Part shown: positions 1-33,542 of the stretch, one piece after another
Layout of the letters: each line of letters begins with the position of its first letter
How positions within the stretch are numbered: the stretch's first letter is position 1
IMG/VR virus record: IMGVR_UViG_3300038673_000846
Span: 1 to 33,542 of that record
Source: a virus
Taxonomy: Duplodnaviria > Caudoviricetes
Direction: 5' to 3' (one strand)
Length of the DNA stretch: 33,542 nt
Program-made: the position numbers and the translations under genes
Notes under the pieces: model-generated
Told to the model about the DNA's origin: nothing
Databases searched by the model: none
What the model saw: the letters and a program-made list of their open reading frames with translations, nothing else

Positions 1-64
1 CCCAAAGAAAAAACCATAAAACATCGTATATGAAGAAGAATTTTCCATCCATTCTATAACCGCA

Positions 65-101
65 AAAACGATTTGTACAAATTTAGAAAACGAAATGTAC
101 A
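65..101 (+). repeat. Left-end putative transposase binding sites (AAAACGATTTGTACAAA 65-81; AAAACGAAATGTACA 87-101)
   Basis: Two direct copies 22 bp apart; inverted relative to right-end copies at 33462-33478 and 33396-33412. Confidence 0.8.
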
Positions 102-136
102 TAAACATTTAAACAGTTACACTTTACAAGGGAATT

Positions 137-517
137 TTAATCCTTCCAAAATATAATCTTTCTCAAGAATGACTTATTTCTTGGAGTAGATTCAACAATT
201 ACAGTATCCTGATCGATAATTAAATTATCCATTTTCTCCTGTAATCCTAATGTTATTTCATGAGTGATCATTTCATTATCAGGTGAAATAATGAGCGTTG
301 AACCCTTTTTAGGCTTCTTTATTGTGTAGGTATTTTCAATCGAATACTTTTGGATTTTTGCGAGTTCGACGATTAGCTCACTTTGTTTTTCAACCTGATT
401 TTCATAACTGTGGCGCATTGGACCGATTACTGCGTAGTTCATGATCAATACAGTTGCCGTTATGGTTATCAGTGACGTGATCGCCATCAGGATAATATTT
501 TCTGTTCTATTTACCAT
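137..517 (-). CDS. Single-TM lysis-cassette protein, possible spanin (inner-membrane subunit)
   Basis: N-terminal hydrophobic helix (IILMAITSLITITATVLIMNYAVI) followed by a helical segment; last gene after the endolysin. ATG at 517 chosen because it overlaps the endolysin 3' end. Confidence 0.45.
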   Translation of the reverse strand: MVNRTENIILMAITSLITITATVLIMNYAVIGPMRHSYENQVEKQSELIVELAKIQKYSIENTYTIKKPKKGSTLIISPDNEMITHEITLGLQEKMDNLIIDQDTVIVESTPRNKSFLRKIIFWKD

Positions 518-1121
518 GTTTTTGGTTTTTGAGTTCAAGTAAAATTTCTTTGTAACCTACATAATCACAAATCTTCGCAATTGTCTCCTTTTTGCGAATT
601 TTTCTGTAAACTCCATCCCCTTCCCTCGATCCAACTCCAGAAGTGTTAAACTCGATGGTGTGGTAATGCAGCAGCGTTTCACCCGTAATCATCCCAACAT
701 GCCCTATTCGTTGAAGGTGATCGTAATAAATACCAAAAACTTGCCCCTGACGGCTCTCAAATGGGATTATCCTGGGTTGCCTGTATACATAGACCAAGTT
801 AGCCTGAAACCAGTCTGGAGACCATGCAGAGAGAGGATTAGGTATAGAAAGCTGCTCATGACACCATGACATTCCAGCAGCACAGTATGGATTCCCTTCC
901 TGAAGTCCCACTAACCTTAGATACTTCCGGATCTCTTTCCCGTCATTCTTTCCTGTCGCTTCCCGAACACCTACCTGTGACTCAGCTACCTCAACAAGTT
1001 TCTGGCGAAGATCTGTTGTGGCGGGTAAAACCGGATAACTCTCTAATATAGGCTGGCCAATAACACTGCTCCAGCGCAATAGAAAGACCAGAAGAACAGT
1101 GCAAACTTTAATTTTTCCCAT
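507..1121 (-). CDS. Endolysin, CHAP/NlpC-P60-like peptidoglycan hydrolase with N-terminal signal peptide
   Basis: AESQVGVRE...NPYCAAGMSWC (catalytic Cys), GHVGMI (His), TIEFNT; signal-like N-terminus ending VIG-Q; next to holin-like genes. Confidence 0.85.
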   Translation of the reverse strand: MGKIKVCTVLLVFLLRWSSVIGQPILESYPVLPATTDLRQKLVEVAESQVGVREATGKNDGKEIRKYLRLVGLQEGNPYCAAGMSWCHEQLSIPNPLSAWSPDWFQANLVYVYRQPRIIPFESRQGQVFGIYYDHLQRIGHVGMITGETLLHYHTIEFNTSGVGSREGDGVYRKIRKKETIAKICDYVGYKEILLELKNQKHGK

Positions 1122-1384
1122 TCCGTAAGATTTTTGATTTCGATCGTATCAGGGTCAATCAGTCTTTTTAATTTTGGGAATGTAGCACCAAGCCATATCC
1201 ATCCGACACCCACTATAATACTCATCCCAAGAATACCAAAGGCGAATTTCTGAAAGTATCCGACTGGGTATGTATCCCACCCAAGCCAGCGCCCAGCAAC
1301 TTCAAATAGAAGCCATACAATTAAAGCAACGATGCCGATTAAGTATTCGGTACGTCCAGCCAAATAATCCTTTAATTTTTTCAT
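1043..1384 (-). CDS. Holin-like protein (3 predicted TM helices)
   Basis: 113 aa with three hydrophobic segments and a basic N-terminus, directly upstream of and overlapping the endolysin. Confidence 0.65.
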   Translation of the reverse strand: MKKLKDYLAGRTEYLIGIVALIVWLLFEVAGRWLGWDTYPVGYFQKFAFGILGMSIIVGVGWIWLGATFPKLKRLIDPDTIEIKNLTEWEKLKFALFFWSFYCAGAVLLASLY

Positions 1385-1698
1385 GTTTTTTTTCTCCTTA
1401 AATTATGTAAATGATTGTGTTCAGTTTCAATAATTGTAATTCGAGTTTCATGATCATCTAACTTTTCACTATGGGCATTTAATCGCGTCACCGTTGTAGG
1501 GTATTCAATCACGCTATGTGTGCGCAATTCAGTTACGGCTATATTGAGCGCATTAACCGCATCAGCCACCGCCTTAGACGCATCAATTTGCTGTTTGAGA
1601 AAATAACCAATCACAGCAAGCATGGCAAAAAGCACAGGACCAGAAATCCAAAGGATCAGTTTTAGTTGTTCCAAATCAGGGTTTGCTTGTAATTCCAT
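1381..1698 (-). CDS. TM + coiled-coil lysis-cassette protein (holin/antiholin-like)
   Basis: One TM helix (LILWISGPVLFAMLAVIGYFL), coiled-coil tail with LDDHETRITIIE, ATGA overlap with the next gene. Confidence 0.55.
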   Translation of the reverse strand: MELQANPDLEQLKLILWISGPVLFAMLAVIGYFLKQQIDASKAVADAVNALNIAVTELRTHSVIEYPTTVTRLNAHSEKLDDHETRITIIETEHNHLHNLRRKKT

Positions 1699-1746
1699 TT
1701 CACTTAGTTTAATTATTTTGTTTCAACTCCTACCACAGTCGAACAA

Positions 1747-2442
1747 TTATAATTTTTCCCAACCCTGCGGATATTCCGTAGGTGACCAAACATTCGCATC
1801 AATTTTACTCCTATACACAGGATCAGTCGCAGTAGGAAAATGAACCTTGTCTCCGACCTGGTAGGCATCGTGAGAGCCTGTTGGTTGTTTCCATACCAAA
1901 ATTACATCGGGAGCATTCACCTGAACCCACAGGGTAGGAACAAGGTCAGGTGTCCAATCTAACTGCGTAGTGCGCGGTTGTATTACTTTGAAAAGCACCC
2001 AATTGTACTTCCTTATGTCAGCCTTTCCTATTGGACTTGTCAGAGCATCATATACCGCTTCCCCTACTTTCCACGCAGGATATATTGAAGTGTAATTCAC
2101 CTGATCCGCTTCCGGCAAACCAGCGATTGTGATTTGTAACGCTTGTTTTATTTCAATAGGATTCAATTCCTGTTCCTTTTGAATAGCCCGACTGTTTATT
2201 TCGGCTGTCCGTTCCTCATCGGTCTTGTCCCGGACTGACCACACCTGAGTGTATGTTTTCAACGTTGTGTCCGGTATCCATACGGCTGAAATAATCTGTA
2301 ATGCCGGAACATGGGCAGGTGGTGGAGTAGGTCTGTATTCCAATTCAATAATCGGGATAGATAATGGATTTATCACTTCTCCTTGTTCTGCTGGATAACT
2401 GATTATCTTATTTGTATTTGTATTATAAAGTACTATAATCAT
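1747..2442 (-). CDS. Tail-associated protein with C-terminal Trp-rich carbohydrate-binding-like (CBM5/12-type) modules
   Basis: YPAWKVGEAVY...DWTPDLVPTLW and WKQPTGSHDAYQVGDKV...VYRSKIDANVWSPTEYPQGW motifs typical of phage tail accessory proteins; follows the LRR gene. Confidence 0.65.
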   Translation of the reverse strand: MIIVLYNTNTNKIISYPAEQGEVINPLSIPIIELEYRPTPPPAHVPALQIISAVWIPDTTLKTYTQVWSVRDKTDEERTAEINSRAIQKEQELNPIEIKQALQITIAGLPEADQVNYTSIYPAWKVGEAVYDALTSPIGKADIRKYNWVLFKVIQPRTTQLDWTPDLVPTLWVQVNAPDVILVWKQPTGSHDAYQVGDKVHFPTATDPVYRSKIDANVWSPTEYPQGWEKL

Positions 2443-2452
2443 AATTTTTATT

Positions 2453-4783
2453 TTAAAGGTCAGCCGTCACGCTGCTGAATATCGCTGTGTTCGTCCATGG
2501 AACTACATCATAACCTGAATTGCTAACCGGTATATGTAATGGTATTGCCACAGATACGTTACTCGCATTACGAAAGGCAAAGGCATTTGTTGCTGCTCCG
2601 GGCTGCATGGATTTATACGAATTACAAACCGTAAATTTCGGTCTGTTTGCAACCGTGCTTCCCGTGAATGCGTTTGCTGCGATTGAGTTTGCTGTCGTTC
2701 CTAAACTTGCCGGAAGCGTTAGTGTACCGGTTAATTCTTTGCAGTTATAAAACGCATTTGCAGATATCGTTGTAATTGTTGGTGTTCCACTAAACGTAAG
2801 CGCTGTAAATCCTGTTGAACCAGAAAACGCATGTTGACCAATTACAGTTACCGTTGCAGGAATGTCTATTGTTCCTGTCCTGTTTATATTATTATAGAAA
2901 CAATATGATAATATTGACGTTGTCGTTGTGTCAAGAGTAAGAGTCCCAGAATAACCAGTTGGAGAGATTAGTGCGACAACAGACCCCGATGTTTTCTTAT
3001 CATATAAAACATGATCAATTACCGGATAATTTATTGAACCACCTGTTATGTCCGTGAATTTCATCCTACTACCCAAATAATTTAAAGTGTTTAATGTTGT
3101 GAGAGTATTGGGTATTACAAGTGTTCCGACCCATGATGTACCGTCCCCAAGCCCATAAGCATCAAAATTAAGGGTTTCAAGAGTTGATGAAAATTCAAGA
3201 GTAATATTCCCACATCCTCCTAAACACCAAGATCCGATAGTTAACGTTGTAGGAGCATTAAATATCAAATCTATGGAAGTCGCCCCTCTAAAGCAGAATG
3301 AAGATATTGTTATACATGATGCCGGAAGAGTGATTGTGCCGCTGTCTTGGATATGGGAACAATACTGAAATGCAGCTGAACCAAGTATTGTACAAACTGA
3401 TGTTGGGGTAAAAGATAATCCCGTGAGTCCAGAACAACTTTGAAATGCTGATTCCCCAACTGCTGTTACTTTATTAGGTATAACTAATCCTCCCGTTCTT
3501 AAATTATTCCAACAACAATGATTCCCTATTCTCTCGGTATCTAATTCAAATGTAATTGTCCCTGTGTTCCCCTTTACAGAGTGTAGTGCATAATGGTTGC
3601 TTTCTTGGTATAAGACATCATCGTGTACATGATACCTTGACGGATTTGCCGAGACATCTATTGAAGAAAATCCACAATTTGCAAATGCCCCCTCTCCTAT
3701 TGATGTTACATCTGCCGTTATATTTAACACACCCGATATATTATAGCAGTTGTAAAATGTGTTTGCGCCTATTGTTTGTACTTTATTAAGTGAGGGGATG
3801 GTTGTGAGTGATGTATCATTTTTAAATGCGTCATTATTTATTGTAAGCAGAGAGTTGGGGAAAATATTAATACTTGAAAGTCCTGTCATATTTCCAAACA
3901 CTTGTGGGCCTATTGTTACAATTCCCTCGTTTAGTTTTAACGATGTAATTCCACTTGCACCATTAAAACAGGCTTGGTCAATAGAAATAATGTTTGATGG
4001 AATTTCTAATTCACCCACAATATATGGTGACCCGCCGCCTGAATCCCACCCCAACATACCGTAATTTATTTTTGTTGGTGTGTGTGAAATATAAAGGTGA
4101 CCTGTCAAAGGAACTTTATTCATGCAGAAAATGGGATATTCTGTAACATTATCAAGCTTGTGAATGTGTATGTATTTCAACATAGTGCTGCCGTTCGCAA
4201 CTATTGAGTTTATTTTGTCTCCACAATATAACCACTCGGGACCAACATATTGTACATTACATCGCATCGACTCCATATATGCATGATTTACTATCACCCA
4301 TTTTTTAGTTCCTGCAAAAGATATAGTGTGTGTCGATAAGTAAACGGTTTCATCTTTTAATTGACTTACCACTCTATTTGGTCCAATTAAAGATGTTGCT
4401 GTTTTTGATGTATAAGTAAATGTAGAACAATTCTCAAACATTATTGTCCCAGAAGAGGGAAATGCAGACGTGTCATATACGTTAATTGAAGTTGTCCATC
4501 CATTATATTTTTGTGATAATGCGGTCTCTATTTTTAAATCAAAAACATAGTCTATTCCCCCGTTTGAATAACCATATCTGTATGATGTCCCATGATTAAC
4601 AGATACTGTTATGGTTGCATCCGCTACTGAAAATATCCACTTTGCATCCTTGTTTTTAGAATAATATCTGCAAAATACATCGTAAATATCGACAGGTTGA
4701 ATTGTTCTGTCGAAATCGTCAGGAGCGCAGAATGTTTCAAATCCAAGCGCTGTTACCCTCTTTGGGTGATGTAGTATTCTCAT
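2453..4783 (-). CDS. BspA/TpLRR-type leucine-rich repeat protein, putative receptor-binding tail protein
   Basis: Many LxIPxxVTxIGxxAFxxCxxL repeats (e.g. LVIPNKVTAVGESAFQSCSGL, IDIPATVTVIGQHAFSGSTGF); ATGA-coupled to the tail tip gene; no signal peptide. Confidence 0.85.
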   Translation of the reverse strand: MRILHHPKRVTALGFETFCAPDDFDRTIQPVDIYDVFCRYYSKNKDAKWIFSVADATITVSVNHGTSYRYGYSNGGIDYVFDLKIETALSQKYNGWTTSINVYDTSAFPSSGTIMFENCSTFTYTSKTATSLIGPNRVVSQLKDETVYLSTHTISFAGTKKWVIVNHAYMESMRCNVQYVGPEWLYCGDKINSIVANGSTMLKYIHIHKLDNVTEYPIFCMNKVPLTGHLYISHTPTKINYGMLGWDSGGGSPYIVGELEIPSNIISIDQACFNGASGITSLKLNEGIVTIGPQVFGNMTGLSSINIFPNSLLTINNDAFKNDTSLTTIPSLNKVQTIGANTFYNCYNISGVLNITADVTSIGEGAFANCGFSSIDVSANPSRYHVHDDVLYQESNHYALHSVKGNTGTITFELDTERIGNHCCWNNLRTGGLVIPNKVTAVGESAFQSCSGLTGLSFTPTSVCTILGSAAFQYCSHIQDSGTITLPASCITISSFCFRGATSIDLIFNAPTTLTIGSWCLGGCGNITLEFSSTLETLNFDAYGLGDGTSWVGTLVIPNTLTTLNTLNYLGSRMKFTDITGGSINYPVIDHVLYDKKTSGSVVALISPTGYSGTLTLDTTTTSILSYCFYNNINRTGTIDIPATVTVIGQHAFSGSTGFTALTFSGTPTITTISANAFYNCKELTGTLTLPASLGTTANSIAANAFTGSTVANRPKFTVCNSYKSMQPGAATNAFAFRNASNVSVAIPLHIPVSNSGYDVVPWTNTAIFSSVTADL

Positions 4784-7700
4784 ACGATAACCCTCCTAAT
4801 TTTAAGTTTTCCCCTGATGACTGTCGGGTCGCCATCCGTGCCTGATGAATTAAGTGTCACCTGCTCGCCAACCGCCACATCGTTGTCCACATCAGTCTTC
4901 GCCACAGTCTCTACCACTGAACTCGTCACGTCAATGCTCACGCTATCATCTGCCCATGTTATCGGACTTCCTGCGATTTCCACCGTCACGTCATCCATTA
5001 CAGAATCGCTTTGCAAAACGACTGACAGAATCTTATACGCGAATGATGCTTTGATATCCAGTATCCACGTCTGCGCCACTCCTGCCTCCACATCGTTGAA
5101 GTCGAAACTGATATCCTCCACCCAGTCGCCGATAGCCAAACCTGAAGGAAACGCATGATATCCCTTTTCGCCGTCGCCGTCGGTTCCGTAATATTTCGTG
5201 TTCCCTGGAGTCTCAGCATCTCCGACAAGTTTCACGGGGTCTTCTGCAGATCCAGCACCGGTCACGCTCATGGCTGTTTTGACTGTGGCCAGCCCCCCCG
5301 CATCATTTCCGTCCCCAGGGATCCTGACGTTACTCCACCAATAGGGCCCGGCGTCGTTGCCCTCGACCTCCAAATATGCGGTGCGGCTTGTCAGGCTGTC
5401 AAACTTGGCATAATACCGAAATACGAGCCGGTCAGTTTCAGCCATTACCACCTGATCGAGCGGGAGAGCATAATACATTGGGGCCACCACCTCCCAACTA
5501 ACCGCCTTACCAAACTCGGCGATCTTTGTCTCAACGCCCGCGGCTGTGCGATGGTAAACTTCCACCTCAATACTCGCTTTATCATCGGCAGATACAGCGC
5601 AATAGGACGTAAATACCCACGCCCCGGCAGGGATGGTCTTCAAGCCTGCATCGCTGACGAACTGAGACAAAAGTACGCGGGTATCTGCACCTGTCTGACT
5701 GTAGTTGTAATTTGCCTCGTCAGGCTCGTCAAAGAGAGCCTGAGCGTGATCGGCAATGTCGCTGGTATTTCCATGTAGGTAAAGCACCCGTCCACCTCCA
5801 AGGAGCCTGGGATCTATTGCCTGCGTGATCTGGTCAGGGGAGATCCTGACGTTTCCCCACAACATTGATAGCACCCTGGGGCTCTCGCTGGCATTTGCAT
5901 AGCCAGCCGTGAAATTAATAAAATCCGGATCAGCTTTGACCCGGATATATGTATCCGAAGCCCCCCATGATCCGACGCTCACGTCAGGGTCCAGAGGCAA
6001 CTTTGCAACCAGGTAATAAGGATCATTATCAGGCAAAGTAATCACCGTATCAGGCATCGACCATATCCGGCGGGGATCATAAGTACCACCATCCTCCTCC
6101 AGCTTGTGAATATCATACCTGCGTAGAACAGCGGCCGGCCAGTTCAGCAGTTCCAGGAACCCGGAACCAATATGAATTTTGTTGAAATCTTTCTCATATG
6201 GTGATTCAGCGATACACCCCCTGAGCTGGAATTGTACAACAGAAGCATCAAAAGCCAGCATTCTGGGGTCAATACTCTCATTCCTGATCGTATAGTCAAC
6301 ATTCTGCAGATCATCAGCAGGTGTAAAAATGCGGTTCCGGAGTTCAGTAGCCGTTTCCTTATCCTTCCGAATAACTTCTACTGTATCGGCATTGGTCTTC
6401 TCGATGGTACGGTTGATTTTATCGATGTCGATTTCCATGCGCTCGCGGCGGTTCAGAATGCGGTGCTCAGAGAGCTGCAGATCATAGGCGCCGGTACAGG
6501 CATAGTAAATCAGAGAGCTGATGCGATAAAGCTGGTTGATGGACAATTGCGCATCGACGATAATGATGCGGTCTCCGGCATCGAAACGGTCGGAGATCCC
6601 GGCAAGGAAAGCTGGGTCTACTTTTGCATTATAAGGATACTCCGGGATACATTTCAGGTCAAGTATTTCCTGACCGCGCGCAAGAAGCTCGGCCTCAGCA
6701 ACGGCTACGTAGCTTGGAGGCTGGTCGATGTCAACGAGGGTATATTCGTCACCTGATCCAATAAGCAGCGTTTCATTGGGGAGCTGTAAGCCGAGTTCAT
6801 CCTTGAAGGGGATAATGTAAATAGATCCCGTATCGTGGTCGTACTTCTCAATCTCGAACTCATAACCGGCCAGGTCACCGGTTTTCATTCTGATCTTGGC
6901 GGTAAGGCCCCCTCTGAGGTAATCGTTAATATTGAAACAGGTGGTGTCGGTTATCTTATACATGCCACCCGGCCACACCTCCTTAATGGCGGCATAGGCT
7001 GCATAATTGGGATCATCGTCTTCAACCTTCAGAATCTGCTCGTAAGCCTGCACAGTTGCGGTTCGTTGCGGGTACACTTCATCGAAGAAAACCGTTTTCT
7101 CAACCCCCATATAGAGGTCGTCGTTTTTCCGGAGGGGATTTCCGTCGAACTCAAGCCTGTTTTTTCCGCCCCGGTAATCCGGCTTGAGGTTCTTGGCTGC
7201 TCCGTATACATAAAGCACGGTGACCAGCTTATCGCGGTTGACCGGCTGACGCTCCAGCTCGAAAAGGCCATTACCCTTACCATACTCCAGAGTGACGGCT
7301 TTGGTGGTGGCGATCCGCTTTTTCAGGTCGATGGTATAAAAGACCCCTCCGCCCACTGTGTAGCGGATATCATACTCCAGATCGTACTCCTTGGCCATTC
7401 GGACAAGCACTTCGTGGCAGTTCTCCCCCTTGAAAGTATGGTTCTTCCTGACGGTCGACTCGATGGTACCGGCCTGGAATTTTCCGGAGATGAAGCGGTC
7501 AGAATTATCACAGATCAGGCTGACAATTTCAGAGAGATCCAGGTAAATATCGAATTCAGCCTTTCCGGCGAAAAGAAACTGACTCTGTTTCAGAAGGACG
7601 CTGCCGTGGTCGAGGCGCAGATTGTAGACGAACTTATTGCTTGACTTTTTCGTGGGATTCGGCAGCCCCATGAAGTAGTACGGTTCGGGCACCACCCCGT

Positions 7701-8277
7701 TACTGTTGACCAGGATGTAAGCGTACATGTCAACGTTAAGGGGAGCGCTCAGTTCAACCGTACAGGTCGCGTAGCTTTCGCCCTGAAGCGTGCGTCTGAC
7801 CTGGAGGTTGTCGGTGACCAGGTACCCCACGACCGGTGATCCTGAAGCGTGATATATCGGGAAGCTTTTATATGCGGAATCTCCCAGAACCGTGAGGCGC
7901 AGGTTAAAGATCCCCACCTGCCAGGCGGACAGATAACTGGTCATGCGGACCATTTCAACGCCATTCTGGACGATGATGTTATTGATGGTACCGTAAGGGG
8001 AAAGCAGTGTGCGGGTTCCAGGGGCCATGATGGCCTCATAGAAGTCCTCAACGGCCGTTAAAAAAGTATCAAAATTCTCAGCCTTGATGACACAACTCAA
8101 AACTACCTCCCTATCGTCATAAAGCAAGTCACCCACGGCATCGCGGTAGTCGAGCCCATCAAGGTCAAGCCAGTTATAGCCCTCATTTTTCATCTTGGGC
8201 ATGTCGAGCAGCCCCGAAGACCGGAGGACTTTCACCCCGTAGGCGCTGAATAAGACGTTATCTAATTTCCAACTCAC
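4780..8277 (-). CDS. Tail tip/hub protein (Dit-like N-terminus + baseplate hub/Tal-like core + variable C-terminus)
   Basis: 1165 aa downstream of the tape measure gene; LEYGKGNGLFEL, VTVLYVYGAAKNL, FFDEVYPQRT and MKTGDLAGYEFEI resemble Bacteroidota prophage tail proteins. Confidence 0.75.
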   Translation of the reverse strand: MSWKLDNVLFSAYGVKVLRSSGLLDMPKMKNEGYNWLDLDGLDYRDAVGDLLYDDREVVLSCVIKAENFDTFLTAVEDFYEAIMAPGTRTLLSPYGTINNIIVQNGVEMVRMTSYLSAWQVGIFNLRLTVLGDSAYKSFPIYHASGSPVVGYLVTDNLQVRRTLQGESYATCTVELSAPLNVDMYAYILVNSNGVVPEPYYFMGLPNPTKKSSNKFVYNLRLDHGSVLLKQSQFLFAGKAEFDIYLDLSEIVSLICDNSDRFISGKFQAGTIESTVRKNHTFKGENCHEVLVRMAKEYDLEYDIRYTVGGGVFYTIDLKKRIATTKAVTLEYGKGNGLFELERQPVNRDKLVTVLYVYGAAKNLKPDYRGGKNRLEFDGNPLRKNDDLYMGVEKTVFFDEVYPQRTATVQAYEQILKVEDDDPNYAAYAAIKEVWPGGMYKITDTTCFNINDYLRGGLTAKIRMKTGDLAGYEFEIEKYDHDTGSIYIIPFKDELGLQLPNETLLIGSGDEYTLVDIDQPPSYVAVAEAELLARGQEILDLKCIPEYPYNAKVDPAFLAGISDRFDAGDRIIIVDAQLSINQLYRISSLIYYACTGAYDLQLSEHRILNRRERMEIDIDKINRTIEKTNADTVEVIRKDKETATELRNRIFTPADDLQNVDYTIRNESIDPRMLAFDASVVQFQLRGCIAESPYEKDFNKIHIGSGFLELLNWPAAVLRRYDIHKLEEDGGTYDPRRIWSMPDTVITLPDNDPYYLVAKLPLDPDVSVGSWGASDTYIRVKADPDFINFTAGYANASESPRVLSMLWGNVRISPDQITQAIDPRLLGGGRVLYLHGNTSDIADHAQALFDEPDEANYNYSQTGADTRVLLSQFVSDAGLKTIPAGAWVFTSYCAVSADDKASIEVEVYHRTAAGVETKIAEFGKAVSWEVVAPMYYALPLDQVVMAETDRLVFRYYAKFDSLTSRTAYLEVEGNDAGPYWWSNVRIPGDGNDAGGLATVKTAMSVTGAGSAEDPVKLVGDAETPGNTKYYGTDGDGEKGYHAFPSGLAIGDWVEDISFDFNDVEAGVAQTWILDIKASFAYKILSVVLQSDSVMDDVTVEIAGSPITWADDSVSIDVTSSVVETVAKTDVDNDVAVGEQVTLNSSGTDGDPTVIRGKLKIRRVIV

Positions 8278-8629
8278 TGCTATTGTATATAGGTAGTGTT
8301 ATCCTGATGATTTTCCGGTGTAATTCAGCGCGGAACCCGTCCTTGCAGACTCCTAACACTGAAATCCCCTGCTCGGGAATAGTAAAAGTATGCACCTGCG
8401 ACATCTCCAGGATAGTGCGCAGGGCATCAGCAATGGCCCCCACCAGTGCCGTGGTTGCAGCTTTTGCATAGAGGTGTACGGTGATCTTGCGCTCGTCGTA
8501 CTTGATAAGCCCGGCCGAAGAACCTGGTTCCCGGAGTATCCTCTTCCGGCGGGGGAGGTCGTGAAAGCCTTCCACCTTCAGGAGCTTCAGCCCCAGCACT
8601 GTTTCAATATCGTAGGAGTCAATGGTCAT
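8258..8629 (-). CDS. Distal tail (Dit)-like protein
   Basis: Immediately after the tape measure gene; beta-rich 123 aa, similar in pattern to the N-terminus of the next gene. Confidence 0.55.
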   Translation of the reverse strand: MTIDSYDIETVLGLKLLKVEGFHDLPRRKRILREPGSSAGLIKYDERKITVHLYAKAATTALVGAIADALRTILEMSQVHTFTIPEQGISVLGVCKDGFRAELHRKIIRITLPIYNSSELEIR

Positions 8630-11367
8630 TATAGCTTATCTCGCAGGGTAATATTCATCAATTCGAGCTGCTCCTGGATATTCACCAGGCGCGCGTTGTG
8701 CCTGGTGTTGGTGGCGATCTCAGCCTGGTAAGCCAAAGCCTGGCGCATGTCGGCCGAAGCCTGAAGCATCTGGCGGGTGACCTCCTTGAGGTCGAAACGG
8801 ATCCCCATCAGGTTACCGGCTATCATGCCTCCGGTCTCCTCAGTGATTCCGGTGATTGTGCCGGTGAGTCCCTTGGTATCGGTCGTGCTGGCGCCCATGT
8901 CAATGCCGATGGTCTTCAGAGCTTCGCGGGCTGCAGCAAAAGCTGGAGCAACGGACTCTGAAAGTTGCTGGATCGTACTCTTGAACATAGCTGCCTCCCA
9001 CGGCTCAAGACCGTCGGCCGAATTCTTCATCAGCTGATCCATGGCCTCCTGAACCGGAGCTGTCAGGTATTTTGCTGACAGGGTGGAGACCATGATCCGT
9101 TTGATCACGTTATCGACACTGTCACCCCATGCTTCGGCCCCTTCAATGCCACTTAGGAAAGCCTCAGCCAGGGAATCTGACAACTGAGTGAAGGTAGTAC
9201 CTGTGAGCTGAGAAGTGATATCATCGATTTTACCGGCCACGGCGTTGTATGATTCCAACAAAGCCTCAATTGACTCCCGCTGATCGTTATTCAGATTTCC
9301 ACTGATGAGCTTTTTTGTAAGCTCCTCGATCTCACCTTTAATGAGTTTGTAGTTATTGACGTACCCCTGTAAAATGTTGATTAAATCCATTTCAAACAGT
9401 TGTCCGTACCCCACATTGCGGGTGGCATAGTTCAGGGATTCGGCCTCTTTTTTCAATTTCTTGAGTTCCTTTTCCAGGCGGGCAAGACTGAGAGACGCAT
9501 TATTACTGCCCAAATTCGACAAAGATTCCTGGGCAGTGTTTATTGATGTAACAGTCCTGTCTATTTCTTCGCGCAGATCCTCGAAATGGACCGACATCTT
9601 TTCCGTAATACCCCCTAAGGTGGAGATAAGACCACCAATGATCTTCACAGCTCCTGAAACGTAATTCCCGGAAGCTATATCTGCAATCCCGCTCGCGAAG
9701 TCTATGGCATGGTTGAGAGCCTCTACCTGATCTTCGGTTAAACCGAGCTGTTCACGATACTGGTTCGTGATTTCAGCGACACCGTATAAGGCATCATTTA
9801 CGTAAGCTGCATATTTTTTAACCGTTTCTGGATCAAGTTCTCCTAACTCACGGGCCTTTTTGAAATTTTCTTTGATTTTCTTTCCGAGTTTATCCAACTC
9901 AAGACCAACTTTTTCTATTTCCTTTATTTTGGATGGAAATATTTTATCCACGTCGAAGCCGAGAGGCTCTATTTTGTCAGGCACCGCAGTATTGCGTGCG
10001 GCCAGAATAGCAGCTTCAGCCACATCCATCCTTAACTGCAGCTCTTTCTGGAGCTGAATGATCCGATCGGCCATCTGCTTGCGCTCTGCATCTCCGGCAT
10101 CAAGGATCTGCTTGTTCAGTTGTTCCAGCTCGGCAGCCAGCTTTTCAACGCCGGTGATATCGGCTTCGGCCGACTGTTTTGCCAGCGTGTTGGTTTGACG
10201 GCTTAAAGACCTAAGTTCATCGGCACGTTGTCCTTGCAGCCTGATTATATTGGCTTCCTGATTTATGAGCTCCTGTTTATCGGCCTTTGTCTTATCGTCA
10301 AGGTCTGCCAGACCTTTCGAAATGTCATACTTCTCCTGAGCCAGAGAGATCTCCTTATTGTAAAGCGCATTGACTTCACTGGCCGCCTGCTTCATGTAAC
10401 TGAGACGCTCCGATGCAGGAGTATCCGTATCGGTCGCTTTGAACCTGAGTTCCGATATTTTTGTTTCAGCCTTTGCCCGTTCCAGGGCGAAGTCACGGTT
10501 CTTGGCCTCCCACTGGTTCAGCTGCCTGGTCAAATCAACGCGGGCTTTTGTTTTTCCAACGGCATCGGTCATCCAGTTGGTCAATTTTGGCCCCGCGTCT
10601 TCAATGCCTGTTACAAATTGAGTCGATGCGTTCTTTATATCGGTAAGGCCTGATTTCCATTCCCCCTGGAAGATCTTCATGATTCCCCTGGCGGCATCAC
10701 CGATGGCATCGAGCCGGTTGATCACCTGGCCTTTCATGAATTCAACCAGGTCGCCAAGGGCCTCCTTTGGTTTCGTGAAAGCCTTGAAAAGCCATTCACC
10801 CACCTTCTCAACAGGGTCAAGCAGGCTTTCAAGCACCTGCTTGAAGATGGCGCTGGTACGAGCCAGTGCGTTCTCTCCCTCCTCGGAACTCTTGAACCAG
10901 GTGGTCAGGGCTTTGAGGGCTACCACGATGGCAGCTATCACTGCCCCGATCGGAGTGGCAATAAACCGCAAGGCCGCCTTTGTCATCATCTCCATCTCGG
11001 AAGCCGCGGCCCCAACCGGACCTGGAAGACCCTTTATGGAATCCATGAAACTGCGGTTCTGACCTTCGGCCCGTTTGATGGAATTCTCCAGTCCTCCGAT
11101 CTGCTCTGTAAGGATCCTGCCAAATTCCGAATTTCTTCCCTCTTCGCTCAGTTCAGCGTAGATGGCTTTCAGGGCCCTGAGTTTCTCCTGCATCCCGGCT
11201 ATGGAATCGGACGATTTATCAAAGCTTTCTCCGAAGGCTTCGCCGAACTTAGCAACCTGGTCCTGGAGAGCCTTGCTCTCACCAGCCACCGTCTGTGACA
11301 CCCTGCGAAGCTGGGCGTCCACGTCACCACGGAGTACAAATTCTATATCAACTGGTCCTACTGCCAT
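8629..11367 (-). CDS. Tail tape measure protein
   Basis: 912 aa, helical Ala/Glu/Lys-rich, hydrophobic ATPIGAVIAAIVVAL segment, C-terminal GITEETGG...IATNTRHN motif; after the tail chaperone. Confidence 0.9.
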   Translation of the reverse strand: MAVGPVDIEFVLRGDVDAQLRRVSQTVAGESKALQDQVAKFGEAFGESFDKSSDSIAGMQEKLRALKAIYAELSEEGRNSEFGRILTEQIGGLENSIKRAEGQNRSFMDSIKGLPGPVGAAASEMEMMTKAALRFIATPIGAVIAAIVVALKALTTWFKSSEEGENALARTSAIFKQVLESLLDPVEKVGEWLFKAFTKPKEALGDLVEFMKGQVINRLDAIGDAARGIMKIFQGEWKSGLTDIKNASTQFVTGIEDAGPKLTNWMTDAVGKTKARVDLTRQLNQWEAKNRDFALERAKAETKISELRFKATDTDTPASERLSYMKQAASEVNALYNKEISLAQEKYDISKGLADLDDKTKADKQELINQEANIIRLQGQRADELRSLSRQTNTLAKQSAEADITGVEKLAAELEQLNKQILDAGDAERKQMADRIIQLQKELQLRMDVAEAAILAARNTAVPDKIEPLGFDVDKIFPSKIKEIEKVGLELDKLGKKIKENFKKARELGELDPETVKKYAAYVNDALYGVAEITNQYREQLGLTEDQVEALNHAIDFASGIADIASGNYVSGAVKIIGGLISTLGGITEKMSVHFEDLREEIDRTVTSINTAQESLSNLGSNNASLSLARLEKELKKLKKEAESLNYATRNVGYGQLFEMDLINILQGYVNNYKLIKGEIEELTKKLISGNLNNDQRESIEALLESYNAVAGKIDDITSQLTGTTFTQLSDSLAEAFLSGIEGAEAWGDSVDNVIKRIMVSTLSAKYLTAPVQEAMDQLMKNSADGLEPWEAAMFKSTIQQLSESVAPAFAAAREALKTIGIDMGASTTDTKGLTGTITGITEETGGMIAGNLMGIRFDLKEVTRQMLQASADMRQALAYQAEIATNTRHNARLVNIQEQLELMNITLRDKL

Positions 11368-11612
11368 TATGTAAGAAAATTAATGAGGTCTTTTTCGCTT
11401 TCAATTGGTCCCCCGTGCCTGACCTTTTTGGAGGTCACAAAGCGCGGGGCATCGGCCAACATCATCTGTAAATTCACCCAGCTGATGCCATCGAGGATAT
11501 ATCCGACTGTCCACCCTGTCGCGCTGGCTATGCTCCAGATGTGGCCCCAAGGGCTATTCAGGCCGACGGTTCGCCCTGTTGACTCCCTCGAAGATCCTGG
11601 CTCAGATTTTTC
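11367..11612 (-). CDS. Tail assembly chaperone C-terminal extension (gpGT-like), reached by -1 frameshift; not in the ORF track
   Basis: The -1 frame relative to 11558-12046 reads ...VGLNSPWGHIWSIASATGWTVGYILDGISWVNLQMMLADAPRFVTSKKVRHGGPIESEKDLINFLT*, has no ATG before the MM near its end and stops in a TAATG overlap with the tape measure start. Confidence 0.75.
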   Translation of the reverse strand, partial: EKSEPGSSRESTGRTVGLNSPWGHIWSIASATGWTVGYILDGISWVNLQMMLADAPRFVTSKKVRHGGPIESEKDLINFLT

Positions 11613-12046
11613 GGAGCTGTTACCCTCATTGTGCCGATCAATCTGATAGAGGTCGTAAAATCCTGCACCCCCGAGAAGGCCACGGTCACCAGGGTGATCT
11701 CGCCGAGTTTGCGGGCCGTAAGGTTATTGATCAGCCACCATTCGAGGATCCTCTGGAACACGGCGCTCCTTATGCGGCCATTGAGCATGAGCGTAGCCAC
11801 GATCTTCACCACTGCAGGGGTATGGTCAACAACGGCCTTGTGTGCGGTTTCCACGTCACCAGTGAGCTTCTCAAGCTGAAAACCAGAGCGCAGCGCTATG
11901 GAGGCCACCTTCAGCAGCGTGCGCAGCGTAGGCTGGTGAAATGTTACTGCTATGGTCTTGCGGAAGGGAAGAAAAAAAGGGGCAGGTAATTTCACCCTTA
12001 CCCCTTTTTCGAGTATTGTTTCCGCGACTTTCGCTTCAATGCTCAT
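11558..12046 (-). CDS. Tail assembly chaperone (lambda gpG-like)
   Basis: Between tail tube and tape measure genes; likely start MSIEAKV at 12046, just after the tail tube stop. Confidence 0.75.
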   Translation of the reverse strand: MSIEAKVAETILEKGVRVKLPAPFFLPFRKTIAVTFHQPTLRTLLKVASIALRSGFQLEKLTGDVETAHKAVVDHTPAVVKIVATLMLNGRIRSAVFQRILEWWLINNLTARKLGEITLVTVAFSGVQDFTTSIRLIGTMRVTAPKNLSQDLRGSQQGEPSA

Positions 12047-12053
12047 GTTTCCA

Positions 12054-12563
12054 TCAGGATTCAGGGGATTCATCAAGCTTCTCGATGACAATGGGCGCGG
12101 TGTTGGCTTTCTCAGGGGTGAGGATCTTGGCCTCGATATCAATCAGGGCGACGCCTTTCTTGCGGAACTGCATGTTCAATTTTGCCACGATCTTGGCCCT
12201 GGGGATCTGGATACGGACGTCCTTCTTGCTGAGGATCTCGATCGACTTCTCAATGGGATCCATAATGGTGGGAGAATGCCAGGCTCCATTACTGGAGGTG
12301 CCACCCAGAACCTTTACCATCTCATCGGGATCGAAATTCATGATCGACCACTTGACGCTTTTTGACGCCTTGCTCTCGATCACTTCCTCCGGATCATCAT
12401 TCTCCTCGGAGAAGATCTCAGTGATCTCGGGATCGCCCTGGACCAGTTGAGCCGTATCCTGGTAGGTTACACCAAGCGCAGCAAGGGAGGACCCCATGCC
12501 GCCATCTTCGGCCGGATCGCCGATCTTGATGTATTTTAATCCGATACTTCTTATTTCAGACAT
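12054..12563 (-). CDS. Major tail tube protein
   Basis: 169 aa, SIGLKYIKIG...LGVTYQDTA...IQIPRAKI beta-rich pattern; precedes the chaperone and tape measure genes. Confidence 0.75.
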   Translation of the reverse strand: MSEIRSIGLKYIKIGDPAEDGGMGSSLAALGVTYQDTAQLVQGDPEITEIFSEENDDPEEVIESKASKSVKWSIMNFDPDEMVKVLGGTSSNGAWHSPTIMDPIEKSIEILSKKDVRIQIPRAKIVAKLNMQFRKKGVALIDIEAKILTPEKANTAPIVIEKLDESPES

Positions 12564-12592
12564 ATGCTTTGATTATTTGAGATTTTAAACTA

Positions 12593-12620
12593 AGGGCGCC
12601 GCCCCGGAAGCGGACGCCCT
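12593..12620 (-). terminator. GC hairpin after the capsid gene (partial terminator or mRNA stabiliser)
   Basis: Minus strand AGGGCG-T-CCGC...GCGG-CGCCCT followed by TAGTTT (weak U tract), between capsid stop and tail tube start. Confidence 0.5.
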
Positions 12621-12642
12621 ATCTTGCATCACTGGTTGGTTA

Positions 12643-13698
12643 CTATTGAGAAGCATCCTGAACGATAGCGAGCAGACCGGCCACATCACTGCGCATAGGA
12701 CGGCCACCTGCGCGCACCAGGAAGGAATAGATGTCTCCGTAGTAGGTGGGGCTGGAAAGGTCCTCGAACATATTGACCTCGCCAAGGGCGCGGCATACGG
12801 AGTTTTCATGCCAGCAGAGTACGGCGCCGTGGTCGGTAGTGGCACCGGCAGCGGTCCAGGCTTTTGCAGCCAGGGAAGTATCATACCGTCCCGCCTTGCT
12901 GCGCAGCATGACATTGAAGCCCATGAGCTTCCCGACGATGCCGCGGGCCACATCGGCCTGGGCATGGAAGGCAGTGGCATCCTTGTCGGTCAGGCTGGTC
13001 AAAAGCTGGCTGTACATGACGGCATCGACCAGAGCATAACGGCCTTCCTGGGGAACATCCGCTTTATTGAATTCCCCCATCGCGGTCAAAAAGTCAGTCA
13101 CGACCAAAGCTTTCCGGTTGTTGGTAGCGCTCGGCACATGGGCCAATACGGCGGAACCGGTAGTGCGTATGCACTTGGCTGCAGCAGGAGACCATTTGGT
13201 AATGAAGTCGTCACCCACCACACTGATCAGGTTGGCACGATCCACCCTGAGCACACTGTCACGTTTACTGTAGCTAAGTTCAACCGTTTCTGCGTTGGGG
13301 ATCCGGATAGGGTCGGTAGTGAATTCATCCAGATCAAAGCTTAAATCAGTATCGACACGCGCGCTGACCGTGGCAGGAAACTCGCTGCGGTTCTTCACGA
13401 CAGAAGACGCAGTACCCGCATTGGGTATTCTGACGGTCTTCCCCTGGTTGACGAACTCGTCGGCATTGAATGCCTTGCTCAAAAACGAGTTGTCAGCGAA
13501 GAGTCCTTCGACTATAGTAGCCATCCAGATCTCTTTCTGGATAGCCATAGAGAGCACGCCCTGAGGCTGAGGGAGGAAGGAGAGCCCTACCAGGACCCCC
13601 GACACGGCATAGGGGTTCAACCCCACGGCCACATTGGCCACTGCTCCGCCCATCAGGGCGAAGGTGAGCACGAAAAGAACGGAAAGGAATTTTTTCAT
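12643..13698 (-). CDS. Major capsid protein (HK97-fold, P22 coat-like) with ~50-aa hydrophobic N-terminal extension
   Basis: MAIQKEIW...GKTVRIPNAG...VPQEGRYALVD...GIVGKLMGFNV...YYGDIYSFLVRAGG; downstream of the protease/scaffold gene. Confidence 0.85.
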   Translation of the reverse strand: MKKFLSVLFVLTFALMGGAVANVAVGLNPYAVSGVLVGLSFLPQPQGVLSMAIQKEIWMATIVEGLFADNSFLSKAFNADEFVNQGKTVRIPNAGTASSVVKNRSEFPATVSARVDTDLSFDLDEFTTDPIRIPNAETVELSYSKRDSVLRVDRANLISVVGDDFITKWSPAAAKCIRTTGSAVLAHVPSATNNRKALVVTDFLTAMGEFNKADVPQEGRYALVDAVMYSQLLTSLTDKDATAFHAQADVARGIVGKLMGFNVMLRSKAGRYDTSLAAKAWTAAGATTDHGAVLCWHENSVCRALGEVNMFEDLSSPTYYGDIYSFLVRAGGRPMRSDVAGLLAIVQDASQ

Positions 13699-13718
13699 AT
13701 TACTCTTGAAAATTTTGG

Positions 13719-14162
13719 TTAGGAGATGGGGGTTGAAAGCAGGTCAATCGAGTACCTCGAAACAGGGAGCCCGATGGGCAGGAAGACGAGTCCGTCGAAT
13801 ACGAAGCTGAAATATTCCGAGTTGGTGATTCCCACCACCACGGTCAGCTCCTCAGCGAACCCGTCGCCGAAAGTCACCTGCTGGGTGGTCTTGCCCTCAG
13901 CCAGGTCGATCTTCACGTGGAGCTTGGATCCGGCGGTTACTGCCTCGTCAATGTCGAGGTCAATCGTTACGTCTCCGGCGAGCGCTTCGGGCTGGAGGAA
14001 GGTTTCAGCAGCCTTTATTTCCACGTCGAGTGTGGCTGCATAATCGGGAGCGAGCACCTGTGAGCAGGGGAAGATAACCTCCTGGTCACCGATATCTTCA
14101 TGCGGGGTAACGAAATTGAATTCGTTATACGTCCCATCTGCTTTACGCTTGATCCAGGTCAT
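13719..14162 (-). CDS. Acidic virion protein, possible capsid decoration protein
   Basis: Start MTWIKRK at 14162 just after the protease stop; beta-rich; located between scaffold and capsid genes. Confidence 0.5.
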   Translation of the reverse strand: MTWIKRKADGTYNEFNFVTPHEDIGDQEVIFPCSQVLAPDYAATLDVEIKAAETFLQPEALAGDVTIDLDIDEAVTAGSKLHVKIDLAEGKTTQQVTFGDGFAEELTVVVGITNSEYFSFVFDGLVFLPIGLPVSRYSIDLLSTPIS

Positions 14163-14166
14163 GAAG

Positions 14167-15150
14167 TCAAGATTTTGCAGTTTTCTTTCCGAAGCGGAGC
14201 TCGAACTTTTCGGCATAGACATCCGGGTATTTGGATTTGAGCAGAGTCAGTTTCCCTGACTTGTCAAGGTCGTCCCAGTCTCTTCCGGCCAGGTCGGCCA
14301 GTTCGGCATTGGCGGTTTGGGTCTGCGCCTCGATCATGGCGGTAACGCTCTTGCGAACGGGGATGGCTTCCAGTGTAGCCTTGGCGGCATCGAAATCAGA
14401 GTCGAAAAGTTTCAGGAAGTTTTCCCTGGCTTTTGCGTCAATTTGGCCGGCGGCGATAGCAGCGTCGACCAGAGCAACGGCCTGTGCAGTCTTTGCATCC
14501 TTGGCCGCCTGGTTGAATTCATCAATGCGGGAAGACAGAGCGACATTTTCCGAGCGGAGCCGGTCGTTATCGCCAAGAACAGCCTGCACAGCGGCGGTTA
14601 CTTCGGCCTCTGTGGCCGTGTCCGCCAGTTTCAAAATAACTGCGAGTTGTTTCATATCTGCGTGCGGTAATGGTGTCGTAGTTGACAGGTCGAAGAGTTT
14701 CATCACCTCCTCGTTTTCCACCAGGTCACCGGTGGTGCGGTCATAAAAGGCCAGGGCGTTGTGGTTGGCCGGGATCGTGACGATCGACGCCTCACGCGCC
14801 ATCCATTTTTTTATGGTGACCTGGCGTTTTCCTGTAACCTGGTCATATGACTCCAGGGAATCCTCAGGATTTGGGACCCAGGCACCAATCGAGGCGGCGC
14901 GAATGAAATTGCGCTCCACCTTGTCTGCCACCTGGCGGGCCACCGGGTCGTTGTCGTCAAAAACAGGATCGGCGAGAATCTTCGTTCCATCCACCCTGAT
15001 GTTCTCCCAGCGGCCGATCGGCATGGACCAGTCGTTGTGGTTGAGAAGCAGTACTGGGTTTTTGCGGAATTCCGTCAGATCACCTCCTGAGACGAGCATC
15101 CGGAATCCCCGAGTATTCCATGATTCGTCGTGAAGAACGAAACTTTTCAT
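14167..15150 (-). CDS. Prohead maturation protease fused to a scaffold domain (Mu gpI/gpZ-like)
   Basis: NPVLLLNHN (His), PIGRW, IRAASIG (Ser), REASIVTIPAN are HK97-type protease motifs; Ala-rich helical C-terminal half. Likely start MKSFVLHDE at 15150. Confidence 0.88.
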   Translation of the reverse strand: MKSFVLHDESWNTRGFRMLVSGGDLTEFRKNPVLLLNHNDWSMPIGRWENIRVDGTKILADPVFDDNDPVARQVADKVERNFIRAASIGAWVPNPEDSLESYDQVTGKRQVTIKKWMAREASIVTIPANHNALAFYDRTTGDLVENEEVMKLFDLSTTTPLPHADMKQLAVILKLADTATEAEVTAAVQAVLGDNDRLRSENVALSSRIDEFNQAAKDAKTAQAVALVDAAIAAGQIDAKARENFLKLFDSDFDAAKATLEAIPVRKSVTAMIEAQTQTANAELADLAGRDWDDLDKSGKLTLLKSKYPDVYAEKFELRFGKKTAKS

Positions 15151-15224
15151 AGGCAACTTTTTTATGTTTTTTGCACTTTCAACGGGTCTAAGTAATATGT
15201 TCATCAACTCGCAATCAACTTTCT

Positions 15225-15260
15225 CTGCAACGGTTGCAACTTTTACTGCAACGGTTGCAG
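15225..15260. promoter_or_regulatory. Twin palindromic operators TGCAAC-G-GTTGCA between the divergent late operons
   Basis: CTGCAACGGTTGCAA (15225-15239) and CTGCAACGGTTGCAG (15246-15260), 21 bp apart. Confidence 0.75.
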
Positions 15261-15265
15261 ACTTT

Positions 15266-15297
15266 TTTGTCATAATATTCCGCTGCATCTACCTTCG
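15266..15297 (+). promoter_or_regulatory. Putative Bacteroidota-type promoter of the terminase operon
   Basis: TTTG(15266-69)-N20-TACCTTCG(15290-97), one mismatch to TAnnTTTG; 18 bp upstream of the small terminase start. Confidence 0.5.
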
Positions 15298-15315
15298 TTC
15301 TGAAAAAACACCTTT

Positions 15316-15765
15316 ATGAGCATGACCAGGAAAGACCGGGAAAAACTCAAGGAGCTGGCAAAGCTTCTTTTCGTGCATGAAACCCTGTCTCAAAAAGAAG
15401 TAAGCGCCCGCATCGGAGTTTCCGAGCAGACGATAAGTAAATGGTCTAACCAGGACAACTGGGACCAGTTCCGCGTTTCCATCACGATCACAAAGGAGGA
15501 GCAGCTACGTAACCTGTACCGGCAGCTCGCAGAGATCAACAAGACCATAGCCGAGCGCGACGGTCAGAAATTCGCGTCTCCGGGCGAAGCAGATTCCATT
15601 GCCAAGCTGGCCACGGCCATTGAGAAAATGGAGACTGACGTGGGGATCTCCGACATCGTTTCGGTGAGCAAGAAGTTCTTGAACTGGCTCCGGAAAACTG
15701 ACTTGGTTAGAGCCCAGGATCTCACTCCACTTTTTGATGGTTTCATCAAGGATAACATGCGATGA
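15316..15765 (+). CDS. Terminase small subunit (HTH; Mu gp27-like)
   Basis: AKLLFV...SQKEVSARIGVSEQTISKW...W helix-turn-helix; ATGA overlap with the large terminase. Confidence 0.85.
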   Translation: MSMTRKDREKLKELAKLLFVHETLSQKEVSARIGVSEQTISKWSNQDNWDQFRVSITITKEEQLRNLYRQLAEINKTIAERDGQKFASPGEADSIAKLATAIEKMETDVGISDIVSVSKKFLNWLRKTDLVRAQDLTPLFDGFIKDNMR

Positions 15766-17291
15766 AAAAGCTCAAACCAGACGAGAAATACGCCATACGC
15801 GACTGGGATGAGTTCCGCAAAGCGCTGCTGCAATCCACAACTGTCGATGATACTGAGACGCATAGTGAACGCCAGAAGCGCATCATAAGGCTTGAGAAAG
15901 ACCATGAAGCCTGGTTCGCCTACTATTTCCCAAACTACTACACCTCCAAACCAGCGAAATTCCATACCAGGGCAACCCGGCGGCTGATGGAAAATAAGCG
16001 GTGGTATGAGGTACGGGCCTGGAGTCGAGAGCTGGCCAAGTCGGTGCGATCGATGATGGAAACCCTCAAGCTCTCGCTTACCGGTCAGATCCGCAATGTC
16101 CTGGTCATATCCAACTCGGGAGACAATGCCGAAAGGCTTTTAATGCCCATCATGATCAACCTGGAGAGTAACCGCCGAATCATCAATGACTACGGGATGC
16201 AGGTAAAACCAGGAAACTGGGAAACAGGTGAGTTCACTACCATGGGGGGCGTATCCTTCAGGGCCCTTGGAGCAGGACAAAGTCCGCGTGGTACCCGCAA
16301 TGAGGCCCACCGGCCCGACTTTATCCTGGTCGATGACATAGACACCGACGAAGAGACCCGCAATCCTGACCGCATTCAGAAGAAATGGGAGTGGATCGAG
16401 CAGGCGCTTATTCCGACCGTCAGTGTTTCAGGTAACTATCGCATCCTCTTCAATGGTAATGTCATCGCCCGCGACTGCTGCATCACCAGGGCGATGGAAA
16501 AGGCCGACCATGTAGACGTGATCAACATCAGGGGGAAAGACGGGAAATCCTCCTGGCCAGAGAAAAACAGCGAGGCCGACATTGACAAGATCCTGTCAAT
16601 CATCTCAACGGCATCTGCAGAAAAGGAATATTTCAACAACCCGGTTTCGATCGGTGACGTCTTCACTGAAATGACCTGGGGAAAAGTTCCATCGCTATCA
16701 TCCTTCCGGTTTTTGGTCAATTACGGCGACCCGGCACCAAGCAACTCGAAGAACGGCAAGGGATCCTATAAGTCGACCTTCCTGGTGGGATGCCATCAGG
16801 GAACCTTCTACGTCATCACCGGCCACCTGGATCATGTCACCAACGATGAATTCACCAACTGGTTCTATGATACCAGGGATTATGTTGGCCAGCAAACCCA
16901 GCTCTACAACTACATTGAGAACAACACCCTTCAGGATCCATTCTATCAGCAGGTCTTTATCCCCCTGTTCACCAAGAAGGGAGAAGAAAAGGGATTCCTG
17001 GGGATACTTCCTGACGAGCGGTCGAAACCCGACAAGTTCAGTCGTATTGAGGGCAACCTGGAACCATTGAATCGTACCGGTCGTCTCATACTGAACGAGG
17101 CTGAAAAAGGGAACCCGCACATGAAGCGTCTCGAAGAGCAGTTTCTCCTGGTGAACCCGCGCCTGGCGGCTCCGGCCGACGGCCCCGACTGCGTGGAAGG
17201 TGGCGTGTGGATAGTCAACCAGAAGCTTACAGCCCTTACATCAGGATCCTACAAGGTGGGTCAGAAACCAAAGAGTAAAAAACGTTTTTAA
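15762..17291 (+). CDS. terL: Terminase large subunit
   Basis: Variant Walker A WSRELAKS, GQSPRG, Walker B FILVDDID, nuclease YGDPA and DGPD motifs. Confidence 0.9.
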   Translation: MKKLKPDEKYAIRDWDEFRKALLQSTTVDDTETHSERQKRIIRLEKDHEAWFAYYFPNYYTSKPAKFHTRATRRLMENKRWYEVRAWSRELAKSVRSMMETLKLSLTGQIRNVLVISNSGDNAERLLMPIMINLESNRRIINDYGMQVKPGNWETGEFTTMGGVSFRALGAGQSPRGTRNEAHRPDFILVDDIDTDEETRNPDRIQKKWEWIEQALIPTVSVSGNYRILFNGNVIARDCCITRAMEKADHVDVINIRGKDGKSSWPEKNSEADIDKILSIISTASAEKEYFNNPVSIGDVFTEMTWGKVPSLSSFRFLVNYGDPAPSNSKNGKGSYKSTFLVGCHQGTFYVITGHLDHVTNDEFTNWFYDTRDYVGQQTQLYNYIENNTLQDPFYQQVFIPLFTKKGEEKGFLGILPDERSKPDKFSRIEGNLEPLNRTGRLILNEAEKGNPHMKRLEEQFLLVNPRLAAPADGPDCVEGGVWIVNQKLTALTSGSYKVGQKPKSKKRF

Positions 17292-17301
17292 TCCTATTCA
17301 T

Positions 17302-17634
17302 ATGATGCTTAAACGCCTTTTAAAAAACATCAGGGGGCTGTGGGTCAGATTCCGGGGCCGCCCTGCAGCACTGAAAAGGGAGATCGAAAGGGCCAACGCC
17401 CTTTGCCTGAAAAACAAGAAGCGCTACCGGGTATTCTTTCTTAACGGGAGATACACCTCCATGACACGCACCCAGGTGCAGTGGAAAAAACATACCGGCG
17501 ACTGGGGGCGTCATGTGAACATGACCAAAATGGAACCTATGGAGTTCTATGACACCCTTGACGGGATGTCTACCATAGGAAAGAAAGTTTTAAACCACAA
17601 AAAACACCGCAATGGCATTTTTGACCACCAGTGA
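17302..17634 (+). CDS. Basic hypothetical phage protein
   Basis: 110-aa ORF filling the gap between terL and the gp36-like gene, same strand. Confidence 0.6.
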   Translation: MMLKRLLKNIRGLWVRFRGRPAALKREIERANALCLKNKKRYRVFFLNGRYTSMTRTQVQWKKHTGDWGRHVNMTKMEPMEFYDTLDGMSTIGKKVLNHKKHRNGIFDHQ

Positions 17635-18025
17635 GCTTAAAACTCACCTCTACGCCGAAAACGTAGCCATCATCAACCGCAGCGACGACACCATCACCCA
17701 GGCAGCCATCGATGCAGCAATAGCAGAAGCCAAGAGTTACCTGGGGGCATATGACATCGAAACGGTATTCGCCCGCACCGGACTCTCCCGCAATGCCCTG
17801 CTTCTGCTATTCGTAAAGGATATTGCCGCATGGCATTTCCTGGTATTGTGCAATGCTGGCACCGAGCTCAAGCTCCGCCAGGATCGCTATGAGCGGGCCA
17901 TAGGCTGGCTTAAGGCTGTGCAGAAGGGTGACCTCTCCGCTGACCTTCCACTGGCTAAAGAGAACGGGGAGGAAATAGGCATCATCACCTACGGATCGAA
18001 TGAAAAACGTGAAAACCATTTTTAA
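17612..18025 (+). CDS. Head-tail adaptor, Mu gp36/DUF1320-like
   Basis: AIDAAIAEAKSYLG.YD...DIAAWH...RYERAIGWLKAVQKG motifs. Confidence 0.85.
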   Translation: MAFLTTSELKTHLYAENVAIINRSDDTITQAAIDAAIAEAKSYLGAYDIETVFARTGLSRNALLLLFVKDIAAWHFLVLCNAGTELKLRQDRYERAIGWLKAVQKGDLSADLPLAKENGEEIGIITYGSNEKRENHF

Positions 18026-18034
18026 CAACTGAAT

Positions 18035-20494
18035 ATGGCCAAGAAAGAAACCACCAAGCTGGTCACTCCTCAGCTTGTCATAAAAGCGCCGAACCGGCAG
18101 AGCGCTGATGTCGGAGCCTGGCGTAATGCCTTGCGCAGTGCCGACGGCGGAAGGGTAAAAAGCCTGTATGATCTCTTCGATGATCTGCTGATTGACGGTG
18201 TTCTGAGCGATGCTGTGGAAAAACGCGTGCAAGCCGTGACTAACTCTGCCGTCACCTTCCAGGATGCCGACGGTGCGGAGGTGCCTGAGATGGCCGCCAT
18301 CATCGACACCGAGGCTTTCGAGGAACTGGAAAAGACCATCCTCGACTCACTTTTCTGGGGCAGATCGGGCGGGGAATTCGCTTTCTCAGAGACAGGGTTC
18401 ACCTTTACCGCCATCAACCCCAAGCACATCAAGCCCGAGAACAAGAATATACTCCTTACAGAAGGAGATGAAACAGGGATCCCATATGAAGAGGATGATC
18501 ATCTTCTTGTGCTTGGTAAGCCGCGCCGGTTCGGGCTGCTGCTCAAGGCTGCCCCTTATGTAATCTGGAAGCGGGGAGGGTTCGGCGATTATGCGCAGTG
18601 GCTTGAACTCTTCGGAATGCCCCAGCGGGTCGGCAAATACTCCAGCTATGACCCCGAAAGCCGCAAACTTCTCGAACAGGCCCTTGAAGCGGCCGGATCA
18701 GCCCCCTGGATAGTGGTACCAAAAGAAACCGATGTGGAAACCACCTCCAACAGCGGAGGGGGATCCGGGGATAGTTATGACGGTTTCCGCCGGGCTTGTA
18801 ACGAGGAGGTTCTGATCACCATACTTGGACAGACCCTTACCACCACCCAGAACGATACCGGGGCCCGGTCGCTTGGGGAAGTTCACAAGCAGGTAGAAGA
18901 GGGTAAGAACCGCGCCGACATGCGCTTTGTTCAGCGGGTATTGAACCAGTATGTGGTGCCACTTCTTGAAAAACGCGGATACCCGGTAACCGGAGGAAAA
19001 TTCGTGTTCCCCGAGGCTGCGACCGAACTCACAGTGGCCGACATCGTACAGCTCTGCGATATCCTTGACATCCCGGCAAGCTTCCTGCACGATAAGTTCA
19101 GTATCCCTGTCCCAGCGGACGGTGAGCCGATCGCGCGCCGCGCAGCACAACCGGTCGTCATGCCAGTCCCGGCTGATGACAGTGAGGAAGAGCAGGACGA
19201 GGAAGAGCCTGTCAAGAACAGGGACCGCGGGTTCTGGTGGAGGATGATGCGTTTTTTCGTGGGGGCCCCGCAGAGCGGGGCATTCAAACCCGGAACCCTC
19301 ACGCTGAGTGACAGCCTCGACGACCGCATCATAGAGGCAGCAGTCAATGGCAATAAGTTCCTGCCTGACCTCTTCTCATGGATCTCTACCGACCTTGTCA
19401 GCGCACTCGACAGTAAGCCCGTCAAACTTGCCGACCTGGGCTTTACCTACGGGTACCAGAACGATGTTTTCAGAACAGCCCAGGAGCTGAATGTCTTTCA
19501 TTTCAGCGCGGCCAAAACCCTGGCTGAACTGCAGGAGCTCAATCGCATTTACCGCGAAAGCAGCAGCTACGACGATTTCCGGAAGAAAGCCGCCGAGGTG
19601 ACCAGGACATATAATGAGGTCTGGCAGAAAACAGAGTGGCAGACAGGCACCTTGATCAGCGAGTCAACGGCCAATTACAACCGCCTGGCAGGGAAGAAAA
19701 AACTTTTCCCATATTGGCAGTACAAGACGGTAGGCGATGATAAGGTGAGGCCAGAGCATCGCATGATCGACGACGTGGTGCTCCCTGCCGACGATCCACG
19801 GTGGAAGAAGATCTGGCCGCCCAACGGATGGAAATGCCGCTGCTATGTGGTTCCAAAGATGCGGCACGAAGTCACCGAGGCGATGGTCACAGAAAGCAGG
19901 CGCCGTGTCGATGCGTTCCTGGAGAGTGCCGAGTGGAAGAAAGCGGCTGCCCAGGGTTTCGGGGTTAACAGGGCCCTCATGCCTGAGATCTATTCCGAGG
20001 ATCAGCAGTATATCTCCAAATTCCCGCAACAGGCCAGCAGCCTGCTCGGCGATGTCAACTACCAGACTTATGGTCTGGGATCCTATGCTGATAACCGGAA
20101 GAAGGCAGTGCTTGATATGCCGGTATATTCAGGTACCACAGCCAACTTCGTTAAATCTCTGGTAACTGAGGCGGGGAAAACCTTCATGACCGATTACGTG
20201 GGGCGCAAGGTGCTCCTTCCCGCGAAAGTGAGCAAGGAGATGACACCTGCCATCCAGGCGGCTTCTGAAGCCCTGAAGATGCCCGACGAGGTATGGATCA
20301 ACGGCGATGCCAAGAATGGATTCTCTGAGCTTGTATCCCTGAAATATTACCGTGATGCCACCGTGGCCGTCACCAGCGTGGTGAGGGGCGGTAGAATATA
20401 CCAGGTGAAATCGTGGAGCGTAGTCAACGAGAAGGAGAAGGGGAAGAAGAAAGCGCTTCGTTGGGGACTTCTCATTAAAAATGTGAAGCGATGA
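18035..20494 (+). CDS. Portal (Mu gp29/DUF935-like) fused to a MuF head-morphogenesis domain and a C-terminal PBECR-like domain
   Basis: Portal: WLELFGMPQRVGKY, ILGQTLTT, ARSLGEVH; acidic linker DDSEEEQDEEE; MuF: WQYKTVGDDKVRPEH...PPNGWKCRC; C-terminal LKMPDEVW. Confidence 0.88.
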   Translation: MAKKETTKLVTPQLVIKAPNRQSADVGAWRNALRSADGGRVKSLYDLFDDLLIDGVLSDAVEKRVQAVTNSAVTFQDADGAEVPEMAAIIDTEAFEELEKTILDSLFWGRSGGEFAFSETGFTFTAINPKHIKPENKNILLTEGDETGIPYEEDDHLLVLGKPRRFGLLLKAAPYVIWKRGGFGDYAQWLELFGMPQRVGKYSSYDPESRKLLEQALEAAGSAPWIVVPKETDVETTSNSGGGSGDSYDGFRRACNEEVLITILGQTLTTTQNDTGARSLGEVHKQVEEGKNRADMRFVQRVLNQYVVPLLEKRGYPVTGGKFVFPEAATELTVADIVQLCDILDIPASFLHDKFSIPVPADGEPIARRAAQPVVMPVPADDSEEEQDEEEPVKNRDRGFWWRMMRFFVGAPQSGAFKPGTLTLSDSLDDRIIEAAVNGNKFLPDLFSWISTDLVSALDSKPVKLADLGFTYGYQNDVFRTAQELNVFHFSAAKTLAELQELNRIYRESSSYDDFRKKAAEVTRTYNEVWQKTEWQTGTLISESTANYNRLAGKKKLFPYWQYKTVGDDKVRPEHRMIDDVVLPADDPRWKKIWPPNGWKCRCYVVPKMRHEVTEAMVTESRRRVDAFLESAEWKKAAAQGFGVNRALMPEIYSEDQQYISKFPQQASSLLGDVNYQTYGLGSYADNRKKAVLDMPVYSGTTANFVKSLVTEAGKTFMTDYVGRKVLLPAKVSKEMTPAIQAASEALKMPDEVWINGDAKNGFSELVSLKYYRDATVAVTSVVRGGRIYQVKSWSVVNEKEKGKKKALRWGLLIKNVKR
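19252..19281 (+). promoter_or_regulatory. Putative programmed -1 ribosomal frameshift signal inside the portal-MuF gene
   Basis: In-frame T_TTT_TTC (19252-58), 6-nt spacer, stem GCCCCGC-AGA-GCGGGGC (19265-81); the -1 frame stops at TGA 19309-11. Confidence 0.7.
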
Positions 20495-20964
20495 AATTCG
20501 AGGATCTTGGATCTTACTTTGAACACCTTGCCGATAACCTGCTAACTGACGTGCCCGACATCGTGGCAGAAACGGCTACCGAGTATTACAAGGAGTCGTT
20601 TTCGCGCAAGGGGTTTGACGGGGAGATGTGGCCTGCAGCGAAGGTGCCAAAGACTACGGGGTCGCTCCTGGTGGAAAGCGGCGCCCTGGTCAACTCCATA
20701 CGACCGGCTGTCATTGAACCGCACAGGGTAGTTATCAGCGCTGGGGATGATAAGGTCGCCTATGCACGCCCACATAATGAGGGCATGAATGAAAACGTTA
20801 CCGTCCCGGCGCATACCAGGAGAACAAAGAAGGGGCCGGTAAACGTGAAACAGCACACCCGGCACGTAGTCCTCCCGAGGCGTCAGTTTATGGGAGAGAG
20901 CAATGAGCTGGCCACCAAACTTGTGGACAGGATTGAGGGGTATATTGAATCTATAATTGAATAG
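20491..20964 (+). CDS. Virion morphogenesis/tail completion protein (Mu gpG-like)
   Basis: LLVESGALVNSI, YARPHNEG, LPRRQFMG motifs. Confidence 0.85.
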   Translation: MKFEDLGSYFEHLADNLLTDVPDIVAETATEYYKESFSRKGFDGEMWPAAKVPKTTGSLLVESGALVNSIRPAVIEPHRVVISAGDDKVAYARPHNEGMNENVTVPAHTRRTKKGPVNVKQHTRHVVLPRRQFMGESNELATKLVDRIEGYIESIIE

Positions 20965-20966
20965 TC

Positions 20967-21404
20967 ATGAACAAAGAGATTTACGAAAGCATTGCCGACC
21001 GCATCGGTGCCGAGGTGAGCGCACTGCGCTGGATCGACCTCGACAACGGGCAGTTCGAGAGCCCCGACAGGCCATCTGTGGCCTTCCCGGCCTGCCTTAT
21101 CGATATGGCCTACCCTCTTTGTGAGGATAATGGGGAAACCGTCCAGAACGTCACCTGCCAGGTTACGCTCAGGGTGGCCTTCCTTCTCACTGGTCCTACC
21201 AGCAACACGAACACGGAAGTAAGAAGTGCGTCGCTTGCAATTTTTCAGGTGATAGAGGATATTCACACGGCATTACAGAATTTTTATACCGACCAGTTAG
21301 GGAGCTTCTCGCGCCGGTCGGTCGTTCCCGAGCGTCGCAACGACGGAATAAAAGTGTACCGCATGGTATACCAGTCGGTCTTCGAGGAAGACACGGCAGA
21401 ATGA
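20967..21404 (+). CDS. Tail terminator-like protein (Mu gp37-like)
   Basis: LRWIDLDNGQ...VAFPACLI...IHTALQ; last neck gene. Confidence 0.65.
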   Translation: MNKEIYESIADRIGAEVSALRWIDLDNGQFESPDRPSVAFPACLIDMAYPLCEDNGETVQNVTCQVTLRVAFLLTGPTSNTNTEVRSASLAIFQVIEDIHTALQNFYTDQLGSFSRRSVVPERRNDGIKVYRMVYQSVFEEDTAE

Positions 21405-21439
21405 AAAAAGCCCCTCGGGATCCGGGGGGCTTTCGTTTT
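21404..21439. terminator. Bidirectional intrinsic terminator between convergent operons
   Basis: AAAGCCCCTCGG-GAT-CCGGGGGGCTTT with an A6 tract on the left and TTTCGTTTT on the right. Confidence 0.85.
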
Positions 21440-21453
21440 GCGGAACGGATTTT

Positions 21454-22041
21454 TCAATCCTGGATGGTTTCAAGAATACCATCCTCAAAATAGAGGTAAC
21501 TGTTCTTATAGTTGTCACCCCGGTATACCCATTGCTCTGAAGTCTTATAAACATTGGATGTTCTGTTTATGTCATCCGGAGCCCCCCAACTTTCACGGAC
21601 CTCTTCAGCTGTCATCCCAAGTATTACCTTGCCCGCCAATATAATGCGTGCATGCAACTCACCATATTTATCTGTCAGAGAGTTTAGCCTCTGCTTTTTC
21701 TCTTCCTCTCGTTTAATTTTTTCATTATAGATCCTTTCATTTTCCATGGCGAGTTTATCTTGTTTCACCTTCTCTTTTATCGCATTTAACTCAGTATCAA
21801 AAATGAAAGTATCAAGGATATATCCGACTTCCCCCTTGTAAATCACTTTGAAATAGCCATCTATGACATCGATTACGTCAACGCTTCTTCCGCGCCCTAT
21901 CTTTGTGATAACTTCAGAGTTCGGTTCTCGGAATAACTGGCAGTTCTGATACTTGATCGTACATGTCTTTATCACATCCTGGGCATTGACATTTTCACAC
22001 ATGGTAAAAATGATTGAGAGAATAATAACCAACTTCTTCAT
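21454..22041 (-). CDS. Exported protein: signal peptide + SH3b-like domain + coiled coil + BamE/SmpA-like C-terminal domain (moron)
   Basis: MKKLVIILSIIF...VNA-Q; LFREPNSEVITKI...GYFKVIYKGEVGYI (SH3b-like); LGMTAEEVRESWGAP...EQWVY...YLYFEDG. Confidence 0.7.
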   Translation of the reverse strand: MKKLVIILSIIFTMCENVNAQDVIKTCTIKYQNCQLFREPNSEVITKIGRGRSVDVIDVIDGYFKVIYKGEVGYILDTFIFDTELNAIKEKVKQDKLAMENERIYNEKIKREEEKKQRLNSLTDKYGELHARIILAGKVILGMTAEEVRESWGAPDDINRTSNVYKTSEQWVYRGDNYKNSYLYFEDGILETIQD

Positions 22042-22079
22042 CTCTTAATATTTAAAGGTTAATAAATGATTGTATAAAT

Positions 22080-22310
22080 TTAAAACAATCTTGGATGCTC
22101 CGCTTCAGCCGTGTTCTGTTTTTTACTCCCATCCTTTGAATAATCAAGAAGGAGAGCGTCGAGGGCACCTTCAGCCAGTTTCGCCTGACGCAGGATCTCA
22201 AAGTCGCGAGTTCTGAAATACTCCTTCTGCAAGGATCTCACCCTGATCGTCTGGTTGACGATGGTCTGCATCTGCTCAACCTCTTTTGCCAGTTCTTGTA
22301 TGCTTTTCAT
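22080..22310 (-). CDS. Hypothetical phage protein (VRSLQKEYFRTRD motif)
   Basis: Start MKSIQEL at 22310, directly after the upstream stop; helical. Confidence 0.6.
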   Translation of the reverse strand: MKSIQELAKEVEQMQTIVNQTIRVRSLQKEYFRTRDFEILRQAKLAEGALDALLLDYSKDGSKKQNTAEAEHPRLF

Positions 22311-22311
22311 A

Positions 22312-22422
22312 TCAATTACCAAAAACAGAAACGAAGAAATAAAGCGCATAGAGCGATAGCATACCGGCCACAGCCAGCCAGATCAGAATCTTCACCTTAT
22401 CATCATCATTCATTTGCTTCAT
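22312..22422 (-). CDS. 36-aa single-TM peptide (not in the ORF track)
   Basis: MKQMNDDDKVKILIWLAVAGMLSLYALYFFVSVFGN*; ATGA overlap with the upstream ORF. Confidence 0.6.
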   Translation of the reverse strand: MKQMNDDDKVKILIWLAVAGMLSLYALYFFVSVFGN

Positions 22423-22598
22423 TTCACAACCTCCAGTTCATTATAAAAATACCAATCCTGAATATTCTTGCTGTCAGCAAGCAGAAGAACACGGTGCTCA
22501 AAATTCACACCTTTGACCTCCTTGAGGTTACCGTCCTTGGAAATCCGGCAGCGCATTCCATGGCGCCACCCAACCTTGTCGAACTCATTTGATGTCAT
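22419..22598 (-). CDS. 59-aa hypothetical protein (not in the ORF track)
   Basis: MTSNEFDKVGWRHGMRCRISKDGNLKEVKGVNFEHRVLLLADSKNIQDWYFYNELEVVK*; ATGA overlaps on both sides. Confidence 0.65.
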   Translation of the reverse strand: MTSNEFDKVGWRHGMRCRISKDGNLKEVKGVNFEHRVLLLADSKNIQDWYFYNELEVVK

Positions 22599-22705
22599 AC
22601 CCAGTGCATGAATAAGATGATCATCATCATCGCCCCTACGTAAACACCTGTTATGAACCAGTCGAGCGAGGTGGACTGAATCGGGGGCTTATGTCTAAAA
22701 CTCAT
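22595..22705 (-). CDS. 36-aa single-TM peptide
   Basis: MSFRHKPPIQSTSLDWFITGVYVGAMMMIILFMHWV*; start overlaps the 3' end of the PP-loop gene. Confidence 0.55.
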   Translation of the reverse strand: MSFRHKPPIQSTSLDWFITGVYVGAMMMIILFMHWV

Positions 22706-23786
22706 AGAGCTTGGGGTCATTGATCCGTTCGACAAACTTCTCGATTGCTCTGAAATCTTCCATGGTCTGCAATTCAATGCCAGGCAAAAGGACGCCGTTA
22801 AGATCATCAAACAGCACCGGGTTTACCCGCTCGCAGAATGATACATCGATATCCACGTACCTTTTGAATTCCGGAAAAGAATAACCCGCGTACTGGATAG
22901 CATAGATCGTACTGCAAGCCATTTTCAGAGGTGCTTTCTGAAGGAACCGCATGATGTAATTTCTAACCGACAGATCTGACCAGTTGAGCGGATCCCTGAG
23001 TATAGCTTGTTTCCGGAAGCACTTGTAGCACTTCCGGCAAGCTGAATCATTTCCCACGGTGTGACAGCTCGAATAGAGCGAAATTCCAGATGAAGCAGCA
23101 ATGCGGGTAGTAAGCACCTCGCTGTACCCGGCGAGCGGACCGGTGATATTAATGCCGTAAATACCAAGCGCGCTGATTATCTTCGCAGACCGTGACTTCA
23201 GTAACCCTTCACCAGGAGTCACGTTGTGTTTAAATACCTTTCCATATTCAAACCCGATGTCGTCAAAAACCCACCCTAACGCGATGGTATTGGTAAGGAA
23301 GAGAGGCAAGAGAGGAATGAACATGCAAGCGTAACCCATGCCCACATTAAAGCCTTTTGTCTTTCCGTACAGGGTTCTGATGAGTTCAAAATCAGTATGC
23401 ACCTGGGGTGCCCCAACGGAAAGGACTGCCTTTATCTGCCGGTTATCATATTCCTTGTCGAATGACCTGGTGATATGAACAGGCTGGCCACCCGTGGCAT
23501 AAAGCAAGGCAGTGCTGTCAGATCCACCGCTATATGAAATAATCGGAGGACCGAAATCCTGAATAATCCTCCTTGGTTTTGGAAGGGTGACTTCTTCCAG
23601 CCCGTAAAAAAGCACGTAGATCATGAGGGTGAAAAGATCATCATCTACATCGGCCAGGCTGGATTCTGAATCAAGGAAGTTGTACTTCGCTGTGAATTTC
23701 TGCCCTAAAAAACTCAAGGTTATCACATTCGCGGAGACAGTCATAACACAGACCTTTTCCTCAAAGTGAAATGACAATTTTTTCAT
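22695..23786 (-). CDS. QueC-like PP-loop ATP-dependent enzyme with Zn motif (possibly DUF6395-like)
   Basis: ISYSGGSDSTALL PP-loop; C-x8-C-x2-C-x2-C (SCHTVGNDSACRKCYKC) matches the QueC Zn motif; ~80-aa N-terminal extension. Confidence 0.75.
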   Translation of the reverse strand: MKKLSFHFEEKVCVMTVSANVITLSFLGQKFTAKYNFLDSESSLADVDDDLFTLMIYVLFYGLEEVTLPKPRRIIQDFGPPIISYSGGSDSTALLYATGGQPVHITRSFDKEYDNRQIKAVLSVGAPQVHTDFELIRTLYGKTKGFNVGMGYACMFIPLLPLFLTNTIALGWVFDDIGFEYGKVFKHNVTPGEGLLKSRSAKIISALGIYGINITGPLAGYSEVLTTRIAASSGISLYSSCHTVGNDSACRKCYKCFRKQAILRDPLNWSDLSVRNYIMRFLQKAPLKMACSTIYAIQYAGYSFPEFKRYVDIDVSFCERVNPVLFDDLNGVLLPGIELQTMEDFRAIEKFVERINDPKLYEF

Positions 23787-24436
23787 GCTTCGATTCTATT
23801 TAAAAACATTTGAAACTTTGAGCGAAAACTCTTATCGCGGTCCATAAGGATCTTGCACTGATTATGTCCATACATCGCGCCGACATGATCGGCATATCCA
23901 AGTTTATAGGCAATTACATCATAGCCTATATTCAGATGTTCCCTGGCATAAAAGCAGATCATAAACCGCACGTGGGCAACCTCCCTTTTTGTAGTAGTCC
24001 CCAAAATCCTACTCTCAGCCACCCCGGTGATCGCAGCAGCATCGCGGATTAGGTTTTTTAGCAGTGCCTTGCTTGACTCGCTGGTGTTGGCCCCAGGCTT
24101 TAACAGTTTATGTACCTCTTTAGACTCCCACCCAGGGAATCCCCCAAGGTTGTGATCGTCGATGTAAACGTCTGCGAAGATCTTGCGGGTATCACCGTAA
24201 GCCTTCGTCATCTCCGGGTTCTGTTCGTTGATGGCATCGTAAGTAATCCCATTATCCAACAGAAACCGGATTGCGCTTTCCATGGGTTTACCGGTACGGC
24301 AGGTGTTTATGATGATATAGTTCCCGGCATCATGAAGCCGTTTTATCATTGTTGCGGCTCCTGGCAGCATCTTACCGATTGCCGGGTACTTACTCCCATC
24401 GGCAATGACACCGTCAAAATCAATTGCTATGATCAT
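23783..24436 (-). CDS. HAD-superfamily phosphatase (BT0820-like) fused to a DnaA domain-IV-like DNA-binding domain
   Basis: IAIDFDGVI, INTCRTG, RKIFADVYIDD (HAD motifs I-IV); C-terminal REVAHVRFMICFYAREHL...IAYKLGYADHVGAMYG resembles DnaA RQIAMYL...IG..FG.RDHTTV. Confidence 0.78.
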   Translation of the reverse strand: MIIAIDFDGVIADGSKYPAIGKMLPGAATMIKRLHDAGNYIIINTCRTGKPMESAIRFLLDNGITYDAINEQNPEMTKAYGDTRKIFADVYIDDHNLGGFPGWESKEVHKLLKPGANTSESSKALLKNLIRDAAAITGVAESRILGTTTKREVAHVRFMICFYAREHLNIGYDVIAYKLGYADHVGAMYGHNQCKILMDRDKSFRSKFQMFLNRIEA

Positions 24437-24636
24437 ATTACTTTCAATTCTTTAAGTGCTTCAATTAATGGTACTTCAATAGTGCGAAAGTTTACAGTGA
24501 ATCCTTTTCCACCGCAATAAGTGCAGGTTTTTACGAATTTGTGCCCCTGGAACTGGCTCTTTTTCAATCCGGAACCTCCACAGGCAAAACACTGTTTGTG
24601 GAACTCTTCCTTCCTTATTACCAAGTACTCAGTCAT
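24433..24636 (-). CDS. Small zinc-finger protein (DnaJ-type CxxCxGxG x2)
   Basis: CFACGGSG...CTYCGGKG; ATGA overlaps. Confidence 0.7.
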   Translation of the reverse strand: MTEYLVIRKEEFHKQCFACGGSGLKKSQFQGHKFVKTCTYCGGKGFTVNFRTIEVPLIEALKELKVI

Positions 24637-24827
24637 TCGCTCATTTTTAAAAAGATGCTGGTTGCCTTTGTGCCCTTATACGATCTGAGTTCAACGCCAT
24701 CTGCATTGATCACAAGCGTCTTGCTCTGCCGGTCGTAGATGTACTCTAAGTTTTCAATTCCTTCGAGTTTGTGATTGGCCGGTCCAATCTGAATGATCTG
24801 GAGGGAAGTGTTCATAATACCTGGCAT
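24633..24827 (-). CDS. Small hypothetical protein
   Basis: Coupled to both neighbours; true start may be MNTSL at 24815. Confidence 0.55.
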   Translation of the reverse strand: MPGIMNTSLQIIQIGPANHKLEGIENLEYIYDRQSKTLVINADGVELRSYKGTKATSIFLKMSE

Positions 24828-25735
24828 TTTGCTCTGGACCTTATTTCTTCGATGATCTCAAGTTGACGGCGAGTAAAAAAGCTGGTGGCTTCTTCGACAG
24901 GCACAGGGCCGCTGATTTTTTTGTAGTGGTCAAAGCTCCAGATATTCACATCGCTCTTCACATCCGTGAAAAAAGGCTTAGGATAATAGTTCTCCCCTTT
25001 TTTAATAAGGTAATTTTCAAGGACTACCGGAATATATCCGGCCATAATCATGGACATCTCTGACTCATGGTCCATACCACGGATCTGTTCATCTCTCCAA
25101 AGTGAAAATTTCCGTGGTTGAAATACATCGGCGATCTTCATTCCAACAATATATTCAGCCTGAAATTCCGGGATGGTCAGTGCTATTCCGCGTCGAAGGT
25201 TCAACCCTCCATAGGTACGGGTCTGCCTTGGAGTGATAGTTACTTTCCATCCGGCCCTCTCTAAAGCATCGCGTCTGAACATACGACCAGCCCCGATTAT
25301 CTTCGGAGCCTGGTAAGAATATCTGAATTTGATTGCTGTCCCTTGAAGGGCATCAAGGAAGTAAATCTGATTGGATCCAAAGTATGCAAGATTATCCTCC
25401 ATGGCCGTAGAATAGAACTTAATAACGTCAATTGGGAAAATATCATCATCACCCATCGATAACAGGTAATCGAAATCGTAACGCCCAAGGGCCTTTTGAA
25501 TACCTTCATTGAACTTTCTTCCAAGGGGAGCTGCATCAGTAATTATGGTTTCAATTCCATACCGAATACATAAGTCCTGCGACTCCTGATCGCTTACTAT
25601 CGCAACAGCCTTTGCAATTATATTTTCGTTAAGTCGACAGAAATCAACAGCCTGAACAGCTGCGATACACCAGAGTTCAGAAACAAGCGGCCTTTTGTGC
25701 ATGGCCGCTATGATCAATACTTTTGGTCTCCTCAC
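24812..25735 (-). CDS. GT-A/GT2-like glycosyltransferase, soluble
   Basis: KVLIIAAMHKRP, LGRKFNEGI, YLLSMGDDDIF (DxD-type), IIGAGRMF, GMDHE; likely GTG start at 25735, 1 nt after the upstream TAA. Confidence 0.8.
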   Translation of the reverse strand: MRRPKVLIIAAMHKRPLVSELWCIAAVQAVDFCRLNENIIAKAVAIVSDQESQDLCIRYGIETIITDAAPLGRKFNEGIQKALGRYDFDYLLSMGDDDIFPIDVIKFYSTAMEDNLAYFGSNQIYFLDALQGTAIKFRYSYQAPKIIGAGRMFRRDALERAGWKVTITPRQTRTYGGLNLRRGIALTIPEFQAEYIVGMKIADVFQPRKFSLWRDEQIRGMDHESEMSMIMAGYIPVVLENYLIKKGENYYPKPFFTDVKSDVNIWSFDHYKKISGPVPVEEATSFFTRRQLEIIEEIRSRAKCQVL

Positions 25736-25736
25736 A

Positions 25737-26132
25737 TTAATACATTGAAGCGTATTTCTGAGCTGCACGGGTAATGATGGCAAAATAAACAGAGTCGATC
25801 GGGGTGTGGGATACCGGCAGCTTGACCGTTTTATCCGTCACGCCTATTGACTTGAACAACTCCCCGGCAAGGAAGGTAGATTGGAAGGATACAGCCCCCG
25901 ACGATACATTGCGACGGCATTTGATGCCTTTGGGATCATCCGTCACCTGAATGTACCAGTCGGCAGGGCGCTCCTGATCCTGGTGTACGAAGATCCTGGA
26001 TCCTTGTCCAAGATTCAAGGCAAGGGAAGCATCACTGCTGAAAGTCCAGGATCCGGCTGTGGTGATGCGGACCATACAGCGTTCCAACTTACGTCTCTTG
26101 ACGTCGTCAATGGTATACTTTTTCAGTTTCAT
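25737..26132 (-). CDS. Hypothetical phage protein
   Basis: 131 aa in the coupled early operon; VRITTAGSWTFS...QDQERPADWYI. Confidence 0.65.
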   Translation of the reverse strand: MKLKKYTIDDVKRRKLERCMVRITTAGSWTFSSDASLALNLGQGSRIFVHQDQERPADWYIQVTDDPKGIKCRRNVSSGAVSFQSTFLAGELFKSIGVTDKTVKLPVSHTPIDSVYFAIITRAAQKYASMY

Positions 26133-26287
26133 TGCGCGGTACTTTGGAGATTCCAGTAAAGCATGATCCCGAGGATCGAAAAAATGACCATGAAGGCCAG
26201 CGCAGAAATTACGTAAAGCGCTACCATGATGCGCTGTGTCACTTTGTCGGCTGGGGGAAGTTCAACCCCTTCATAATTCTCTTCCAT
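26129..26287 (-). CDS. 52-aa single-TM protein (not in the ORF track)
   Basis: MEENYEGVELPPADKVTQRIMVALYVISALAFMVIFSILGIMLYWNLQSTAQ*; ATGA overlap with 25737-26132. Confidence 0.65.
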   Translation of the reverse strand: MEENYEGVELPPADKVTQRIMVALYVISALAFMVIFSILGIMLYWNLQSTAQ

Positions 26288-26540
26288 GATTTTGGTTATT
26301 GATTGTGATTTTCCAGTTATTGTCGGTAAGTGAAATTTTCCACTTCAAGAGTGATGTTTCGCACCTGAACCATTTTTCGATCCGGCTGATCGTATGGGTA
26401 GCGTATGCGTACATGTCTTCCCTCTTGGGGCTGACAATTCCGAGACGCCTGATTTTTTCTGCGTCGTTGTGCTCACCATCGCTCATGTATTTCATTGAAG
26501 CGACGGCTTCCTCCGGGGTGCGCTTGCGCTTGTGCATCAC
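26271..26540 (-). CDS. Hypothetical protein
   Basis: 89-aa ORF overlapping neighbours in the operon. Confidence 0.5.
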   Translation of the reverse strand: MMHKRKRTPEEAVASMKYMSDGEHNDAEKIRRLGIVSPKREDMYAYATHTISRIEKWFRCETSLLKWKISLTDNNWKITINNQNHGREL

Positions 26541-26734
26541 CGGTTCCTCTTGACCTTGTTGTTTACACGGTGATAGTAGGTGTGTCCATTTTGGGCCTTA
26601 CGCACCTGAGCGCGCGTCATGCGCTTGACGGTCTTGTGCTTGGTATTCCTGGTGAAAGGTTCAGCCGAAGCCGATGCGGATAACCAAATCCCTGCGAACA
26701 GGAAGACGATGAAAATAAAGATGATCTTTTTCAT
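26537..26734 (-). CDS. Signal peptide + highly cationic ~41-aa mature peptide
   Basis: MKKIIFIFIVFLFAGIWLSASASA-EPFTRNTKHKTVKRMTRAQVRKAQNGHTYYHRVNNKVKRNR; A/T-rich start context; the longer track ORF runs through the tRNA-like element. Confidence 0.65.
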   Translation of the reverse strand: MKKIIFIFIVFLFAGIWLSASASAEPFTRNTKHKTVKRMTRAQVRKAQNGHTYYHRVNNKVKRNR

Positions 26735-26769
26735 GGTGTTAAGTTTTATGGTTAATGAATAGAAAAGTG

Positions 26770-26861
26770 TGGAGCCGGGGGCAGGATTCGAACCTGCATG
26801 CTCAGAGAGCTTGGAAAATCTATCTTTTATCCGCGGCGTCTGCCAATTCCGCCACCCCGGC
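26770..26861 (-). tRNA. tRNA-like RNA (tRNA-Leu-type scaffold, aberrant anticodon arm, U73, encoded CCA)
   Basis: GCCGGGG/CCCCGGC acceptor stem, TGGCGGAATTGGCAGACGC D arm, GCTC-TCT-GAGC variable arm, GCAGG-TTCGAAT-CCTGC T arm, T-CCA end; the anticodon arm cannot form a 5-bp stem with a 7-nt loop. Confidence 0.8.
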
Positions 26862-26889
26862 AAAACCGGCCCAGGAAGAGCTGGGCCGG
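26862..26889 (-). terminator. 9-bp hairpin + U4 immediately 5' of the tRNA-like RNA
   Basis: CCGGCCCAG-6nt-CTGGGCCGG (26866-26889) followed on the minus strand by TTTT and then G1 of the tRNA-like RNA. Confidence 0.55.
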
Positions 26890-26951
26890 AAAAAGCAAAT
26901 GCTATAAAGAACGCAGCCTTTCTGCCCAGGCTTCGGGCTATCTGGATGGGA

Positions 26952-27560
26952 CTATATCGTCGCAAAATTTAGCCGGATGGGGACGTACCGGCCATTCTCG
27001 TCCTTCTCTGCGATCTCCATGTACCTGACGGTACTGTTGCGGTTGATAGACTTGCGTATGAGCTCCATTGCTTCCTGCCAAAGCGGGTGAGTGATGTTCA
27101 AACTGAACAGACCGAAGATCCTGGCCTTGTCAAGGCGCCCCTTGCGCGTCGTAAAGGCCTGGTTGATCAGGGCGACAATGTCGCTGTCGGCACCGTTGGT
27201 CTTCATCTCGATGAATTCGTGAAGCTTCATGTGGGCCAGATTGATGTTTTCGTCGAATTCGATCAGCTCGTTGATGTTGACCTCGATTCTGATCGACTTG
27301 TCAAAGCTGGTCAGGGTGTAATTCCCCTTGCGGGAAGAAGGCTCGATGTTGGCCTCACGGAGCATCTCGGCATACAGGGCATCTGCTGTTGAGTAAGCCA
27401 TTTCCTTAAACCTGATCATCTGCTCGTTGAGTCTGACGGCAGCGTTGAAGATCTTGGAGACCTGGGTCTCATTGTAACGGTCGAACTTGGGAACATACTC
27501 CCTCGGAACGTCGTTACCGCGGTGGTCAAGCCATGTTTTTTGATTGTTTTTCTGGATCAT
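26952..27560 (-). CDS. DUF3164-like protein of transposable phages (Gam position)
   Basis: WLDHRGNDVP, KGNYTLTSFD, WQEAMELIRKS, YVPIRLNFA motifs. Confidence 0.8.
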   Translation of the reverse strand: MIQKNNQKTWLDHRGNDVPREYVPKFDRYNETQVSKIFNAAVRLNEQMIRFKEMAYSTADALYAEMLREANIEPSSRKGNYTLTSFDKSIRIEVNINELIEFDENINLAHMKLHEFIEMKTNGADSDIVALINQAFTTRKGRLDKARIFGLFSLNITHPLWQEAMELIRKSINRNSTVRYMEIAEKDENGRYVPIRLNFATI

Positions 27561-27579
27561 GATGGATTGTATTAGATGA

Positions 27580-27873
27580 TTAATTGCCTTTTAAAATGTG
27601 GTTGAACTGCGTTTCAATGGCTTTGCGAGTCTCGTTATTCGACGGGGTAAGCATGTGCTTGAGGCGATATTCGGCCAATCTCTCAAAGAGATCTGAGGCC
27701 TTAACCTGGTGCGATCCAATCACAACATGATCCTCCATCCATGTCATATACCTGTCTCTACCATGCGTCTGTTTGTCCCACCGGCCCACCTCCGACTCGC
27801 GTACCTCGAAGCCGTTTGAAGTAAAGAATGCCCTGATTTCATCAGGTGTGAAGAATACTTTCAGTATCATCAT
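27580..27873 (-). CDS. Hypothetical early protein
   Basis: Start MMILKVFF at 27873 (ATGA overlap with the upstream gene). Confidence 0.6.
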   Translation of the reverse strand: MMILKVFFTPDEIRAFFTSNGFEVRESEVGRWDKQTHGRDRYMTWMEDHVVIGSHQVKASDLFERLAEYRLKHMLTPSNNETRKAIETQFNHILKGN

Positions 27874-28127
27874 ATGCAATTTTCGTTTGTTGACTCGCTC
27901 ATGTGAAACACTTCCATGTGAGGCTTCGGCTGGCTCCATGTTCCATCCAAAAGCCCGGATTTCGCGTTAAGGTGATGAAGGATCTGGTTATACCTGCGGT
28001 AAACCTTGGGGTCGTAATTATCGGCCAGTTGGGCCTGAAGTCTGTCACGGTCTTTCTGCATGCTCTTTACTTTCTCAGCCATGCGTGACTCATAGATCTT
28101 TGCGTTATGTTTGCTTTTGCTTGTCAT
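27870..28127 (-). CDS. Hypothetical early protein
   Basis: 85 aa, overlapped on both sides. Confidence 0.55.
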   Translation of the reverse strand: MTSKSKHNAKIYESRMAEKVKSMQKDRDRLQAQLADNYDPKVYRRYNQILHHLNAKSGLLDGTWSQPKPHMEVFHMSESTNENCI

Positions 28128-28321
28128 TTGAGTAGTTCTTTCAGTTGCTTTTTAGCGGGGATACCCAAGTAGCGGTTATAAGTTCTTTCGGATATGCGGA
28201 AGGGTCTACGGATCAGATTTATGTAGATCCACTTTTGCGATGCTCCGCGCTGCTTTTCACTGAGTGTGATCTCTTGAATCTCAATTATTCGCTCCAGTAA
28301 GTTTACCCGTGTGTAAGCCAT
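28124..28321 (-). CDS. Small HTH-like regulatory protein
   Basis: SQKWIY...FRISERTYNRYLG helix-turn-helix pattern. Confidence 0.65.
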   Translation of the reverse strand: MAYTRVNLLERIIEIQEITLSEKQRGASQKWIYINLIRRPFRISERTYNRYLGIPAKKQLKELLK

Positions 28322-28768
28322 TTAATTGGAATAGATGATTGCGTCGATTTCGGCGGCAGTCACTTCGGCCACAAAGTCAAGATCTTTGGACTTCTTACCG
28401 AAAGCGTAGTAGAGTGAGCGGAGGCGTTCCACAGGGATCTGGTTAAAGTGGTCAGAACCGGCCGCGCGGCACGCAATGCGCTTGACCTTCTCGATGTCTC
28501 CGGTCTTCCCCAGCTTTTTCATCCATGCGAAAACGGAAGCTATGAGCCGCTTTCGCCAGCGGTCCATCTCGTCAAGGGCCGGATTGAGCCGATGATCCAA
28601 TAAAGTGCAAGCCTCTATGAGCTGATCGACGGAGAGATCCCTGGAGGACTCTACTCCATACTGATCAAGGATCACCAGCTTTCCATCCTGGTCAATCCCT
28701 GCCCGCCCCAACAGGGTGTGAAACCTCTTGAGAAGTGCGTTTTTCTGTTTTTCAATCGTTGTCTGCAT
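28322..28768 (-). CDS. GemA/DUF1018-like protein
   Basis: RFHTLLGRAGID...YGVESSRDLSVDQL pattern and position typical of Mu-like early operons. Confidence 0.6.
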   Translation of the reverse strand: MQTTIEKQKNALLKRFHTLLGRAGIDQDGKLVILDQYGVESSRDLSVDQLIEACTLLDHRLNPALDEMDRWRKRLIASVFAWMKKLGKTGDIEKVKRIACRAAGSDHFNQIPVERLRSLYYAFGKKSKDLDFVAEVTAAEIDAIIYSN

Positions 28769-28779
28769 TACGTTTTAGT

Positions 28780-29400
28780 TTATTTATAATCCCAATATTG
28801 TTGTGCGCCCTTTTCCCAGATCACGTATTCGCTGCCTCCGCCGTAACGGCTCTGCGGGAAGGCTTTGTAACCCTCGACCAGGATCTTGACGAAAGCGTCG
28901 TACCTGACCGACTTGGCTACATTGCCCTTGGGTTCCCTTCCTTCGGCGTGAGAGACGAAAATGAAAAGCTTGTGGCGGAATTCATCTCTCAGGCGCCTGT
29001 AATCGGCATACGTGAGCCCGGTGTATTGCAGCGAATCGACGATGATCACGTCAGGGCTTTTGCGGCGGCGTAGCCTGGCGGCCAGGTCAGCCACGGGCTC
29101 CTTGTCGAGCAGCAGGAAATTGCGTTGAACATCGTTCATTCCTGACTGGATAACTGCCTCCTTCATGCTCAGAGACAGTCCCTCTTCAAGGGAGTCGTAA
29201 CCGACACGGCAGAACCCGGCGAGATACCTGGCAAGTTGTAGCGCGAAACGCGTCTTGCCATTGGCAGGGTTGCCCCAGATGATCCAGGATCCTGTCAGCT
29301 CTGGTCGACCGATCGACTCAAGGAATTGCCCTTCAAAGTCGATCGTGGTCGCCCGGTATGCCTTCAGGTCTGAAACTGTCAGTGCCCTTTTTATTCGCAT
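28780..29400 (-). CDS. RecA/RadA-like P-loop ATPase
   Basis: WGNPANGKT Walker A, YDSLEEG, VIIVDSLQY Walker B. Confidence 0.8.
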   Translation of the reverse strand: MRIKRALTVSDLKAYRATTIDFEGQFLESIGRPELTGSWIIWGNPANGKTRFALQLARYLAGFCRVGYDSLEEGLSLSMKEAVIQSGMNDVQRNFLLLDKEPVADLAARLRRRKSPDVIIVDSLQYTGLTYADYRRLRDEFRHKLFIFVSHAEGREPKGNVAKSVRYDAFVKILVEGYKAFPQSRYGGGSEYVIWEKGAQQYWDYK

Positions 29401-29425
29401 TCAGAATGTCTAAGAACGTGGGTAA

Positions 29426-30271
29426 TTAGATGGATTTCCTTAACCCGTGGATTTTGCGGCGTACCCTACGGAGGTCGCTGTCACTGTCTATGATTACTTT
29501 TTCGATGTCCGATTTTGAGGTGATGCCGTTGGCTTCGCAGACGGCAGAAATGTCTGAGGCTGCAACACCTTTGAGCTCGATGCACTTGCGGCCTATGCGG
29601 CTCCAGATCTCGTTATAGCCCTTCTTGTTCAGCTTTGTCCCGCGGCGCAACCTCTTCTCAAGGTGGTTGGTGGCGCAGAGCACGATGCCGCACTCCTCTT
29701 CAAGCTGATTGTACAGGGTGATGAAGAAGTAAAGCACCTGGTCGGAAAGCTTGTCAGCTTCGTCAAGGATCAGCAGGGGCCGGTCGGTTACCTTCAGTGT
29801 GCGCACAGCCTCAGACATCATCTCTCCAAGATTGTAGCCTGAGTAGTCGCGGCCCATCTCAGCCATGAGTTCCTGAAGGAACTGCCGCTTAGTCCAGTAA
29901 TCAGCACAGCAGAGCATATAGACACGCTTGTTTGAGTCTGCAAAGTGCCGCATCGCGAAGGTCTTTCCGGATCCTGCATTGCCGGTGAGGGCAAGCACCA
30001 GGCTGTTCTCCTTCGCATCGTGAAGGAAGCTGGTGATCAGCTTGAAGTCGCGCGTCTCAACCGGTTCCCAGTTATCGTCGCGATAGCCGATCTGGCTGGC
30101 AACATTCCTCCACATCTCGTCGGAGATCAGGTCTGTGTTGCCGTTGAGAATCTGGCTTACAGTGGCCGACGATACGCCTTTAAGCGATGCCGATGCCTTG
30201 TTTTGGCTTTCATAGCGGTCACAATATGCCCGCAGCCTTTCGGTGATCTTCTCTTTTTTAATCGTATCCAT
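29426..30271 (-). CDS. MuB-like AAA+ transposition ATPase with N-terminal HTH
   Basis: SQNKASASLKGVSSATVSQI HTH; GNAGSGKT; LLILDEAD; SRIGR arginine finger; follows the transposase. Likely start MDTIKK at 30271. Confidence 0.9.
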   Translation of the reverse strand: MDTIKKEKITERLRAYCDRYESQNKASASLKGVSSATVSQILNGNTDLISDEMWRNVASQIGYRDDNWEPVETRDFKLITSFLHDAKENSLVLALTGNAGSGKTFAMRHFADSNKRVYMLCCADYWTKRQFLQELMAEMGRDYSGYNLGEMMSEAVRTLKVTDRPLLILDEADKLSDQVLYFFITLYNQLEEECGIVLCATNHLEKRLRRGTKLNKKGYNEIWSRIGRKCIELKGVAASDISAVCEANGITSKSDIEKVIIDSDSDLRRVRRKIHGLRKSI

Positions 30272-30290
30272 ACCAGTGATATTTAGTAGA

Positions 30291-32264
30291 TTAGTACATG
30301 TTCCAGAAATCAGTATCATCCTCCTCCTTGGGCTTGACCTTTCCGGTTCCGGAAGCGGGGAGGGCCTTCTTGGCTTCACCAAGCCTGTTCTTATGCTGCC
30401 CTTTGCTGTCGACGATGAGCAGCTTACGCAGGGTGGTGTCCTCCAGGGCCGGGTTTGATGCCAGTGTGGCCCTTACCAGTTCAGCAGACTTGGAGCGGGT
30501 TTCGATGACTTTACCCTCAAGTGCCTTGTTGTACTCTCGAACGCGCTGGAGCTGGTCGCTGTCGCCTGGTTTGCGGTCGGCCAGGGCCATGGGTTGGACA
30601 TACTTTTCTTCAAGGACGTACCTCAGGCTCTGGTCTTCGTTCACGGCCAGAACCTTTGATAGATCCAGGGGATCGTACATCACCTGCCAGCGGACGGAAG
30701 CATGCTCACGGAATGACAAATCGAATGAGTCGTAATCCCTTGTAATACCGTTGATGGTCGGGTGTAATCCCGTGCCGCGCAGCATGTTGGTATGACCGGT
30801 CGTCTCTCCGAAATACAGCAGGTAATTCGCCTGTGGGAGTTCGAGCTTGCTGGCCGATTCGAGTGCGTTCCAGGACTGCACGTAGGCGGCAACCTTGGAT
30901 GCCCTTTCTCGCATGATGATGCTCTCAACCTGTTTTACCACCCCGTCGAAATCCGGGAATTCGTGGCGGTACTTGTTCAAAAACTCAATATTCGGCTGTT
31001 TATCTTTGTCGCTGGTGATGCCGAAGCCTGACCAGTTGGGCATAAGTTGGCAGTAGGTCTTATTCAGATACCCGAAATACGGCTCGATCACTTTCGCCTT
31101 GGCGTTCTTTGCGCGCGCGGGGGTGACCTTATCGGCCAGTGTTTCGTAATACGGGGTAAGCTGCTTGATAGAGTAGCGGTCCGATTGGATCTGGTGAGCT
31201 CTGAAAAGCTGGCCGAATAGCTCGGCCGTATGCCTGACAGAATTACGCAGGGCTTCCTTAATGAGTTCAGGGGTTTCGTGGGTGCCGACAGCGTACCCGA
31301 GCGGGTATTTTATGGAGGGATCCAGCACTATCACCACGGTAGGCCGGTGGTGGAATGTGGTCCGGCCATTCTCAGTCTTCTGATAGAGAAGTTCGACATC
31401 CCAACCGTCAAGGGTGAGGTAGTATAGCGGTGCCGTGGGGGCGGACCTCTTTACCTGCATAGCCTTTGCGTTGCTGAATGCGACTGATCCACGACGGCCG
31501 GCATAAACGGTGGCCTCCATTTTGTCCCGCCATATTCCGACGGTTCCGGCAGTGATCTTCTTCCACTGCATTTTTTCAGCCACCTGGTTATACAGCCCTC
31601 TGATCTGTTCATTGTCCAGGTTGCGGGGATCTGCCAAGAGTTCCATCAGAAAGCTTTCCTTCACCTGGTCATCGACCTTTGCCGCATTTCGGTTCTGAAA
31701 ATTTTTGTGGATCAATGACTCCGGTCCATCCTGCATGTAGGTTTTATACCTCTCTTCGAGTCTGCGAGGATTGGCCGGAAGGTTATGCGGGTACTTGGTG
31801 CGGTCGAGTTCCATGACTGCTTCCGAGATTTGATCCCATGCGCGGCGCGACCGGCCACCCAGGGCGTGCCTCTTTGCGTGCTTGTCGGCTATGAGCCGGT
31901 GGATAGCGTCAAGGATGATGGCGTTGGCATAATACTCACGCCTGGTGTCGCTGGGGAGGTAACGGCCATCTGACAGTTTGTAGTTTTCAAAAAGTTCGCT
32001 GGCCACCTGGTTGGTTTGAATATGACTTTCCACCTGGTTGATTCGTGCTGCCTTATAAGGATCTCCGATTTTGCTTTCAATAACCCGGCGGAAACGCTGG
32101 GGAATACTGTCGTAAGCCACCAGTGCTGGGGTATTTAGGCAGCCACGCCGGACTACCTGGACGCTTTGGCGAGATGCAAGCTGTCGGTAATTCGATTCCG
32201 AGAGGATGCCCTCCTGAAAAAGCCAGTTGGCTTCGACACACAATATATTATTATGATATTGCAT
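30291..32264 (-). CDS. MuA-like DDE transposase
   Basis: LTLDGWDVEL (D), IQSDR (D), NAKAKVIEPYF (E), C-terminal VMYDPLDLSKVL; start MQYHNN at 32264. Confidence 0.92.
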   Translation of the reverse strand: MQYHNNILCVEANWLFQEGILSESNYRQLASRQSVQVVRRGCLNTPALVAYDSIPQRFRRVIESKIGDPYKAARINQVESHIQTNQVASELFENYKLSDGRYLPSDTRREYYANAIILDAIHRLIADKHAKRHALGGRSRRAWDQISEAVMELDRTKYPHNLPANPRRLEERYKTYMQDGPESLIHKNFQNRNAAKVDDQVKESFLMELLADPRNLDNEQIRGLYNQVAEKMQWKKITAGTVGIWRDKMEATVYAGRRGSVAFSNAKAMQVKRSAPTAPLYYLTLDGWDVELLYQKTENGRTTFHHRPTVVIVLDPSIKYPLGYAVGTHETPELIKEALRNSVRHTAELFGQLFRAHQIQSDRYSIKQLTPYYETLADKVTPARAKNAKAKVIEPYFGYLNKTYCQLMPNWSGFGITSDKDKQPNIEFLNKYRHEFPDFDGVVKQVESIIMRERASKVAAYVQSWNALESASKLELPQANYLLYFGETTGHTNMLRGTGLHPTINGITRDYDSFDLSFREHASVRWQVMYDPLDLSKVLAVNEDQSLRYVLEEKYVQPMALADRKPGDSDQLQRVREYNKALEGKVIETRSKSAELVRATLASNPALEDTTLRKLLIVDSKGQHKNRLGEAKKALPASGTGKVKPKEEDDTDFWNMY

Positions 32265-32268
32265 GGCC

Positions 32269-32457
32269 TTATTGATTGAGGAGTTGATCTCTTGCTTCAA
32301 TGACTTTTTTGAGGGCTTCGACAGCTTCTTTATGCCTCCTGGATGATTCCCTTTTCAGCATCGCCTGAACATTACCTGGCGTGGTATCAAGCATTTTTGC
32401 CACCACGGAGATGTCACCGTAATGTTTTTTGCTCAATAGTTTGGATTTATCCGTCAT
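32269..32457 (-). CDS. Ner/Cro-like small HTH regulator
   Basis: GDISVVAKMLDTTPGNVQAML; first gene of the early operon, divergent from the repressor. Confidence 0.75.
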   Translation of the reverse strand: MTDKSKLLSKKHYGDISVVAKMLDTTPGNVQAMLKRESSRRHKEAVEALKKVIEARDQLLNQ

Positions 32458-32472
32458 TTTACCTTACTTTTG
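32440..32472 (+). promoter_or_regulatory. Bacteroidota sigma-A promoter for the repressor (Pc-like)
   Basis: TTTG(32440-43)-N21-TACTTTTG(32465-72). Confidence 0.65.
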
Positions 32473-32486
32473 TTACGTTGTTAGTA

Positions 32487-32518
32487 CAAAGATAATCGCA
32501 TTTTGCGAATTATCCAAA
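32487..32518 (-). promoter_or_regulatory. Bacteroidota sigma-A early promoter (Pe-like)
   Basis: Minus strand TTTG(32518-15)-N20-TATCTTTG(32494-87), exact consensus. Confidence 0.75.
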
Positions 32519-32538
32519 TAATATGTCGCATTTTGCGA
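32496..32538. promoter_or_regulatory. Twin palindromic operators TCGCA-TTT-TGCGA
   Basis: Identical 13-mers at 32496-32508 and 32526-32538, 30 bp apart; the first lies in the Pe spacer. Confidence 0.8.
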
Positions 32539-32553
32539 ACATTTTATTAACAG

Positions 32554-32949
32554 GTGGATATAAAATTTATGATGAGGCAGTTGAAAACCCACCTCGGATT
32601 CCGAAAAGAGTCCGAATTAGCTGACTATTTAGGCATTAAATCCAACACTTTAAGCACCTGGTATGCCAGGAATACCTTTGACGCCATGCTTATATTCTCA
32701 AAGTGCGATTTTGTGAGTCCGCGCTGGTTACTGACTGGAGAGGGGGAGATGGTTGAACCTCAAAAATTGGATCCTTTTAAAAATGGGGTTGATAACATCA
32801 ACTCATCATTTTTTCTTGAGATTATAAGGCAGAAGGACCAAGAAATATCTAAACTTAACCAAGAAATCGGAGCTTTAAGGGAAAAAGTCCGTTATCTCAC
32901 AGACAATCCCAACTTAAAAAAATGGATACACACAGAAGAGAAGTATTAG
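32554..32949 (+). CDS. Phage CI-like repressor (HTH + coiled coil, no S24 peptidase domain)
   Basis: KESELADYLGIKSNTLSTWYARNT...VSPRWLLTGEGEM; C-terminal KDQEISKLNQEIGALREKV. Confidence 0.88.
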   Translation: MDIKFMMRQLKTHLGFRKESELADYLGIKSNTLSTWYARNTFDAMLIFSKCDFVSPRWLLTGEGEMVEPQKLDPFKNGVDNINSSFFLEIIRQKDQEISKLNQEIGALREKVRYLTDNPNLKKWIHTEEKY

Positions 32950-33152
32950 CGAATTGTACAAGGAGAGACAAGCACTTTAATAAGTAAATCCATTTTTTAT
33001 ATAACTTATTCCATTATGTATCTGCATATTACGGCCTTATTTTTATATTATGTTTATGTACTTATGGGGGTACTTAAACGGTGTTTTAGTGCATTTTGGG
33101 GGTATTTTTTGCACTTATGGGGCTGTTTTGAGTGTTGTTTTTTCCGTTTTTT

Positions 33153-33188
33153 GTAACTCCATTTGTCACTCCATTCGTCACTCCATTC
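33153..33188 (+). repeat. 3 x 12-bp tandem repeat GT(A/C)ACTCCATT(T/C)
   Basis: gtaactccattt / gtcactccattc / gtcactccattc in the non-coding right arm. Confidence 0.85.
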
Positions 33189-33395
33189 AACTTTTGAGAT
33201 TAAAATGACGTCCAATAAAGACATAATGATCCCACAATATCAGATTCACTTAAATAATACCTCTGGGGCCTTACAGGAGCCGTTCTTAGGCTTATTTTGG
33301 GATTTTCGTAGTTGGTGTCAAATGAAGTTTAAAGGGCCATTAAAGGCTTTTAAATCGTAGAATTATGAAACCCAAAATCAATGGTTATTCAAAAG

Positions 33396-33478
33396 TGTGC
33401 ACAATTTGTTTTCGTGCGGCCCGAATTTATTCACTGATCATCAGATGTTTGTGAAATCAACTTTGTACAATTCGTTTT
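33396..33478 (-). repeat. Right-end putative transposase binding sites
   Basis: Reverse complements AAAACGAATTGTACAAA (33478-33462) and AAAACAAATTGTGCACA (33412-33396) match the left-end sites. Confidence 0.8.
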
Positions 33479-33542
33479 ATGCCCGGTAGAACTGGAGAAA
33501 AAAGGTGATCAGCAGCAAGCGGATATGCATACCGTCGACATC

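Follow-up and report, generated by a model that had tools for sequence, protein, structure and literature searches.

The portal gene of a Mu-like phage most probably carries a functional -1 ribosomal frameshift signal, through which one mRNA would yield both a short portal protein and a portal-MuF fusion; we put the probability of this reading at about 0.86. The case rests on conservation across homologues and not on the signal of a single genome, and the comparative evidence strongly supports what an initial annotation of this DNA had proposed as its central claim.

The window, that is, the whole stretch of DNA analysed, is a virus record of 33.5 kb which by gene content is a Mu-like transposable phage: a transposase, a transposition ATPase, a terminase, a head-tail adaptor, a prohead protease, a major capsid protein and a tape measure protein were identified. 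Sequencing runs holding the portal-MuF gene came from bioreactor, sludge and wastewater metagenomes. Nearly all relatives of the portal that carry a name are from Bacteroidota; among GenBank phages, Porphyromonas gingivalis prophages come closest (about 62% identity), and hankyphage p00 shows 32%.

The features discussed are listed in Table 1. The initial annotation described a single 819-aa ORF joining a Mu-type portal to a MuF domain; the limits of this ORF were confirmed, and both domains were matched in Pfam. Homologues were abundant, with 709 full-length sequences at E<=1e-20 among 7999 candidates scored. The portal assignment (PF06074) is based on a profile score above cut-off, a portal fold and the position after the terminase, and the best solved-structure matches of the predicted model were the portals of JBD30 (8rka) and Mu (9knu). 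The MuF domain (PF04233) also scored above cut-off and lies downstream of the portal. The linker between them (residues 362-423) had low confidence in the AlphaFold model, which does not inform on domain packing; a helix was predicted, with low confidence, for residues 400-408. Among 52 aligned homologues F407, F408 and A411 were invariant.

Table 1. Positions of the portal-MuF gene, its frameshift signal and related features in the window.
Feature	Positions	Strand	Description
Prohead protease/scaffold gene	14167..15288	-	Peptidase_S78; L-[AS]-D at the protease-scaffold border and near the C-terminus
Portal-MuF-PBECR2 fusion ORF	18035..20494	+	819 aa, 91.8 kDa; 0-frame product
Mu-type portal domain, Portal_Mu	18167..19105	+	Pfam match, residues 45-357, E 8.6e-70
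Conserved segment ending in Phe-Phe	19232..19258	+	Residues 400-408; amphipathic-looking; common to both products
Slippery heptamer U_UUU_UUC	19252..19258	+	In frame; codons 407-408
-1 frame tail of predicted short portal	19258..19311	+	17 codons and stop (19309-11)
Spacer	19259..19264	+	6 nt, between heptamer and stem
Putative stimulatory stem-loop	19265..19281	+	GCCCCGC-aga-GCGGGGC; 7 G-C pairs, 3-nt loop
T-R-N-P-H	19288..19302	+	Window version of W-x-S-P-H, read in the -1 frame
L-S-D, candidate prohead-protease site	19304..19312	+	Linker motif, 0 frame, residues 424-426
L-A-D, second candidate prohead-protease site	19427..19435	+	Linker motif
MuF core, Phage_Mu_F	19640..19849	+	Pfam match, residues 536-605
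PBECR2-like C-terminal domain	20240..20467	+	Likely inactive; E 0.0014, below cut-off

After the heptamer the -1 frame reads FFRGGPAERGIQTRNPHAE, so that a -1 shift is predicted to give a product of 425 aa (47.1 kDa) and continued reading in the 0 frame the full-length fusion. The stem alone was calculated at -13.7 kcal/mol. On recomputation, the initially annotated positions of the ORF, heptamer, spacer, stem, -1 tail and stop were correct in every case. Judged from the window alone the signal was suggestive only, with a z of -1.5 for the 82-nt fold downstream of the heptamer. Homologues were needed because the portal site is one of 34 in-frame X_XXY_YYZ heptamers in the 10,374 codons of the window, and one of four followed by a strong fold (the portal site and three others, at -14.9 kcal/mol or lower). 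Contigs from four runs of four studies showed no indel at the heptamer, although contigs drop rare variants, and the sole change within 19240-19315 was A19274G, located in the loop and found in three of the four runs. A sequencing or assembly error was rejected, the identical site being present in these contigs and in relatives. A GGAGG sequence upstream of the heptamer (19239-43) was seen in the window only.

Seven locus searches and four annotated records provided 451 sequences, the window included. A portal end and a MuF match were held by 411 of them, the 40 dropped loci being those without one or the other within reach, and 179 were left once near-copies had been removed on the basis of shared 12-mers. 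In 149 of these non-redundant loci MuF is fused in frame as in the window, here called type A; another 26 read MuF in the -1 frame (type B), and in 4 it lies in +1. The proportion of the types is not a census, as two query alignments were built from short portals chosen by their C-termini, and the counts overstate independence because the loci share ancestry. Some of the dropped loci, for example L161-L168, showed an early portal stop followed by an unrelated gene.

The exact in-frame T TTT TTC was present in 135 of the 149 fused loci, in 134 at the picked Phe-Phe pair and in L203 at another pair. A Phe-Phe pair occurs in the linker of 141 of these loci; among the other Phe-Phe pairs of the same genes only 7/125 were encoded by T TTT TTC, and Phe codon use was even (2721 TTC, 2538 TTT). 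The codon preceding the heptamer ended in U whether it specified Asp, Arg, Ser, Gly, Asn or Ala. Fused loci without the exact heptamer had T TTT TTT (two), T TTT with spacer and stem (three) or an A run (eight); nothing of the kind was found in L149.

A folding-energy trough lies directly 3' of the heptamer. The spacer was 6 nt long in 120 of the 141 fused loci with a Phe-Phe pair, and a stem of at least 6 Watson-Crick pairs was found in 131 of them, compared with 130 of 2980 random positions. The Ala codon within the stem was GCC in 133/133 cases, against 37% gene-wide. The stem arms covaried at five of six positions while the encoded residues changed, the compensatory pairs being GCCCGG/CCGGGC, GCCCTG/CAGGGC, GCCACG/CGTGGC, GTCCCG/CGGGAC, GCTCCT/AGGAGC and GGGCGA/TCGCCC; Pro was replaced by Arg, Leu, Thr or Ser with pairing kept, and loop lengths varied widely. 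As judged from these codon and pairing patterns, the constraint on heptamer and stem is one at the RNA level and not on the protein alone. The alignment of homologues that the initial annotation had asked for as a check found both elements conserved and the synonymous sites fixed, not destroyed.

Stem strength was equal in the two polarities (median -15.1 kcal/mol each), and the idea that fused loci have stronger stems was rejected (no difference from split loci, p 0.94). A conserved upstream Shine-Dalgarno stimulator was absent: an SD-like 4-mer 5-18 nt upstream was present in 18/134 fused and 6/22 split loci. Distant clades carry A AAA AAG or A8-10 at the same joint, again in both polarities, that is, as fusions with a near-immediate -1 stop or as split genes with MuF in the -1 frame.

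The existence of homologues with MuF in the -1 frame had been predicted initially, and the arrangement was seen in 23 of the 26 split loci, where the T run lies 1-14 codons upstream of the portal stop and a -1 ORF of 278-491 codons, counted from the site, contains MuF. Twenty-two of the 26 had the exact heptamer, and every -1 frame submitted to Pfam (22/22) matched Phage_Mu_F at E<=0.01. In 10 of the 23 type B loci no ATG precedes the MuF core, and in 13 neither ATG nor GTG nor TTG occurs before a point 75 nt beyond the portal stop. Type B includes hankyphage and Elizabethkingia phage TCUEAP3; P. gingivalis phage PP754930 is of type A, with the full signal. Coupled initiation is possible in hankyphage, since an ATG overlaps the portal stop there. 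In one split(-1) locus (L300) the signal was absent and an ATG stands at the portal stop. A DNA pattern derived from type B ends recovered 120 viral loci, 115 of them at the end of a portal-matching frame; 76 pattern loci had a -1 frame of at least 250 codons and one was complete at 219, the rest being cut by locus ends.

In a tree of the portal domain built from 21 type B and 31 selected type A rows, fused and split loci were interleaved and the polarity label changed six times, at least four of these changes being forced by well-supported branches. The tree was obtained by a quick search and rooted at the midpoint, so that it does not give the direction of the flips, and exchange of modules could account for further changes.

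The -1 frame of fused genes was itself found to be constrained. In the 134 type A loci with the exact site, -1 tails spanned 1-36 codons: none was longer than 36, as against 19% of control positions, and 2% were shorter than 10 codons, as against 42% of controls. Pro-His was found in 70/134 tails and in 99/4020 control windows; 58 of the 70 had Trp three residues before it and 56 had Ser or Asn one residue before. Pro was encoded by all four of its codons and Ser by both TCN and AGY, the 0-frame residues over the motif varied (L/R/P/H and T/I/M), and the base before the overlapping Gly codon was U in 58/58 cases across 11 amino acids (background 21%). A second class of tail, [EQ][IVL][DNE]xxY, accounted for 42/134 and was absent from the controls (0/4020); here I/V/L in the -1 frame lie over L/S/W in the 0 frame, and a similar pattern opens the -1 extension in 18/23 type B loci. 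A WxSPH-type or ELxREIDxxY-type motif was thus present in 112 of the 134 tails and neither in 22, with the caveats that the motif expressions were chosen after inspection of the data and that the loci share ancestry. In a test independent of Pro-His, both 0-frame synonymous positions were C in 73/137 codon pairs of the overlap, compared with 87/1484 upstream and 13/218 downstream. The window's own tail, ending in T-R-N-P-H-A-E, is a degenerate member of the W-x-S-P-H class.

Selection on the -1 frame at the amino-acid level implies that this frame is translated, and the short portal of about 47 kDa is, on this comparative evidence, very likely made in the fused type. The initial annotation had correctly recognised the -1 stop and the short product; it had overlooked the conserved peptide, and the tail is not a mere stop.

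Other explanations of the site were weighed. The signal could be a relic of an ancestry in which MuF was read in the -1 frame, the window phage making the fusion alone and trimming it by protease. Split-type loci do lie on several deep branches, candidate cleavage motifs flank the joint and one fused locus, L149, has lost the signal; the persistence of synonymous sites and compensatory stem changes within fused lineages, together with amino-acid-level selection in the 112 tails described above, makes this very unlikely. Just as unlikely is a reading in which Phe-Phe-x-x-Ala-Pro is conserved for the protein alone, the hairpin serves some other purpose (as a terminator, pause, DNA operator or processing site) and the frame relations are incidental. 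Codon choice is fixed beyond what the protein needs, pairing is kept when Pro gives way to Arg, Leu, Thr or Ser and loop lengths vary, and the start-less MuF ORFs opening at the T run would be left unexplained, even though in both polarities the protein sequence of the segment ending in Phe-Phe shows a conserved pattern. No terminator or promoter was found at the joint: there were no terminator-like sites in 18900-19700 on either strand, and the T run precedes the GC stem instead of trailing it as in an intrinsic terminator. The one Rfam match (E 0.99, far below cut-off) was taken as chance.

Slippage of RNA polymerase on the T run, by which some mRNAs would gain a U, is highly improbable. The run is a homopolymer, T6, and this mechanism is plausible in related clades with runs of A8-10; in one locus (L325) MuF lies in the +1 frame behind A8. 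However, six bases are short for polymerase slippage, the run keeps to six T and a C in a single codon phase with the stem at a ribosome-sized 6-nt spacer, and a polymerase positioned on the run has not yet transcribed the stem. Within the limit on rare variants given above, the contigs showed no indel. As for slips of the ribosome other than -1, a -2 or +1 slip at the heptamer was rejected, as the base at -2 varies and MuF is in the -1 frame in the split type.

Of the features of a canonical -1 frameshift site, an in-frame heptamer, a conserved 3' structure in the 5-9 nt range, synonymous conservation and coding selection in the -1 frame were found; a conserved upstream Shine-Dalgarno stimulator of the dnaX/IS911 type was absent. 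In E. coli, H_HHU_UUY motifs rank with the most efficient (PMC4066793, in the part consulted). We infer slippage, co-assembly, the product ratio and MuF cleavage from these data, as follows. Both ribosomal sites would hold tRNA-Phe on UUU UUC during a pause at the stem; in a fraction of ribosomes the two tRNA-Phe would re-pair on UUU UUU, giving the -1 shift. Ribosomes remaining in frame would make the 92 kDa portal-MuF-PBECR fusion; those that slip would release a 47 kDa portal whose C-terminus is a short tail, under selection and of the W-x-S-P-H class. As the portal domain is shared, both forms would be likely to co-assemble in the 12-subunit ring, and MuF would enter the prohead at a defined ratio.

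The fusion is the default, 0-frame product in the window phage. With a shift well under 50%, MuF would be on a minority of subunits in type B and on a majority in type A. The window phage may make mostly fusion, given that the fusion is its default product and that the stem is equally strong in both polarities, an equality that is hard to reconcile with one fixed low MuF copy number. On both counts, a recoding that sets a low MuF number per ring is not borne out. In other phages MuF genes come after portal genes, and SPP1 gp7 binds the portal at 1-2 copies per capsid, according to the consulted part of PMC5576092. Mass spectrometry of hankyphage (S6 of PMC12135933) detected 20 peptides of the portal (48%) and 3 of MuF (9%), counts that lean weakly towards a MuF minority in type B; both proteins were in the 250-85 kDa gel slice, but small proteins were there too, and a fusion is neither shown nor excluded. 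A short portal does not appear to be a universal need, because portal-MuF fusions are constitutive in Microbacterium phages, where the consulted part of PMC7302621 does not mention a frameshift. An internal MuF start in the fused type was rejected, the ATG ATG at 19244-49 having no counterpart in aligned relatives.

MuF had been described initially as covalently tethered to the ring. This may need change, as the junction is flanked by L/N-[AS]-D motifs and cleavage could free MuF. In 118 proteins this motif class occurs at 2.45 per 100 aa in the linker and 0.38 elsewhere, about six times denser. Of 120 homologues of the prohead protease, 112 keep L-[AS]-D at the border between protease and scaffold and 100 keep it near the scaffold end; the same permissive pattern also matches the protease core (95 and 106 of 120). 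The T4 protease cuts at I/L-x-E and the Mu portal is trimmed. Motif density and conservation together with these precedents make release of MuF after assembly a reasonable lead, which the matches in the protease core weaken; that the prohead protease frees MuF at the L-[AS]-D sites is possible on the motif evidence, if somewhat doubtful.

The PBECR-like C-terminus noted initially was recovered as a weak PBECR2 match, below cut-off and without the His/Arg segment. Active PBECR RNases have a His (or Arg) within the N-terminal helix together with a C-terminal Thr/Ser (PMC5512222, in the part consulted). In the window protein the Ser is present, and about 11 residues holding the conserved His/Arg of the homologues are deleted. 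Because this segment is missing, the window phage probably does not load an active nuclease through the fusion, and the effector-loading role suggested earlier is not borne out for a domain that looks decayed.

In retroviruses, the -1 shift of Gag/Gag-Pol determines what share of a structural protein is made in extended form, and the extension may be released by the particle protease. By analogy we tentatively suggest, with slightly less confidence than for MuF cleavage itself, that Bacteroidota transposable phages may build a mixed portal ring of two subunit types with different selected C-terminal tails. One type would carry MuF and its effector domain, which the prohead protease would later free at L-[AS]-D sites, and the other would bear a short assembly signal (WxSPH or ELxREIDxxY); repeated flips of the MuF frame around a fixed signal would tune the effector load, so that either fewer or more than half of the subunits bear it. 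The proteins of the two systems are unrelated, and protease release in the phage is a candidate only.

The portal site shares the X_XXY_YYZ heptamer and a 3' stem-loop at 5-9 nt with canonical -1 frameshift signals such as those of IS3/IS911 and E. coli dnaX; in dnaX the shift gives the shorter product, as is predicted here. It differs from them in lying in a phage structural head gene, in being without a conserved upstream SD-like stimulator, in occurring in both polarities and in giving a short portal with a selected tail. U_UUU_UUC itself is used in IS1/IS3 elements and belongs to an efficient class in E. coli (PMC4066793, part consulted). In the G/GT frameshift of lambda-like phages, too, the shift governs the proportion of two morphogenesis proteins that share their N-terminus (consulted parts of PMC7302621 and PMC5009743). 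The window site is distinct from it, as held initially: it is in the portal gene and not in a chaperone gene before the tape measure, its products are predicted virion parts, and the long form is the 0-frame product. The architecture is shared with described portal-MuF-PBECR fusions, already in print (PMC5512222, part consulted), and with MuF toxins, the window's PBECR2 differing in its missing His/Arg segment.

A report of a portal/MuF frameshift was not found in the literature searched, subscription journals being outside its scope. Term look-up in the consulted parts of PMC5576092, PMC5512222, PMC11699363, PMC12135933, PMC5009743 and PMC3711429 yielded none, and the consulted part of PMC11445458 held nothing on the subject. 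"Frameshift" is absent (0 occurrences) from the consulted main text of PMC5576092, PMC5512222 and the Bxa paper, and its sole use in the consulted part of PMC10367356 concerns spanins, not portal or MuF. "Portal" occurs 0 times in the first 300,000 of the 449,034 characters of PMC5009743, and 0 times in the consulted text of PMC3711429 and two of its three supplements. The site is very probably a functional instance of a known mechanism in an unreported place, the new features being the flipping polarity and the selected tail of the short form.

If this is true, the portal gene joins the short list of phage genes using programmed frameshifting, in a large set of Bacteroidota phages that includes hankyphage, the Porphyromonas gingivalis prophages and an Elizabethkingia phage. 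It would offer a concrete, testable account of the route by which MuF proteins and their toxin domains enter the capsid, and of how many do so. Retention of one signal as the long product switches between the 0 frame and the -1 frame would also be a rare natural test of how product ratios evolve. Annotation would be wrong both ways, split-type MuF genes being given late or false starts and the short portal of the fused type being missed. In TCUEAP3, the annotated start of MuF lies about 275 nt beyond the portal stop, and the -1 frame is open over this distance.

In a third arrangement of the portal-MuF locus, found in the homologous locus L238 and the homologous portal proteins P0122, P0123, P0124 and P0154, the T run (the slippery stretch) is one base shorter: the portal C-terminus is read in frame, with a tail of the form F-S-F-S-F..P-R..L-Y that resembles the peptide read in -1 after the slip site of the fused genes. 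In L238, MuF lies in +1 and an ATG occurs 32 nt upstream of the stop. Slippage by +1 or an independent start might account for this arrangement, as might errors in the homopolymer.

In distant clades the portal-MuF joint carries A AAA AAG or A8-10 in place of the T run, and Cys/His-rich linker segments often follow these A runs. For these runs, ribosomal slippage and polymerase slippage are candidate alternative readings.

Among the phages with MuF in -1 (L448, L152, L158, L166 and L239), the C-terminal domain of MuF differs from phage to phage; the domains found in this split type include a glutamine deamidase (hankyphage), a CdiA_C-like domain and LPD3. Related portals of approximately 370 aa, from L161, L162, L163, L165, L167 and L168, end ahead of any linker; a different gene stands behind the portal at these loci and a MuF match was absent from the fetched flank.

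Features at the compared loci and in the window
Feature	Position	Strand
Third arrangement (shortened T run), L238	~4190-4260	
A runs, L164, L301, L302, L303, L304, L322, L325, L330, L347, L353, L354	portal-MuF joint	
Leucine-rich-repeat protein	2453-4783	-
Gene preceding tape measure	start 12046, stop 11558	-
Open -1 frame	to 11367	-
G AAA AAT	near 11612	-
Major capsid protein	12643-13698	-
Protease/scaffold gene	14167-15288	-
In-frame heptamer	17319-17325	+
In-frame heptamer	23055	-

The gene preceding the tape measure is overlapped by an open -1 frame without an early ATG, and its G AAA AAT is a candidate tail-chaperone slip site. Each of the two further in-frame heptamers is followed by a strong fold, with energies of -14.9 to -16.8 kcal/mol for the pair.

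Homologues of the protease/scaffold gene span only about 86% (~324 aa) of its 373-aa frame, which probably places the actual start of the protein close to Met48; its scaffold part is flanked by conserved L-[AS]-D motifs, the candidate prohead-protease motif. The major capsid protein carries about 50 hydrophobic N-terminal residues ahead of the capsid domain, resembling a signal or membrane leader. A tail-region protein contains BspA-type leucine-rich repeats.
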